This document shows, piece by piece, positions 1 through 64,000 of a stretch of DNA of 64,000 nucleotides. The translations under genes and the position numbers were made by a program. The notes beneath the pieces are model-generated. The model did no database searches and was not told the DNA's origin. It saw nothing but the letters and a program-made list of their open reading frames with translations. Within the stretch, counting starts at the first letter, position 1; every line of letters begins with the position of its first letter. Location of the stretch: assembly GCA_011364965.1 (NCBI GenBank), contig RDOB01000001.1, positions 128,001 through 192,000 of the forward strand, in the 5' to 3' direction. Source of the DNA: Candidatus Heimdallarchaeota archaeon. GTDB lineage: Archaea; Asgardarchaeota; Heimdallarchaeia; Hodarchaeales; Hodarchaeaceae.

Positions 1-222
1 AAATCCAGGAAATTGAGATTTGTAATCCTGCATATTTTGGAAACCAAAACGACGGAAAATATCTTCTAAAAAGAAATCCATGGAATCAAATATATTTTCA
101 AAATTAAAATTCCCGAATTGGTTCATGAAATTATTAAAAAACTCATCAAATGGTGTATCTCGCCGCCTTCGACGAGGAAAACGCTCATCTTCATCATAAT
201 CATCATCTTTTGGATTGGACAT
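1..222 (-). CDS. N-terminal part of a probable small heat-shock protein (Hsp20 family), running off the window edge
   Basis: Manual translation MSNPKDDDYDEDERFPRRRRRDTPFDEFFNNFMNQFGNFNFENIFDSMDFFLEDIFRRFGF; F/D-rich N-terminus typical of archaeal sHSPs; GGTGA RBS upstream. The alpha-crystallin domain is not in the window. Confidence 0.55.
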   Translation of the reverse strand, partial: MSNPKDDDYDEDERFPRRRRRDTPFDEFFNNFMNQFGNFNFENIFDSMDFFLEDIFRRFGFQNMQDYKSQFPGF

Positions 223-493
223 ATATTTATTCACCATTACACAGTTTCCTTTCTACCTAAATAAGTGTTACGTTTTTATTCACATCAGCTAAATGATTTT
301 ATTCACAAGAAGTGATTAACACTTTTACCTCAGTACTAATAACCTTATAATTAATGTAAATAGTGAACAATAATGAGTAATAATCGTCCGAAACTGCTCT
401 TGAAATCGTTATAATAAGTCGTCTGAGGGATCATTTAGAGGTCACGGAGAGGTTTCTTCGAAATGGACGAATCTAACAAAATAATTAACCAAA

Positions 494-1276
494 TTGAGGA
501 GAAATAAATTGCCTATCCCCCGATCAGCTGAAGAAATTAGAAAACTAGAGCTTGAACTTGAGGAGCTTGTAAATAAATTTACAAATAGAGTAAAATTAAT
601 ACGCGAGGATCTGAAATCATTAGTTAAAGATATTGAAGCCTTAAAAAATCATATAGACGATAGAAGAAAGTTATCAAATGACTACACGCGCGAAATTTCT
701 GATTTAACGAATGATCTGCAAGTAATCAAATCTGAAGTCAATCAGGTTGAAAGTGAAATAACTTCTATCCAAACCCAAGTTGATTTGGTAAATAAAAACG
801 CTTCTCAGGTACAGAATGATTTATCTGGAAAGAGAACAACGCTGGCATCTTCTACAACGGAAAGTTCCTCATTAGCAACTCAATTAAACGCTTTAGAAGC
901 GGAGTTAGCATCCTTACAGGGTAAATTTGCCGAACAAACCCCAAAACACTCCGCAAGAATTAATTCTATGTTATCTCAACAAGAAAAATTAGCTACCAAA
1001 CAAGGTATGTTATCTAATCGTTTTGAAGCAATTCGTGTTTTGTGTAGGAAAGACTACATACAAACTCCTGAAGTAGGATTGGTGAAATTTCTAGCAATGA
1101 AACCAAGTTCTGAATCAACTTTAACAGAGGTTCATTCTGCGTTGGGTATGGACATATCTGTTTTGAAAAAAATGCTAAACCAACTGGATTCACGAAAAAT
1201 TTTGGATTTTAGCGAGCAAAAAGAAGTAATTAAATTGCTAGTAGAGATCGATTTGTTCAAAAAGGAGGTATTATAA
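494..1276 (+). CDS. Long coiled-coil protein with a C-terminal winged-helix-like domain
   Basis: Heptad-rich ~180 aa followed by TLTEVHSALGMDISVLKKMLNQLDSRKILDF (wHTH pattern). Confidence 0.65.
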   Translation: MRRNKLPIPRSAEEIRKLELELEELVNKFTNRVKLIREDLKSLVKDIEALKNHIDDRRKLSNDYTREISDLTNDLQVIKSEVNQVESEITSIQTQVDLVNKNASQVQNDLSGKRTTLASSTTESSSLATQLNALEAELASLQGKFAEQTPKHSARINSMLSQQEKLATKQGMLSNRFEAIRVLCRKDYIQTPEVGLVKFLAMKPSSESTLTEVHSALGMDISVLKKMLNQLDSRKILDFSEQKEVIKLLVEIDLFKKEVL

Positions 1277-2008
1277 ATGGATACGGATACTTTGCGGGAA
1301 AAATTTATTAGAAGTGAAGAGGCCCTGATTAGACTAGGGGATGACACAAAGCAGTTAATTTTTTCCCGAGTTCAAGATTTCAAATCAATTAAAGAATATC
1401 TCGATACTCTCATTAAAGAAAAAGAAGCTGTTGATGCCCAAATAACTGAAAAGGAAGCTAAAATTGCTACGCATCAGAATGAAATTAATTCTCAAGCAAA
1501 TTTGAAGGAAGAACTGTTAAATAGACATACACAATTGAAAGAGGAATTACAAGCAAAAGAATCAAGATTAGAAGATCTCAATAATGAAAAAGCTCAAACT
1601 AGTGATAAAATTAATGTATTGAATGATGAGATCGCTGCTATGAAGACGTCCATTTCACAAAGAAAGGAACAAATCTCAGCGTTAACACGAAATATAGCTG
1701 ATTTAGAAGCTAAATTTGCAGCAGAGATAGAATCCACAACAAATAAAACTGCTGAAATATCACAAACTATCGAGAAGCTACAAAATGAAAACTCAATCAT
1801 ATCATTTTTGCTCGAGGAATCAGCAGAAGATATTCCAGAAGTAGATATTCTTGCAGCAGTCATGCAACTTGGAAAAATATCTAAAGAGGAATTAAAAACA
1901 ACTTTAAAAGATCAAATTTCCCCAGTTCTAATAACCCGAACACTTGGACGAATGGCAGAGAAAGGCCTTTTAAAATATGATGAGTCAAATGATATTATCT
2001 CAATATGA
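1277..2008 (+). CDS. Long coiled-coil protein with a C-terminal winged-helix-like domain (probable paralog of the upstream gene)
   Basis: Coiled coil then ISKEELKTTL..ISPVLITRTLGRMAEKGLLKY; GGAGG RBS; abuts the upstream stop (TAA-ATG). Confidence 0.7.
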   Translation: MDTDTLREKFIRSEEALIRLGDDTKQLIFSRVQDFKSIKEYLDTLIKEKEAVDAQITEKEAKIATHQNEINSQANLKEELLNRHTQLKEELQAKESRLEDLNNEKAQTSDKINVLNDEIAAMKTSISQRKEQISALTRNIADLEAKFAAEIESTTNKTAEISQTIEKLQNENSIISFLLEESAEDIPEVDILAAVMQLGKISKEELKTTLKDQISPVLITRTLGRMAEKGLLKYDESNDIISI

Positions 2009-3058
2009 ATGACTGGAGTAATAGGTCTCTTGACCGAGATTAAAAATCAGATTTCTGATTGGAACTTCTTCAAAGCTCTACAAACAGGAAAAATACAATG
2101 CCTAGCTTGTCCTAGACATTGTCAACTAGTTGAGGATGAAATTGGATGGTGTGGAGCTCGTTTGAACAAGGGAGGAAAGATAATTCCTCGTACATATGGC
2201 CTAGTTTCTTCGATCGCTGTTGATCCAATAGAAAAGAAACCCCTTTATCATTTTCTCCCCGGATCAGACATTCTATCAATTGGGTCTCATGGGTGTAATC
2301 TGGGGTGTCTAAATTGCCAAAATTATTCTATTTCAATGAATCGTTCTATTACTTCTTTAAGGAAAATGCCCCCCGAGGAGTTAATTCAGATTGCTTTAGC
2401 AAAAAAGTTACCCTCAATTGCTTCTACTTATAATGAACCAATGATAGCCTTTGAGTATGTTCGCGATATAGCAAATTTGGCACACAATGAAAATTTAAAG
2501 ATGGTGGTCGTGGATAATGGGTATATTTCTAGAAGACTTGCAGAAAAACTTGCTCCACTGATTGACGCAGCAAATATTGACATAAAAGGTTTCTCAAAGG
2601 AATTTTATAAAGAAATTTGCAGTGCACCCTCTTGGAAACCGATTCTAAAGACATGTGAGATATTTCATGAAAATGAGGTTCATCTTGAGATCACAAATCT
2701 TGTGATCCCTACTAAAAATGATTCCTCAGAAATGATCAATGAGATGTGTAAATGGATATACCAAACACTGGGTGAGGACACTCCCGTGCATTTTTCTCGC
2801 TTTCATCCTGATTATAAGCTACATAATATACCTAGTACCCCTATTGGCACGCTAGAGAAAGCTTACCATATTGCAAAAGAAGTGGGGTTGAATTATGTCT
2901 ATATTGGCAATGTTAGATCCAGTAAGGGAAATAATAGTTTTTGTCCCAAGTGTGATAACTTACTAATTGAAAGAATGGGATTCTATACATCTATTGTCGG
3001 TTTAAAGAATGGAAAATGTACTAATTGCCATCAATCTCTTGCATTTATACTTTCTTAA
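2009..3058 (+). CDS. amrS: AmmeMemoRadiSam-system radical SAM enzyme (PFL-activase-like)
   Basis: N-terminal CxxCPRxC, DPIEKKPLYHF, GCNLGCLNCQN radical SAM motif, HFSRFHP, C-terminal CPKC. Confidence 0.9.
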   Translation: MTGVIGLLTEIKNQISDWNFFKALQTGKIQCLACPRHCQLVEDEIGWCGARLNKGGKIIPRTYGLVSSIAVDPIEKKPLYHFLPGSDILSIGSHGCNLGCLNCQNYSISMNRSITSLRKMPPEELIQIALAKKLPSIASTYNEPMIAFEYVRDIANLAHNENLKMVVVDNGYISRRLAEKLAPLIDAANIDIKGFSKEFYKEICSAPSWKPILKTCEIFHENEVHLEITNLVIPTKNDSSEMINEMCKWIYQTLGEDTPVHFSRFHPDYKLHNIPSTPIGTLEKAYHIAKEVGLNYVYIGNVRSSKGNNSFCPKCDNLLIERMGFYTSIVGLKNGKCTNCHQSLAFILS

Positions 3059-3501
3059 CCATCTAGTGAATCTGGGAAATTTGTAGCAAATGGAATTTCA
3101 TATAATTGTTTTTCATACAGAGTATAAATTTGAATTTTTGAGGGATCTTTATTCTTTCCAATAACCCACACATACGGAAAAGGCCAATTCTTCATAAATA
3201 GTAAATCTCTCTTTGATGGCTTTGTGTTACTAAAACTAGGATGGGAATGAAAGATTCCAATTAATGAATGTCCTTTTTTCTCAAAAAAATGGATTTCTTT
3301 AACCATTATCTCATAATCCAGAGAGAAACTGGTTGAAGATTGATCGAGATTTTCCATGATAGTTAAATTGTTAATATTAACAGAAGACTCATTAAAATGG
3401 CCGAAAAGTAAAACGATCTTCTCAATTTCTGAATAATCTCTTAGTAATTCTTTTAACTTGCCAAGAACATCCTTTTCCATAATAACGCGTTTATATATCA
3501 A
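3055..3501 (-). CDS. JAB/MPN+ (JAMM) metalloprotease
   Basis: GIFHSHP-x6-PSKRD JAMM motif. Confidence 0.85.
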   Translation of the reverse strand: MIYKRVIMEKDVLGKLKELLRDYSEIEKIVLLFGHFNESSVNINNLTIMENLDQSSTSFSLDYEIMVKEIHFFEKKGHSLIGIFHSHPSFSNTKPSKRDLLFMKNWPFPYVWVIGKNKDPSKIQIYTLYEKQLYEIPFATNFPDSLDG

Positions 3502-3537
3502 TTTTCAGACCCATATCACTATTTAAAGATAGTCTCA

Positions 3538-4917
3538 TCATGGATATTCAGGAAGATACTCCCTGGTAACTAAAATTGATGTTTCATATCCATTGTCCAT
3601 CGCTGACTCCGAGAAGGTTTGTTGCGCACTTGGTTCCCCATGCAGTGCAATAATTTTCTTAGGATGTGTATAACGCACCATTTCTAGCAAACCTTCGAGT
3701 GAAGCGTGTCCAGAGAATTCGAATTGTTTAATTTCCAGATTAAGCTGGACTTCAAATACATCTCCAAAGCCATCATCCAAAACTAAATCCGTATCACCTG
3801 ATACAATTTGATGCCCAACAGTTCCTTCTACCTGATAACCCACAACATAAAGACCATTCAATTTGCTTCCAGCGTGATATCGTAAATAATCGTATACTGG
3901 TCCACCTTCAAGCATCCCAGAGGTGGTTAATGCAATGTGACTTTTTTGATTATGGCTTAGCATCTCTCGTTTCTTAATTCTTTTTCCATGTGGCGATATT
4001 TCGTCGATTGAATGGATTCCGTCGTGATCAAAAGGTGAAGTAAGTCCCTTATCCTTTAGTTCTAAAAGTATCCGTTGAGAAACCCAATCTCTAGTTAGAT
4101 ATTTTCGATAAATCTCATTCATTTCAAGAATCATGCCATCAACATAAAGGGGAAACTTATGAAGGAAAGAGTCAAAATCATTCATTAAATAAGCTTGAAT
4201 TTCTTGAGAACGCCCCAAAGCAAATGATGGAATGATCGCTTTTCCCCCACGAGCATAACATTTCAACAAGCTTTTTGTTAAATCTGATGTAACAACTTTT
4301 CGACTTGCGATCTGCCTATCTGCATTCGTCGTCTCAATTAATAATATATCAATCGGATTATCTGGATCAGGGTAAACCATTGGGTCATGAAAGGGTGTTT
4401 TTGCGTTATTAAAATCCCCAGAATAAAAGATTCTGGTGCCCTCCCAATCGATTAAAATCGATGAACTTCCAAGAATGTGACTTGCATTATAAAATTCCGC
4501 GGTGATACCATCCGCTATCTTAAACTTTTTATTGTATTTGTGAATAGATATTTTGCTTTGTGCCTTATGCATGTCAGAAACGCCATAATGGTGAGGACCT
4601 TCTATTTTTAGGTGATCTTTCCAAAGAATTTGAAGAATATCTCTTGTAGGAGTTGTCATATAGGTAAGTCCTTTGTATCCAGCCCTATATAAGGCGGGAA
4701 TATAAGCAGAATGATCTATATGTGCATGAGAAAGGAGAAGAGCGGTCAATTCAGGTGCAAAAACATCTACACCTTCAGGGGGTGTAGATAGCATCCTAGT
4801 TTTACGGGGATGTAGCTGAATTCCTGCATCGATGATCACATGGTGATCCTTATCTGAAATCATCAAGCAGGATTTACCTACTGAATCTGATGCTCCAAAA
4901 ACCGTAATTTCTAACAT
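3538..4917 (-). CDS. Metallo-beta-lactamase/beta-CASP ribonuclease (archaeal CPSF-like)
   Basis: SHAHIDH, HILGS, YSGDF, PSFALGRSQE, SGMLEGG, GYQVEGT, FSGHA. Confidence 0.9.
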   Translation of the reverse strand: MLEITVFGASDSVGKSCLMISDKDHHVIIDAGIQLHPRKTRMLSTPPEGVDVFAPELTALLLSHAHIDHSAYIPALYRAGYKGLTYMTTPTRDILQILWKDHLKIEGPHHYGVSDMHKAQSKISIHKYNKKFKIADGITAEFYNASHILGSSSILIDWEGTRIFYSGDFNNAKTPFHDPMVYPDPDNPIDILLIETTNADRQIASRKVVTSDLTKSLLKCYARGGKAIIPSFALGRSQEIQAYLMNDFDSFLHKFPLYVDGMILEMNEIYRKYLTRDWVSQRILLELKDKGLTSPFDHDGIHSIDEISPHGKRIKKREMLSHNQKSHIALTTSGMLEGGPVYDYLRYHAGSKLNGLYVVGYQVEGTVGHQIVSGDTDLVLDDGFGDVFEVQLNLEIKQFEFSGHASLEGLLEMVRYTHPKKIIALHGEPSAQQTFSESAMDNGYETSILVTREYLPEYP

Positions 4918-5074
4918 TATTTGAAACTCACGACCACCTAAGTATGAATAGGGGTCAATTGAAATTTGACTTAGAAGTAAATTAGAGTTTTTTCCTTTGA
5001 AGGTTCAAAATGCTATTGTTCTTTAATGAAAAAGTCTAAATAGCTCATTTAGACTAATCAGTATTTGATCGATA

Positions 5075-5785
5075 ATGTCAACAGATCTCCAACAGATATC
5101 AATTTCAGGAATCCCTATAGGGTTAATAATAATATTTCTTGGATCTTTATTGAATTTTCCCCTTCTTTATAATTTAGGAATCATAATTTTCTCTTTTTCC
5201 ATACTAATTTTGCTAGTACAATGGGTAGCGACTGGCGGATTTGCAGAATTTCTAAATTGGATTCCGATGCTGATTATTATTTCAATAATTTTCACTTTGG
5301 GAAGTGATTTTGTCTCTCAATCAGATCAAACACAGTTATTCACATGGCCTTTTATTCTAATTGTCCTTATAATCGTCTTAACTTTTTTTAGCTCACAAGG
5401 AGGAGATTTTAGCATTATAATACCTTTTATTCCTGTTCTAATTGGTCTAGGCCTCTTAGGGATTGTCGGAGGTGAATTATTATGGCAAGATCCACTAAGA
5501 GGGATAGCTTATGCTTTAGGGTTTTTAGGAATAACTATCATGTTAATATGGATGAAAATAAGAACCGTTCAGAAAAAGGAACCGGTAACAGGCGATAAAT
5601 TATCAATAATAAACAAATCGGGAACTGCAATTTCAGATATAAGTCCAGGAAAAGAAGGGAGAGTAAGAATTGGAGGAGCAATTTGGAAAGCAATCTCAGA
5701 TCATGTGATCTATGAGAATATGGAAATTATTGTCCAAGATCTATCCGAAACTCAATTAACCGTGAAAGTTGTACCAGCAAAATAA
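5075..5785 (+). CDS. NfeD-family membrane protein (TM helices plus C-terminal OB fold)
   Basis: Hydrophobic N-terminal region; GRVRIGGAIWKA C-terminal motif. Confidence 0.8.
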   Translation: MSTDLQQISISGIPIGLIIIFLGSLLNFPLLYNLGIIIFSFSILILLVQWVATGGFAEFLNWIPMLIIISIIFTLGSDFVSQSDQTQLFTWPFILIVLIIVLTFFSSQGGDFSIIIPFIPVLIGLGLLGIVGGELLWQDPLRGIAYALGFLGITIMLIWMKIRTVQKKEPVTGDKLSIINKSGTAISDISPGKEGRVRIGGAIWKAISDHVIYENMEIIVQDLSETQLTVKVVPAK

Positions 5786-5862
5786 GGGCTTCTATCTCAC
5801 AAAATGACTTAAATTATTAATTAGTCTAGTTTATTTGCGTTCATTGGTAAAATCCCGGTAAG

Positions 5863-5936
5863 GGGCCGGTGGTCTAGCTCGGTATGACGCCTCCCTCACA
5901 CGGAGGAAATCGATGGTTCAAATCCGTCCCGGCCCA
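5863..5936 (+). tRNA. tRNA-Val(CAC), intronless
   Basis: GGGCCGG/CCGGCCC acceptor stem, CCTCC-CTCACAC-GGAGG anticodon arm, GGTTCAAATCC T arm. Confidence 0.95.
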
Positions 5937-5952
5937 TTTTGATTCTCGTACT

Positions 5953-8160
5953 TTAACCGTTGAAAGCATCTAAAATATAAGAGTAGATATCTTTTTCTTT
6001 CCCTTCTGAGATATGCTTTAATCTTCTGACAATTAATTCAGGAGTAGATTTTGCATACTTATAATAAACAGGTGTACGATTAACTAGTAATTCCAACTCT
6101 TCGGAAAGTCCTTTTGCTTCAATTCCATCAATTCTAATTGGTTCTTTACTATATTCTGCTATTAGTTGTGCAAGATGAGTGACGAATATTCCCAAAGAGT
6201 TAGGATCACGACTTAATAAATCAAGAAACGCAGCTATGACTCGAGCAGATGCTCCAGGTTCTGAAATACTTTCCATTTCATCTGCTAGGACAAGTCGAGA
6301 TTCAGGACTTAAAATCATTTTTGATAATGTTCGTAAAGTACTTTCAAAAGCCCCTGCGTTCATTTGTCCGGATGATTTTCTGTAATAATGAAACTCCATA
6401 AATCCTCCAATTGAAGTTTTTTTTGCAGGAACTGGAAGACCCATTTGAGCTAGAATGACTATGATTGCCAAAGTTACCAATAAAGTTGTTTTACCACCGC
6501 TGTTTGCTCCTGATAATAGAATAATCCGCTCTCCTTTCACAAGTCCTTCAATTTTACCAAATTCCCCTGCTGCGTAGGAAACAGGTTCGAGGTTCATTTT
6601 CCCCAATAACGCCTGATTTGCTAAAAACAGATTTTTCCCTTCATCAACAATAATTCCAGTTCCTGAACCAAAAATAAATTGAGGTATTACCATTTGGTAA
6701 TCATTAGCAAATTTTCCAAGCATGAGAAGATAGTCGATTTCAAACATATTTTGCAAAGCATCTTTTACCAATTCAATAAATGGATAAAACGATCGAGCTA
6801 GACTCACTTTTAGCTCGAAGGCAGTAATTGCCCTTTTTTGTCTCAATAAATCTTTTATTCGATCAACAGATTCATCAATTGAGTCTATTGGATAACGAAG
6901 CTCACGAGGAAAAATTCCAGAGGCATAATCCAACTCTTCGTATTTTAAATTCAATTCTTTAACAAGTTGACTTTCTGCTTGGGTTATTAATTCTTCTACA
7001 GCCATAAATAATTCTTCATCCAAATAATCACGTAATTCAGAATTTCTTGAGCTGCTTGAATAACCTATTTCTTCATCTGCCATTCCCTTAAGTAAAGCTA
7101 TGATTTTCTCTCCACCTAGTTCTACTGTTGTATCCTTCAACATTTTTTCAAGCTGTTCATTCAATGTGAGTAGCACTTCAGATAATTTTTCATCAAACTT
7201 CACTTCTGCATTTAATAATCTAGAAAATTCTACACTAACTGATTCTGCAGGTTCACCTGAGTCAGTAATTTTGTTGAGCATATCACCCATTTCCTTGATC
7301 TGATTGAGATCTAATTCCCCAATAAACATAGGAAGATCAAGCGGAGGAAGTGTTTGAAGTAAATGGGCAAGATTGGCAATAGATTTTAAACAAATTTTAT
7401 TTCTAGCAAAAAAAATTAATGTTTTTTCAGGTAACAGTTGTATTATATCTTTTCTTTGACTCTCTGGAATCATGTATACATTGGGTAAGGATTCATCAAG
7501 CAGAATGTCAGAACCAATCCAGAGGATTTCATCATACTCTTTCATTGAGGAGATATCTTCGGGATCTTCTAAAAATATCATTTCACAATTATCAGCGATA
7601 TCTGTTTGACTCAATTCTTTGTAAATCTGTTTATCAGTAGTTATAATGATTCGAGAAGCTGTATCGAGTGAAATTATTCTGTCCTTTAATGGTGATAAAT
7701 TCTTTAATTGACTATCATAATCTTCTATGTGTTGTTTTGATTTTTCAATTAGGGAAATCAATTGCTTTCCTAATTGGGCTTGTTTTTGACGTTGTTTTAT
7801 CTTCTCGATGAATGATATAGGTAATGGAAAGTATAGATATAATTTTGAGCGAGAATATAAAGTATTCGCGTATTTGGAAATCAAATCGGTAATTCGATTG
7901 TAAATTAATATCGCATCCTCCGTTTTTAGGAAATTTTCCAATTTCTCACCCGTTTCTTGGAAATGTAGATTTCTACATAGAGTTAACGCGAATCTCTCCC
8001 CGATTCCTTCAATTGAGGATAATTCTGCTATCCTAGAATTTCTCAGGAGATTTAGAACAGTTTCCTCGGTTCCAAAAGCATTAATAAGCTTTTCTTCAAC
8101 CGAGGGGCCGATTCCGCGAATTTCTCTTAGTCTTTTTACGTCATTCATCTCTTTAATCAC
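5953..8160 (-). CDS. Archaeal MutS-like protein (N-terminal HhH repeats, C-terminal MutS ATPase domain)
   Basis: IRGIGP and IEGIGE HhH motifs; SGANSGGKTT Walker A; LADEMES; FVTHL. Confidence 0.85.
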   Translation of the reverse strand: MIKEMNDVKRLREIRGIGPSVEEKLINAFGTEETVLNLLRNSRIAELSSIEGIGERFALTLCRNLHFQETGEKLENFLKTEDAILIYNRITDLISKYANTLYSRSKLYLYFPLPISFIEKIKQRQKQAQLGKQLISLIEKSKQHIEDYDSQLKNLSPLKDRIISLDTASRIIITTDKQIYKELSQTDIADNCEMIFLEDPEDISSMKEYDEILWIGSDILLDESLPNVYMIPESQRKDIIQLLPEKTLIFFARNKICLKSIANLAHLLQTLPPLDLPMFIGELDLNQIKEMGDMLNKITDSGEPAESVSVEFSRLLNAEVKFDEKLSEVLLTLNEQLEKMLKDTTVELGGEKIIALLKGMADEEIGYSSSSRNSELRDYLDEELFMAVEELITQAESQLVKELNLKYEELDYASGIFPRELRYPIDSIDESVDRIKDLLRQKRAITAFELKVSLARSFYPFIELVKDALQNMFEIDYLLMLGKFANDYQMVIPQFIFGSGTGIIVDEGKNLFLANQALLGKMNLEPVSYAAGEFGKIEGLVKGERIILLSGANSGGKTTLLVTLAIIVILAQMGLPVPAKKTSIGGFMEFHYYRKSSGQMNAGAFESTLRTLSKMILSPESRLVLADEMESISEPGASARVIAAFLDLLSRDPNSLGIFVTHLAQLIAEYSKEPIRIDGIEAKGLSEELELLVNRTPVYYKYAKSTPELIVRRLKHISEGKEKDIYSYILDAFNG

Positions 8161-8224
8161 TCAATGAATCTTGGATACCAGTTTTCTATGTGAATTTTTG
8201 TATATTATTTAGGTTACAGTCGAG

Positions 8225-9136
8225 CTAGAGATAGTTAATTCTTTTTGCTCTAGCAAGATTAATAAATTCTTGAATCTCTGAATATGAACAGTGATCGGAA
8301 TAAGGGAAGAAATGGACGTTAAAAGCTTTTTTACGTAATTTTAAACTCCATCCTGTTGGAGAAATGCGAAGAGCTTCAATTAATTTAATCTTGTTGTCCT
8401 CAGAAATCCCATGTAAATTCTCTACAACTCGTCGGGAATCAACATAAACTCCAGTTCCTCCTTCAGAAGTAAAAATGTCCCACTCCCCTCCAATTTCTTT
8501 ATATATCCTTTCTTTCAATTCCGAGGCAGTAATTTTGACTTTAAGCGCCTGACTCACTGTTCTAAGAAGAAGTTCCTTTCCTATTTGATATGAAGCAATC
8601 CAAATATCTCTTTCAGGAAAATTCCCCGATGATAAAATCAATGTGACTATCTGAGAAATCATTTCTTCTCTAGAAGGAAAATCAAATCTTGAATCAGCTC
8701 CATAGGTATTATCGAGCCAGAGTTGATCAGCTCCTTGCAATAAATCTCTTTCTTTGCGCATAGAATCCCCCATTCGAAAATCACCTGTATAAATTTCCTT
8801 TAATCCAGTTTTTGATTCGATTACATACATCAAACTACCAACACAATGATTTGCATCAATTGCATGTACTATGAAGTCATCGAAATCCAAAGACTGATTA
8901 GGATTTACTATCAAGCACTTTTCTTTGGGAATATTGCATAGAAAACGGATTACTGATGATGTCTCATCAGAACATACAATTATTACATCAGGATCTGAAA
9001 GACTATATTTGATACCAGAAAGATGATCCGAATGAGCATGAGATAGAAAAAAGTATTGAGAAGATTTTCTACGACTATCTTTTCGTCGAAAGGGAAATTC
9101 ATCAAAATAGCTCTCTGCAATATGTGAAAAAACCAT
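8225..9136 (-). CDS. SNM1/Apollo/Artemis-like MBL beta-CASP DNA nuclease
   Basis: FLSHAHSDH, DANHCVGS, YTGDFR, LDNTY, YQIGKE, PTGWS, PYSDHCSYSE. Confidence 0.85.
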   Translation of the reverse strand: MVFSHIAESYFDEFPFRRKDSRRKSSQYFFLSHAHSDHLSGIKYSLSDPDVIIVCSDETSSVIRFLCNIPKEKCLIVNPNQSLDFDDFIVHAIDANHCVGSLMYVIESKTGLKEIYTGDFRMGDSMRKERDLLQGADQLWLDNTYGADSRFDFPSREEMISQIVTLILSSGNFPERDIWIASYQIGKELLLRTVSQALKVKITASELKERIYKEIGGEWDIFTSEGGTGVYVDSRRVVENLHGISEDNKIKLIEALRISPTGWSLKLRKKAFNVHFFPYSDHCSYSEIQEFINLARAKRINYL

Positions 9137-9341
9137 TCTTTCAAACCCTTGTAATCAAATTACCCAATAGCAAAGGAGACTTCTTAATATCTACAAAATG
9201 CAAAGCATATATTTTTTTGTTGGTATTATAAACAATTCTATTATTTTATTATTTCTATACCCGTAAATTCATTTTCTAGACATATAAGCTTACCAATAGA
9301 GGATAAGAGCGAAATAATTTCAAAGGATGTGAAAAAGAAGG

Positions 9342-9350
9342 AAAAAAAAA
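9342..9350 (-). terminator. Oligo-U terminator of the 5S rRNA precursor
   Basis: T9 run on the minus strand just after the 3' arm of the processing stem. Confidence 0.55.
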
Positions 9351-9385
9351 TAATAATGTTACGCTTATGCCAAGGAGAGTTCTGT

Positions 9386-9506
9386 TTCCGGGTTCGGAAC
9401 GAGACCGGGTGTTCCTCAGGCCCTTTGGCCGGGCAAGTACCCAGCTTTCCGATGTTCCCGTAGGCGCTAGCACAACAGTACAGATCGGAACGGAGCCTAA
9501 CTTAAC
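9386..9506 (-). rRNA. rrf: 5S rRNA gene, circularly permuted (3' half 9506-9438, CU linker, 5' half 9435-9386)
   Basis: Minus strand reads GTTAAGTTAGGCTCCGTTCCGATCTGTACTG...CGGGAACATCGGAAAGCTGGGTA-CT-TGCCCGGCCAAAGGGCCTGAGGAACACCCGGTCTCGTTCCGAACCCGGAA; helix I (UGCCCGGC/GCUGGGUA), helix II (GGGCCUGA/UUAGGCUC), loop C CCGAAC and helix V (UUCCGAU/AUCGGAA) all pair; 121 nt. Confidence 0.9.
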
Positions 9507-9585
9507 TTTCGGCAGAATCTCGCAAAACTCGGCGTAACGCGTTGATTGGTGAGATTACACACCAATACGGGCACAATCAAGAATC

Positions 9586-9593
9586 TTTATAAA
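9586..9593 (-). promoter_or_regulatory. TATA box of the 5S rRNA precursor
   Basis: TTTATAAA about 20-25 nt upstream of a leader hairpin (ATTGGTG/CACCAAT) that precedes the processing stem; palindromic, so it could also serve the divergent gene. Confidence 0.55.
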
Positions 9594-9658
9594 TTTACTT
9601 GTCTCTAGTTTATTTACATTAATTTGCTTTAGATATAATATTTCAAGAGATCACCCCA

Positions 9659-10486
9659 ATGGAATGGAGCGACTGGAAAAATAGATATTTGGATATACTT
9701 GAACGCTTAAAAATTAAACAAAAAGATGATGAAGCATCTGCAAAGTTATTAGAACAGCATTTGGAAAGTTTTATGATAATTTCGAGGAGTAGAATTCACC
9801 AAGAACTAGTAAAAATATTTAAAAGGCCAATAATCGTTGCAGGAGCTGGCCCATCTTTAGAATCTGATTTAATTCAAATTAAAAAGCTGGAAATGCAAAA
9901 ATTCGCTCATATAATAACAGCTGATGGTGCTACAACTGCTTTTCGACTAAATAACATTATACCGAAAGTAGTTGTTACAGATCTCGATGGAGAATTAAAA
10001 TCAATTTTTTGGGCTTTAAGAAAAAGAGCTCTTATTCTCATACACGCTCACGGAGATAACCCCCATCTGATTTCGATGTTTTTTAGAAAGTATGGCTCAA
10101 AGTTATATAACGCAATGCTCTGGGGAACCAGTCAAAGTGATCCTGGAAAAACACTTTTTAATTTTGGGGGATTTACTGACGGAGATCGTGCTATATTCCT
10201 TGGATTCCATTTTCAAGCACCTCTAATAGGTCTTATTGGCTTTGATTTTGGAACAAAGATTGGAAAATTTAGTACCTATAAAACTGAATTATTAAATAAA
10301 GATTTGAATCAAAAAATTACGAAACTGAATATTGCAATAGACCTCCTGACGGAATTTTATCCAAAACATAATGGTTTGCGATATAATTTAACTTCATCAG
10401 GTTTCTCAGTTCCAGGATTCCCAAATATCAGTTTTAAAGACTTTCATCAAAAGGTTTTTGAATACAAAATGTCACATGATATATAG
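9659..10486 (+). CDS. mptE: 6-hydroxymethyl-7,8-dihydropterin pyrophosphokinase (MptE-like)
   Basis: GAGPSL, ADGA, VTDLDG, HAHGDN, NFGGFTDGDRA, GFDFG. Confidence 0.85.
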   Translation: MEWSDWKNRYLDILERLKIKQKDDEASAKLLEQHLESFMIISRSRIHQELVKIFKRPIIVAGAGPSLESDLIQIKKLEMQKFAHIITADGATTAFRLNNIIPKVVVTDLDGELKSIFWALRKRALILIHAHGDNPHLISMFFRKYGSKLYNAMLWGTSQSDPGKTLFNFGGFTDGDRAIFLGFHFQAPLIGLIGFDFGTKIGKFSTYKTELLNKDLNQKITKLNIAIDLLTEFYPKHNGLRYNLTSSGFSVPGFPNISFKDFHQKVFEYKMSHDI

Positions 10487-10952
10487 CAGTCTCCCAGAGG
10501 ATAATTTTAATCTTTTCAATATATTTAGCAAATTTTTTCTTTTTGATGGCTTTCACTAGATCCAAAGCGATGGTTTTTGCGAGGATTTCAGCGGTAATGT
10601 TTTTGCACTTCATAAACCTAATATCACTTTTTGGGAAGGAATAGTACCGCTCGCCATATAATACCCCAATATTCGTTTCAGATTCCTTGAATTCTAATTT
10701 TGAATTATTAAGGGGAATTAATGTGTAATGATCCCATTCTAAGACTATTTTTTCTAATAAATCCTCAAGAGAGAGAAAATCAACTATCATATCTTCATTA
10801 TCGATCAGACCGAATATCTCCACTCCGATCCTGTAATTGTGACCATGAAATCCTTCTTCAAATGCCTCACTAACAATTGCATGAGAAGCACTAAAACTAG
10901 AACAAGCGCTATCTAGTATAATTGAGCTTTCGATATTCAATCTTTCTCTCAA
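10434..10952 (-). CDS. 6-pyruvoyl-tetrahydropterin synthase / QueD family protein
   Basis: FSASH, HGHNY, VDF, WDH, TAE, WET motifs. Confidence 0.85.
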   Translation of the reverse strand: MRERLNIESSIILDSACSSFSASHAIVSEAFEEGFHGHNYRIGVEIFGLIDNEDMIVDFLSLEDLLEKIVLEWDHYTLIPLNNSKLEFKESETNIGVLYGERYYSFPKSDIRFMKCKNITAEILAKTIALDLVKAIKKKKFAKYIEKIKIILWETAIYHVTFCIQKPFDESL

Positions 10953-11909
10953 CTACTGGTAAGACAAACCATACCAATCTCCACCTTTCATATCAAGAAA
11001 AGCAGAGATTGCTGCTGTTGTTCCTTCTCCAACTGCAACAGATATTTGTCCCTGACCTGGTGTTATATCCCCACATGCATATACCCTTTGCACATTTGTA
11101 CGCTGCTTATTATCCACTTTAATTAACCCCTCGGGGGTTAATTCGACACCAATTTTCTTAGCCAGTTCATTATTTGGAAGAATACCAATTGCAATGAAAA
11201 TTGCTTTGACTCTAAGAGTTTCTTCTGCACCAGTTTTAACGTTTTGGACTAGTATTTTTTTAATCCCAGTATCTTCAGAGCCCTGTATCTCTTTTACAAT
11301 CGAATCCCAAATCATATCTACTGCTGAATTTTCAAGAATTTGTTTTTGTAGGGATTCTTCTGCACGAAGACGATCACGACGATGTATCAAATAAGTTTTA
11401 AGAACAACATTGTCTAAATATAATGCTTCAGTTACTGCAGAATTTCCTCCTCCAACCACAGCTACTTTTTTACCTCTATAAAGCGGGCCATCGCATGTTG
11501 CACAGTATGATACTCCCTTGCCTTCAAATTCAGTCTCACCAGGGATATCAAGATGTCGATGATTAGTTCCTGTTGCTAAAATCACCACTTTAGTCTGAAA
11601 AATCCCTGTTGAAGAGACCACTTCCATTGGAACTTTATCTGTTTTTATATCTACTACTTCAACAAGCTCTCTAATCTCTGCTCCAAATTTCTCAGCTTGT
11701 GCCTTTAAACGTTGAGCAAACTCCATTCCAGAGATTTCAGAAAATCCGGGATAGTTTTCGATAATAGGAGTGGTCGCTGCTAATCCTCCTACCGCCTCTT
11801 TGTCTAGTACTAATACTTTCCAGCCCATTCTTGATCCATATATGGCTGCAGCCATACCTGCGGGTCCAGCTCCAACCACAATCATGTCATATTTGGATTC
11901 TGTGCTCAT
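10953..11909 (-). CDS. trxB: Thioredoxin-disulfide reductase
   Basis: GAGPAG, GVSYCATCDG, GGGNSA, HRRD, GDIT. Confidence 0.95.
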   Translation of the reverse strand: MSTESKYDMIVVGAGPAGMAAAIYGSRMGWKVLVLDKEAVGGLAATTPIIENYPGFSEISGMEFAQRLKAQAEKFGAEIRELVEVVDIKTDKVPMEVVSSTGIFQTKVVILATGTNHRHLDIPGETEFEGKGVSYCATCDGPLYRGKKVAVVGGGNSAVTEALYLDNVVLKTYLIHRRDRLRAEESLQKQILENSAVDMIWDSIVKEIQGSEDTGIKKILVQNVKTGAEETLRVKAIFIAIGILPNNELAKKIGVELTPEGLIKVDNKQRTNVQRVYACGDITPGQGQISVAVGEGTTAAISAFLDMKGGDWYGLSYQ

Positions 11910-12374
11910 CCAATTTCATCTCGGGAAGGGTGACTTAAAGGTGACCTTTAAGATATGTTGCATTTTGCTAAATATTAACCTTTTGTGAAGCAAAAATAAA
12001 GAGAGATTATACTTGAATAATCGATTGCAATGAATTATAGTACATCTAAGAAAACAGGAGTGCTACTAAGACAAGCTGGAGGATTCTTTGGTTCATTTGA
12101 TCCATTTATTCAGCAATCTGATAATTTAATAATATTAACATATTAGATATTTATATTCTATTCTGAAATACACTTCATTCCATTTTTTTTGCTTATAGTA
12201 ATCTTTATTTCATTAAAGAAAGGATTATTTAGTTATACCATTTGAATATATATTTAATATAAATTACACCAAATGCAAGCGTCATTCAGCTAGCTATGAA
12301 CTCTTATATATTCCTTAATAAATAGTTCAATTAAATTAGTGCACTTTTCTTAGTTAAAATGGTCGTTTCTACAA

Positions 12375-14993
12375 ATGGAAATACTTGAAGCTTCCACTTC
12401 TGAAATATCTTTTCAAATACAGAGAGGAGACGCAATTTTTCATGAACAGGATTTCATTTTGGTGACAGAAGGAGAAACAGATAAAGAGAAGCAATTTATA
12501 GCTCAAATTTCAAAATTAGTGCAGACAGAACCAGACAAAATACGTGGAAACGCAATAATACTTGGTGAAATAGATTTCAATAGCTATAATCTACAAGCTT
12601 GTCGATTTCCGATCTCCATTCATGCAAAACTCACTCATCCGCCTCCGGGACTGATTTCAAAGGTGTTATCATACCGTGGGGAGGATGGAATCTATTTAGG
12701 GGATGTTGTTACTTATGAAAATAAATCTGATTCATTTTTAATATCACCAGAATTCATGGAACGGCATGTCCTTTGCGTTGCAAGTACAGGTGCAGGAAAA
12801 TCCTACACTATAGGAGTAATTTTAGAAGAACTCTTGCTTAAAACTCAAGGAGTAGCGATAGTCCTTTTCGATATCCATAATGAGTATTGGGGATTAATCG
12901 AGCCTAATGAAGGGCCAGAGACAAAAAACCTCACCTTTGATTCATATAAACCTAGAGGATTTCCCGAAAATATTATGATTTTTGATAAAGAAGTTCTTTC
13001 GCTAGGTAAACTTGTTGATTTACCAAGATTACGTAGAATTCTTGATCTGACTCCTGCACAGGAAAACTCCCTGGTCAATATTATTAAAAATCCAATCCCA
13101 TTAGAAGACTTGATATCACTTATTGAATCGTCCAATATTCATTCTTCCACACGAGAGAATTTAATTTTAAAAATAAATTCGCTAATCGCACTTAATCTTT
13201 TCCAAAATGGATTGGATATTAAATCTTTGGGAAAAGCAGGACAAATATCAATTATTCGTCTTGATGAGTTTATAGATGAACGAAAGCGGGATTTAGTTGT
13301 CAATGAAATATTGAATCACATATTTGAGAAGAAAATTCATGGGGATTTACCTAGAGAAAGTGATATCGTTATTGTTGTAGAAGAGGCTCATCGTTATGCT
13401 AAATCAAGCGAAATTCTTGCCAGAATAGCCCGCGAGGGACGCAAATTCGGTATTTATGAAATATTGATTTCTCAAAGACCAGGTGATCTCCCTGATAATA
13501 TTATTGCCAATATGAATACCCTTATCGCCCTAAGAATTCGATCTGATAAAGATATCAGCAAAATTAGAATGATGGAAGGAATCAGCTCTGATACTGTATC
13601 TATCCTTCCACATTTAGATAAAGGAGAAGCCCTTTTAGTGGGTCATCACGGTGCTACAAGTCGTCCATTGAAAATAAATATTCGTCCACGATTAACAAAG
13701 CATGTGGACCCCCAAAAGGACATTATGCCGTTCTATACTCCGTTTTTTAAGAATAAAGGCAAATCTGACGAATTTAGTGTTGATGAAATCCCATTACAAC
13801 CTACAGAAGTTGAAGACCTAATTATAAATGACGATGAGTTATTTTCGTCAAAATTAGAGGCATTTACTTACATGGATCTAACAAACCTGTTATCTTGTCA
13901 ACACATTTTAATTCAACATAAAAATACTGGAATTTGTCTCTTTGATTTAGGAACTACAATGTTAAAAATTGATGCTCAGTTAGTATCGGGTTTCTTGAGT
14001 GCTATATCTGGATTATTTAGTGAATTGAAGAATAAGACACCAGTTAAAGATCGGACAATTGTTCGTATGTTCACTGAAGAGATTGGAGACAGAGCATTTG
14101 AAATATTAACTGTAGAAGGTTCATATTCGATTTTAGCTATTATCTTGAATCGTAAACCAAAATATTTGGGTCATTTCAAACGAAAAGTAAGAAATTTTAT
14201 TTATGCGTTTGAAAAAAGATACAAAACCACACTCAAAGACTTTGTTGGTGTTCTTGATGATTTTCAGAGTACTTATGAATTGCTTGATCAGTTTCTGGGT
14301 TTATCCCTCCAAACACCCTTAGTTTTGAACTCAGAATTCAAGGATGTTCAATCTTATCCTATAGTATTGAATATTATTACGAATTTAAGCGAACAGCTAG
14401 CTCAATCAGAAGGGATTTTTCTTGAAGAAATAGTCAATCAATGCCTTCTAGATTCAGAATATAATTATCGTGAGATAGCGGAAATACTAATCTCTTTACT
14501 TGAAGAGAAAGCTCTTATACTTGCTGATAGTTCTCGGAAGGTTCCTCCTGTCAGTACTAGAGAAGATTTAATGTTTATAGGTACATCCGAAACGGAAGAA
14601 ATAAAAGTAGAGCTCAATAATGATGTGGTAGATGCTCAAAACCTAGATGAAATTGATACTCATGAACAAGAACTACGGATTAAGGATATATTTTCCGAGT
14701 GTCAGGTTCATTCATTATCTGCTGGACTGAAACGAGATATTTTAACCCGTGATTTTATTTTTGAATCAAAAGTTCAAGTTAAAACTGAAACTACAAAAAC
14801 TGAAGTCCTTAGTAAAACAGATTTGTTAAAATGGATTAAAAAAATACTAGAAAAAGGTTTTGTACTTCATGAAGTCTTGGAAAACCCTTTGAAAGGAAAA
14901 AAACTCCTTTTTCGATCAGAATATGGAGCGGCAGCTCTTTCCATCGCATTAATCTCAGATGATGAGTTTATAATTATATTCGGTGAGTTTTAG
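12375..14993 (+). CDS. HerA/FtsK-family ATPase with a C-terminal longin-like domain
   Basis: HVLCVASTGAGKS, FDIHNEY, VVEEAH, REGRKFG, SQRP; later DAQLVSGFLSAISGLFSEL (Asgard longin-like pattern). Confidence 0.8.
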   Translation: MEILEASTSEISFQIQRGDAIFHEQDFILVTEGETDKEKQFIAQISKLVQTEPDKIRGNAIILGEIDFNSYNLQACRFPISIHAKLTHPPPGLISKVLSYRGEDGIYLGDVVTYENKSDSFLISPEFMERHVLCVASTGAGKSYTIGVILEELLLKTQGVAIVLFDIHNEYWGLIEPNEGPETKNLTFDSYKPRGFPENIMIFDKEVLSLGKLVDLPRLRRILDLTPAQENSLVNIIKNPIPLEDLISLIESSNIHSSTRENLILKINSLIALNLFQNGLDIKSLGKAGQISIIRLDEFIDERKRDLVVNEILNHIFEKKIHGDLPRESDIVIVVEEAHRYAKSSEILARIAREGRKFGIYEILISQRPGDLPDNIIANMNTLIALRIRSDKDISKIRMMEGISSDTVSILPHLDKGEALLVGHHGATSRPLKINIRPRLTKHVDPQKDIMPFYTPFFKNKGKSDEFSVDEIPLQPTEVEDLIINDDELFSSKLEAFTYMDLTNLLSCQHILIQHKNTGICLFDLGTTMLKIDAQLVSGFLSAISGLFSELKNKTPVKDRTIVRMFTEEIGDRAFEILTVEGSYSILAIILNRKPKYLGHFKRKVRNFIYAFEKRYKTTLKDFVGVLDDFQSTYELLDQFLGLSLQTPLVLNSEFKDVQSYPIVLNIITNLSEQLAQSEGIFLEEIVNQCLLDSEYNYREIAEILISLLEEKALILADSSRKVPPVSTREDLMFIGTSETEEIKVELNNDVVDAQNLDEIDTHEQELRIKDIFSECQVHSLSAGLKRDILTRDFIFESKVQVKTETTKTEVLSKTDLLKWIKKILEKGFVLHEVLENPLKGKKLLFRSEYGAAALSIALISDDEFIIIFGEF

Positions 14994-14999
14994 AGAAAT

Positions 15000-17561
15000 T
15001 TATGCTCCACTAGAAAACATCTCATCAATTACTTCTGTTTCAGGTTTGAAAACATCTAGGTCTCCAAGCCAAACTGGTAGTACTTTAAGGTACTTAAGTT
15101 CGAATTGTTTTAAATAATCACTTAGCTTTCTACGGAGCTCTGTGGATGTACTATCTGCAAATATTGCAGCAAAAACCCATTTTGCATACTCAATCGTAAG
15201 TACGACATCTCCATGATCGATTGTTTTTAATAATTGCTCGCTTCTTACAGCTTCCTTAGCAAAAGATGTTATTGCAGAGAAAAGTCCAGCCACCAAAGCA
15301 GGTTCTACTTGAGATTCTGCTGCAAAATTATGTGCCAAAACTGCTCGTCCATCTAACATCATAATATGTAGTGAATCGATAGTTACTTCCTCATAACAAT
15401 ATGAAAATTCACGATGTTTCAAGGTGACTAAGTATTTTATTGGGATATTCAAATCAAATGTCAAATGATCCAAAATTTGGTGGATTTTCCTTAAGTCGAA
15501 TCCTGTTGTCTTTGATAAGTCATAAAAAGTCATTAAACCATCTTTAAGTGCTTCTTTTATCTGAGGTGCGTTTTCAACTTTTAACCACGCATTTTCTACT
15601 GCATTTAAAATATCAGGATTATTTAGAGAACTCAAACTAATGAGAATTATATCAGATTTTTTCTTAAGTTCATTTAAGCTTGGGAGTCGCGAAATATCAC
15701 AGAATATCGATTTGTAAAACAATTTTTCCTCCCCTTCTTCAAAACCTTTTTGCGTACTAACGGTGAATTTTCGTTTAAATAGGAAAATCAAGGATCCATA
15801 AGTCATAATGATTGCAAAAGGATGAAAGAGATTGTAAGGAATTGAAAGGATACCTAGAAATGCACCTCCAGTTCCTCTCCAAACCACTGGAATCTGATAT
15901 AGTTCTGGAACTATAAACGCTATACCTTCATAATAGCCAATTTTCCACACGGAGGTTAGCCACTTCAAATTAACTGCGGTAACTGTAATGAAAGGAGATA
16001 TTAACGGAGTTCCCCCATAATTTGGAAACACCGAGTTAGCAGGGAAACCTAAAAGCTGATATAATTGTAATCCATACCATTCATTAATTAATAGGCTAAC
16101 TGAGAAGATAGAAAGGTAAGTTAAAACTGCAGTTCCAATAATACTCCAATTCCACCTCCTTATGAATAAAATTAACATAGCACTGATTAAAAAGGTAGCA
16201 TAATTTTGAGTAAACCAGAAAAATGTATCATATTGAACAGTGTTAATATTTATAAAAATTCCAGAAATAAAAACTCTATAAGTAAGAAATCCAATAGCAA
16301 GAAAGAAGCCTACCACAACACCTGTTCCAAAGGACTTCAGAGTGTTGGCTAAACTTATTCTTCGAAGAGTTTTTCTAAATTGTTTAAAGGATTCAATTAA
16401 TTTTATCAAAAGATAGATAGAAAAGGGTTCAAAAATATCAAGGAAGAGTACGAAGAAAATTGATACCATAATAAAATATACTACAAAAAATGAAATAACA
16501 AAAATCTGATTTATATATTGCACTAGAAATAAAATCACTGCTAATCCAGACATAAATGCTCCAACGGTTGAAAGACTTTGCACCATCGTTACATATAACT
16601 GATTACCAAGAAATTTCCCCTTTCTTGAAAGATGACTTGCTTTAATTAAATAAACACTAAATACAAGGGTAGCAATGTATGCAAAGTAAATCTCAAGAAA
16701 CCAACCCATGGAAGTTCCTTGAAGCAAGCTAGGATTTTCATATTCGCCCAATAATTGTAAGATTGTCATCAATAGAAACAAAGTTATAGGTAATATTGCG
16801 ATTAGAACTTTTAATAATTCCCTTTCATTACTCCAATCCTTCTGTTTTACTCTTTTCGTGATTTCTTGGAATGGGGAAGTTTCCATTTCGAATTGCACTT
16901 CTTGAAGTCGCTGGACAACATTGCGAATTTGGGAGAGCTGCCCATTTAACTCTGTATTTTCTTTTATTAATTCATTTATCTGGTATTCAATATTTTGTTG
17001 ATCATTACTTGTTTTCAGCTGTTTTTGAAGTTCTTTTATCTGTTCAGCATTTTCTTTTATCAGCCTTTTAATAGGCTTTCTTTCAGCTCTCTGTTCGCCC
17101 CAAGTTTGATATAAAATGATAAAGAGTGAAAAAATTGGTGATATTCCAAACACAAAAGCTAAAATCACAATTGGATATGTTAAATATATCACAATCGAGT
17201 TGAGAAAGTGTTGAAACAAATATTTTATTAATAGTGGAACAGGGATATAAATAGTACCGAATCGTACAATTGCAGCTGAATCCCAAATAGTACTATAGCT
17301 ATTAGTACCTGGAACTGGATAAAATTCTTGATCTAAATATCCTGTGGGATTGGGTACAAATGAGTTAAGTATGCTAGGGAAAATAAAGTAACAGATATAA
17401 AATACGATGAATCCTAAATATGCACGATTGAAAATAGTTGCAGCTAAGTTCTCATCCTTCCGACGGGTAAAGAGATATGGAAAGAAGGGGATAATTATTG
17501 GTGTTAAAGTTAATACGATTGAAGCAACTAAATTTAATGAATCTGCTTGAACTACTGACAT
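15000..17561 (-). CDS. Polytopic membrane protein with a cytoplasmic coiled coil and a C-terminal longin-like domain
   Basis: About 10-12 hydrophobic segments; C-terminal HIMMLDGRAVLAHNF...EPALVAGLFSAITSFAKE...IDHGDVVLTIEY. Confidence 0.7.
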   Translation of the reverse strand: MSVVQADSLNLVASIVLTLTPIIIPFFPYLFTRRKDENLAATIFNRAYLGFIVFYICYFIFPSILNSFVPNPTGYLDQEFYPVPGTNSYSTIWDSAAIVRFGTIYIPVPLLIKYLFQHFLNSIVIYLTYPIVILAFVFGISPIFSLFIILYQTWGEQRAERKPIKRLIKENAEQIKELQKQLKTSNDQQNIEYQINELIKENTELNGQLSQIRNVVQRLQEVQFEMETSPFQEITKRVKQKDWSNERELLKVLIAILPITLFLLMTILQLLGEYENPSLLQGTSMGWFLEIYFAYIATLVFSVYLIKASHLSRKGKFLGNQLYVTMVQSLSTVGAFMSGLAVILFLVQYINQIFVISFFVVYFIMVSIFFVLFLDIFEPFSIYLLIKLIESFKQFRKTLRRISLANTLKSFGTGVVVGFFLAIGFLTYRVFISGIFININTVQYDTFFWFTQNYATFLISAMLILFIRRWNWSIIGTAVLTYLSIFSVSLLINEWYGLQLYQLLGFPANSVFPNYGGTPLISPFITVTAVNLKWLTSVWKIGYYEGIAFIVPELYQIPVVWRGTGGAFLGILSIPYNLFHPFAIIMTYGSLIFLFKRKFTVSTQKGFEEGEEKLFYKSIFCDISRLPSLNELKKKSDIILISLSSLNNPDILNAVENAWLKVENAPQIKEALKDGLMTFYDLSKTTGFDLRKIHQILDHLTFDLNIPIKYLVTLKHREFSYCYEEVTIDSLHIMMLDGRAVLAHNFAAESQVEPALVAGLFSAITSFAKEAVRSEQLLKTIDHGDVVLTIEYAKWVFAAIFADSTSTELRRKLSDYLKQFELKYLKVLPVWLGDLDVFKPETEVIDEMFSSGA

Positions 17562-17801
17562 CTTAAAACCAATCCTTGGATAAAAATGTACTCAAGTTTA
17601 ATGTGTACCTCTTCGTCATTTATACCATTAATAAGCCTTCTTTTTCTCAGTGTCAATCGTTGGCTGATACCAATCTTAGGATTTACAAGTAGGAATTATT
17701 AGCTTAAAATTGACCAAATCTGATTATAAAACTATTTTTAAAAGAATTAGCAGAAAAAAAGAAATTATATAGAAAAGAAAAAAAAAGGGGAGAGAAGAAG
17801 C

Positions 17802-19547
17802 TTATCTTCTTCTTTTACGATAAATTGCATATAATGGAGGTAGAGCTAAAAAGGTTGAGATTAATTCAAATCCAGGGATTGCTCCAAATCCATTTCCAGG
17901 TGGTGTACCAGTATCCGAAGTGTCATCAACAGCTAAAGCAGCAACAGCAGAGTAGGCTGGATCATGATAAATTTCACCACCATACCACTCGGAGAATTCA
18001 GTGAAAGTGAAATAGAGGATAGAAGACACATAAACATCAGCTGTTCCGGCCATTGAGAAAGTATCACTTAATTCGTAAGCTAAGAATTTAGTGAAACCAT
18101 AAGCATAGGCAAATTCAACAGCAAAATATTCTCGGGCAACATTAGTAATAACCCAAGTATCCGAGGGAGTGAATGGGATAATATAAACCGGACGATCCGC
18201 ATTAGGGTCAATTCCCCAAAGATCAAAGAGGCCTTTAAGTTTGTAGGTATTTTTATTAGTAAATTCTGTGAAGAAGAAGGTATTGCCACCTGTTACTAAA
18301 TCAATGGTCCGGCTAGTCTCATTTTCTAGCTGATTATTAACTGAAGGATCTTCCGCTAATGAAATTCCGAATGTGGTGGTAGCTGTAGCTACAGTTAATC
18401 CAAATCCGTTAGCCATTCGCATACGAGCCTTAGCATCATCATCCAAATAGAAAGCCATTTCATTTAAGGTTACAGTGACTGCGCTAGGGAGTGGTGCTGG
18501 AAGACCAGTTGAGAAACCAGCAAGATCATCAGGAACATCGAATGTATAAGAAGGAGCAGCTACAAATGGGGTATGATTCCAATCTGCAGTAGGTAACGTA
18601 TTTTCATTTATTACTAGAAAATTGGTTTCCCCGATATTATAATGAGTTGTCACTGTACCCAGTACGTATTTATTAGCACCTATCATTTCTTGAGTTTTAA
18701 ATTCATAGTCAAAACTAATATAATCAAGAACACTAGCTGCAACAATATCCCTGCCATATATGATTCCACGAGTATCATCTTGGATATATTGACTACCTGC
18801 GCCAAAGATATCGACACCAGTCGGTGCTACACCTATTTCTTGCCATAAAACAAACATATTCTCGTATCTGATCCCGAATTTGTAGACATCACCCACTTTT
18901 TCAAAAGAGGAAGAATAATCAAAGTGTCCAATTCGATAATCATGCATATTATCTTCTAAAACTCCATTAACAGCATCAACTAATTCTTGGATGCTAAATG
19001 TATAACCTAAGTAAAGCTTGTCTTCGGAATCCATTATTCGATCATTTGGGTCAGATGAATAAGCAATTAGTGCCATGAAGTTGTTTGTTACAAATACATC
19101 TTGATCTTCAGGAGTTTTGAAGTGTTGTACTAGCTGTTGAAATGGTGCAGTTGCATTGACATGAAAAATTGTTGTATCCAAAGGACCTGGATAATAGGGA
19201 TGCAAGATATCATATACTGCATCGTCAAGCAATTCTCCAAAGGTTATGTCGTGCTCCATCTTTTCTAGTGCAGAAAAAGCAGTTTCTATTCCACTATCGT
19301 TCATATATGCCATGTAGAACTGATGATCTTCAAATTCATCAGTATCTCCAGTTGCTGCGCCAGGATTAATTAGATCCTTAATTAAGTCAGGATTTGATGG
19401 ATCAGGGACAGCGAGATCTACTTCTATAGCAAAATATTCTTCGCTAAAAGTATGACCTCCAAACTCTGTGGCTTGAACTGAAGTGGTAAAAGTAAGGAGA
19501 AACAGTAAGGTTATTACTGAAATTCCTATCAAAATTTTCCTTTTCAT
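17802..19547 (-). CDS. Secreted acidic cell-surface (S-layer-like) protein with a PGF-CTERM-type sorting signal
   Basis: Signal peptide MKRKILIG...VQA; C-terminal IPGF + TM helix + RKRRR; GGTGA RBS. Confidence 0.75.
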   Translation of the reverse strand: MKRKILIGISVITLLFLLTFTTSVQATEFGGHTFSEEYFAIEVDLAVPDPSNPDLIKDLINPGAATGDTDEFEDHQFYMAYMNDSGIETAFSALEKMEHDITFGELLDDAVYDILHPYYPGPLDTTIFHVNATAPFQQLVQHFKTPEDQDVFVTNNFMALIAYSSDPNDRIMDSEDKLYLGYTFSIQELVDAVNGVLEDNMHDYRIGHFDYSSSFEKVGDVYKFGIRYENMFVLWQEIGVAPTGVDIFGAGSQYIQDDTRGIIYGRDIVAASVLDYISFDYEFKTQEMIGANKYVLGTVTTHYNIGETNFLVINENTLPTADWNHTPFVAAPSYTFDVPDDLAGFSTGLPAPLPSAVTVTLNEMAFYLDDDAKARMRMANGFGLTVATATTTFGISLAEDPSVNNQLENETSRTIDLVTGGNTFFFTEFTNKNTYKLKGLFDLWGIDPNADRPVYIIPFTPSDTWVITNVAREYFAVEFAYAYGFTKFLAYELSDTFSMAGTADVYVSSILYFTFTEFSEWYGGEIYHDPAYSAVAALAVDDTSDTGTPPGNGFGAIPGFELISTFLALPPLYAIYRKRRR

Positions 19548-19672
19548 TATTATATCACCATTAATGTAACACTAACTAGAAAATCTATCCGAGAATCACC
19601 TAATGGATAGTTCGAGTGTTATGTCTAAGATTAATGCATCTATTCCCCCTTTTAAAAATGTATGAAATGAAC

Positions 19673-19702
19673 TTCAGCATTTCTTTACCAATTCATGCTG
19701 AA
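19673..19702. promoter_or_regulatory. Inverted repeat, candidate transcription-factor site upstream of the surface-protein promoter
   Basis: TTCAGCAT-N14-ATGCTGAA, about 15 bp upstream of a TTTTAAAA TATA-like box (19650-19657) for the minus-strand gene. Confidence 0.45.
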
Positions 19703-19820
19703 ATCTTCTAATTAATTTTTTTTTCAGCTAGATTTGACACAAGTCGTTAAGTGATAACCTGATATATTTCTAATGAAACAAGAGACAACAGTTATTATTT
19801 ATTCTATCGAAGTTTCATTA

Positions 19821-21449
19821 TCAAAGTTTTCGCCTTTTTCTTATTTTAAGGCTGATCAGCAGTAAGACTAAAAATGAGGGAAAGAAAGAAATGGAAGTAA
19901 TTTGGGAGTGTTCACCGTTGAAGAAGGATTCAGAAGTTGTTGCATGGAGAACATCAAGTAGTTGGAATGAAATTGGGTTTCCAGTCCAATTTATAACCCC
20001 AGAGTCGCGAAAATACTTTGCAGATTGTAAATATAGTCCTGTAATATCATAAAGCTGATCAGGAGTTAAATCCTTTATCTGGTTGTTTTCAGAATAGTGT
20101 TGAATACATTCAGTAACAATATCTCGAACTATAGAAGTTTCTTGTCTGAATAATAAATTACCCGCGAACCCTGTTTGCTGATTCAACGCTATAGAAAATG
20201 AGTTCATCGGAAGTAAAGTTGGATTGTTAGCAGGATTCTCAATTGCAAATTCCCGACCATTTATGTAAGAGGTGAATAAAGGGGCTTCATTAAATAGGAG
20301 AGAGACTTCCTCCGTTATTAAAAAATTTTGAGCTCCCAATTCTGCTTTGCTTGTATTTCTTGCGTCTATATACACCTCAATTCCTTCTAGAGTTTTCGTT
20401 CCATTCAATAAGCCTAAACTTTGACTTGTTATTAAAGAGAAGGTTAAACTGTCAAATAATGTGAGACGGTGGGAAATATCACTACCTGTATAGTAAGAAA
20501 AAGTATCGTTTATTTCAAGTAAGCCAAATAGATTCTCCTCAACGCGAAAATCAAAAGCATTTATCCAGGTACCCTCTGGTAAATCTTCATTAATAATGAG
20601 AGTTAGAATTTTTCCCACGTTTACTTTAACTCTTGATTCTACGCCATTTTCTTTATTTAAGATGTATTTTGAGACAGAAAAGGTGAAAGCTAGGGTTTCG
20701 AACTGAAGAAAGAGAAGATTGGAACCAATTTCAAATTCAAAAAAACCAATTCCTTCTGTTTGAAAGAGAAATGTTACATTTGAATAAATAACATCAACCT
20801 GAAAACTATCCTTTTTCTCCTGAATATTAATTGATGGATTATAGGGGAACTCAGTAAATATATTACCAACATTCATCGCAGTATTAACTGTTTGTATGTC
20901 AGTACCATATCCTATTATTAAGTTTATAAGATCCATTGGTAAATTAGCATACCCTAGCTGATATGTTGCTGGGTTATAATTCTCTTCATCAATTTTAAGT
21001 GCAATTCCTAATATATCCAGACTTGAAACAACATCAAATCCTTGGGGAAGAGTATAATGATTAACAAGTTTCATAAATGGTAGTGGGGTTTGGTATTTGA
21101 TGGGAGTATCAAAACCAAATATTTCCTGTGTGCGTCCTACCTTCTCAATGGCCATTATCGCTGTACTTATCCCATGGTACTTCTGGCTTATTAGAGAAAG
21201 AATATTATCTTCTTGAAGGTCACTATCATTGGTAGAAAATTGTTCAGAAGAGATTAAATCAGTTAATAAATCGAGATTACGATTAAAAGAATTATAATCA
21301 AACCGTAATCCAAATAAATCTTCGTTGTAATAATCTGATAAATTGTCAAACTGATAACTTGGAGATCCATTTGAGACCACTACATTAGTTGAATATAAGA
21401 GGATTAACATAAGTATAGGCCAATATCGATATCGCGAGAGTGATTTCAT
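19821..21449 (-). CDS. Secreted surface protein with a C-terminal membrane anchor, probable distant paralog of 17802-19547
   Basis: Start taken at the ATG overlapping the upstream stop (TAATG); signal peptide; shared motifs AIEKV/ALEKM, PFMKLVNHYTLP/PFQQLVQHFKTP, LGY, WTG/WYG; C-terminal TM + KIRKRRK. Confidence 0.7.
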   Translation of the reverse strand: MKSLSRYRYWPILMLILLYSTNVVVSNGSPSYQFDNLSDYYNEDLFGLRFDYNSFNRNLDLLTDLISSEQFSTNDSDLQEDNILSLISQKYHGISTAIMAIEKVGRTQEIFGFDTPIKYQTPLPFMKLVNHYTLPQGFDVVSSLDILGIALKIDEENYNPATYQLGYANLPMDLINLIIGYGTDIQTVNTAMNVGNIFTEFPYNPSINIQEKKDSFQVDVIYSNVTFLFQTEGIGFFEFEIGSNLLFLQFETLAFTFSVSKYILNKENGVESRVKVNVGKILTLIINEDLPEGTWINAFDFRVEENLFGLLEINDTFSYYTGSDISHRLTLFDSLTFSLITSQSLGLLNGTKTLEGIEVYIDARNTSKAELGAQNFLITEEVSLLFNEAPLFTSYINGREFAIENPANNPTLLPMNSFSIALNQQTGFAGNLLFRQETSIVRDIVTECIQHYSENNQIKDLTPDQLYDITGLYLQSAKYFRDSGVINWTGNPISFQLLDVLHATTSESFFNGEHSQITSISFFPSFLVLLLISLKIRKRRKL

Positions 21450-22918
21450 TAAGCAGCCTCCAAATAGTTTCTTAGCCAATTCAAGTGCTTCGGGCCAACC
21501 ATGTATTCGTATCTTTTTCTGTCTTTCACTGTAATTATTATTCCAAGTTCTCCCAATTTTTTTATATGATGCTGTACGCTAGAATGATGAACATCAATTT
21601 CTTGGGATATCTTTGAGAGGGATAATGGTTTCGGTTCTCTGAGTAATAATCGACATAATTCTTTGGCTACATCGCTTTTCAACGCTAAAGCCAACTCTGT
21701 AATTGTTGTCGACTTTTCCCCTGTTAAGTAAAAAATATGGTATTTACCAAGTTTTGCATGAGTAACCAGATTAAAGTCATCTAAAGCCTGAAGGTGCCAC
21801 AAGAGCGAAGAAATCCCACATCCAACTTCTCGTTGGATCTCTCTTAAATGTGCTCCTTCTTCCCCTTTATGTTGCAAATATTCCATAATCTGCTCTCGTA
21901 ATTCATTCTCTAGTAACTCATCTTCACTGATACGCCTTTTCTGAGGGGAATATGCAATATGAGCAATTAGAAAAAACCCACTCATCAATATTCCAACAAT
22001 AAAATCTTTTAGTTTGGTAAGTAAACCAAATTTTATGGCTGAAACTAGAAGAAAAATGCTGGTAATAGATATTATTCCGACTGTAACTATATCACCTAAT
22101 CCAATCATTTGAAGAAAGGCATTATTATTTCCAGAAAGCGTACCAATCGTGATTTCGGCTACTTGAGCTAGCAAATCAACTATGGCTATTGATTGAAGAG
22201 AAGCTCCATAGCCTATGGGCTCTATTTCATAATTTATAGAGAAAGAAGCTACAATTTCTCTACTGTCAGCGCGCCATATGCCAGAAGTTAAATTATTTAA
22301 TTCTGGAATCAAAAAAGGAGGAGAAATTTCAGCTAAAACCTGACATTGGTCAGAAAGGTCGACCCATGCTGCACTACCAGAGAAGAGTGTAGTTAATTCG
22401 GTTTCATTTAATTCTGTAAAGAATTTAGGATTCAGAATTAGTTTTTGTTCACTAAAAGATCCATTAATTGGAACAACAAGTGGTGCATAACTTCTGATGC
22501 CAAATTGGTTTAGAATCTCAATAGGAGTATGTTCAAAATATCTGTTCAGTAGGAATATACCCCTATTTGTTTCTTTCCAATTAGCTAAGCTTGCTAAAAA
22601 ACCCAAATCGATTGGTAGAGGTAGCTCATTTATCCACCAAATACTAACAAAACTGTCGTTGTTAAATACAAATGACGAATCTGAAAGCACTTCTGTAATG
22701 TTATAAAATACTGCAGTTTTCTCAATATGCGTAATTAGATCCTCGCTTAATTTTCTATCATTCTCAGAACCAAAAAATACTGCAATGGTACCTTCGGTCT
22801 CATAGAATTTTGCAGCTGCTCTCTGTGTAATAAAAAGACAGTTTACCAAAATAATACAGAAGAAGATGAATCCGCTGTTTGAAAATATTCTCTTCTTTGT
22901 ATTCTTTGGATACTCCAT
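21449..22918 (-). CDS. Membrane-anchored transcriptional regulator (extracellular domain, TM helices, tandem winged HTH)
   Basis: Signal-like N-terminus; two TM segments; HLREIQREVGCGISSLLWHLQAL and LSKISQEIDVHHSSVQHHIKKL HTH motifs. Confidence 0.75.
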   Translation of the reverse strand: MEYPKNTKKRIFSNSGFIFFCIILVNCLFITQRAAAKFYETEGTIAVFFGSENDRKLSEDLITHIEKTAVFYNITEVLSDSSFVFNNDSFVSIWWINELPLPIDLGFLASLANWKETNRGIFLLNRYFEHTPIEILNQFGIRSYAPLVVPINGSFSEQKLILNPKFFTELNETELTTLFSGSAAWVDLSDQCQVLAEISPPFLIPELNNLTSGIWRADSREIVASFSINYEIEPIGYGASLQSIAIVDLLAQVAEITIGTLSGNNNAFLQMIGLGDIVTVGIISITSIFLLVSAIKFGLLTKLKDFIVGILMSGFFLIAHIAYSPQKRRISEDELLENELREQIMEYLQHKGEEGAHLREIQREVGCGISSLLWHLQALDDFNLVTHAKLGKYHIFYLTGEKSTTITELALALKSDVAKELCRLLLREPKPLSLSKISQEIDVHHSSVQHHIKKLGELGIIITVKDRKRYEYMVGPKHLNWLRNYLEAA

Positions 22919-23056
22919 ATTTTTTATGCACCTATATTTTAATAACTGAAACTAACTAAAAAAAGTCTTCCGAATCAATATTCCGCAAACAACTTTAAAT
23001 TAAAAAAATTAGTTGTTCCAAAAGGAAATTTGTCTTGCATTAACAAGGAAACCTAA

Positions 23057-23578
23057 ATGATGACCAAACCTATTTTCAGCTCATATCTTACTGCTCCTTG
23101 GAAAAGGAAGTATGTCGAAGAGAAAAAAGATCCCCACCAATGCGTTTTCTGCTCAATAACCAACAGGATTGCTAATCTAGATCGATGGGAGATCTTTCGT
23201 GATGATAGAGTTGCTATTACTTTGAATAAATTCCCCTATAACCCGGGTCATATCCTAGTTTTCCCTTTAGCTCACTATGAAGAGATTGAGAACTTACCTG
23301 AAGATCTAGTTTTTCATCTTTCTCTCCTGATTCAACGTTCTATCAAAGTATTAAAGATAAGTCATCAACCCTTGGGGTTTAATATTGGATTGAATATAGG
23401 TAGTTTTAGCGGAGCAAGCGTTTCCCATATTCATTGGCATATTGTCCCCCGTTATATGGGAGATTTGAATTTTATGGAAATTCTGGAAACCCGAGTGTTA
23501 GTGGAAACTCTTGAAGACACATTCAACAAACTGATTCAATACAACGACATGTTTCAGGTTAAAAGGTCGATTTTATGA
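23057..23578 (+). CDS. HIT-family nucleotide hydrolase (Ap4A phosphorylase-like)
   Basis: APW, CVFC, LNKFPYNPGH, HIHWHIVPR. Confidence 0.9.
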   Translation: MMTKPIFSSYLTAPWKRKYVEEKKDPHQCVFCSITNRIANLDRWEIFRDDRVAITLNKFPYNPGHILVFPLAHYEEIENLPEDLVFHLSLLIQRSIKVLKISHQPLGFNIGLNIGSFSGASVSHIHWHIVPRYMGDLNFMEILETRVLVETLEDTFNKLIQYNDMFQVKRSIL

Positions 23579-23741
23579 AACAGAAAACTGATCTGATATT
23601 AATTAACATTTGAATTGGTCTATAATCTTTCTAGAATAACTCAATACATCTGATCTTTCAATTTGAAATGAAATGCTTAAATAACTCGACTTTTAATATC
23701 CAAATAAGTATAAAATATTTTTATACTATGAAAGAAATTTC

Positions 23742-24218
23742 ATGTTGAACAAAATCATAGAGACGATTGAAATGATATTCCAAAAACTATTACGAAAAAA
23801 AAGGGCAGTAAGTCCAATCCTTGCTGCGATTCTCTTAATTGGGTTGGCAATTGCAGCAGGTGCAATTTTGTTTGTAGTTGTAATTCCATTGATTCAAAAT
23901 CCGGGCGGAACACTGGTTTTTGATGAAACAGCGACTGAATTTACAGGAAATACAACAGCTAAACTTGCATTGAAAAATGAAGGATCTGAAAAAGTTACTA
24001 TAACTGCAATCACTATTGAATATAATGATGGAACTGGTTACGCAAGTGCATCCTTCAATTTCGTTACTTTTACCATAAATACTGGTGCAGGGCAAGTAAA
24101 AACTTATACTTTAACAGGAACTCCTGACGCGGCGACTATTACTAAGTGGCGAGTAACTGTTGAATTTGAAATTGATGGAGAAGCTCAAACGGATTTAATT
24201 GTTGAATTTAATCCTTAA
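23742..24218 (+). CDS. Archaeal type IV pilin-like protein
   Basis: Class III signal peptide KKRA|VSPILAAILLIGLAIAAG; the true start may be the downstream Met. Confidence 0.85.
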   Translation: MLNKIIETIEMIFQKLLRKKRAVSPILAAILLIGLAIAAGAILFVVVIPLIQNPGGTLVFDETATEFTGNTTAKLALKNEGSEKVTITAITIEYNDGTGYASASFNFVTFTINTGAGQVKTYTLTGTPDAATITKWRVTVEFEIDGEAQTDLIVEFNP

Positions 24219-24284
24219 TCTCATTTATTTTTTCTCTTTTCCTTTTTATTAAATTTCATTAGATAGATCCTCAGATTTAGGATT

Positions 24285-24743
24285 TCATTTCAGCCGACAT
24301 GAATCCGCCCGACTTCGTATAAATTTATTAATAACAAGTTTTCCGTCTGTTTGGAATTTTCGCATTTTAACTGCGAAATCTTCCCAGTAAGTGAGAAGTG
24401 CCTCTCTTTGCTCTCGCTTAGTAACCATTTCAGTATTGAGAAAGAAAGAGATATCATAACCTTTCTCAGGTTCGCGAATAACCTTGATTTTAGATCCAGG
24501 ATCCCGCCATAGCTCATTTCGGATTCTATCAAAGATGAATTCTTCAACTGGGTCATTAAAAGCAAGTTTTAGGGATACAATAGCAGAATTGCCCTGCTTG
24601 ATTAATTGCCCATTTTCAAAACTAAGTTCCTCACGTCTGATTTTCTCACAGCATGGGTGATCAGGATCAAGAATGCATATAGGTTCCATCCCTGTTTGGC
24701 ATGGGACGACCTGTAAAACTAGATCTGATTCCTTTAATGGCAT
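24285..24743 (-). CDS. Arp2/3 complex subunit 4 (ARPC4)-like protein
   Basis: NSAIVSLKLAFNDPVEEFI, REPEKGYDISFFL and KLVINKFIRSRA resemble ARPC4 NSVRVSIAVKQADEIEKIL, RKPVEGYDISFLI and KLSVNARARIVA (recalled from memory). Confidence 0.8.
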   Translation of the reverse strand: MPLKESDLVLQVVPCQTGMEPICILDPDHPCCEKIRREELSFENGQLIKQGNSAIVSLKLAFNDPVEEFIFDRIRNELWRDPGSKIKVIREPEKGYDISFFLNTEMVTKREQREALLTYWEDFAVKMRKFQTDGKLVINKFIRSRADSCRLK

Positions 24744-24888
24744 TAAACCTCACCAGAAGTCAATCAATAATGATGAATTATATTCCGCTTTCCTATTTAA
24801 CTGATAGGTTTATTGGTAAAACATAGTTCCTTCCTTCTTTTCTAAGGTTTTACCTTAGCAAAGATTCGTCATTAATAGAATACTAATC

Positions 24889-25320
24889 CTAAAATTCCCG
24901 AATTTTAAGGAGTTTATTTTTTGTTGAAGTAACAAGATAATGCATTAGTCCTAATTTAACATCTGGTGAAGTAATTATAACAAGTATTGTTGAATTCACT
25001 TTTGAAATTAGTCCTAGTCCTAATGGAGTCTGCACATGAATAAAATCGATAGTATTTCCTAAATCAAGCTGAACACAAGCACTAGAAAACGTACTAACTA
25101 TACCAGCTACCATAGCTGAAACTAGGATTTCCACTTCATCTGTGATGGGAGCAGTTTGAGCACTCATTATTGGAAATCCCTCCTCACTTACTAATAAGGC
25201 TTTTTCCACTCCTTTTACTAATCCAAGTCCATCCAGTATCTTCTGGATCTGTTCGGTTGAACTAATCCCTTCATTTTTTTCAGTAGTCATATTTCCAAAG
25301 GTTGCCATGTAATCATCCAC
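24889..25320 (-). CDS. Roadblock/LC7 domain protein
   Basis: GVEKALLVSEEGFPI, SAMVA, VKLGLM pattern; the true start may be a downstream Met. Confidence 0.85.
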   Translation of the reverse strand: MDDYMATFGNMTTEKNEGISSTEQIQKILDGLGLVKGVEKALLVSEEGFPIMSAQTAPITDEVEILVSAMVAGIVSTFSSACVQLDLGNTIDFIHVQTPLGLGLISKVNSTILVIITSPDVKLGLMHYLVTSTKNKLLKIREF

Positions 25321-25617
25321 TTTGTTTTGTCATTCCAAACTTAATACTCCAAGAAGTTTATAAGAACCAAAAATTTTGAATTGATGTATTCATCCTTCTC
25401 TCGTGACTCTAAAGAAATCCTGATTCTACACGATTCTATCAAAATAAATGATAATTTTCTCGTTTATACAAAATAAAAGAGTTTGTGAGATATATTTCGA
25501 TAAAAGTAATATCTCTTCCTATTCATTAGTCTTCTTTTGCTGGTTTTCCTTAGTAAGTAAGAGAAGAGTTTATTATCATTTAACCGTGCGAGGTAATTAG
25601 ACTGTGAGGTTACCGGA

Positions 25618-25800
25618 ATGAGCGAGAACATACGAATGCAGAGATGTAATCCCTGTCAAGTTGCAGTAATGCCAAGTGAACATGGAACAACTCAATTTGA
25701 TTGCCCCGATTGTGGAATGATTCGAATAATTCGTTGTGAACGTTGTCGAAAACTAGGAAATAGGTATGTTTGTCCCAATTGTGGTTTTTCGGGGCCTTAG
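25618..25800 (+). CDS. Small Zn-ribbon protein (HVO_2753/DUF1610-like)
   Basis: FDCPDCG..IIRCERCRKLGNRYVCPNCGFSGP; conserved position before EF-1beta. Confidence 0.85.
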   Translation: MSENIRMQRCNPCQVAVMPSEHGTTQFDCPDCGMIRIIRCERCRKLGNRYVCPNCGFSGP

Positions 25801-25859
25801 GTCAATATATTTTATTAATCATTTCCATTTTCTTTCTTCTCAATACCTGAGGAATAATC

Positions 25860-26147
25860 ATGTCAAATGTGCTATCAATTTTGAAAGTAATCCCATCTTC
25901 TCCAGAAGTTGATCGAGAGGATATTGTGGCTCGTGCAAAGAACGAGTTAAGTAAAGGTTTAAATCTAGAGATTCTAAAAAAGGAAGAAGAACCATTATTC
26001 TTCGGTTTGTATGCTATCAAGCTTTTTGTAAAAACTCCAGACTCAGATGAAGGAACGGAAACTCTTCAAACTTTTGAAAACCGTTTAGTAAGTCTAGATG
26101 AAGTTGATAATTGTGAAGTTGAGTTACAGACAATCATTGATTATTAA
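25860..26147 (+). CDS. ef1b: Translation elongation factor 1-beta
   Basis: LKVIPSSPEVD, EEPLFFGLYAI. Confidence 0.9.
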   Translation: MSNVLSILKVIPSSPEVDREDIVARAKNELSKGLNLEILKKEEEPLFFGLYAIKLFVKTPDSDEGTETLQTFENRLVSLDEVDNCEVELQTIIDY

Positions 26148-26300
26148 ATATACTCTAATCGTGTTTTTCAGCTTTTTAAATCTCTAAGAAGAAAAGGGAT
26201 TTAGACTTATCTTCTAACTGGAAAACTGATATTTTTAATTGGAATCAATTTTAAATGAAGAACGTGTCAATTAAGCCGGAATTACCAGAGACATCCTAGG

Positions 26301-28496
26301 TTGAGAAATTTGGCAAAAGAAGTCGTTTTAAAAGTAGCGGAGGCAAGACAACGAGATGTCGGTCGAGGAAAAATCAGAATGGACGACATCAACATGCGAG
26401 AAATCGGTATCACGACTGGAGACGTTGTTGAAATTCGAGGAAGACAAAAAACTGGAGCTATAGCTTGGCCTGCTTATATTGAGGATCAAGGGGCTGGAAT
26501 CGTGCGTATGGATGGAGTTATCAGACGAAATGCCAAAGTTTCCTTGGAGGAAAATGTTAGGATTAGAAAAGCTCAAATTAAAGTTGCAAAAACAGTCAAT
26601 ATAGCTCCCACTAGACAAATTTCTCTGGATTATGGATTTGAAGCATTTGTAAAGAGAAAATTATTGGGATATCCTGTCTCCAAGAATGATACTGTTTTAA
26701 TTCCTATTTTGGGAAGATCGATTCCATTCGTAGTAAATTCTGTTACACCTGCAGATATTGTACTAATTACTGATACAACAAAATTAAATGTCTCAGAAAA
26801 GCCTGTAGCGGAAACTGAGACAGGTATGCCTGGAGTGTCTTATGAGGACATTGGTGGACTGACTGAAGCTATTCAGCGAATAAGAGAAATGGTAGAATTA
26901 CCATTAAAACATCCAGAACTCTTTAAAAAATTGGGAATAGACCCCCCCAAAGGAGTACTCCTACATGGCCCACCTGGCACAGGAAAAACTCTAATTGCTA
27001 AAGCAGTAGCCAATGAGTCAGAAGCTCATTTTATTCCAATCCAAGGCCCTGAAATCATGTCGAAGTTCTATGGAGAAAGCGAAGCAAGATTACGAGAGAT
27101 TTTCAAAGAAGCTGAAGATAATGCCCCTAGTATTATTTTCATAGATGAAATTGACGCTATAGCTCCCAAACGAGAAGATGTAACAGGGGAAGTTGAAAGA
27201 CGAGTTGTCGCGCAAATTCTAGCACTGATGGATGGACTTGAAAGTCGTGGAGAGACTATTGTTATAGGAGCAACAAATCGACCGAATGCAGTGGATCCTG
27301 CGCTCCGCCGGCCGGGCCGATTTGACCGAGAAATTGAGATTGGAGTTCCTGATAAGAACGAAAGACTCGAAATATTACAGATTCATACTCGTCGAATGCC
27401 AGGAATAGAGGATGTAGATATTGAAAAATTAGCTGTAATCACTCATGGTTTCGTTGGAGCAGATTTAGCAGCTCTAGGGAGAGAAGCAGCAATGAAAAAA
27501 CTGCGTGAGATCTTACCGGAAATAAATCTAAGTGAAGACACCATCCCACCCTCAGTTTTAGATAATTTAAAAGTAGAAGATCGTCATTTTGAAGACGCGT
27601 TAAAAGAAATACACCCTTCTGCAATTCGAGAGGTATTCATTGAAGTCCCAAATGTAAAATGGGAAGATATTGGGGGCATGGAGTTAATAAAACAAGAGCT
27701 TATTGAAATTGTGGAATGGCCTCTCAATAAAAAGGACGATTTTCGACGATTAGGTATTCACCCTCCGAGAGCTGTTCTATTGTTTGGAGCACCTGGAACA
27801 GGAAAGACATTATTGGCAAAAGCATTAGCAACGGAGAGTAAAGTGAACTTTATAAGTGTAAAAGGGCCTGAACTTTTATCTAAGTGGGTAGGAGAAAGTG
27901 AAAAAGCTGTTCGTGAGGTTTTTAGAAAAGCCCGAACAGCATCACCAGCTCTTGTCTTCTTCGATGAAATCGACGCAGTCGCAACAAGAAGGGGCTCTGG
28001 TGACTCCTCTGGAGTAAACGAGAGGGTTATAAGTCAATTGTTAACAGAACTCGCTGGTATTGAACCTTTACGAGATGTCGTAGTTCTAGCAGCTACAAAC
28101 CGACCTGATATGATAGATCCGGCCCTTCTCAGACCTGGAAGATTTGATAGAGTTATTTATATACCTCCACCAGATGAGGAAAGCCGAAAATTAATATTAA
28201 AAATCCATACACATGATATGCCTTTAGCAAAGGACTTTGACCTTAACCGTTTAGCAAAAGAAACAGAATATTATGTTGGCGCTGACCTTGAAGCTGTATG
28301 CAGAGAAGCTGGCATGATTGCTTTACGAGAAAATCTAGATGCTAAATTTGTGGAATGGAGACATTTTGAAACTGCATTATCAAGAGTTCATTCCTCTTGC
28401 ACTCAAGAAATGATGAAATGGTATGAAACTCAAGAATCTCAATTTCGTAGAAGAATCGGAATTGATACACAAAGAACTGTACCTTTATTTGGATAA
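26301..28496 (+). CDS. cdc48: CDC48/VCP AAA+ ATPase
   Basis: N domain plus two AAA modules ([23 protein letters not shown]). Confidence 0.97.
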
Positions 28497-28693
28497 ATCA
28501 ATGCTTTCTCGCAATCAAAAGATACCTAAATCCCTAAATCCTATATATGTAAAAGCATTAACGAAAAACTCTTTAAAATATTGAAATTTCCTCCTAGTAA
28601 AGCAAAATGATCTAAATTTATTTCTTTTTAAATTTCTAAATAGAATTCTGATCCGAGTGACCAAATGAAGTATATACAGAATACAAAATAGTT

Positions 28694-28975
28694 GTGATCA
28701 ACATGGCGACACAAAAATACCCATATTGGAGACCATTTCCCCTTATTTTTTCAGTTATGAATATTGTTGAAAGAAGAGAAGGTGTTCTTCTTGAAGATGA
28801 TCTTATTCGATTACTAGAAAATGATATTGGTGAAGTTTCTGAAAGAGAGTTAAATCAGGCATTAATGAAACTGGAAATCAAGGGATTGATCCATGTTCAA
28901 ATGATTAAAAAAAATCAACGTGTAATTAAACGAATAGGTGAAAATCAGAAATTCCTTGCTGTTGGGGAGGATTGA
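28694..28975 (+). CDS. Small winged-helix protein
   Basis: SERELNQALMKLEIKGLIHV wHTH pattern. Confidence 0.6.
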   Translation: MINMATQKYPYWRPFPLIFSVMNIVERREGVLLEDDLIRLLENDIGEVSERELNQALMKLEIKGLIHVQMIKKNQRVIKRIGENQKFLAVGED

Positions 28976-28988
28976 GTCCCGTAGGAGC

Positions 28989-29918
28989 TCATGTTAAATC
29001 TAATTTTTTCATTAGTTGACAAACTGGGCAGACTTCATGGGTCGAGATTTCCCCGCAATTTAGGCAATAATGGGGAGGGTTTAATCGATTAGACTGTGGA
29101 AAATATTTGGAAATAGAATCGTGAGCATTAATAATGTTAATTAATGTACTTGGGCGCTTCAGTTCCATTAACGATAAAAAATCTCTAATATCATTTCGCA
29201 TTGCAGATTCTGCATAAGGACAGGGATAGGAATGATACTTTAGCTCCTCTGCTCGTGCATATAGCACAATTTCGGGTTCAGATACACGGACAAAAGGTCT
29301 AACACGTGGAGGCATACCCTTGTATTTCTCAATCGGAGCTCGTGTTAATCTGATAAACTTTAAAGTGTCACCCCTCAATAAATTCATTATTATTGTCTGT
29401 GCTTCATCATCTAAATTATGAGCAGTGGCTATCTTTGTTACTCCAAGTTGTCGAGCTCGGATATTTAACGCGCGTCTACGCAAAATCCCACAAATGGCGC
29501 ATGGAGAGAAACTTCGATCTTTTATTATGCTTTTTTTCACGATTTGATCCAAATTCTCACCAAATGTTTCATTGAAAGAAATAATTTCATGAGGAATATC
29601 ATATTTCATTGTTATATGTTTGGCTAAGGCAATTGAGTCTTCACGATATCCTTTTATTCCTTCGTCAACGGAGATTGCTGTTATTTTACTTTTAGGAAAT
29701 TGGATTAAGAGCTTATGAAGAATATGAATCAAAACCATACTATCCTTTCCCCCGGAAAGTCCCAGGCCAATATGATCGTTCGGGGAGAACATTTTATATT
29801 GAGTAATTGTTTTTCTTACCCGTTTTTCAAATAATTCCACGAAATGTGTTTTACAATATCTTTTTCTTGACCGTGAATCAAGTGTGTATGGTGGATTTTC
29901 GCAACATCTGGTTCTCAT
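28989..29918 (-). CDS. tRNA 2-thiolation protein (NcsA/Ctu1/TtuA family)
   Basis: SGGKDS PP-loop, CAICGILRR, TAHNLDDEAQ, CPYA, C-terminal Zn finger. Confidence 0.9.
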   Translation of the reverse strand: MRTRCCENPPYTLDSRSRKRYCKTHFVELFEKRVRKTITQYKMFSPNDHIGLGLSGGKDSMVLIHILHKLLIQFPKSKITAISVDEGIKGYREDSIALAKHITMKYDIPHEIISFNETFGENLDQIVKKSIIKDRSFSPCAICGILRRRALNIRARQLGVTKIATAHNLDDEAQTIIMNLLRGDTLKFIRLTRAPIEKYKGMPPRVRPFVRVSEPEIVLYARAEELKYHSYPCPYAESAMRNDIRDFLSLMELKRPSTLINIINAHDSISKYFPQSNRLNPPHYCLNCGEISTHEVCPVCQLMKKLDLT

Positions 29919-29925
29919 TTTTCTC

Positions 29926-30216
29926 TCATTTACTCAATGGTTTTTTCTCTATATTTACTAGAATCTTTGGGAGTAATTCATCGGTAATTTTTGTAGCATG
30001 AGCGATCGCTTCCTCTGCAACCTTTTGAACTTCTAAACCAGAAAGTGCAGAGAGTTCTACATATAATTCAACTTCAATAATGATTTCGTTTTCATCAGTT
30101 AGCTCCAAATTTATATCTATTAAATCGTGATCCAATTTTTTACCTAATTTCTTTTGCAGGAAACTGTGTACTTCTAGATAAACCTGATCAATTATTCTAT
30201 CCAATTCATTACTCAT
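29926..30216 (-). CDS. DUF3194-like conserved archaeal protein
   Basis: Acidic 96-aa protein in the usual position downstream of prefoldin beta. Confidence 0.6.
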   Translation of the reverse strand: MSNELDRIIDQVYLEVHSFLQKKLGKKLDHDLIDINLELTDENEIIIEVELYVELSALSGLEVQKVAEEAIAHATKITDELLPKILVNIEKKPLSK

Positions 30217-30265
30217 AAAAGAATCCCACTCTCCAACAATGATCGTGAAATAGAATCAAAAAGCA

Positions 30266-30634
30266 TTAGTTGGAATCCAGAGAAGGAGAATCACCTAGTT
30301 CTTGAGTGAGACGAGTTTGTAATTCCTCAAATCGCTTTACATTTTGGGACTCCTGAGAAGAAAAACTTTTCTGTTTAAGTTCTAACAACTCAGCTCTTTC
30401 AGTAAGCTCTTTAAGAACCTCACCTGCTTTTTTTGGGAACATTACTGAGCCAATGGTCTGCCAAACTTCTTTCTCTGGCTCGAGCTTTTGGAGTTCTTTT
30501 TTTGTCATCTGTATCTCAGAAAGTGCGCGATTAATTTCCCCTAATTGGATACGAATATTTTGAATGGTTTGTTCTAATTGTTGTAAACGCAAGACTTTTT
30601 CTTGTTGTGCTGGAGATAATTCACGATATGCCAT
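30266..30634 (-). CDS. pfdB: Prefoldin beta subunit
   Basis: Coiled coil - VWQTIGSVMF hairpin - coiled coil; operon context. Confidence 0.9.
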   Translation of the reverse strand: MAYRELSPAQQEKVLRLQQLEQTIQNIRIQLGEINRALSEIQMTKKELQKLEPEKEVWQTIGSVMFPKKAGEVLKELTERAELLELKQKSFSSQESQNVKRFEELQTRLTQELGDSPSLDSN

Positions 30635-30652
30635 CTAAATTTCCTCTATTTT

Positions 30653-30961
30653 TTAATTTCCTCTATTTTTGCTCGATTTTTCAGAGTGGTTAAAAGTATG
30701 TTTTGATATAATTGCAACTGCTGTAGATACGGTTGATAACCATCTTAGCATAGAATTTGTACTCGCCTTAGCTGCAGTAAGGTCTTGAGCTCGAATCTGA
30801 ATGATTAGCTTGTTGGATCGTAATTTCAATTGAACATTCGATCTATCAAAAGAGTGTTGTTGAATTTCTGGATAAAGAGCTTCAAATACAATACGTGATT
30901 CATCAGGGGTCTCAAAATGCACAGCTATTGTCATGTTAAATTTATCATTCATCTTAATCAC
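30653..30961 (-). CDS. pcc1: KEOPS complex subunit Pcc1
   Basis: ALYPE, RS, IRAQDLTAAKASTNSMLRW. Confidence 0.85.
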   Translation of the reverse strand: MIKMNDKFNMTIAVHFETPDESRIVFEALYPEIQQHSFDRSNVQLKLRSNKLIIQIRAQDLTAAKASTNSMLRWLSTVSTAVAIISKHTFNHSEKSSKNRGN

Positions 30962-31511
30962 ATATGATTCTAAACTGTAAGATGGGGTATGAAACCGTTT
31001 GATTGCTTTGGATCATCATTCCTTCAATTATATCTTTATTGTCTCTTTGAAAATAGAACATATTATGGAATTTTTCATTTTTATTAACTCTTGGTTCTAT
31101 AATTGGTTCAAAGAGAAAAATGATTTTCTCTTTTATATTATTATTTATCTCTTGAGAGAACTTTAGACGAATAGGAGCAGAAGTTAAGCGTATTTTTGAA
31201 TCATGTGCTTTTAGAGTAATTATATTTGAGATCAATATTGTTGAGGTTATTTTTAACGTGTCTCGTGTAATAAAATAAGGGTTTACCTTGATTGTACCGT
31301 TTTCTTGAGTTTGATGTAAGATCAATAATACTTTGATTTCGTTGTTAAATGAATAATTTAACACCTGGTTTATATTAAGGGAACCACGGCTAATCATCAC
31401 TGTATTCGGTAAACAAAGCTTTAATATTTTTGCAGTTCTACGTAAAAAATGAGTTGGATTACGGGAGGTAGTAATTAAGATATCAGTATTTACTTTCCTC
31501 TCTAGATCCAT
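30954..31511 (-). CDS. Brix/Imp4-domain ribosome biogenesis protein
   Basis: ILITTSRNPT...RGSLN; exosome-operon position. Confidence 0.75.
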   Translation of the reverse strand: MDLERKVNTDILITTSRNPTHFLRRTAKILKLCLPNTVMISRGSLNINQVLNYSFNNEIKVLLILHQTQENGTIKVNPYFITRDTLKITSTILISNIITLKAHDSKIRLTSAPIRLKFSQEINNNIKEKIIFLFEPIIEPRVNKNEKFHNMFYFQRDNKDIIEGMMIQSNQTVSYPILQFRIICD

Positions 31512-31550
31512 GTGAAGTCATGCATTGAATGAAAATAGAATTAAAAAAGG

Positions 31551-31826
31551 TTAAGTTTCGGATTGAGAATCTAACCTTTTTGCTGTTCGTTGAGCGATTT
31601 TCCCTCCAGAAGTCTCGGGAGCCCATGAACCACCTGTAAAACGGTACCCACAGAATTTACACTGCCAGATTCCGATAGAAACACGGTTCACTTTGATTGA
31701 ATTACAGGATGGGCAGGTGTGTTTCATTTTTAACGTTGCTTCTATCTTCCTTACTCTTTTACGAATAGTTGCTCCGTAACGTGTTCCAAAACGCCCAGTA
31801 GTTCCCACTTTCTTAGTACGTCCCAT
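31551..31826 (-). CDS. rpl37ae: Ribosomal protein eL43 (L37Ae)
   Basis: GRFGTRYG, CPSC, GIWQCKFC, GGSW. Confidence 0.97.
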   Translation of the reverse strand: MGRTKKVGTTGRFGTRYGATIRKRVRKIEATLKMKHTCPSCNSIKVNRVSIGIWQCKFCGYRFTGGSWAPETSGGKIAQRTAKRLDSQSET

Positions 31827-31876
31827 TTTATCTTCACTTAACCTTTATTTGAAACCTGTTAAATAAAAATCGATCT

Positions 31877-32728
31877 TCAGAAATCGAACTGAAACATTTC
31901 ACCTTCATTAAGAAATGAGGATTCATCAATTATTTTGTTTAGTTCTTTAGCTCGGCTTGTTGCTTTTTCCAAGATCGTTATTATTTCTTCTTCAGAAAAA
32001 ACTCCAGATTCACCTTTCTGCATCGAACAAATCATTCCATCATCAGCAATTCCTACGGAAAATCTTGCTATTTTTGCACGATCTTCCGCCAAACTTGGAT
32101 CATAAAGAATGAAATCATCTATCTTGACATAAGTTAAACTCACGACACTTCCTTCTCTTGGAAGCGGATCCATCTCTTCTAAAAGAATCGGTTCTTCGGT
32201 TTCTTCATTAATTTTAACTTTATTTATGCGAGTATTAGCAAGAGCGGCCATAGCAGCTAAAGCGGAAGCATCAATTAAGTTTCCTCCATCATCAAGAATA
32301 TAGATATCTACAAATAAAATCCAGACTAATTTTCCAGGAATAATGCACATCTGTGGATGCATCATTGGGATGACATGACTTTCTCTGATTCCACGATCAA
32401 CTACTCTTGCCATCTCTATAGCATCTGGGCCAGGGGGACCACTCTCGAAAGTAGGGGAGGAAATCGGGGATAATTCAAGATTCACTGTTATTACTCCTTG
32501 ATTAGGAGTGTCTGGAAAAGGAGGTCCAACTGATGTTTTTACTCCTGCAACGACAACTGTATTTCCCCATTTTACCATTGCAGATCCTTCAGCTTTATGT
32601 ATCACGTTCGGTATTATTTGAATAGAACGCCCCTCAAAGAACCCTCTATTATCTATCCTCTTACCTTTCTGTAATAAATCTGTCAGGTATCGCCTTTCAA
32701 GACTACCAACAATTTCTTCTGATCTCAT
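31877..32728 (-). CDS. rrp42: Exosome subunit Rrp42
   Basis: AEGSA, PFPDTPNQG, RVVDRGIRES, DDGGNLIDA. Confidence 0.95.
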   Translation of the reverse strand: MRSEEIVGSLERRYLTDLLQKGKRIDNRGFFEGRSIQIIPNVIHKAEGSAMVKWGNTVVVAGVKTSVGPPFPDTPNQGVITVNLELSPISSPTFESGPPGPDAIEMARVVDRGIRESHVIPMMHPQMCIIPGKLVWILFVDIYILDDGGNLIDASALAAMAALANTRINKVKINEETEEPILLEEMDPLPREGSVVSLTYVKIDDFILYDPSLAEDRAKIARFSVGIADDGMICSMQKGESGVFSEEEIITILEKATSRAKELNKIIDESSFLNEGEMFQFDF

Positions 32729-32739
32729 TTTTATTCCAC

Positions 32740-33501
32740 CTATTCCTCTTCCTCATCTTCATCATAAGACTCAGCTATTTGCGAATATTTAGCTAAGAGG
32801 GCTCTTCTTTGCATTTGATATATCTTCCCGATCGCTTCTTTAGCCAGTTTTAGTCCTTCAGTTATTTCTTCAGCAGTAAATTTACCATCACACTGTAGCA
32901 GAGTAATTTCTCCTGTATTATAAACCATTGCGACGGGCATATCACCTTGTCCATCTTTATCTTCAACATCAGAAAGGTCTACAACTATTTTATCCTCAAC
33001 TTTTCCCACTGCACAACCTGTAACCAAACCTTTCATTGGTATCCCAGCATCCGCAAGTCCTAATGATGCAGCTGTTAAAGCAGCACATCGAGTACCTCCA
33101 TCTGCGTCTAAAACAGTAATAAACACGTCAATTGTTCCGTTTGGGAACTTTTCAAGAAATAATATGTGATTAAGTGATTCTGTAATGATTTTACTCAATT
33201 CATATTCTCGTCTACGAGGAGCAGGACTCTTTCTTTCATTTACAGAAAAAGTAGCTAACCGATACTCTACACGTACGATAGCACGATCAGGCTGAGCTAA
33301 ATGCTTAGGATGTAACTCTCTTGGTCCATATACTGCACAGAGAATTTTATTATTTCCCCATTTCAAATAGCAGCTTCCATCTGCACGATCTAATACCCCA
33401 GTCTTCATAGATATAGGTCTTAATTCATGAAGGTCTCTTCCATCCAAACGGAGACCATTTTCAAGTAATGTAGCGTTTTTATTTTCAGACATCTTCTTCA
33501 C
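32740..33501 (-). CDS. rrp41: Exosome subunit Rrp41
   Basis: RLDGR, ADGS, YGPRE, DGGTRCA, DMP. Confidence 0.95.
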   Translation of the reverse strand: MKKMSENKNATLLENGLRLDGRDLHELRPISMKTGVLDRADGSCYLKWGNNKILCAVYGPRELHPKHLAQPDRAIVRVEYRLATFSVNERKSPAPRRREYELSKIITESLNHILFLEKFPNGTIDVFITVLDADGGTRCAALTAASLGLADAGIPMKGLVTGCAVGKVEDKIVVDLSDVEDKDGQGDMPVAMVYNTGEITLLQCDGKFTAEEITEGLKLAKEAIGKIYQMQRRALLAKYSQIAESYDEDEEEE

Positions 33502-33505
33502 TTCT

Positions 33506-34219
33506 TTACTCTAAAAGTAATCGTTTTTCTTCCTCAAGATAATCTCTTATTCGGTCAGTCAACCCTGATGTATGAGCTTCTGATTCAATTTTTCTAATTG
33601 CTAGTTCAATTAAGTTTTCGATCAATAATTCTTGCGCTGAAATTACGATTCGGCCGTTTTGTCCAACAATAATCTGAGCATTTGTCATATTTTTAAGCAA
33701 TTGAATCATACTCCCCTTTTTACCAATGATTCTAGGTATTTTAACAGGATCAACCTCAATTAATCTTCCATTAATGATTTTATGTAAACCTCGGCCTTGA
33801 AGTGATAATACAGGGTCACGAGTTCTATCAAAAAAGGTAATTTGTGCTTTTATTATATCTCCAACGGTTAAAATCCGGTTGATATCGTCATTCATCGAAT
33901 CAAAGTCTCTATCAACAACATTGTTTACTCTAAGGGTTCCAACATAAGGACCACGAATATCAACAGTCCAAGACGTTATTCCTACACGTGTGATCTTTCC
34001 AATCACAATATCCCCCTCTAAAGGAATGTAACAACCTTCTAAAGGGACTACACCTATTCGATTTTTTCTTACCTGAGCCAAGCCAATCATTGAGGCATAA
34101 ATCTCAGTTTCATTATTTTTTTTGGCGCGAAATACACCACCACCGACTTTGATACCAGAACCCTGTGCAAGGATCTCACCTGGGATCACAAGCTGGTTTT
34201 TAGATACTAATATTCTCAT
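33506..34219 (-). CDS. rrp4: Exosome RNA-binding subunit Rrp4
   Basis: VIPGE, S1 domain, PRIIGKKGSM KH, GQNG, EAHTSGLTDR. Confidence 0.95.
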   Translation of the reverse strand: MRILVSKNQLVIPGEILAQGSGIKVGGGVFRAKKNNETEIYASMIGLAQVRKNRIGVVPLEGCYIPLEGDIVIGKITRVGITSWTVDIRGPYVGTLRVNNVVDRDFDSMNDDINRILTVGDIIKAQITFFDRTRDPVLSLQGRGLHKIINGRLIEVDPVKIPRIIGKKGSMIQLLKNMTNAQIIVGQNGRIVISAQELLIENLIELAIRKIESEAHTSGLTDRIRDYLEEEKRLLLE

Positions 34220-34266
34220 TCAACTCACTCTTTGTTAAATTTTATCGTCTATTCCATAATTCGTGA

Positions 34267-35001
34267 CTATAATCGTGTTCTCTCAATTACCTTGATCTCA
34301 GCTCTCCCTTTTGTCATACTTTGAACACTTTCCATAAACTCCCCTTGCAAACCTGCTGCTATACTGACTACAGCAATCCAATGCCCATCATTCTGCCATT
34401 CGTCCTTTTCTATCTGAGCTTTTCTTTTTATTTCACCGTAAGCTTTCCCTGTAAATTCAGGAGGAATTTTAACAGCTAGTTTTACAGTTTCCATGCTGAT
34501 TGGTATAACTGAACGTAGTTCTTTCACGATATCTTTCAACTGGTCTTCTGCTGATAAGGCTGGATTTATCATCACTTTAGCTTCTTTCATAGCGTTCTCT
34601 ATTCTAAGTGGAGGATGTGGAGTTCGAGTTTTTGGATTAATACAAATTTTAGCCAATAGATTTACTATTTGTTTGCGTTTCTTTTCAAAAAATTCTTGCC
34701 TTTGCTCAGCAGTTAGGTTCAATTCACCTTTCTTTAAGATTATAGTGATTATTTCTCGTAAATCTGTTGTTTCAAAACTATTTTCAAGGATTCCCTCAGG
34801 GGGCTTCTCTCCTTTACTAGCATTTTGAAACACCTCATCAATTTCTAATATCTCATCGATAGTAATATCTTCATCTAGGAGCCCCATCCTGTATTTTAAA
34901 GCTAATTCAGGATTTACGACAATCTCAAACCTGTTTCCTTTCACTTTCATACGTACTACTGATTTTCCTGATAAATCTACTCTTCGAGCATCTCTTAACA
35001 T
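34267..35001 (-). CDS. Ribosome maturation factor SBDS/Sdo1
   Basis: RFEI, NASKG, LTAEQR, NPKTRTPHPPLRIENAM. Confidence 0.95.
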   Translation of the reverse strand: MLRDARRVDLSGKSVVRMKVKGNRFEIVVNPELALKYRMGLLDEDITIDEILEIDEVFQNASKGEKPPEGILENSFETTDLREIITIILKKGELNLTAEQRQEFFEKKRKQIVNLLAKICINPKTRTPHPPLRIENAMKEAKVMINPALSAEDQLKDIVKELRSVIPISMETVKLAVKIPPEFTGKAYGEIKRKAQIEKDEWQNDGHWIAVVSIAAGLQGEFMESVQSMTKGRAEIKVIERTRL

Positions 35002-35006
35002 CGTAT

Positions 35007-35735
35007 CTACTCCTTCAATTCATTTACATATTTGATTATATCTTCAGATTTAAGATACACTAGATGTCGAAGTTCCTTGGAAATTACTGCAATTTCAATC
35101 ATATCCTCATTTAGAGGACTATCGGAAACATAATTAAAAGCTTTCATTGCAGATAATATACCATCCTCCAATGTTTCAGCTATCTCCTTGTATTCACCCT
35201 CTAAATATTCAATTATCGTTGGAGCTGTGGATCCGATAGCTGCCGCACGATATCCCCAATAACTCCCACTTGGTTCGGTCATATACAACTGTGGGCCTAT
35301 AACTTCATCACAACCTGCAATTAGCAAAGAAACACCAAAGGGACGGACTCCTGCGTGTTGAGTGTACATTTGTTTCAAATCTGCAATTCGACGCGTTAAT
35401 CCTTCAACAGTTATCTCTTCATTATAAGTAATTCTATGAATTTGAGCTTGGATTCTCGCTTGGTTTACTAAAATTCTTGCATCAGCAGTGAGTCCTGCGA
35501 TAGCAACTGCTAAATGATCATCAATGGCAAAGATTTTTTTGACCATGTCTTTCTCAATAAGAGTTGTATGTAACCGTTTTTGAACAGCCAAACAGCACCC
35601 CTCTTCTGTTTTAATGCCGATAGCCGTTGTGCCGCGCTTAACAGCTTCAATTGCATACTCAACTTGAAATAAACGGCCATCAGGGCTGAAAATGGTACTC
35701 CCCCGATCATAACCTAAACCCTTAGGAGAAAAAAT
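35007..35735 (-). CDS. psmA: Proteasome alpha subunit, apparent AUU start codon
   Basis: The frame extends upstream of the ORF-track start as (I)FSPKGLGYDRGSTIFSPDGRLFQVEYA; bounded by an in-frame TAA; GAGGTGA RBS 5 nt before ATT; RPFGVS. Confidence 0.93.
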   Translation of the reverse strand: MFSPKGLGYDRGSTIFSPDGRLFQVEYAIEAVKRGTTAIGIKTEEGCCLAVQKRLHTTLIEKDMVKKIFAIDDHLAVAIAGLTADARILVNQARIQAQIHRITYNEEITVEGLTRRIADLKQMYTQHAGVRPFGVSLLIAGCDEVIGPQLYMTEPSGSYWGYRAAAIGSTAPTIIEYLEGEYKEIAETLEDGILSAMKAFNYVSDSPLNEDMIEIAVISKELRHLVYLKSEDIIKYVNELKE

Positions 35736-36238
35736 TTAATTCACCTCAGTTAAAAATATTGATGTCTCGTTCATAAAAAAATCTTCCACAAAAAATCTCT
35801 TAAATCCAAATTTACGAAAATCAACGATTATTATTCACTTTTTTGGTCTACACCTTACATTTAATCCTATTTTTTCCAGAATTTATAACAATTCTAGTGA
35901 TTTTTTGTAGCTCTGGAAGAATTAATGGTAGTTAATTGAGGGAGAAGAATTCAAGAATAGAGAAAATAAAGGCATGGGAGAGAAGAAAGGAAACAAAAAA
36001 GCCATATGTTTTCTTTTAATGCTCCACTTCAAAAATTATACTTAAATTTTAATAGAGGGTTTAATATAAATTTGTATTGCTTACTTTGAAAACAGATAAA
36101 TATTTAACTAGCCTTTTGCCTCCTAACGTCGAGTAAATTGGATTTTCTAAACGATCAACTTTTTATCTCCAATAATTATTGTGTTTATCGTTCGGAAGCC
36201 AAATGCCTCATCTAACGCGTCAAAATAAGGTGTTAACA

Positions 36239-36676
36239 ATGGCATATGAACCTAAAAAAGTCGGTAGTGTGAAAGTTGGACGATATATTGTAGACCCAGA
36301 TTCGAATGAACCGTGTAAAGTAATTTCAATTGATAAAAGCAAACCAGGAAAACATGGAGCAGCAAAAGCGCGAATGATGATTATTGGACTTTTTGACAAT
36401 CAAAAAAGGCAATTTATATCCCCGGTTGATAAGAGAATTAATATTCCAATCATTGAAAAGAGAGTGGGACAAATAACCAATGTTGAAGCAGGCACAGGCT
36501 TCGTTCATGTCATGGATAGTGAAACATACGAATCATTTGTTGTAGATTCACCATCTGAAGAAGAATTGAGCAGCAAAATAAACACTCTATTTTCAGAGGG
36601 AAAAGCTGTTGAAGTGGAATACTGGTTAGTGATGGATCGTAGAAAAATTATCCAAGTGCGTGAAATGGATATATAA
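36239..36676 (+). CDS. eif5a: Translation factor aIF5A/eIF5A
   Basis: SKPGKHGAAK hypusine motif; start taken at the ATG after an AGGTG RBS. Confidence 0.95.
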   Translation: MAYEPKKVGSVKVGRYIVDPDSNEPCKVISIDKSKPGKHGAAKARMMIIGLFDNQKRQFISPVDKRINIPIIEKRVGQITNVEAGTGFVHVMDSETYESFVVDSPSEEELSSKINTLFSEGKAVEVEYWLVMDRRKIIQVREMDI

Positions 36677-36710
36677 GAAATACCTACTAAATAATTCTAA
36701 ACCAGAGTGA

Positions 36711-37583
36711 ATGCTCTTGGCCAAAACCACCAACATAGGAATTTTCTCCCAAGTCCTTTTTCAAGAAACTATTGAAATTATTTGTGATCTTCTCTCTGTT
36801 TTAGATAAGAATTCGCAGATATCCTTCATTCTAAATCCAGAATTGTATAAATTTGTTGAAAGGGCTCTTCCAAGCATTATGGACCGATTTAATGAAGAAG
36901 AACTCGAAAAAATGAAGGTGGATTGCATAATTTCAATAGGAGGGGATGGTACTATTCTTCGTATAGCAAGAACGCGTCCTGAGATCCCAATATTATCGAT
37001 AAATAAGGGTCGAAAAGGATTCATGACAGAAATTGAACCTTATGAGGTTAAAACTAAATTCAAAGAATTTCTTGAAGGTCAATTTAAACTAAAAGAACAT
37101 AAATGTGTTGAAACGCTAATTAACAACGAAATTATTGGATCTGCAATAAATGAAATAGTTATTACCTCAGTCGATCTTCTCAAGCCTATCGATTTTCGTG
37201 TTTTAGTTGATGGAATAATAACATCTGTTTCTCTAGCAGATGGGATTATCGTTTCAACTGCAATTGGTTCCACGGGTCACTCACTTTCTAGTGGAGGAGC
37301 AGTTGTTGATGCAGATCTGAGAAATTTTCAAATATCATGGATTAATCCAATTAATCTTGCTATTCGTCCCCTTGTTCTTGGTTCTAATCGTGAGATAAAA
37401 ATTCGATGTGCAACGAGAATAAATGATATCAAAGTAGTAATTGATGGTCAATTAAGCATTGAATTTCCTCCTCCAATAGAATTGGCATTTAGAGAGTCTA
37501 GGAAGACTGTGAAGTTCTATCGGACCCGATCGTTTATGGAAAGATTACGACATCATATACATCCAGAAATTAGGGATCAATAA
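36711..37583 (+). CDS. nadK: NAD kinase
   Basis: GGDGTIL, NE, DGIIVST..GSTGHSLSSGG. Confidence 0.9.
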   Translation: MLLAKTTNIGIFSQVLFQETIEIICDLLSVLDKNSQISFILNPELYKFVERALPSIMDRFNEEELEKMKVDCIISIGGDGTILRIARTRPEIPILSINKGRKGFMTEIEPYEVKTKFKEFLEGQFKLKEHKCVETLINNEIIGSAINEIVITSVDLLKPIDFRVLVDGIITSVSLADGIIVSTAIGSTGHSLSSGGAVVDADLRNFQISWINPINLAIRPLVLGSNREIKIRCATRINDIKVVIDGQLSIEFPPPIELAFRESRKTVKFYRTRSFMERLRHHIHPEIRDQ

Positions 37584-37585
37584 TA

Positions 37586-38119
37586 GTGGTTACCAACATA
37601 ATCTCTTTCGTTCTTGACACTACTGTTTTTATTAGACTAGATTTCCCACGAATATTAGAATTGAGCGTTTCAACATTCTATACTACAAACAGTGTAATTT
37701 TAGAGTTAAAAGATTTTCGCTCGAGATCTAACCGAGACATACTAATCCAAATAAATAAATTAGTAATAGAAGAACCTAATCCTATTTATTTTAAAGAGGT
37801 AATTGCAAAAATTAGACATTTTGATCCAGTAACGAGTTTATCTAGAACTGATATTGATGTTCTCACATTAGCGTACCAAAAAAAAGTTGCAATTATTACT
37901 AATGACTTGAATTTACAAAATATTGCCGCTAATATTGGTATTCCATTCTTTATTGTTACTGGAAAACGAATCAAGCAAAAAATTAGGTGGAAATTAAGAT
38001 GTCTTTCATGCAATAAGATTTTGAGTCAAGCAGATTCATTAAAATGCCCATTATGTGGAGGAAACCTTAAAAAAATCCGTACATCTATTAATAATGAATT
38101 AAAGAGGAAGAGCAAATAA
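37586..38119 (+). CDS. nob1: Nob1-like PIN/Zn-ribbon endonuclease
   Basis: VLDT, LSRTD, TNDLNLQN, CLSC...CPLCG. Confidence 0.85.
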   Translation: MVTNIISFVLDTTVFIRLDFPRILELSVSTFYTTNSVILELKDFRSRSNRDILIQINKLVIEEPNPIYFKEVIAKIRHFDPVTSLSRTDIDVLTLAYQKKVAIITNDLNLQNIAANIGIPFFIVTGKRIKQKIRWKLRCLSCNKILSQADSLKCPLCGGNLKKIRTSINNELKRKSK

Positions 38120-38164
38120 GAATAAAAATTGAAGAGAAAAGCGACCGTATGTATGTAAAAATCC

Positions 38165-38380
38165 ATGGAGAAGACAAATTTGCCAGAAGAATTAAAAACA
38201 AAAGAAGAGTTCATGGCGACACTTAGCTTAGCCTCGATTTGTTATGTTAAACGTGTGAAAAACTCCGATATTGTCAAACTCAAGCTAAGAACAAAAAAGA
38301 AGCTGTATACATTTAAAACAACTCCTGAAGATGCTAATAAAATTGTATCTAGTTTAAACATTCCTGTTGAAGAAGTATAA
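38165..38380 (+). CDS. rpl38e: Ribosomal protein eL38
   Basis: PEELKTKEEF, VKLKLRTKKKLYT. Confidence 0.85.
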   Translation: MEKTNLPEELKTKEEFMATLSLASICYVKRVKNSDIVKLKLRTKKKLYTFKTTPEDANKIVSSLNIPVEEV

Positions 38381-38485
38381 ACCGAAATATCCTGCATCTC
38401 GCTATTTTTTTGAACAATATTCATAAAAAAAAGATAAATGAAGCTTAATCTTCTCTAATTGTAATCTTCATTTAGCTGAAAAAGA

Positions 38486-38761
38486 TCATTCCAAACCTTC
38501 GGAGGATATTGTCTCAAGTAATGAAAGGACTTGCCAGATAGTTGTCCGAGCAAACAGGGGACAATTGGGATCTTGGCTAATTTCATCCAGAATTGAAATA
38601 GCGAAATTCGCACGTACCTCTGGGGGATCATCATCCGGAGTATTTTTCCCAGTAATGGCCATATAAGCTTCTTTTGCTGCTCTTCTAATATTTTTAGGAA
38701 CACTATGGTCGGATGAAATTTGTTGCAATAACATCTTTGAATTTTCTATTTTGTCTTCCAT
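38486..38761 (-). CDS. UPF0147 family protein
   Basis: DHSVPKNIRRAA, LDEISQDPNCPLFARTTIW. Confidence 0.9.
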   Translation of the reverse strand: MEDKIENSKMLLQQISSDHSVPKNIRRAAKEAYMAITGKNTPDDDPPEVRANFAISILDEISQDPNCPLFARTTIWQVLSLLETISSEGLE

Positions 38762-39259
38762 ATTTGTTCACGACCTATTTAAATGAATTAACAAGCTTTC
38801 TAATTAATTTATCACATATATCCATCCAAATTTTGCTCTCAAAATGGACTTTATCAGCCAATTAGGCTGTTTTGACCAAACTAATCTTTAAAGAAAAACC
38901 TTTCTTTAAATTTAATATCAATCGGTTGAAGGAGGAAGATAGAATAATTAATTGATTTTTCAATCGAAGTATATTTATATCAGATTTAAACCCATTAAAT
39001 TCCATTACTTCTCTCTGGGAGGTTTTTATCATCCTCTCCTCACAACTTAATCTTTTTCGCATCAGTTAAATTAAATAGTATAATCATTTAAACATTGTTA
39101 GATTCCTGATCACCAAACAATACTATAAAAAACTACTTCTTGGTGGTTTAAAACAGATGGGAAAAGTATCAGAACAAATCTTTAGCCATTTTCCCTTTGA
39201 ATACAATAGACAATTTGGCCATTCTAAGAAAAAAGTGAAAGAATTGGAGAATGATTTAA

Positions 39260-39724
39260 TTGGGTTTTGAAGAAACCGATATTGATCCTTTCGTTATCTA
39301 TGATCTACTATTATCGAATTCAGGTGGATTAATATGCTCTCATTGTGGTAAAAAGATCACAGCAGATGATCTACTAGAAGAAAAGATAGTAATGGGAAAT
39401 ATAGATGGATACTTAAGTCATGTTGATTGTTTATTAAGTTATATAATTAAAGCAGAACCAACGATTTCTTCTGGATTAGCCTCAGGCCTATTTTCAGAAT
39501 CTCAGGTACGACACGATTTACTTTCAAAACCCTTTGAGTCAGTAATCCTTGATATGAGTCGTGCTTGTTCTCTTAAACGTCTAACCCCATCTACACGACA
39601 ATGTTCAAAATTTATTGCATCAGAATCCAATATTATTGAATCTCGTATAAAATTTAATTTAGAAGTGATTCTTTCATTCCTAGATGAGAATTACTCCGAT
39701 CCAATGGATTCGGATGTAAATTGA
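39260..39724 (+). CDS. Hypothetical protein with a probable Zn site
   Basis: CSHC...HVDC motif; GGAG RBS. Confidence 0.55.
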   Translation: MGFEETDIDPFVIYDLLLSNSGGLICSHCGKKITADDLLEEKIVMGNIDGYLSHVDCLLSYIIKAEPTISSGLASGLFSESQVRHDLLSKPFESVILDMSRACSLKRLTPSTRQCSKFIASESNIIESRIKFNLEVILSFLDENYSDPMDSDVN

Positions 39725-39771
39725 AGAAGATCATGAAAAAAACCGATTAAGTATAGTCTTTGGTGTAAAAT

Positions 39772-40011
39772 ATGAAAATAGATTTCTCAAATGTCCCAAA
39801 TTCCGAGGTAATTGATGACCTTGTTACTTTAATCAAGAACAAAGAAAAAGATGCAAAAGTAAAGAAAGACGGAAAATCTGTCAAAGTTGAAGGATTATCA
39901 TCACGCAAATTAAAATTCTATGCTAAGAAAGTATTGGGAAGGATTGATGCCCCAGGAATAACAAAAGTAGTCTCACAGGGTGATCACTTTCTAGTCATAT
40001 ATAAAGAATAA
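39772..40011 (+). CDS. rpl22e: Ribosomal protein eL22-like
   Basis: Basic 79 aa; IDFS, SSRKLKFYAKKVL, KVVS resemble eL22 (IDC..., SKRYLKYLTKKYL, RVVA). Confidence 0.65.
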   Translation: MKIDFSNVPNSEVIDDLVTLIKNKEKDAKVKKDGKSVKVEGLSSRKLKFYAKKVLGRIDAPGITKVVSQGDHFLVIYKE

Positions 40012-40057
40012 AAAAATGTGCGTAAGTGACATTTTTAAATATTCCTAGGGGGATTAG

Positions 40058-41182
40058 ATGAATAGAAATATTTCAGAAATGAGCTGGGGAAGCGCATTTA
40101 CTTACAAATTATCTGTAGGTTGTCAACAATGTATAAAGGGTGAAAAATTAGTAGTTCTTGTTTCAACAGATTGTTCTAGTAAATGTTTTTATTGTCCATT
40201 GAGTGAAGAAAGAAAAAAATCAACCTTTTCTTTTGCAAATGAACGTCCAATAAAAAAAATTGGGGATTTATTAACTGAAGCTTCTTTAATGAAAGCTCAG
40301 GGAGCTAGTATGACGGGAGGAGATCCGCTTGAGTATTCTTCTTTCAGCAAAACTCTTGAATACAGTCAAAAATTAAGAGAAAATTATGGAAGAGATTTTC
40401 ATATTCACGTATATACTCGGGGAAAAGAAATAACAGAGAAAAGTCTCGGAAAACTTGCACTATTAATAAATGAATTAAGATTTCATGTTAAAAATGCCGA
40501 AGGAGATTTCAAACAAATCAAATTAGCGTTAAAGTTTCCTTTGGATATTGGAATTGAGATTCCTGTTATACCTACAAAATCAATTGAATATTACATCCAG
40601 ATTATCCAGAATTTTGAATCAATCCTTCCTGAATCGCAACAATTTTATTTTATGAATCTAAATGAACTGGAAGTGAGTGAAACAAATTATCGGAATTTAT
40701 TAGCTCACGGACTTGGATGTGACCATGAAAATCCGTCTAAGGTCGCAGGAAGTGAAAAATTAGGATTAGAAATTATCAAATGGGCATCAAAACATTCCAC
40801 TATACCAATTCACTTCTGTGCCGTAAAAGCGAAAGATACTGTCCAATTGACAAATAGGATTTATAGAATTGCTGAATCAGTAGGACTACCATCTGATGTA
40901 ATAATTTCTGATGGTCCAGATAAAGGACTATTGATACGTGGTGAGATTAAATCAGCTTTGTATGATCTTTCACTCATCAAAGAAATTTTATTGAATGAAT
41001 TGGAAATTCCTGAAGAGTTGGTATATATAGACTTGGTTAAAAATCGAATTTTAACAAATGCAGCAATTCTCGATGAATTAAAAGATGAAATTCGTGAATT
41101 TCTCCCTAACATAAATTTATCAATTATTGAGGAATACCCTACATATGATAATCTTCAAACAACCTCTATTCCATTAAAATAA
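40058..41182 (+). CDS. Uncharacterised archaeal radical SAM protein
   Basis: GCQQCIKGEK, CSSKCFYCPLS, TGGDPL, NLNELE. Confidence 0.85.
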   Translation: MNRNISEMSWGSAFTYKLSVGCQQCIKGEKLVVLVSTDCSSKCFYCPLSEERKKSTFSFANERPIKKIGDLLTEASLMKAQGASMTGGDPLEYSSFSKTLEYSQKLRENYGRDFHIHVYTRGKEITEKSLGKLALLINELRFHVKNAEGDFKQIKLALKFPLDIGIEIPVIPTKSIEYYIQIIQNFESILPESQQFYFMNLNELEVSETNYRNLLAHGLGCDHENPSKVAGSEKLGLEIIKWASKHSTIPIHFCAVKAKDTVQLTNRIYRIAESVGLPSDVIISDGPDKGLLIRGEIKSALYDLSLIKEILLNELEIPEELVYIDLVKNRILTNAAILDELKDEIREFLPNINLSIIEEYPTYDNLQTTSIPLK

Positions 41183-41207
41183 CGAAAGAATTGAGTAAAA
41201 TTTCTAG

Positions 41208-42338
41208 CTATCCCACATCTCTCCAAAGGATTCCTAGTTGATCTGCGAAATCTCTACTTTCCTCCAATTCTTCTCTAGAAATCCTTCGATCGAGTAAAGC
41301 ATGATTAGGGTTATCAAGTATCTTATGATCAGGATACCATTGCCCCATGATATTAACGAAAGCTTCAGGAACATTGTTTGCACACCACTCAAGAATGGAA
41401 AAGGTATCTGCTTTTACTCTTTCTGGCATCACAAGATGGCGAACAATCATTTCTGGTTCACCGTAATCATAGGCATATTTTATGTTTCGAGTAATGACCT
41501 CCCAGTAGTTTTTTGCTTTTGTCATTTTCAAAGCGAAATCATTTTCGAAAAATTTGAGATCTGGTAACCAAAAATCCATAATGTCAAGGATTAAATCCAT
41601 CCCCTCTTGACTTGTATACATATTTGAATTCCATAACTGGATTACGTTCTTCTCAAAGTATTTTAAAGATTCAAGTATGGTATGAATGTTAGGTGTGGGA
41701 TCTCCCCCTACCCAATTAATGTTTCTTGCGCCTTCTAGACTCAACTTTGAGATAATTCTAGCAAGCTCAGAAGGGGACACAATTCTACCTTCACGGAAAT
41801 TCTGGATATCTCCCCATTCTTGAGAAATCGACCAGTTCTGGCAAAAAACGCAGCTAAATGTACAACCAGTGAAGAATACAGTACCTGAGGGAATAAGGGG
41901 AGGTTCTTCCCCAATGTGTAAAAAAGCAGATGTGACAATACTCTTATGGTTTAAACGACAAAATCCAATTTTATTAGCACTTCTGTCAACCCTACACCTT
42001 CTTTCGCAAAAATGACAGCTCTTTATGATTTCTGTAGCAATTTTACACTTTAAATCTAAGAAAGAAATGCTGGGGGTGGGAAGAGATCCTAAGGGACTAT
42101 ATTTATCTTTGAGTTGAATCCTCAGGTGGTTAAAATTAACACGACCAGTTTTATGGTATTCCCATAATTGATCTAAATTTTTATTTTCTAAGCTAGATAC
42201 ATTTACAGGAGTTTTTTTGGCAATTAAATATCTAGCATATTCTTTTCCTTTCAAAACTGCTTGATAATGCTTGAAACGGTGTTTGAAAATAGGTTTCTCC
42301 AAAATTGAATCAAAATTTTGTCGAATAAGCCTTAACAT
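41208..42338 (-). CDS. PflX-like radical SAM protein
   Basis: CHFCERRC, GEE, CTFSCVFCQN, VGGDPT, RHLVMP. Confidence 0.85.
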   Translation of the reverse strand: MLRLIRQNFDSILEKPIFKHRFKHYQAVLKGKEYARYLIAKKTPVNVSSLENKNLDQLWEYHKTGRVNFNHLRIQLKDKYSPLGSLPTPSISFLDLKCKIATEIIKSCHFCERRCRVDRSANKIGFCRLNHKSIVTSAFLHIGEEPPLIPSGTVFFTGCTFSCVFCQNWSISQEWGDIQNFREGRIVSPSELARIISKLSLEGARNINWVGGDPTPNIHTILESLKYFEKNVIQLWNSNMYTSQEGMDLILDIMDFWLPDLKFFENDFALKMTKAKNYWEVITRNIKYAYDYGEPEMIVRHLVMPERVKADTFSILEWCANNVPEAFVNIMGQWYPDHKILDNPNHALLDRRISREELEESRDFADQLGILWRDVG

Positions 42339-42507
42339 ATCAAATCAGAAAAACTTAGTAGCATAAGGCTTTATTTATTTTTTCAGAGGAATTTATTAAA
42401 TAAATAATAACACCCATATTTATTGCTAAATTAGATAATCCTTTTATCTTGGGATACAATTCTTTAAATAAAAATAAACTTTCCTTATATAACAGAATGT
42501 GAATTAT

Positions 42508-42732
42508 ATGGCTAAATGTCCTGAATGCGGTGGAGCTGCAAAATGGCAATCACCTTTCTATGTTTGTACAGTCTGCGGACTGGCCCTACGCCGCCGAGAA
42601 TACGAAAGATATCACGATAGACTAAAAGAACAAGTTTTTGAGGCACAAATTGACAAAGAAGAAGATGAATTTAGAAAAAGATCGAAACGACATAAAGATT
42701 ATGAAGATTGGTTTCTTGGATCAAAAAAATAA
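42508..42732 (+). CDS. Small Zn-finger protein
   Basis: CPECGG...YVCTVCGL. Confidence 0.7.
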   Translation: MAKCPECGGAAKWQSPFYVCTVCGLALRRREYERYHDRLKEQVFEAQIDKEEDEFRKRSKRHKDYEDWFLGSKK

Positions 42733-42993
42733 CGCTAGAAAGCAAATTAGACAATCAAAAGAAAGATTAGTAACTCAGGAATAGCTCAAACGCAACTTAA
42801 TCAAGTATCAGAACTTATATTTCATCCCAATATCAAATAATTAGCACACTTTAGGGGATTCGGTTAACCATCACTTGAGATAACAGGTTTAAGCTTTCAA
42901 AAGAACCAAGAGAATAATTAACTTAATGAGTTTTTATTTATAAGGAGAGAAGAGCATTTTTTTACTTGTACATAATACCCATATTGAACTTGA

Positions 42994-43125
42994 GGACTCG
43001 TGGCTCAGCATGGATAGAGCATCTGCCTCCGGATTGCATCTTTCTAATAGCAAGGGGACAGTAGAAGGTCGGGGGTTCAAAATCCAAATCTATGAAGGAT
43101 ATGGAGGAAATTCCCCCCGGGTCCG
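42994..43125 (+). tRNA. tRNA-Arg(CCG) with two introns (37/38: 43033-43059; 59/60: 43082-43111)
   Basis: Cloverleaf restored after removing two BHB-bounded introns; anticodon loop CT-CCG-GA; T loop TTCAAAT. Confidence 0.9.
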
Positions 43126-43397
43126 CTGTTCTAAGCAAATACTTCTTGGCAAAGTTTCCTTATATAGAAAGAGAGGTAAATTAAAAATTATTACATGATT
43201 AAATTTCATATATGAACCAATTTGCAAGTATTTAATTTGTCTGTCAAGTTTCATTATCGATAAAGAGATTTATTTAATGTATAAAAAGAAGATATCACTA
43301 TTGTTGTTTGGATTAAGATTTATTCAAGTTGCCAAAACATCAAGCTGCTCATCAGTATACGAAGAAAAGGAAGGGATAATAAGGAGGATTAGGAATA

Positions 43398-43544
43398 TGG
43401 GTTCGGGGGGAATTTCGTCTAGAACCGCAGAGAGTCTAGATTTCGAACCCCCGAGTTTACGTAATCAAGGAATTTCCTTTTTGGCTTCCTTGAATAACTC
43501 GCGCGCCCCAGGCGCGGATCCTAGCCAAGCTAGACCACGAACCC
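43398..43544 (-). tRNA. tRNA-Pro(GGG) with two non-canonical introns (variable loop ~45/46: 43456-43497; 59/60: 43412-43441)
   Basis: GGGTTCG/CGAACCC acceptor stem; CGCGC-CTGGGGC-GCGCG anticodon arm; intron stems TCAAGGAA/TTCCTTGA and TCTAGA/TCTAGA; 75 nt when spliced. Confidence 0.88.
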
Positions 43545-43751
43545 CAACATTTTTGTTTGTTATTTCAACAAAATTTATGGATTCTTTTTTAATTTGGGGA
43601 TTGATTCATCCTAATCTCTACTATCACCTAAATCATCTTTTTTTAAAAAGTTGTTCTATTTTCGCTCTCGTGTATTATAAACTAAAGAAATTTGAAAGGA
43701 AATTAAACTCCCAAACATTGACGCATGATTTAATGGAGACGATCAAAAAAG

Positions 43752-44858
43752 TTGGAATTTCAGTCCAAAATATTACCAAAACGAGAGACGTCTGTAAAAA
43801 GCGCCCCTAAAATGCAATCACTAGTATTGCTACCAGTTGGATATCCATTGAGAGCAGGTGAGGAACCCGCACCTTTCTTGACAACAGATGATCCCACTTT
43901 GTTTCAACATTATGCTCGAAGTCAATGGACAGGATTAGTGGTCAGAAAAGGGCATTTCCTTTTCGATTCATTACTATTTCCTGATTATGCTTTTCGTGCA
44001 ATTTCTGTTAATCCAGAGGAATCTCAAATAACAAAAGATACGAAAATTAGTTTATTTTCTGAACAAACAACAGAACCTCCAATACATTCCGCGATTATTG
44101 ATATCAAATTTGAAGATGTTATTGGCCAAAAACAAGCAAAAGAAAAATGTCAGATCATTGCGAAATTTTTGAGTAACTCCGATCTCTTAAACTCTTCTTG
44201 GGCCCCAAAAAACATCCTGTTTTGGGGACCTCCGGGAAATGGGAAAACAATGATGGCTCAAGCATTATCCAACGAAACTTCGCATACAATTCTTCTCGTT
44301 AAGGCAACTGACTTATTAGGCATTTATGTTGGTGATGGTGCAAGAAAGATTAGAAATTTATATGCTGAAGCCCGAAAGGAAGCTCCTTCTCTTGTTTTCA
44401 TTGATGAAATTGATGCTATAGGACTAAAACGTAATTTTCAAAGCATTCGAGGGGATGTGGTAGAGTTGGTCAGTGCACTTCTTGGGGAATTAGATGGTAT
44501 TGATAAGAACCAAGGAGTGGTAACAATTGCGTCAACCAATCAACCTCAAATACTTGACTCGGCTATTTTAAATCGATTTGAGGAATTAATTGAATTTAGA
44601 TTGCCAAATAACAAAGAAAGAAAGCAAATTTTGGAATATTATGCCTCTACATCTCCAATCCCTTTCAATAAGATCGATTGGAATACAATCGTTCAAGAAA
44701 CCCAAGATTGGTCTGCCCGTGCTCTTAAAGAAAAAATCATCAAAAATGCCATTCACCAAGCGGTGTTACATGAAAGAGATAGCATTACAACAGAATTAAT
44801 TTGGGAGTGTTTGAAAAAATCTTCTGAGATTACAGAGGCACTTCCGCACTATTCTTAG
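43752..44858 (+). CDS. Archaeal single-module AAA ATPase (COG1223-like)
   Basis: [35 protein letters not shown]. Confidence 0.85.
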   Translation: MEFQSKILPKRETSVKSAPKMQSLVLLPVGYPLRAGEEPAPFLTTDDPTLFQHYARSQWTGLVVRKGHFLFDSLLFPDYAFRAISVNPEESQITKDTKISLFSEQTTEPPIHSAIIDIKFEDVIGQKQAKEKCQIIAKFLSNSDLLNSSWAPKNILFWGPPGNGKTMMAQALSNETSHTILLVKATDLLGIYVGDGARKIRNLYAEARKEAPSLVFIDEIDAIGLKRNFQSIRGDVVELVSALLGELDGIDKNQGVVTIASTNQPQILDSAILNRFEELIEFRLPNNKERKQILEYYASTSPIPFNKIDWNTIVQETQDWSARALKEKIIKNAIHQAVLHERDSITTELIWECLKKSSEITEALPHYS

Positions 44859-44883
44859 TGGAGTTTAATTAAAGGATTTTAAA

Positions 44884-46011
44884 ATGCCAGAGCTAATGGA
44901 AACATCCCCTCGTTTTTTCTTTTTGCTTTCTGGTGAAAATCCAGAACTAGCGGTTTATGAACTTAACTGTGTAATTTCGATTTTTATAGATAACAAGCAT
45001 CTTAAAATATCGACAAATCAGGATAATAGAATTCTCAATATTACATTTTCAACCGAATTTGATAGAAATGCGATACTAGATAATATTAGATTAATAACAC
45101 ACAGAGTAACAATGGTTCACTTTTGCTGTGAAACATTTTTTACCCAAGAGTTTACAAATACGCCATTGGACTTCAATGAGTTGAAAGAAATTATACCTAA
45201 AGAAGTTTTTTTAAATTTAGATTGTAAAAAATCATTTTCTTTTATCACGAAACGAATTGGAGAACCTGTAGGAATTTTTAAACATAGTTGGGTTTCACCT
45301 AAATTCTCAGAGCATTTAGGTCATCTAGTTCAACAGAACTTTCCATCCAAAAAAGTGAAGCTAGATTCCCCTGAGGAACAATATATAGTTCTGCTGAATC
45401 AGAATGGAATTTGGTGTGGGAAAAAAATTTTCCACTCTTTAAGAGACAAGGTGAGACAAAGAACATCACGTAAAAGACCATTCTTCCATCCTAGTTCCAT
45501 GAATCCGATATTACAACGTACTCTTATAAATCTTAGTGCAATAAAAGAAAAAGAATGGTTATTAGACCCATTTTGTGGATCTGGAGGAGCATTACTAGAA
45601 TCTGCGAGATTAGGTATCAAATCTATTGGAATAGAAATTGATAAGCGAATAATCTGGGGTTCACGTCAAAATCTACAATGTGAAACTGAGAGTTTTCCAC
45701 GGACTCATTTAATTTTTGGGGACGCTAAGAGTCTTCCTATTAAAACTGAATCGATATGTGGAGTAGTCACTGATCCCCCTTATGGTACTGCCTCATCAAC
45801 ACAAGGTTTTGATTTGTCGGACTTACTTATAGCCTTTTTTCAAGAAATATCACAAATTTTAGGTTCAGGAAAACGTATTGTTATTGCAGTTCCTGCAGAA
45901 ATAAATATTGAGAACTTAGCAGCAAATATATTAAACGCGTCATTTAGGGTTTTTTATCAATATGTACACAGATCGTTAACACGTAAAATAATAGTATTTA
46001 TTTTAAATTAA
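44884..46011 (+). CDS. THUMP-domain tRNA methyltransferase (Trm11/m2G10-like)
   Basis: LSGE, RPFFHPSSM, DPFCGSG, TDPPYG. Confidence 0.85.
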   Translation: MPELMETSPRFFFLLSGENPELAVYELNCVISIFIDNKHLKISTNQDNRILNITFSTEFDRNAILDNIRLITHRVTMVHFCCETFFTQEFTNTPLDFNELKEIIPKEVFLNLDCKKSFSFITKRIGEPVGIFKHSWVSPKFSEHLGHLVQQNFPSKKVKLDSPEEQYIVLLNQNGIWCGKKIFHSLRDKVRQRTSRKRPFFHPSSMNPILQRTLINLSAIKEKEWLLDPFCGSGGALLESARLGIKSIGIEIDKRIIWGSRQNLQCETESFPRTHLIFGDAKSLPIKTESICGVVTDPPYGTASSTQGFDLSDLLIAFFQEISQILGSGKRIVIAVPAEINIENLAANILNASFRVFYQYVHRSLTRKIIVFILN

Positions 46012-46330
46012 ATAATATTTCCTCAAGATTTATACTGAAATTTCAACATTCTGTATTTGAGTAATTAAGAATTATATTATCATTTCTGTGAATTGAATTC
46101 TTCATATATCAATAAAGAGATATAATAATTGTGGAAAATTTAATCGCGCAAAAAATATTCACAAAACCTAGTCATTTAAAAGAAAGTGAAGATTGATTTA
46201 AATGATAGGAAAGTAGTGAAAAGTGATCCTGAGTGAGCTGACTTAAATATAAGTAAGCCTACCATGATAATTTGCAAAAAATCCTTCATATCAATATTAA
46301 TATCTTATATTAGTTTGCTGGTATGAACAA

Positions 46331-48238
46331 ATGGAAAAATTATTAACTAAAGCAATTGATGTAGATATGGAATTTGAAACTACGCAAGAAATTCCTATTC
46401 CAAGTCGATTGATTGATCAAGTAATCGGGCAGGAAGAAGCTGTTGAGATAATAAAGAAAGCAGCTATTCAACGCCGAAATGTGTTATTAATAGGTGATCC
46501 TGGAACAGGAAAATCAATGTTAGGACAGGCTCTTGCAGAATTATTGCCCAGGGAAGAGCTAGAAGATATTTTATGTCTCCCTAACCAAAATGATAGTCAT
46601 AATCCCCGAATAATGACTGTTCCGACAATGGAAGGCAGAAAAATTGTTGATCATTACAAACAAATTGCTAGAAAAGCTGATCAACAACGAAATATGCTAT
46701 TATTAGGCATTCCAGCCATTGTTATTATAATTGCTCTGGTTTTAAATCTTGATCTATTATTTGCTATCTTTGTTGCTCTTGTTGCGTTCTTTGTTATTGG
46801 TCAATTCCGTGCAAGACGTGAAAATCTAGTTCCGAAGTTGTTGGTAGATAACTCTGAAAGCGCTAGCGCTCCATTTAGTGATGCTACTGGAGCACATGCA
46901 GGAGCTTTATTAGGAGATGTTCGTCATGATCCTTTTCAATCTGGTGGATTAGGAACACCAGCACACGATCGGGTAGAAGCAGGATTAATTCATAAATCAC
47001 ACAAAGGGGTTCTATATATTGACGAAGTAGCTACATTAAATCAGAAAACGCAGCAACAATTGCTAACTGCTATGCAAGATAAACAACTTGCAATAACTGG
47101 GCGATCCGAACTCTCTAGTGGTGCAATGGTTAGAACTGAAGCTGTACCATGTGACTTTGTTTTAGTGGCTTCGGGTAACATCGATACTGTTCGTCGAATG
47201 CATCCAGCTCTGAGATCACGTATCCGAGGATACGGCTATGAAATCGCTGTGAACCATTCAATGCCTGATATTATGGAGAACAGACGGAAAATTGTTAGAT
47301 TTGTTGCTCAAGAAGTTTCGAAAGATGGAAAGATACCTCATTTTTCAAGAACAGCAGTCCTTGCTGTAATTTTGGAAGCAAAAAAGCGTGCAGACAGAAA
47401 AAATCGACTATCATTATATCTGAGAGATCTAGGGGGTCTTATAAGAGCTGCAGGAGATATTGCACGTGAAGAAGGTGTTCCATTTGTTGAACCGCGCCAC
47501 GTATACGGTGCAAGAAATCTCGCACGATCATTGGAAAATCAAATTGCTGATAAGAATATTGAACATAAAAAAGAATACCAAGTAATTCAAACTGCAGGAG
47601 GTATGGTTGGTCGAGTAAATGGCCTTGCAGTGTTAGCTGATCAAACAGGTGGAGCAAGGGGTGGCCATATCACACCAATTGAAGCCCAGGTTACACCTGC
47701 TCAAGGAGCAGGAGGGAAAGTAATTGCTACAGGAAGTCTCCGAGTTATAGCTAGAGAATCAGTTCAAAATGTTTCAGCACTCATTAAGAAATTTACAGGC
47801 AAAGAAATATCAAAAATGGATGTACATATCCAGTTTTTGGGAACACATGGTATAGATGGAGACAGCGCCAGTGTAACAATAGCAACAGCAATTATGAGTG
47901 ATCTGGTGAATCTACCCGTCAGACAAGACTTAGCAATGACAGGATCATTGTCAGTTAGAGGTGAAGTACTTCCAGTAGGAGGCACAACCGCGAAAATCGA
48001 GGGGGCAGCAGCTGTTGGAATAAAAGATGTAATTATTCCTGCTGCAAACAAAGATGATGTTGTCCTTGATGATAAGGTACGTGAGTCAATTAATATTATA
48101 CCAGTAAAAACCCTCGATGAAGTCTTATCTCTTGCGTTAATTGGCTGGGATAAACGAAAAGAAGTGGCAACATTGTCCTCAACTTCTGTGAAAAAAGATG
48201 TTCCGTCAACTATCCCGAGCTCAGGGTTTCCTACATAA
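46331..48238 (+). CDS. lonB: Archaeal membrane-bound Lon protease
   Basis: GDPGTGKS with a TM insertion, RHDPFQSGG, DGDSAS, PVGGTTAK. Confidence 0.97.
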   Translation: MEKLLTKAIDVDMEFETTQEIPIPSRLIDQVIGQEEAVEIIKKAAIQRRNVLLIGDPGTGKSMLGQALAELLPREELEDILCLPNQNDSHNPRIMTVPTMEGRKIVDHYKQIARKADQQRNMLLLGIPAIVIIIALVLNLDLLFAIFVALVAFFVIGQFRARRENLVPKLLVDNSESASAPFSDATGAHAGALLGDVRHDPFQSGGLGTPAHDRVEAGLIHKSHKGVLYIDEVATLNQKTQQQLLTAMQDKQLAITGRSELSSGAMVRTEAVPCDFVLVASGNIDTVRRMHPALRSRIRGYGYEIAVNHSMPDIMENRRKIVRFVAQEVSKDGKIPHFSRTAVLAVILEAKKRADRKNRLSLYLRDLGGLIRAAGDIAREEGVPFVEPRHVYGARNLARSLENQIADKNIEHKKEYQVIQTAGGMVGRVNGLAVLADQTGGARGGHITPIEAQVTPAQGAGGKVIATGSLRVIARESVQNVSALIKKFTGKEISKMDVHIQFLGTHGIDGDSASVTIATAIMSDLVNLPVRQDLAMTGSLSVRGEVLPVGGTTAKIEGAAAVGIKDVIIPAANKDDVVLDDKVRESINIIPVKTLDEVLSLALIGWDKRKEVATLSSTSVKKDVPSTIPSSGFPT

Positions 48239-48329
48239 TCTTCATCTTTTTTTCGTAAAACACAAAAATGAATTGTGATACTACTTGAATATAGGAAAGA
48301 ACATATAATTCTATCCTTAGAATGAAACA

Positions 48330-48434
48330 GGACCCATGGCTTAGCCTGGATAAAGCGACGGCCTTCTAAGTCGTAGATCGGGGGTTCAAAATCCTGATCC
48401 TTGATGGATTCGGATGAAATTCCCCTTGGGTCCG
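48330..48434 (+). tRNA. tRNA-Arg(TCT) with a T-loop intron (59/60: 48391-48420)
   Basis: ACGGC-CTTCTAA-GTCGT anticodon arm; BHB-like TTCA/TGAA helix with AAA and ATT bulges. Confidence 0.9.
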
Positions 48435-48469
48435 CTTTTTTCAGCGCATTGAAAATATTAAAAGAAATT

Positions 48470-48603
48470 GGACTCGTAGCTCAGCATGGATAGAGCACCT
48501 GCCTCCTAATTGATTGTTTCGATACTCTCAAAGAGCAAGCAGGTGGTCGGGGGTTCAAAATCCTGATCCTTGACGGATTCGGATGAAATTCCCCTCGGGT
48601 CCG
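48470..48603 (+). tRNA. tRNA-Arg(CCT) with two introns (37/38: 48509-48537; 59/60: 48560-48589)
   Basis: CCTGC-CTCCTA[intron]A-GCAGG; T-loop intron 29/30 identical to that of the neighbouring tRNA. Confidence 0.9.
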
Positions 48604-48901
48604 CTTTTTTTAAAGCAAATTGTTTGTTAAAGTATCAATTACCAGTTTAAAATCGTTAAAATGGTAAAATTCAGATTAAATTGAGTTGCCAAACTATTTT
48701 TATAATAGGGAGCTAAAATTCCGCGAAAAAACACAATGATCAAATGATCAAAAGGCCTATCACCTTCCTTTCACCAATAATTGTACCTTTAACCATTCAT
48801 TTCTTTTTTGAGAACTTTTTTGTCATATTACGAGAATGATACCTCTTCCTATATTTTTTTGTCGGTTATTTATCACAAGATAAAGAAAGAAGGAAGGTCG
48901 T

Positions 48902-50173
48902 ATGGAATCGATAAAAAACGATATTCTGAACGGAACTGGGTCATTCAAGAATCTGGGGGAATCTAAAAATGAACCTATTTCGTTGTATTCGACATCATCT
49001 CCTAGAATTGATAATGAGATTGCAGATATACTTACTGAAAGACTTCCCCGAGTACAGGTGATTGGTGTGGGAGGTGCTGGTAACAATGCAGTCTATCGTC
49101 TTATGAATACGGAGGTAGACGCTGAATGTGTTGCAGTTAACACAGATGCTCAGCATTTATTATCCACTCGTGCCCATAAAAAGGTATTAATTGGAAAAGA
49201 TACATCTCGCGGTTTTGGAGCAGGAAATAATCCCGAAATAGGTGAGACAGCAGCGAGAGAGTCACTAGATGAGATTAAAAATATGATCCAAGGTAATATG
49301 GTATTTATTACCTGCGGTCTAGGGGGAGGAACTGGAACAGGTGCAGCTCATGTCATCGCAAAGCAAGCAAAAGAAAAAGGAGCTCTCACGGTATCTATTT
49401 GTACTCTTCCTTTTCAAATGGAAGGTGTAAAACGATATGAGAATGCTCGTACTGGTTTGAAAAAACTCTATGAAGCTTCTGATACTGTCATTGTTGTACC
49501 AAATGAAAAGCTCCTCCAAATCTCTGATGATATTACAATGATGGCGGCATTCCGTATTGCTGATGAGGTATTATTACGAGCCGTTAAAGCTATTACAGAG
49601 TTAATTACCAAACCTCAGTTAATCAATCTCGATTTTGCTGATGTGAGGAAGATTTTGACCGAGGGTGGTATGGCTATGATTGGTCTAGGAGAATCAGATC
49701 ATCAACACATGAAGGTTGATGAAGCTGTATTTGAGTCACTTCGAAATCCCCTGCTTGATGATCTGGATATTAGCAGAGCAAAGAAAGGACTAATCTGCGT
49801 CTCTGGAGGCGAAGGGTTAGCTTTAAAAGATGCGGAGGAGGCTGTAATGAAAATAGCAGCTGAAATTGACAACTCAGCAGAAATAATATGGGGAGCTACA
49901 ATTGATCCAGATCTTGGTAATAATATTCGTGTAATAGTTGTCTTGAGCGATGTTCATTCTCCTTTAACAGAGTCGGATGGTCTCTATTATTCTAAAAGTG
50001 ATCTGGAATCACTTCTATCAGATTTAGATTCTCCTTTCTCTGTGATTTCTCCTAAAAAAACTCAAAAACATGAAACAAGAAAGGGTTTTCCTACAGCTCG
50101 GTTTACGATTGAAGAAGAACCTCAAGATCCTGAAAATAAAAAGAATCGAAGAAAGTTTTTTGGATTATTTTAG
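48902..50173 (+). CDS. ftsZ: Cell division protein FtsZ
   Basis: GVGGAGNN, NTDAQ, GLGGGTGTG, NLDFAD. Confidence 0.97.
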   Translation: MESIKNDILNGTGSFKNLGESKNEPISLYSTSSPRIDNEIADILTERLPRVQVIGVGGAGNNAVYRLMNTEVDAECVAVNTDAQHLLSTRAHKKVLIGKDTSRGFGAGNNPEIGETAARESLDEIKNMIQGNMVFITCGLGGGTGTGAAHVIAKQAKEKGALTVSICTLPFQMEGVKRYENARTGLKKLYEASDTVIVVPNEKLLQISDDITMMAAFRIADEVLLRAVKAITELITKPQLINLDFADVRKILTEGGMAMIGLGESDHQHMKVDEAVFESLRNPLLDDLDISRAKKGLICVSGGEGLALKDAEEAVMKIAAEIDNSAEIIWGATIDPDLGNNIRVIVVLSDVHSPLTESDGLYYSKSDLESLLSDLDSPFSVISPKKTQKHETRKGFPTARFTIEEEPQDPENKKNRRKFFGLF

Positions 50174-50198
50174 TATGAGCCTTTTCTTCCTTCTTTCT

Positions 50199-50852
50199 TC
50201 ATTCTAATCCTATTTTTTTAGCTAATGTATCCATTCCCTCACCTGTTTTTGTGCTAGTAGGTATTATTGGCAGCTGGGGGTATAATTCATTAGCCCCAAA
50301 TATGATGGAGTTGACGTTAATTTCCATGATTGATGCGAGGTCAATTTTATTTAAAACTGCCAAGTTACCCATCTTAAAAGTTATTGGGTGTTTTCTAAAA
50401 ACATAGGGCCCTTCAGTCACACTTGTAACAACTAATTTGATACCAGCTCCCACATCTGTTGAGGAAGGACAGATTAAATTTCCTACGTTTTCCACAAATA
50501 TGAAATTAAAATCATTCAGATCGACCGATTTAAGCGCAGTTTCAATTTGAAAAGCAAACAAATGACACCCACGACCTGTATTGATTTGTATACAAGTACT
50601 TCCAAATTGACTAATTCTTTGCGCATCAATATCTGTTGCCAAATCTCCATTAATTACAAGTAATTTTCGAGTATTTTCATATTTCTTTGAAAAATATTCA
50701 AGAATAGACGTTTTCCCAGATCCAACGCTCCCCATTATATCAACCATTGGTATGTTATACTCTTTAAGTTTACTCCGAATGCGTTCGGCAATTTGATCGT
50801 TAGCTTCGGATATCTTCTTATCTATATCAATTCTTAAAACCATAAAACTCAA
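50199..50852 (-). CDS. hypB: Hydrogenase nickel-insertion GTPase HypB
   Basis: GSVGSGKT, NTGRGCHL, ENVGNLICP, NKID. Confidence 0.93.
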   Translation of the reverse strand: MSFMVLRIDIDKKISEANDQIAERIRSKLKEYNIPMVDIMGSVGSGKTSILEYFSKKYENTRKLLVINGDLATDIDAQRISQFGSTCIQINTGRGCHLFAFQIETALKSVDLNDFNFIFVENVGNLICPSSTDVGAGIKLVVTSVTEGPYVFRKHPITFKMGNLAVLNKIDLASIMEINVNSIIFGANELYPQLPIIPTSTKTGEGMDTLAKKIGLE

Positions 50853-50986
50853 TTCCCGGAATTAAGTTATTTAACCGCTATTACTATCATATATTTCATA
50901 GATTGCCAGAAGTTATTAATCCTTCTTTTCTATGAGAGTAACAAAGGTTTTTTAAATTACTATTAGGAGCCTTTGATTGGTTTCTA

Positions 50987-51355
50987 ATGCATGAATTTTC
51001 CTTAGCGCAATCAGTTTTTGATACAATTGTTTCTATTGCTGAAAAACAAAACGTAAAAATGATTAAAAAAGTGATCTTAAAATTTGGTATGTTTGCTCTT
51101 GTTCAAGAAGATCAGTTTAAATTTTGTTTTGATATTGTGAAAAAGGATTCCGAAAAAACTCAAAATACAATTCTTGAGATCAAATGGATTCCAGGTGTTC
51201 TTAGATGTTTAGATTGTCAATTTGAGGGGGAAATAAAAAAAGTCCCACAAGACCATATTGAATTAGCTCCCATTTTTAAGTGTCCAAATTGCGATAGCTT
51301 TTCCACCGAGGTATTGTCCGGAACAGAAACTATTATTGATTCTCTATTAGTTTGA
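50987..51355 (+). CDS. hypA: Hydrogenase nickel chaperone HypA
   Basis: MHEFSLA, two CxxC motifs. Confidence 0.93.
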   Translation: MHEFSLAQSVFDTIVSIAEKQNVKMIKKVILKFGMFALVQEDQFKFCFDIVKKDSEKTQNTILEIKWIPGVLRCLDCQFEGEIKKVPQDHIELAPIFKCPNCDSFSTEVLSGTETIIDSLLV

Positions 51356-51382
51356 AACAAAAATCTGTAATATTTAATTTAG

Positions 51383-51868
51383 TTACCTTACCACGCAATC
51401 AATACGATTGTTCCTTGGGATAAGTGTGCAATGAAAAGCTAAAGAAGATTCATTTGAAAAGACCTCAATATTTTCTCCGTCCCATTGAACCCTAATTATC
51501 TGTCCAATAAATGTATTCTGCTGAACTCTTGGTTCCCCTTGCATAATAATGGCTGAATTGCTTTGTTGATTAACTAAAACGACATTATTTTGGTTTTGTA
51601 TATCCACTATTCGGCCATCAAGAGGATGGGATTCCTCCCTGATCTCAAATCCCTCTGGAATCCATTTAACACGAGTTCGAACACCAACATTTTGCAGTTG
51701 CTGGAATGCAATAATCCGTACTCCAGATAATATGAATCCAACTTTTTGAGTTCTCTTGTTAAAATCTGCACTTTTATATCCAGATACCTGAAATCCTACA
51801 TTATTTTTAGGAGTATCTGGATTCCATAAACACGAAAGACTTTGTACGATTATTTTCTTAGGAGACAA
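51383..51868 (-). CDS. Hypothetical protein (beta-rich)
   Basis: 161-aa ORF with a GAGG RBS; no motif recognised. Confidence 0.55.
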   Translation of the reverse strand: MSPKKIIVQSLSCLWNPDTPKNNVGFQVSGYKSADFNKRTQKVGFILSGVRIIAFQQLQNVGVRTRVKWIPEGFEIREESHPLDGRIVDIQNQNNVVLVNQQSNSAIIMQGEPRVQQNTFIGQIIRVQWDGENIEVFSNESSLAFHCTLIPRNNRIDCVVR

Positions 51869-52160
51869 AAATATTTCCTCAATATGACTCTAGTAAAGCA
51901 ATAAGAATGGATTCTTTGATATTTTCAAATGCTATTATCATTTAAATGATTTTATTTTTCAATTATGACAATCAGAATACGGTAGGCTCATTAGAGAGAG
52001 GTCAGTGAAAACAGTAAAATTAACAGTATCAGGCGAAACTGATCATCCTTTATCTCTCTTTTTTGGATTTCTGTGATCAATTTAAACTAAAACAATATAA
52101 TGTAAGAATACCAAGACAAATAAATATTAATACAAATAATAATAACTTTGGAGATAGAAA

Positions 52161-53216
52161 TTGCCAATCAGATTCATTTCAAATTCATTATCAAAGAAAC
52201 ACTCAAACGGTAGGTTCCATCCAGAATCCGCACAGCGTATTGAAGTTCTAGAAGATTGGATTAAAAATTCTCAAGGAAAAAAAATTACACTTGAAATATT
52301 AGATCAATTTGCACCAAAAGAAGATATTCTCTCAACACATTCTGAAAACCTCTATGAATTGATTGCCAAGACAAAAGGTATCTCAGGTCATTTTTATTTT
52401 GATGCAGATACTACAGCGAATGATTATACTTTTGACGCAGCTAGACAAGCTGTAGCTGTTGGAAAGAAGGCAATCTGGGAAAGTACTAATCAAAATAGTA
52501 TTTTTGCTCTAGTTCGGCCTCCTGGACATCATGCAACGCGAACTAGTCCTCAAGGGTTTTGTATTTTCAATAATGTTGCCATTGCAGTTGAATTAGCAAT
52601 AAAAGAATCTAAATATGATAAAATTGCTATTATCGATTTTGACCATCATTTTGGTAATGGAACAGCTTACATACATGAAAGAAACCCAAATGTCATGTAT
52701 ATTAGTACGCATGCTGACCCGCGTATCGCTTATCCAGGATGTGGATTTGTTGACGAAATTGGGAAAGGAGAGGGACGAGGATTTAATATTATGATGCCAT
52801 TAGGTTATAGAGCGTCAGAAATTGATATAATTATGGGATTTGAAGAATTAGTTCTACCAATATTGAGACAATTCAAACCTGATTTTTTAGCAATTTCTGC
52901 AGGATTTGATGCATATGAGAAGGATCCTTTAGGAGTACTAGGAGTCTCTACTGAAGGTTTCTCAGTTATAGGTTCCTATATCAGGAATATTGTCTCTGAC
53001 CTTAGAATTCCTTATGCGAATTTTCTTGAAGGAGGATACAACATACAAATGCTGCCTTCCCTTTTATCATCATATATCTTGCCTTTACTTTCAGAAGAAA
53101 TTATAGAGAACGAAAGAATTAGGAATATAAGCAAGTTTGAGGGAGATCCGAGTAACCAAACAAAATCCACAATAAAACAAGCTAAAGAATTATTGAAAGA
53201 TTTTTGGCAAGTTTAA
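52161..53216 (+). CDS. Histone deacetylase-family (class II/AcuC-like) protein
   Basis: HPE, RPPGHHA, GFCIFNN, DFDHHFGNGT, SAGFDA, LEGGY. Confidence 0.93.
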   Translation: MPIRFISNSLSKKHSNGRFHPESAQRIEVLEDWIKNSQGKKITLEILDQFAPKEDILSTHSENLYELIAKTKGISGHFYFDADTTANDYTFDAARQAVAVGKKAIWESTNQNSIFALVRPPGHHATRTSPQGFCIFNNVAIAVELAIKESKYDKIAIIDFDHHFGNGTAYIHERNPNVMYISTHADPRIAYPGCGFVDEIGKGEGRGFNIMMPLGYRASEIDIIMGFEELVLPILRQFKPDFLAISAGFDAYEKDPLGVLGVSTEGFSVIGSYIRNIVSDLRIPYANFLEGGYNIQMLPSLLSSYILPLLSEEIIENERIRNISKFEGDPSNQTKSTIKQAKELLKDFWQV

Positions 53217-53229
53217 TCATTTTATTACT

Positions 53230-54324
53230 TCAAGTTTCCCATGAAGTCGGATATCTAAGTAACGCCAAAACTCCCCCAAATGTTTTCATTCGCTTTGCGT
53301 TTTCACCTTGTGACGAAATAATCACGATTTTTCCTCGGGTTTTTTCAATTTCCTTCAGAATCTGTTGAACTTGTATTGAGCTATCCTTTACGCGTAGTAT
53401 GGTATCAAGAATGATTAAAGTCTCAATCGCCCCTGAGGTTGACAATTTTTCAACTTCATTTAGCCCATAAGTTATGTCTTGCGATCCTTGATTCATTCTT
53501 TTAAAAAATTCATCAATTAAATGTCCTTCCTCTAGGAAACGAAAATCCTTAGCAATTTTATCTATAATATCCATTTTTAGCAGCTCGGAAAGTCCAACAC
53601 GATTCCCTCCGCTCACAGATCCAGCTACTACTATATTTACATCCTTAAAAGTAGGTTTATCCTTTAAAAATGAATATAATTCTTCTTTAACAAATCCAGG
53701 CCCTCCAATAATAATATTTTTTGTTTGGGGTAACACTTGACGATTTATCAGATCAGTTATCTGATCAAGAAATGTTTGTTGTTGTTTGGTTCTAATTTTT
53801 TCTTTTGAACGTTTTCTTGATATGTGAGACTTCTCGTGCATAATGATATCCAATTTAAAATTATCTAGAATACCAATACAAACCTCTGCTTTGTCAACTG
53901 CTATGAGACAAATTTTCGGTTTTTTACTTGCTTCTTCAGCTTCTTCCAGTAATTGCAAATAATATTTGGTCCAGTTTGGTTTAATTATGGTAATAGCTTG
54001 TGATAATTCTAAATTTAAGGTATGGTATGTTCCTATTGAAATATATTGTTCGTTTCCTTCAAAGATTTTTCCCTTTACCCTTAATCTATTGCTTATACTC
54101 TCCTGAAACGCAAAATCTTCAACTTCGACTCCTATTACCATTGTTATACGCTGACTTTCCTCTCCAGACCGACTCTCACTCCCTGATCTCCGAATCCTTC
54201 TTGAAGTTTTAGCTATTACTCTATCACCAATATTTATGACATTTGATAGTATATATAAATCCGTTGAAGTCTCTGGTCGAAGAACAATGTTTTGATTTTT
54301 TAAATCCTTTTTTAAAATTCGCAT
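53230..54324 (-). CDS. pelA: Pelota/Dom34 ribosome rescue factor
   Basis: RLRVKG, GTYHTL, GPGFVK, YG, GGVLALLRY. Confidence 0.93.
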   Translation of the reverse strand: MRILKKDLKNQNIVLRPETSTDLYILSNVINIGDRVIAKTSRRIRRSGSESRSGEESQRITMVIGVEVEDFAFQESISNRLRVKGKIFEGNEQYISIGTYHTLNLELSQAITIIKPNWTKYYLQLLEEAEEASKKPKICLIAVDKAEVCIGILDNFKLDIIMHEKSHISRKRSKEKIRTKQQQTFLDQITDLINRQVLPQTKNIIIGGPGFVKEELYSFLKDKPTFKDVNIVVAGSVSGGNRVGLSELLKMDIIDKIAKDFRFLEEGHLIDEFFKRMNQGSQDITYGLNEVEKLSTSGAIETLIILDTILRVKDSSIQVQQILKEIEKTRGKIVIISSQGENAKRMKTFGGVLALLRYPTSWET

Positions 54325-54364
54325 AAATGTTCACACAATAATAAACAGCAGCTAGTTTTAAATC

Positions 54365-54718
54365 TCAATATAATTTTAAGCCAGAAGTGATTTCTTCAAC
54401 ACTTTTCATTGCATGAGGACCTATTCCTAATGCTGTAGTTGTATTAGGAGGAAGCTGGGTTCGACCTGCATCATCTATTTTCACGATAATAACACCAGTA
54501 GTCTTGAGCTTAGTTTCTATTTCTAATAACTCCTCTTCAGTATCCACTCCCAATATAATCTTTCTTTGACCTGTTCTCCACCACAAAACGAAATCGTTAT
54601 GCTTTTCTTGATAAGCCTTCATAGCTGCTGCTACAGCTGCATGAGAAGCTTGAGCTGCAGCTTTTCCTTTGGACATTCGAAGATCTTTCCGAAGAATTAT
54701 CACTTGCTTATATTCCGT
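54365..54718 (-). CDS. pth2: Peptidyl-tRNA hydrolase Pth2; start assigned to ACG
   Basis: EYKQVIILRKDLRMSKGKAAAQASHA, DAGRTQ, GIGP; GGAGG RBS 7 nt before ACG (the ORF track uses an upstream ATG at 54793). Confidence 0.9.
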   Translation of the reverse strand, partial: TEYKQVIILRKDLRMSKGKAAAQASHAAVAAAMKAYQEKHNDFVLWWRTGQRKIILGVDTEEELLEIETKLKTTGVIIVKIDDAGRTQLPPNTTTALGIGPHAMKSVEEITSGLKLY

Positions 54719-55012
54719 TAAGAGTCCTCCTTTAATTTCTAATTCAATGCGCTTGGAACTGAATTTCTCAGTGAGGTACATGCACATCATCAATAAACTC
54801 TTATGGTGTCCAGACCAGAGTTTATCATCAGTATAGGTCAGTATTCATCATTGTGAAGTTTATCTAGTTCCAAATATTGTCAATCATTCACTTGGGGAAA
54901 GATCAAGATTATAAATAATCTAATTACACTATCAACTGATGCTATTTTCTATAGGTTTCTAAAAGTATGTAATTTAAACTTCGATATAGCAAAGAAAAGA
55001 ACTTATTTTACT

Positions 55013-55531
55013 TTAATTTACCAGTTCTTCGCCTTTGGTTATTTTAATTTTGGAGGGTCTTGGAAATTTTGCTTTTCCTCTTCTTAAAGCGTCTTTCGCG
55101 ATATTCACATATTCGGGTTTTGTCCTAATAAAGAGAACTCTATCATTTTCATATACTCGAGCAGAGACACTAACTATTTTACCAAAAGATAATCGCATCC
55201 CATTTTGTATACGATCAGCACCTGCACCTGTCATCATCTTATTTTCTCTCATACGGTGATGGGGATAAACGCATACCCTATAATGATAGTTTTCTCTACC
55301 TATCTTCCTTGTAAGATATCTATTTACATGAATACGAGCTGCTTCAAGGGCATTGTGGGAAATTTGACATCTTTCTCTCATAAAAACTGAAACTTCAACA
55401 GGAAAATCGGTTCCAGGGGATCCGAAGTCAAAAGATTTAATCTTTGGTTCTGGTCCGCCTTTAATATACTTTTTTCTAGTATAAGCTGGTCTGTCGATGC
55501 GACTGTAACAATATGCTGGTCTTTTTCCCAT
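55013..55531 (-). CDS. rpl10e: Ribosomal protein uL16 (L10e)
   Basis: RPAYCY, ALEAARI, RENKMMTGAGADRIQNGMR. Confidence 0.97.
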   Translation of the reverse strand: MGKRPAYCYSRIDRPAYTRKKYIKGGPEPKIKSFDFGSPGTDFPVEVSVFMRERCQISHNALEAARIHVNRYLTRKIGRENYHYRVCVYPHHRMRENKMMTGAGADRIQNGMRLSFGKIVSVSARVYENDRVLFIRTKPEYVNIAKDALRRGKAKFPRPSKIKITKGEELVN

Positions 55532-55820
55532 CAAATATCAACTCATCTGTTTTTTTCAGTCCTTTTAGATTAAACCATGATTTATCAGGGACAAAAAAGA
55601 CTGAAATCTCTTCATGATGCTCGATTTCTCTGTCAATTTTAAACTTACTCAGTCTATTTATGATAGTTTTCGCCCGAATGGATATGATCCAATTATCATT
55701 CTTTCTTTAAGTCTCTAAAAAATCTTAAATAGCGCCTTCGTCTATGCTACTTTAATATAATCAGGATGATAATCAAAAAGATTTCAGTACTGGTAAAAAT
55801 ATTAGGATGAGGTTTAATTA

Positions 55821-56039
55821 TTGGTGGAGATTCCAAAGTCTTCAATAGATAGAATCATTCGAAAAGGAGGAGGACAACGTGTGGCAAAATCTGCAATTAA
55901 TGCATTACAAAAAGAACTCGAGGAATACGGGATATCTATCGTCCAACTTGCTGTCGAAATATCAAGATATGCAGGGAAAAAAACTATTGATGAAAAGGAT
56001 ATTAGATTAGCATTAAGAAAGAGGAGATTAGAACAGTAA
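55821..56039 (+). CDS. Archaeal histone (HMf-like fold)
   Basis: EIPKSSIDRIIRK..RVAKSA...AGKKTIDEKDI. Confidence 0.9.
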   Translation: MVEIPKSSIDRIIRKGGGQRVAKSAINALQKELEEYGISIVQLAVEISRYAGKKTIDEKDIRLALRKRRLEQ

Positions 56040-56507
56040 TAATCTATTTCCATTTAATAAGTGATTTCGATTCAGTATCATCCTTTGTTTACACTGAGCT
56101 TAACCTTAAGCTTAAAATCTTTGTAAGACATTCTCTTTATTGAGAGCATTTAGAATAGATCCTAGTCCTGCTGGAATATTCATTCATTTGCTCAATTAAA
56201 GGAGTCTTATTGGCTCAAATTGAAACCATAATAAGAGAAAGAAACAATTCAAGACCAAAATGAGATTGATCATATGTTTCTTTCTTTTTAAAGTAATAAT
56301 TCAGCTTAAATCATTCAATGATAATATGAGACATTATTTAGACAAGTTAAATAAAAAGAACTACATATCATACTTACCACTTTACTCCTATCATCTTAAA
56401 ATTTAATTTATAATCTTAAATTCCGAAAAAACGTACTTTAATGGCAGTAAACGGTGGAGGATGTACTATGTAGTTTCATTTTATCTTGCACCATTGGAGG
56501 TGAAACA

Positions 56508-57749
56508 ATGGTTAATGAAGAGGATATCGATACAAGTACAGTAAAATACTTAATTCATGAAAAATTTAGCATAAATGGCGTTGCAGAACGTTCTGATATT
56601 ATAGGGGCTCTTTTTGGCCAAACAGAAGGCTTAATTGGCGAGGGGCTTGATTTAAGAGAACTTCAGAAAACTTCAAGGATAGGAAGAATTGCAGTTAATC
56701 TCCAATATCAGAAACGGCAAAGAAAAACGACAGGTACAATTATTGTACCGTCCTCATTAGATCGTGTAGAAACAGCTTTGTTAGCTGCTGCATTAGAAAC
56801 TGTTGATAGAGTAGGCCCTTGTGTTGGCAAGATTACGCTTCAAAAAATCGAAGATGTACGAGAAAGTAAGCGCAGACAAATAATCTTACGAGCTTCTAGA
56901 ATTTTAAAAAGTTGGGATCAAGAGGTAACCCCAGATTCGACTTCAGTGCTTGAGGAAGTACTTAAAGAGGCTCGAGTCAGTATTATTCAAAAGTATGGAA
57001 AAGAAGGAATCCCTTCTGGTCCTGGTATTGAAGACAGTGATAACCTAATAATTGTAGAAGGAAGAGCTGATGTCGTAAATCTTCTGAAGCACGGATTTAG
57101 GAACGTTATTGCAGTTCAGGGAACTAACGTTCCTCCTGAAGTTATTGAATTAACTAGAAAAAAGGTGACAACTGCATTTCTAGATGGTGATCATGGAGGA
57201 GAATTAATTTTACGCGAGTTAATTCATCTTTCAGATCTGGATTATGTAGCTCGGGCACCCCCAAATCGTGAGGTAGAAGAGCTTTCTAGTAAAGAGATTT
57301 TAAAGTCCCTAAGAACCAAAATACCTATCGAACAGATAATGAAAGAGATGAATATCACCATAGAAGGTACAGAGGATGAATTTGCTATAACAGATCCAGA
57401 GATAGAAACCAAGGATGTTCCAATAATTGTAAGTTCAGATAAAGTTGTAGAAAAGTTTTCTGGTAAAATTCCGCACAAATTCGCGAATTTGGTGGAAAAT
57501 CTACCAGAACAAGAAGCAATTCTCATTGGAGCTGACTTGGAAATAATACAAGAACATGTACCAATTAGTGAATTAAGAAATACAATTATTGAAACAGATA
57601 ATGTTGAAGCAGTTATATTTGATGGCATAATTACTCAACGGTTATTGGACATCGCTACAGAACGAGGAATAACAATAATTATCGGAGCTAAGCAGCACGA
57701 TATAACCAAAAAGCCATTAGATATTGATATTTATACTTTTTCTACTTAG
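56508..57749 (+). CDS. dnaG: Archaeal DnaG (TOPRIM; exosome-associated)
   Basis: GALFGQTEGL, VEGRADV, FLDGDHGG, FDGIITQRL; GGAGGTGA RBS before ATG 56508. Confidence 0.95.
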   Translation: MVNEEDIDTSTVKYLIHEKFSINGVAERSDIIGALFGQTEGLIGEGLDLRELQKTSRIGRIAVNLQYQKRQRKTTGTIIVPSSLDRVETALLAAALETVDRVGPCVGKITLQKIEDVRESKRRQIILRASRILKSWDQEVTPDSTSVLEEVLKEARVSIIQKYGKEGIPSGPGIEDSDNLIIVEGRADVVNLLKHGFRNVIAVQGTNVPPEVIELTRKKVTTAFLDGDHGGELILRELIHLSDLDYVARAPPNREVEELSSKEILKSLRTKIPIEQIMKEMNITIEGTEDEFAITDPEIETKDVPIIVSSDKVVEKFSGKIPHKFANLVENLPEQEAILIGADLEIIQEHVPISELRNTIIETDNVEAVIFDGIITQRLLDIATERGITIIIGAKQHDITKKPLDIDIYTFST

Positions 57750-57774
57750 AACAGAAGCTTACATGAGATTTTCT

Positions 57775-58140
57775 TTGAAGCAGGTTTAGCAGGACACCTG
57801 TTTCCTCTTTTTTTAAAAATGGAATGGATCTGTTGCCCTGAACACTAACTCTTCGACCACACGTATGGTTAACTTACCTTTTTCAGTCGAGTTCTCTTGT
57901 GAAGGGCGTTTCTTGATCCGATTTCGTCTTTAATGCTAAAAAAATTAGCAGGAAAGATCATTCCTGTCGCTTAGGAGGGTTGACCCTTACGCTCATTGTA
58001 TAGGATGACACATCCAGACTCAGGCGAGAGCCCGTCTCCTAATCTTCTTGGATCAAAATGCTCTGGATGTAACTGCTAGTTTGCACCAAAATTCATGAAT
58101 CCTCTGGTCCTCGATAACAGTGTATTTCTCCTTCACAGCG
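57775..58140. ncRNA. Candidate structured non-coding RNA of unknown class
   Basis: No ORF; GC above the intergenic background; several nested complementary pairs and a 9-bp pseudoknot pair; TATA-like TTTTAAAG at 58161-58168 would drive the minus strand. Confidence 0.4.
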
Positions 58141-58337
58141 AATTATCTAAAATTTCTATCCTTTAAAACATTATTCATCCCATTTAAATAAGCTCTCTCC
58201 TATATGGATTTTAATGTCGTGGGTTTGGCACACGAACTCTCTTTTTATATGCATTAATCAGGTTAGTTTTTTAAATTAGGAAAAATTGCTTTTTCCCAAT
58301 ATTTTATAGAAGCTAATCAGAGGAACTACAGATCATT

Positions 58338-58799
58338 TTGTATTTTAAAAAAATTGGAGTAGGTGGAACCTTTGATCGTCTCCATTTAGGACACAAGCTG
58401 ATTCTTGATATTGCCTCATTTTATAGCGAAATAATTCACATTGGCTTAATTACAAAAGAATATCTTGAAATCAAAAGGAAAATTTTAGGAGAAATGATTG
58501 AACCTTTCGAAGAAAGGGGAAGGAAGCTCAAGAATTATATTTCAACGCGAAATAGAGTTACTCAGATCACACCTATATGCAAAATTAACGAAGATAGGGA
58601 GCTAGCTATCAATAGTGATATTAATGCGTTAATTGTATCACAAGAAACGTTTCCAGGCGCACTTGTAATAAATAAAAGTAGGAAATCAAGGGGAAAACAA
58701 GATTTAACTATCATTGTGTTACCTTATGTTCTTCAAGAGGATAAAAGTGTGATAAGGAGTACCAAAATCAGACAATCACTTTTTCAATCGGTAGATTAA
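58338..58799 (+). CDS. coaD: Phosphopantetheine adenylyltransferase (archaeal/eukaryotic type)
   Basis: GGTFDRLHLGH, IVSQET, IN..R, STKIR. Confidence 0.9.
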   Translation: MYFKKIGVGGTFDRLHLGHKLILDIASFYSEIIHIGLITKEYLEIKRKILGEMIEPFEERGRKLKNYISTRNRVTQITPICKINEDRELAINSDINALIVSQETFPGALVINKSRKSRGKQDLTIIVLPYVLQEDKSVIRSTKIRQSLFQSVD

Positions 58800-59041
58800 T
58801 AAAATTAATAGAAGAACTCATCCGAACTCAAGATCATCATCATTTAAGGCAAATTCAGAACGAATTCAAACTTATCTGTAGGGCTAGAGCCGTCATCAAG
58901 TCCTTCCAATATTAAAACTAGATTCTAGTTTTTAAAATCTCTGTTTTTCTAATTACGTATATTATTCAGATTTTAATCTAATACAAAATATCCTTTAGCA
59001 TGAAATATAATGTTCTTATTCAGTAGGAGACATAACTAATC

Positions 59042-60235
59042 ATGGATCCGATTTTATTCCTCATCATTATCGCCCTCAGCTGGATAACTTTAAATTCAGT
59101 TACAAAAATACAATGGTTAAAACTAAAAAATCCAGAAATAGGCCTAGGATATGCTTACTATCGCACAACAAAATTAAATTCACTTATCAATCAAATTGCA
59201 CAACGAGGAAAAAAAATTTGGAGATTTATTTGGGACGTAGGAGTAATTTCTGGGTTAGGAATATTAATAATTGGACTTATCATTTTTACGTTGAACATTC
59301 CACTTTTCTTCTTGCAAACCCCAGACAGTACCAATGCTCCTATCGCAGTAACTCCAGTAATTCCTGGAATAACGGTCTCTTTTCAATCTCTTCCTTATTT
59401 TTTAGTCGCAATTATGATTGGAGCCATTGCTCATGAATTTGGACATGGGATTGCAGCAAGAGTTGAAGATGTCAAGTTAAAAAGTACGGGGATCTTTGTA
59501 TTTCTTGTATTCTTCGGTGCATTTGTAGAACCTGATGAAAATAGCATTAAAACCAAATCTAGGAGATCTATATTGAGAATAACATCTGCTGGTGCACTAG
59601 CTAATATGGTGATTGCAATGATTACCTTAGCAATACTTATAGTACCTATTGGATTTCCTATCTTAATAGCTCCCTTCTACAAGACTGAATCAAGTGGAGC
59701 ATTGATTATCGAAACAATTTCAGATAATCCAGCACAATTAGCGGGTTTGAAACCAGGCTATGCAATTATCGCGATAGAATCTGCAGAGGGTATAACAGAA
59801 ATTAGTTCTGCAACTGATTTTCATATATTTACCAACACCTCTGTCTTGCCTAATCAAAATCTAACTTTTTATTTTGCTAATAAGATTGACCCTATTTCAC
59901 TTCAAACTGTCCCTAGGGAGGATAATCCAAGTAAAGGATTTATTGGTATTCGAACATGGGAGTATTTTGAACCTAATTTCTTGGAACCATCTTCACTTGC
60001 CAATCTCATCCCTTATTGGATTTTCAATACGATTTTATATGTATTTATGTTAAATCTGATGTTTGCTTTGATGAATTTATTACCTATTCCTTTTCTAGAT
60101 GGTGATAGGCTATTGAACTCATTTCTAGGACCTAAGTATGGGAAATACACTTCCTTCATCCGTTATTTCGCATTGGGTGTCCTTGGACTTAATTTACTCC
60201 TTTCCTTGCTTGTTACAGGTTGGCAACCTATTTGA
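59042..60235 (+). CDS. Site-2 protease (M50) with a PDZ-like domain
   Basis: HEFGH, GAFVEPD, AGALAN, NLLPIPFLDG. Confidence 0.93.
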   Translation: MDPILFLIIIALSWITLNSVTKIQWLKLKNPEIGLGYAYYRTTKLNSLINQIAQRGKKIWRFIWDVGVISGLGILIIGLIIFTLNIPLFFLQTPDSTNAPIAVTPVIPGITVSFQSLPYFLVAIMIGAIAHEFGHGIAARVEDVKLKSTGIFVFLVFFGAFVEPDENSIKTKSRRSILRITSAGALANMVIAMITLAILIVPIGFPILIAPFYKTESSGALIIETISDNPAQLAGLKPGYAIIAIESAEGITEISSATDFHIFTNTSVLPNQNLTFYFANKIDPISLQTVPREDNPSKGFIGIRTWEYFEPNFLEPSSLANLIPYWIFNTILYVFMLNLMFALMNLLPIPFLDGDRLLNSFLGPKYGKYTSFIRYFALGVLGLNLLLSLLVTGWQPI

Positions 60236-60355
60236 GCTCTTTGCTACTTAAATGCAATTTGAAAAATGGAGCATAGCAGTAATCATTAATACCGTAAGAT
60301 AATCATATAAATATATGAAATATCAGTATTAGCTCGGACTTTAAAGTAAGTTCAG

Positions 60356-60964
60356 GTGAAGCACGAAATGCCTTTGGATACCATTTTTTCATTACTTGTA
60401 ACTTATGATTTTATAATCCTCATAATTGGAGGATTATTAGCTGCAGCTTGGTTAACAGTAAGACTTGCAGGCGTGAGTGACGAGGATATCTCAAAAACAG
60501 TTCGAAATCTATCAATTATTGGATTTCCTGTTGGTGTAATCGCTTTGATAACCATAGGAGCAGGAATTTATGTCATATCCAAAGAAATATTGATTCCAGA
60601 GACATTTGACCTTGTAACGGTTATATGTCTTGGTTTGCTTGGATTAGTACTAATCTTACGTCCGATTAAGGACTTCAGATTTGGAGCTTTCCTATCTTTA
60701 GCTATCGGATTATTAGGAGCAGGATTAGTCGTAATGCTGGGAGCAGATTCAGTTAAACTACTAGCTGGAGTGTTTATAATTATTTTTCTAATTATCTATG
60801 GAGCAATAAAAATCTTTGAAGATATGTATCAGCTTATTGCAGAGATCCTAGCTTCGCCATTAGTCTCAGTAAGTATAGGGCTGATTACAATTATACAAGG
60901 TATTTTGCTGATATTTAATCTATCTCTTGGTGGTTTACTTACCTTTTTAGCTTTGAAAGGTTAG
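60356..60964 (+). CDS. Hypothetical polytopic membrane protein
   Basis: About 6 hydrophobic helices. Confidence 0.65.
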   Translation: MKHEMPLDTIFSLLVTYDFIILIIGGLLAAAWLTVRLAGVSDEDISKTVRNLSIIGFPVGVIALITIGAGIYVISKEILIPETFDLVTVICLGLLGLVLILRPIKDFRFGAFLSLAIGLLGAGLVVMLGADSVKLLAGVFIIIFLIIYGAIKIFEDMYQLIAEILASPLVSVSIGLITIIQGILLIFNLSLGGLLTFLALKG

Positions 60965-61467
60965 TTATGAATCTCCAGGCGTACAGGATTATTAGCTATA
61001 AGTTCAGCAATCTGTTTTAGTTGATCAATAGAAAACCTAAGAGAGTTAGGGTCTCCACGAAGAGTGATCTTGAGTTCAATATCACCATCGGGAGGCACAT
61101 AAATTTGGTCTATTTCCACAATATCCAACGGATGGAACAGATCAGCAAAAGTTGTTCTTGTATCTGTTTTTCTTTCAATTATTTCTATTGGAGCACGAAT
61201 TTCAGACTCAATAAACTGGCGAAGCTCAGTATTTTGGATTATTACATTACCATTTCTTGTTAGAAGAAGAATAGATTCATTCATCTGGTGCGCACGATCC
61301 AAAGTTACATTCTGAAGTTGTTTGAGATATCTTTGTTCCGCTCTGGCAAAAACCTTAGATACTTCAACTTCTAGATTAGTAATTTTCCCTTTACGGAGTT
61401 TCTGCTTACATTTTTTGCATAAAACACCAGTTTTAGCACAGAAATTGCATATTGGAGTCGTTACCAC
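60961..61467 (-). CDS. NusA-like KH protein with an N-terminal Cys cluster
   Basis: PICNFCAKTGVLCKKC...LFHP pattern of the archaeal NusA paralog. Confidence 0.7.
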   Translation of the reverse strand: MVTTPICNFCAKTGVLCKKCKQKLRKGKITNLEVEVSKVFARAEQRYLKQLQNVTLDRAHQMNESILLLTRNGNVIIQNTELRQFIESEIRAPIEIIERKTDTRTTFADLFHPLDIVEIDQIYVPPDGDIELKITLRGDPNSLRFSIDQLKQIAELIANNPVRLEIHN

Positions 61468-61567
61468 TAGATAATCCTCAATAATATTATATATTAATTC
61501 AGAGATAGTTTTAATTATCTCATACTAATCTTCTGGGTGTATTTCATTATGATTACTTATTTCTTTT

Positions 61568-62491
61568 CTATAATAAATTCTTCAACACTGCAGCTACTGT
61601 ATGCAAACGATTCTCTGCCTCATCAAACACGACAGAATTAGGGCCATAAATTACTTCATCTGTAACTTCTTCTTTATGCCGTGGAAGGCAATGCATAAAA
61701 ATGAAATCACTTTTTGCGTAGCTAGTTAAACTAGAATTTACTTGGAAAGCTTTGAATTTTTCCAATTTTTCCTTTGCTTGTTCCTCTTGTCCCATTGAAA
61801 TAAATGTATCCGTGACAACCACATTTGCCCCTTTGACGGATTGAAACGGATCGTAAGTTAAGGAAATCTGTCCACTTTGAGATTGTAAACCCCTGCAATA
61901 GCTGATAACATCTGGGTCAGGTTCATATCCCTCTGGTGTCGCGATAGACATGTTAATCCCCATTTTTACGGCAGCTACCATTAAAGAATGACAAACGTTA
62001 TTGCCATCACCGATCCAAGCGATTTTTATGCCCTCAAGTCTTCCAAGGTGTTCTTCAATTGTTAATAGATCTGCAAGAGCTTGAAGAGGATGATATTGAT
62101 CCGACAGAGCGTTTATAACGGGAATTCCTGAATATTTAGCTAATGCTACCACATCCTCATGGTTGAATACTCTAGCGAGTATACCAGAAACCATTCTACC
62201 GAGGACTTTTGCGGTATCATAGAGAGATTCATTAACACCTAGCTGAATATCATCTTTTCCTAGGAATAAAGCGTGACCACCCAACTCAACCATTGCAGTT
62301 TCAGTTGAAACTCGTGTGCGAGTGGATCGTTTCTGAAAGATCATCCCCAAGGTCTTCCCTAGAAGAGGTTGGGTTTTGATTATCTTATTCCGATTTTTCT
62401 TAAATTCCAAAGATTCGTCAAGAAGAAACCTAATCTCACTTTTGGTCAAGTCTTTTAAGGTTAAGATTGACCTACCCTTTAGATTTATCAT
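61568..62491 (-). CDS. argF: Ornithine carbamoyltransferase
   Basis: STRTR, HPLQ, GDGNNV, SMG, HCLP, EAENR. Confidence 0.95.
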   Translation of the reverse strand: MINLKGRSILTLKDLTKSEIRFLLDESLEFKKNRNKIIKTQPLLGKTLGMIFQKRSTRTRVSTETAMVELGGHALFLGKDDIQLGVNESLYDTAKVLGRMVSGILARVFNHEDVVALAKYSGIPVINALSDQYHPLQALADLLTIEEHLGRLEGIKIAWIGDGNNVCHSLMVAAVKMGINMSIATPEGYEPDPDVISYCRGLQSQSGQISLTYDPFQSVKGANVVVTDTFISMGQEEQAKEKLEKFKAFQVNSSLTSYAKSDFIFMHCLPRHKEEVTDEVIYGPNSVVFDEAENRLHTVAAVLKNLL

Positions 62492-62512
62492 TTCATTTCA
62501 CTCTTGTCTTTT

Positions 62513-62836
62513 TTATTTTATATCTAGAGCTGTTTTTGTAAATAAGTTAAAACCACCATGAATGACTGGTATAAAGGAAATCATTGTGTTAGCATCGATT
62601 TTAGTATTAATACCATCCAAAGCAGATATTTCTTGGTCATTGATGAAAATTAATAAAGATCGTTTTAATTCAAGGTTATCAGATAAATACTGTCGAAGTA
62701 ATTGAAACTCTTGTTTGAGAAGAAGTTCACTTAATAGATCTTTCAGAGTATGATTTGCATTTGACAATGAATATTCAATACTTTGTTGTTTGAAGTCATA
62801 TTGGAGCGAACCAAGGAACTTTAATTTAACTTTCAT
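62513..62836 (-). CDS. Urm1/SAMP-like ubiquitin-fold protein with a 12-aa extension after the diglycine
   Basis: LKFLGSL, LIFIND, FIPVIHGG followed by FNLFTKTALDIK. Confidence 0.85.
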   Translation of the reverse strand: MKVKLKFLGSLQYDFKQQSIEYSLSNANHTLKDLLSELLLKQEFQLLRQYLSDNLELKRSLLIFINDQEISALDGINTKIDANTMISFIPVIHGGFNLFTKTALDIK

Positions 62837-62860
62837 AATAACATCAATTCAGGAGAGACA

Positions 62861-62974
62861 TGCGCCGACCGGGATTTTCAGTTGAAAGGATAACTGAAAG
62901 TAAAACCCTTCACCATTTGAACCCGAGTTACCAGCTTGGGAGGCTGGAGTCTTACCAGACTGGACCATCGGCGC
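62861..62974 (-). tRNA. tRNA-Gly(CCC) with a T-loop intron (59/60: 62875-62915)
   Basis: GCGCCGA/TCGGCGC acceptor stem; CCAGC-CTCCCAA-GCTGG; BHB with TTCA/TGAA helix and two AAT bulges. Confidence 0.92.
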
Positions 62975-63050
62975 AAAATAGTGCAAAAAACTACTGATTT
63001 TAGTTGATTTAAATAATCTACGGTGCATTCAACGATTTCAATTTTCCCGT

Positions 63051-63794
63051 TTAGCGAAACACATCGGTTTGTCGATCTCGATTTAAATCCATTGCAGATG
63101 AATCTGCATGAATAAATTCTACTCCTCGTACAATAATAACTGGTGTTCCTTCCCCTGCCTGTCCCATCACGAGACCTGCTGCTGCTGCAATTTCATCCGC
63201 TCTTGCGACAAATGTAGATTTCAATTGATATCCATAGAGGTCTTTTCTTCCTCTGAAATCTTCTATTGGCATAATTCCAGCTAAACCAATAGCCACATTC
63301 ACTGTGCCAACTCTCAGCGGTCTACCAAATGTATCACTTATAATGACAGCTACATCTTTGCCTAGGTTTTCGAATATAATTCCTTTAATCTTCCTAGCAG
63401 ATAAATCAGGATCATCAGGTAATGAAATTACCGTTTCTCCAGGAGAATTAGATTTATCAATCCCACCATTGGCGCAAACAAATCCGTGTTTTGTTGCAGT
63501 AATTAAAAGTCGCTCATTCATTCTTACTATTTCATTACTCTCTCTAAGTATAACCTCAATTTTACGAGGATCCTTATTTTGAATTTTACCAATATTTATT
63601 GCTAAATTACTAGGTTCGATCTCATTAAGATCAAATATTTTGTTTTCTGCCTTAGAAATCACTGTATGAGCAATAACTATGATATCATTATCTTTTAAGG
63701 ATATTTTCTTTAATTCTTCAGTCAAAATCTTATTGAAATCATCTCCAGGATTAATAATTGGGAAATTAAGCAATGGAAAAATCATAATTCTCAT
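63051..63794 (-). CDS. cofE: Coenzyme F420-0:L-glutamate ligase
   Basis: SKAE, CANGGIDKSN, LPDDPDLSA, DTFGRPLR, DEIAAAA, GQAGEG. Confidence 0.92.
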   Translation of the reverse strand: MRIMIFPLLNFPIINPGDDFNKILTEELKKISLKDNDIIVIAHTVISKAENKIFDLNEIEPSNLAINIGKIQNKDPRKIEVILRESNEIVRMNERLLITATKHGFVCANGGIDKSNSPGETVISLPDDPDLSARKIKGIIFENLGKDVAVIISDTFGRPLRVGTVNVAIGLAGIMPIEDFRGRKDLYGYQLKSTFVARADEIAAAAGLVMGQAGEGTPVIIVRGVEFIHADSSAMDLNRDRQTDVFR

Positions 63795-64000
63795 TTTAAA
63801 TCATTCTCTTTTATCTAAAGGATATTATATGATGCCTCAGACCGCTCATCGATCATCAAATCTAGTTTCAGTTACCTAAAGGTATCATCATTGGCATAGA
63901 TCATAAATACAAAATAATCTGAGTTATATCATTTAATCTTAAATTCCGAACTCTGAAGGCCGAGTTTTGATCTGCTGAGTTAAATCTTCGAGTAATTTTC

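What the first reader, a model, noticed from the sequence alone, without database searches (positions are those of the whole stretch)
9358..9538. Circularly permuted 5S rRNA gene with a BHB-like processing stem: predicted circular 5S rRNA
Seen: on the minus strand the 3' half of 5S rRNA (GUUAAGUUAGGC...GCUGGGUA, 9506-9438) comes before the 5' half (UGCCCGGC...CCGAACCCGGAA, 9435-9386). The usual termini are joined by CU, so helix I becomes a hairpin. The flanks pair into a long stem: GUUACGC/GCGUAAC (9538-9532 with 9364-9358), further GC-rich pairs, and UUCUG/CAGAA (9517-9513 with 9384-9380). Inside this lies a relaxed bulge-helix-bulge: CCGA-AAG on the 5' strand and CCGG-AAA on the 3' strand, with one A-C mismatch in the central helix. 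Established: archaeal splicing endonuclease EndA cuts after the second nucleotide of each bulge and RtcB ligates. Applied here, this joins ...CCGAACCCGGAA to GUUAAG..., giving the conserved 5S junction exactly and a 121-nt circle. The unit has its own TATA box and oligo-U terminator. Precedents are the permuted SRP RNA of Thermoproteus and permuted tRNAs; I know of no permuted 5S rRNA gene. Inference: this lineage makes its 5S rRNA by splicing-mediated circularisation, and standard rRNA finders would miss or truncate the gene.
Basis: partly seen in the sequence, partly recalled or inferred. Interest (0 to 1): 0.95.

Follow-up and report, generated by a model that had tools for sequence, protein, structure and literature searches.

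The report
Back-to-front 5S rRNA gene, Asgard archaea
This Hodarchaeales (Asgard) genome encodes its only detectable 5S ribosomal RNA with the back half before the front half, inside a conserved tRNA-splicing-type cut-and-join signal. The same layout occurs across most sampled Asgard lineages, and it explains why 5S genes were reported as undetectable in these close relatives of eukaryotes.

Summary
On the minus strand, 9506-9438 is the 3' half of 5S rRNA, CU closes helix I, and 9435-9386 is the 5' half. The flanks form an outer stem plus a bulge-helix-bulge (BHB) with one A-C mismatch. Rfam finds no 5S in the window or genome, only a 25-nt fragment.

It is not an artefact. The same layout is the only archaeal-type 5S found in 79 of 83 Heimdallarchaeia genomes, including closed chromosomes, and in many other Asgard families. 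A permutation-specific pattern hit 76 stretches among 185,579 species genomes; nearly all are labelled Asgard or unclassified archaeon, one Bathyarchaeia.

- The rotated 5S fold is 97.6% paired, with compensatory changes at 24 of 37 pairs.
- With cut sites fixed by 5S homology, 59 of 67 flank pairs have a perfect 4-bp central helix.
- The predicted join always rebuilds GGAA|GUUAAG.
- The genome encodes two EndA paralogues and RtcB.

Not shown: the RNA itself.

No archaeal permuted 5S gene was found in the literature searched. This scan had already noted the same feature on other genomes.

The parts
9586..9593 (-). TATA-like box TTTATAAA, about 80-88 nt upstream of GUUAAG
   Evidence: Read directly. 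An A/T box of the type TATTTAAAG or TTTATAAAG followed by (N)CTCTTGA sits at about the same distance in genus relatives. Promoter function is inferred.
9545..9566 (-). Leader inverted repeat ATTGGTG-N8-CACCAAT
   Evidence: The arms covary by eye in genus relatives, e.g. TTAGTG/CACTAA, GTTTGT/ACAAAC, TTGTAG/CTACAA. Role unknown; not counted formally.
9513..9538 (-). 5' strand of the outer processing stem (GUUACGC ... GCGAGAUUCUG)
   Evidence: Pairs with 9358-9384. On A1 the stem and central helix are 87% paired, 8 of 13 pairs have compensatory changes, and 0 of 500 shuffles reach the covariation score. RNAalifold finds the inner part without guidance.
9509..9512 (-). BHB central helix, 5' strand (CCGA)
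   Evidence: Pairs with CCGG 9391-9388 with one A-C mismatch. Relatives show CCGG/CCGG, CUGG/CCAG, CAGG/CCUG, CGGG/CCUG, CGUG/CACG and CCGC/GCGG.
9506..9508 (-). 5' bulge AAG; predicted cut between 9507 and 9506
   Evidence: Follows from the BHB rule (cut after the second bulge nucleotide, established knowledge) applied. Not tested biochemically.
9438..9506 (-). 3' half of 5S rRNA (3' strand of helix II, helices IV and V, loops D and E, 3' strand of helix I)
9436..9437 (-). CU linker joining the ancestral 3' and 5' ends; helix I becomes a hairpin with loop ACUU
   Evidence: Helix I covaries (helix 5).
9386..9435 (-). 5' half of 5S rRNA (5' strand of helix I, 5' strand of helix II, helix III and loop C)
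   Evidence: RF00001 partial hit 27-51 at 9386-9410.
9388..9391 (-). BHB central helix, 3' strand (CCGG); also the 3' strand of 5S helix III
9385..9387 (-). 3' bulge AAA; predicted cut between 9386 and 9385
   Evidence: BHB rule applied. Joining 9386 to 9506 gives GGAA|GUUAAG.
9358..9384 (-). 3' strand of the outer processing stem (CAGAACUCUC ... GCGUAAC)
9342..9350 (-). T9 run, likely archaeal terminator
   Evidence: T-rich tracts follow the stem in relatives. Function is inferred.

Best explanation
This is the functional, single-copy 5S rRNA gene of a Hodarchaeales archaeon, encoded in circularly permuted order: 3' half, then a helix I cap, then the 5' half. A roughly 210-nt primary transcript runs from its own TATA-type promoter to the T9 run. 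Its leader and trailer pair into a processing stem that presents a bulge-helix-bulge motif.

The tRNA-splicing endonuclease cuts after the second nucleotide of each bulge, after 9507 and after 9386. RtcB then joins the 2',3'-cyclic phosphate and 5'-OH ends of the excised 121-nt piece. The join recreates the universal ...CCGAACCCGGAA-GUUAAG... segment, so the RNA can fold into the normal three-armed 5S shape. Helix I is closed by a small loop instead of carrying free ends.

The most likely mature form is the covalent circle.

- Shown here: gene order, conservation, covariation of the 5S fold and of the BHB and stem, exact reconstruction of the junction, no collinear copy found, and presence of the enzymes.
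- Inferred: cleavage by EndA, ligation, and that the circle rather than a re-opened form sits in the ribosome.

My odds by step:
- functional permuted gene processed at the BHB: about 0.9
- ends ligated: about 0.75
- circle is the ribosomal form: about 0.5
For: 1. Order and coordinates were read directly. Rfam sees only fragments.

2. No collinear 5S was found in G000. Only this one permuted copy matches my model R1. Closed same-genus chromosomes (CP070695, CP070665, CP070760) also carry only the permuted form. The two full RF00001 hits among relatives lie next to bacterial 23S on contigs of about 2.5 kb and are contaminants.

3. The 5S structure in permuted order is 97.6% paired over 24 sequences, 24 of 37 pairs have compensatory changes, and 0 of 500 shuffles reach this. 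The rotated sequence folds by minimum free energy into the canonical three-way junction and aligns full-length at 57-66% identity to collinear Asgard 5S.

4. R1 gives full-length hits in 79 of 83 Heimdallarchaeia genomes across all 7 families, and in many other Asgard families. A permutation-specific pattern found 76 stretches in 185,579 species genomes. Nearly all are labelled Asgard or unclassified archaeon, and one is labelled Bathyarchaeia.

5. With cut sites fixed by 5S homology, 59 of 67 distinct flank pairs have a 4/4 central helix and 8 have 3/4. The outer helix averages 5.9 bp against 1.3 for cross-paired flanks, and 0 of 2000 permutations reach this. The leader is complementary to the 3' strand rather than identical to it (CUGG/CCAG, CAGG/CCUG, CGUG/CACG), which argues against a mere duplication remnant. 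Two registers occur, and both give the same junction.

6. Collinear Asgard 5S genes have no such flanks; they show a TATA-like box about 25 nt upstream and T-rich sequence at or just after the 3' end.

7. G000 has two EndA paralogues, one with and one without the catalytic His by my reading. It also has RtcB.

8. Helix I is capped by UNCG tetraloops in 27 of 40 distinct hairpins. This looks like a structural cap, not a spacer.

9. Some relatives carry a second BHB in the same RNA, a 30-nt intron whose removal restores CCGAA|CCCGG.

10. Precedents: circular SRP RNA from a permuted gene cut by EndA (PMC4731332), and E. coli ribosomes that tolerate a 5S with linked native ends (PMC7283268, abstract).
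Against:
- In this genome the central helix has an A-C mismatch, so the motif is relaxed. The mismatch recurs in 8 of 19 aligned relatives.
- The 3' strand of the central helix is also the 3' strand of 5S helix III, so the BHB competes with a local hairpin. The single-sequence MFE of the whole precursor does not draw the BHB and is not clearly better than shuffles (z = -1.97).
- In Heimdallarchaeaceae a hairpin interrupts the outer helix.
- G000 is only 87% complete.
- A later check recorded in this scan's notes priced the ring-in-the-ribosome claim at 35/100 (note e1-1162836).
Confidence: 0.7

Rival explanations
1. Circular intermediate, linear product. The BHB is cut and ligated as above, but the circle is then re-opened in the helix I loop to give a conventional linear 5S with normal ends. 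Permuted tRNA genes of Cyanidioschyzon merolae mature this way, through a circular intermediate.
For: The precedent is cited in PMC4267664. Every known cytoplasmic 5S has free ends at helix I. In the window's genus the cap is not a UNCG loop but a 3-5 nt A/U-rich loop.
Against: The linker is only 2-5 nt and is a UNCG tetraloop in 27 of 40 distinct hairpins. That leaves no room for a recognisable processing signal. No nuclease is known that would open it. The permuted SRP RNA of Thermoproteus stays circular.
Confidence: 0.12
2. Cut but not joined. EndA or another nuclease trims the flanks, and the mature 5S is a linear permuted RNA whose ends lie between helix III and helix II, held together by base pairing.
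For: Brown-algal mitochondrial 5S is permuted in the final, linear product (PMC4267664). Helices II and III could hold a nicked molecule together.
Against: Products of the archaeal splicing endonuclease are the natural substrates of RtcB, which the genome encodes. The two cut sites shift together between lineages so that the joined sequence stays exactly GGAA|GUUAAG; this is expected if continuity is selected. Notes of this scan report rejoined forms in environmental RNA for other genomes, unverified by me.
Confidence: 0.15
3. Artefact or pseudogene. The locus is a misassembly, a collapsed tandem repeat or a dead rearranged copy, and the real 5S lies in unassembled sequence.
For: G000 is 87% complete in 16 contigs. 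rRNA genes are often missing from MAGs.
Against: The same arrangement occurs in closed chromosomes from independent studies. It is present in 79 of 83 genomes of the class. Compensatory changes maintain both the 5S helices and the processing stem. Closed Heimdallarchaeum genomes were reported to lack a predictable 5S (PMC8813620), yet each holds two permuted copies.
Confidence: 0.01

Closest known systems
Permuted SRP RNA gene of Thermoproteus tenax (Plagens et al. 2015, eLife, PMC4731332)
   Same: A universal, highly structured non-coding RNA encoded with its 3' part before its 5' part. The canonical gene was 'missing' from the genomes. [quoted passage not shown]
   Different: A different RNA (5S rRNA, a ribosome component). 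The distribution is most sampled families of a phylum rather than some Thermoproteus species. Circularisation is demonstrated there by RNA-seq and cleavage assays, and only inferred here.
Circularly permuted tRNA genes (Cyanidioschyzon merolae, Soma et al. 2007, as cited in PMC4267664; Thermofilum pendens, from my own knowledge)
   Same: 3' half upstream of 5' half, a BHB at the junction of the termini, and a circular RNA made by the splicing machinery.
   Different: In tRNAs the circle is an intermediate that is re-opened to give normal ends. Here the ancestral ends are joined by a tight 2-5 nt cap with no evident processing signal.
BHB-dependent excision and circularisation of archaeal pre-16S and pre-23S rRNA, and permuted or circular 23S rRNA (PMC7758197, PMC12918454)
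   Same: A processing stem with a BHB flanking an rRNA, and an EndA/RtcB-made circle. Circular or permuted 23S has been reported in ribosomes.
   Different: Those genes are collinear, and permutation arises at the RNA level. PMC12918454 states that such processing involves 16S and 23S 'but not 5S rRNAs'. Here the gene itself is permuted, so ligation is needed to restore the sequence.
Permuted mitochondrial 5S rRNA of brown algae and other stramenopiles (Valach et al. 2014, PMC4267664)
   Same: A 5S rRNA in which helix I is a closed hairpin and the ends lie elsewhere. Standard models miss or mis-delimit the gene.
   Different: It is organellar. The ends lie at the alpha/gamma domain junction. 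There is no BHB, the final product is linear, and the origin is independent.

Membership tests
5S rRNA (Rfam RF00001) | Match to the covariance model at or above the gathering score (38 bits) in genomic order | tested here: not met
   Only 19.6 bits for model 27-51 and 12.7 bits for a forced global alignment, and nothing at gathering. The failure is explained by the permutation; it is not evidence against homology.
5S rRNA (Rfam RF00001) | Three-way junction with helices I-V, supported by covariation, once the two halves are put in canonical order | tested here: met
   97.6% paired, 24 of 37 pairs compensatory, 0 of 500 shuffles. The MFE of the rotated sequence is the canonical fold, and it aligns at 57-66% identity to collinear Asgard 5S.
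5S rRNA (Rfam RF00001) | Conserved loop and junction motifs (CCGAAC of loop C, GGAAGUUAAG, GUACU...GGGAA of loop E) | tested here: met
   All are present and invariant or nearly so in A2. GGAAGUUAAG exists only after the predicted join.
5S rRNA (Rfam RF00001) | Incorporated into the large ribosomal subunit | not testable with these tools
   Inferred from it being the only 5S-like gene found in the genome and in closed relatives.
Permuted RNA genes expressed through BHB cleavage and ligation (permuted tRNAs, Thermoproteus SRP RNA) | 3' part encoded upstream of the 5' part in one transcription unit | tested here: met
Permuted RNA genes expressed through BHB cleavage and ligation (permuted tRNAs, Thermoproteus SRP RNA) | Leader and trailer form a BHB: a 4-bp helix between two 3-nt bulges, flanked by helices | tested here: met
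   Relaxed in this window (3 bp plus A-C). Canonical in most relatives: 59 of 67 have 4/4, with an outer helix of up to 15 bp (12 was the counting cap). The inner helix h' is weak.
Permuted RNA genes expressed through BHB cleavage and ligation (permuted tRNAs, Thermoproteus SRP RNA) | Cuts after the second bulge nucleotide, followed by ligation, restore the canonical mature sequence | tested here: met
   The junction GGAA|GUUAAG (or GGA|AGUUAAG in the other register) is restored, and the commonest predicted product lengths are 120-124 nt.
Permuted RNA genes expressed through BHB cleavage and ligation (permuted tRNAs, Thermoproteus SRP RNA) | Splicing endonuclease and RtcB ligase encoded by the organism | tested here: met
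   Two tRNA_int_endo proteins (92.1 and 64.8 bits) and RtcB (552.9 bits).
Permuted RNA genes expressed through BHB cleavage and ligation (permuted tRNAs, Thermoproteus SRP RNA) | Junction-spanning or circular RNA detected | not tested
Permuted mitochondrial 5S (mtPerm-5S, Valach et al. 2014) | Ends relocated to the alpha/gamma junction, with a linear permuted final product | tested here: not met
   Here the break lies between helix III and helix II (after GGAA), and the flanks carry a BHB. This resembles that family but is not a member.

The most novel reading that the evidence does not exclude
The 5S rRNA in the ribosomes of most Asgard archaea, including Hodarchaeales, is a covalently closed circle made by the tRNA-splicing machinery. 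The permutation, which has one shared break point in every permuted lineage seen here, dates back to an early Asgard ancestor. Gene order of 5S would then be a rare genomic character bearing on where eukaryotes, which have collinear 5S, attach to the Asgard tree. Either eukaryotes reverted to the collinear order, or they derive from a lineage that kept it.
Probability: 0.3. Interest if true: 0.95.

Novelty: new variant of a known kind. Interest (0 to 1): 0.88.

Why it matters
5S rRNA is universal, and its gene is regarded as easy to find in archaea. Yet closed Heimdallarchaeum genomes were published with the remark that 5S genes 'could not be predicted' (PMC8813620). This finding resolves that gap with a concrete and testable gene model.

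It also extends BHB-dependent gene permutation from tRNA and SRP RNA to a ribosomal RNA, and it predicts a natural circular 5S rRNA.

Within Asgard archaea the sampled families split cleanly into those with the permuted gene and those with a collinear one. This is a discrete character on the branch leading towards eukaryotes.

On the practical side, rRNA annotation and genome-quality criteria that require a 5S gene will systematically fail for these lineages. A permuted covariance model such as R1 fixes that.

Tried and rejected
I substituted an MFE fold, an alignment to collinear Asgard 5S and pair counts.
- Single-sequence fold of the whole precursor: it gives a long terminal stem but not the BHB, because helix III competes, and its z-score is only -1.97. 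It is uninformative on its own.
- My first free-register BHB scoring picked spurious registers for some Heimdallarchaeaceae and Atabeyarchaeia loci. I replaced it with a test that fixes cut sites by 5S homology.
- Duplication-remnant idea for the leader CCGG: rejected, because leaders are complementary to the 3' strand and not identical to it in several lineages.
- Full RF00001 hits in G006 and G023: rejected as bacterial contaminant contigs.
- RF00001 '1-120' hits at 31 bits in G028 and G038: these are permuted genes forced into a global alignment.
- Record labels such as 'Hermodarchaeota' or 'Thorarchaeota' on some hits appear unreliable. Their sequences match Hod-type and Heimdall-type 5S.
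- Literature: eight searches for permuted or circular 5S in archaea or Asgard, or for related background, found no prior description in the library held.

Full report
**What is in the window**

Read on the minus strand, 9538-9358 contains the following parts in order:
- the 5' strand of an outer stem, 9538-9513
- CCGA, 9512-9509
- AAG, 9508-9506
- the 3' half of 5S rRNA from GUUAAG, 9506-9438
- a CU linker, 9437-9436
- the 5' half of 5S, 9435-9386, ending ...CCGAACCCGGAA
- AAA, 9387-9385 (its first two A's are the last two bases of the 5' half)
- the 3' strand of the outer stem, 9384-9358.

A TTTATAAA box lies at 9593-9586 and a T9 run at 9350-9342. The unit is a G+C peak in an A+T-rich intergenic gap.

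Rfam at gathering threshold finds no 5S in the window or in the whole 2.97-Mb assembly. At a relaxed threshold it finds only model positions 27-51 (19.6 bits) and a poor forced alignment.

**It is a real, conserved gene**

In 19 of 21 further genomes of the same genus the only RF00001 signal was the same kind of sub-threshold fragment. The two full-length hits among relatives sit beside bacterial 23S rRNA on contigs of about 2.5 kb and are contamination.

All 26 archaeal loci in which the layout could be read show the same back-to-front layout, with a core of 120-122 nt. On a 24-sequence alignment from five families, the canonical 5S helices written in permuted order are 97.6% paired. Compensatory changes occur at 24 of 37 pairs, no shuffle of 500 reaches the observed values, and slid controls collapse. 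RNAalifold recovers helices I, II, IV and V and the flanking stem without guidance.

The 121-nt piece between the predicted cuts, once rotated, folds by minimum free energy into the textbook three-armed 5S. It aligns end to end with collinear Asgard 5S rRNAs at 57-66% identity.

**Distribution**

I built a covariance model of the permuted gene, R1.
- It gives full-length hits in 79 of 83 genomes of the class, in all seven families.
- It gives full-length hits in many other families of the phylum.
- RF00001 run over the same phylum sample gives the complement. Collinear 5S above threshold is concentrated in a few families: f11 26/26, f17 17/19, f20 3/5, f15, f27, f28. The only above-threshold match in Heimdallarchaeia is a 38.4-bit forced alignment at a permuted locus (G067, f7).

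A pattern that can match only the permuted order was run over one genome for each of 185,579 prokaryotic species and returned 76 stretches. Nearly all are labelled as Asgard (Heimdall-, Hod-, Odin-, Atabey-, Baldr-, Hermod-, Hel-, Thor-archaeota, Asgardarchaeum), as Promethearchaeota/Promethearchaeati, or as unclassified archaeon; one is labelled Bathyarchaeia. Some labels look unreliable.

The hits include closed chromosomes: CP070695, CP070665 and CP070760 (the window's genus, Hodarchaeales), CP084166 and CP084167 (Heimdallarchaeum, two copies each), and CP147779 and CP147780 (Atabeyarchaeia). The paper describing the Heimdallarchaeum genomes states that 5S rRNA genes 'could not be predicted' (PMC8813620).

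**The processing signal**

I fixed the cut sites by 5S homology, allowing only two registers one base apart. Under that constraint:
- 59 of 67 distinct flank pairs have a perfect 4-bp central helix between two 3-nt bulges
- the other 8, including this window, have CCGA/CCGG with an A-C mismatch
- the outer helix averages 5.9 contiguous pairs, against 1.3 when 5' and 3' flanks of different genomes are cross-paired
- 0 of 2000 permutations reach the observed pairing.

Central-helix variants include CCGG/CCGG, CUGG/CCAG, CAGG/CCUG, CGGG/CCUG, CGUG/CACG and CCGC/GCGG. The leader is therefore kept complementary to the 3' strand, not identical to it, which excludes a simple duplication remnant.

In both registers the predicted join gives the invariant ...GGAAGUUAAG... 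Odin-type genes have a fully canonical motif with a 10-bp outer helix. Within Heimdallarchaeia the stem and central helix are 87% paired, with compensatory changes at 8 of 13 pairs.

Collinear Asgard 5S genes lack any such flanks and look like simple TATA-to-oligo-T units.

**Enzymes**

The genome encodes two splicing-endonuclease paralogues, each with N- and C-terminal domains. One retains the catalytic His and the other lacks it, by my reading of the sequences. This suggests a heterotetrameric enzyme. From established knowledge, that type accepts relaxed BHB motifs, which fits the A-C mismatch here. RtcB is also present.

**Mature form**

Helix I is capped by a UNCG tetraloop in 27 of 40 distinct hairpins; in this genus the cap is a 3-5 nt loop. 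Such caps look structural rather than like spacers meant for removal.

Two precedents bear on this. The circular SRP RNA of Thermoproteus comes from a permuted gene. E. coli ribosomes function with a circularly permuted 5S linked to 23S rRNA.

Together these make a mature circle the best reading, but I could not obtain RNA data. A re-opened linear form and a nicked permuted form therefore remain live rivals.

**Known or new**

The literature searches found no archaeal permuted or circular 5S. A 2026 paper on archaeal rRNA circularisation explicitly excludes 5S from such processing. The mechanism class is known from permuted tRNA and SRP RNA genes. Its application to 5S rRNA, and its spread across most sampled families of a phylum, are new in the library searched.

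This scan's own notes show the same feature reported before on at least 68 other genomes. Some of those notes claim junction reads in environmental RNA, which I did not verify.

Noticed in passing
L068:1621-1650 (G001, same genus) and L170:222-251 (G109, an A+T-rich family that looks Loki-type): A 30-nt insertion at the same site in loop C of the permuted 5S, after CCGAA. It is bounded by its own BHB (UCCG/CGGG, with bulges AAA or AAU and AAC). Removing it restores CCGAA|CCCGG exactly, so it looks like a splicing-endonuclease intron inside a 5S rRNA gene. Other genomes of G109's family (f14) give matches of about 166 nt that may hold the same insertion.
   Followed up: partly
L004:1470-1555, L025, L026, L027, L029 (Heimdallarchaeaceae, f3): In this family a conserved hairpin (e.g. 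UCUGGA-UGUGU-UCCAGA) is inserted between the outer stem and the central BHB helix on the 5' strand. The 3' bulge therefore sits at a three-way junction rather than in a plain helix.
   Followed up: partly
window 9545-9566 (-): A leader inverted repeat, ATTGGTG-N8-CACCAAT, lies just downstream of the TATA-like box. Its arms covary by eye in genus relatives. It could be an RNA hairpin at the 5' end of the precursor or a regulatory site; not counted formally.
   Followed up: partly
L154-L165 (families f11, f17, f20 and others of the same phylum): Some Asgard families keep a conventional collinear 5S gene above the Rfam threshold, with no BHB flanks. The sampled families divide cleanly into permuted and collinear groups. 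I could not name these families.
   Followed up: partly
G023:C510:3670-3957; CP084166 and CP084167 (L099/L134, L109/L121): The permuted gene is sometimes multi-copy: two tandem units 27 nt apart in G023, and two dispersed copies in each closed Heimdallarchaeum genome. RF00001 gives a 31-bit '1-120' hit across the G023 tandem pair, which acts as a natural unrolled test of the permutation.
   Followed up: no
L002 (G023:C798) and L003 (G006:C310): Short contigs carrying bacterial 23S plus 5S rRNA inside two Asgard MAGs. These are contamination and could be mistaken for the missing 5S.
   Followed up: yes
G000:C13:74167-74421 and 105545-105805 (upstream of the window on the same contig): Two splicing-endonuclease paralogues of 156 and 214 aa. 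The second lacks the catalytic His by my reading and has a weak Sen15-like match (E = 0.00057, below the Pfam cut-off). This hints at a eukaryote-like heteromeric enzyme.
   Followed up: partly
window 48335-48404 (+): ARAGORN calls a 70-nt tRNA-Arg(TCT) with the anticodon at position 31, which Rfam does not report at gathering threshold. It is either a false positive or an atypical tRNA.
   Followed up: no
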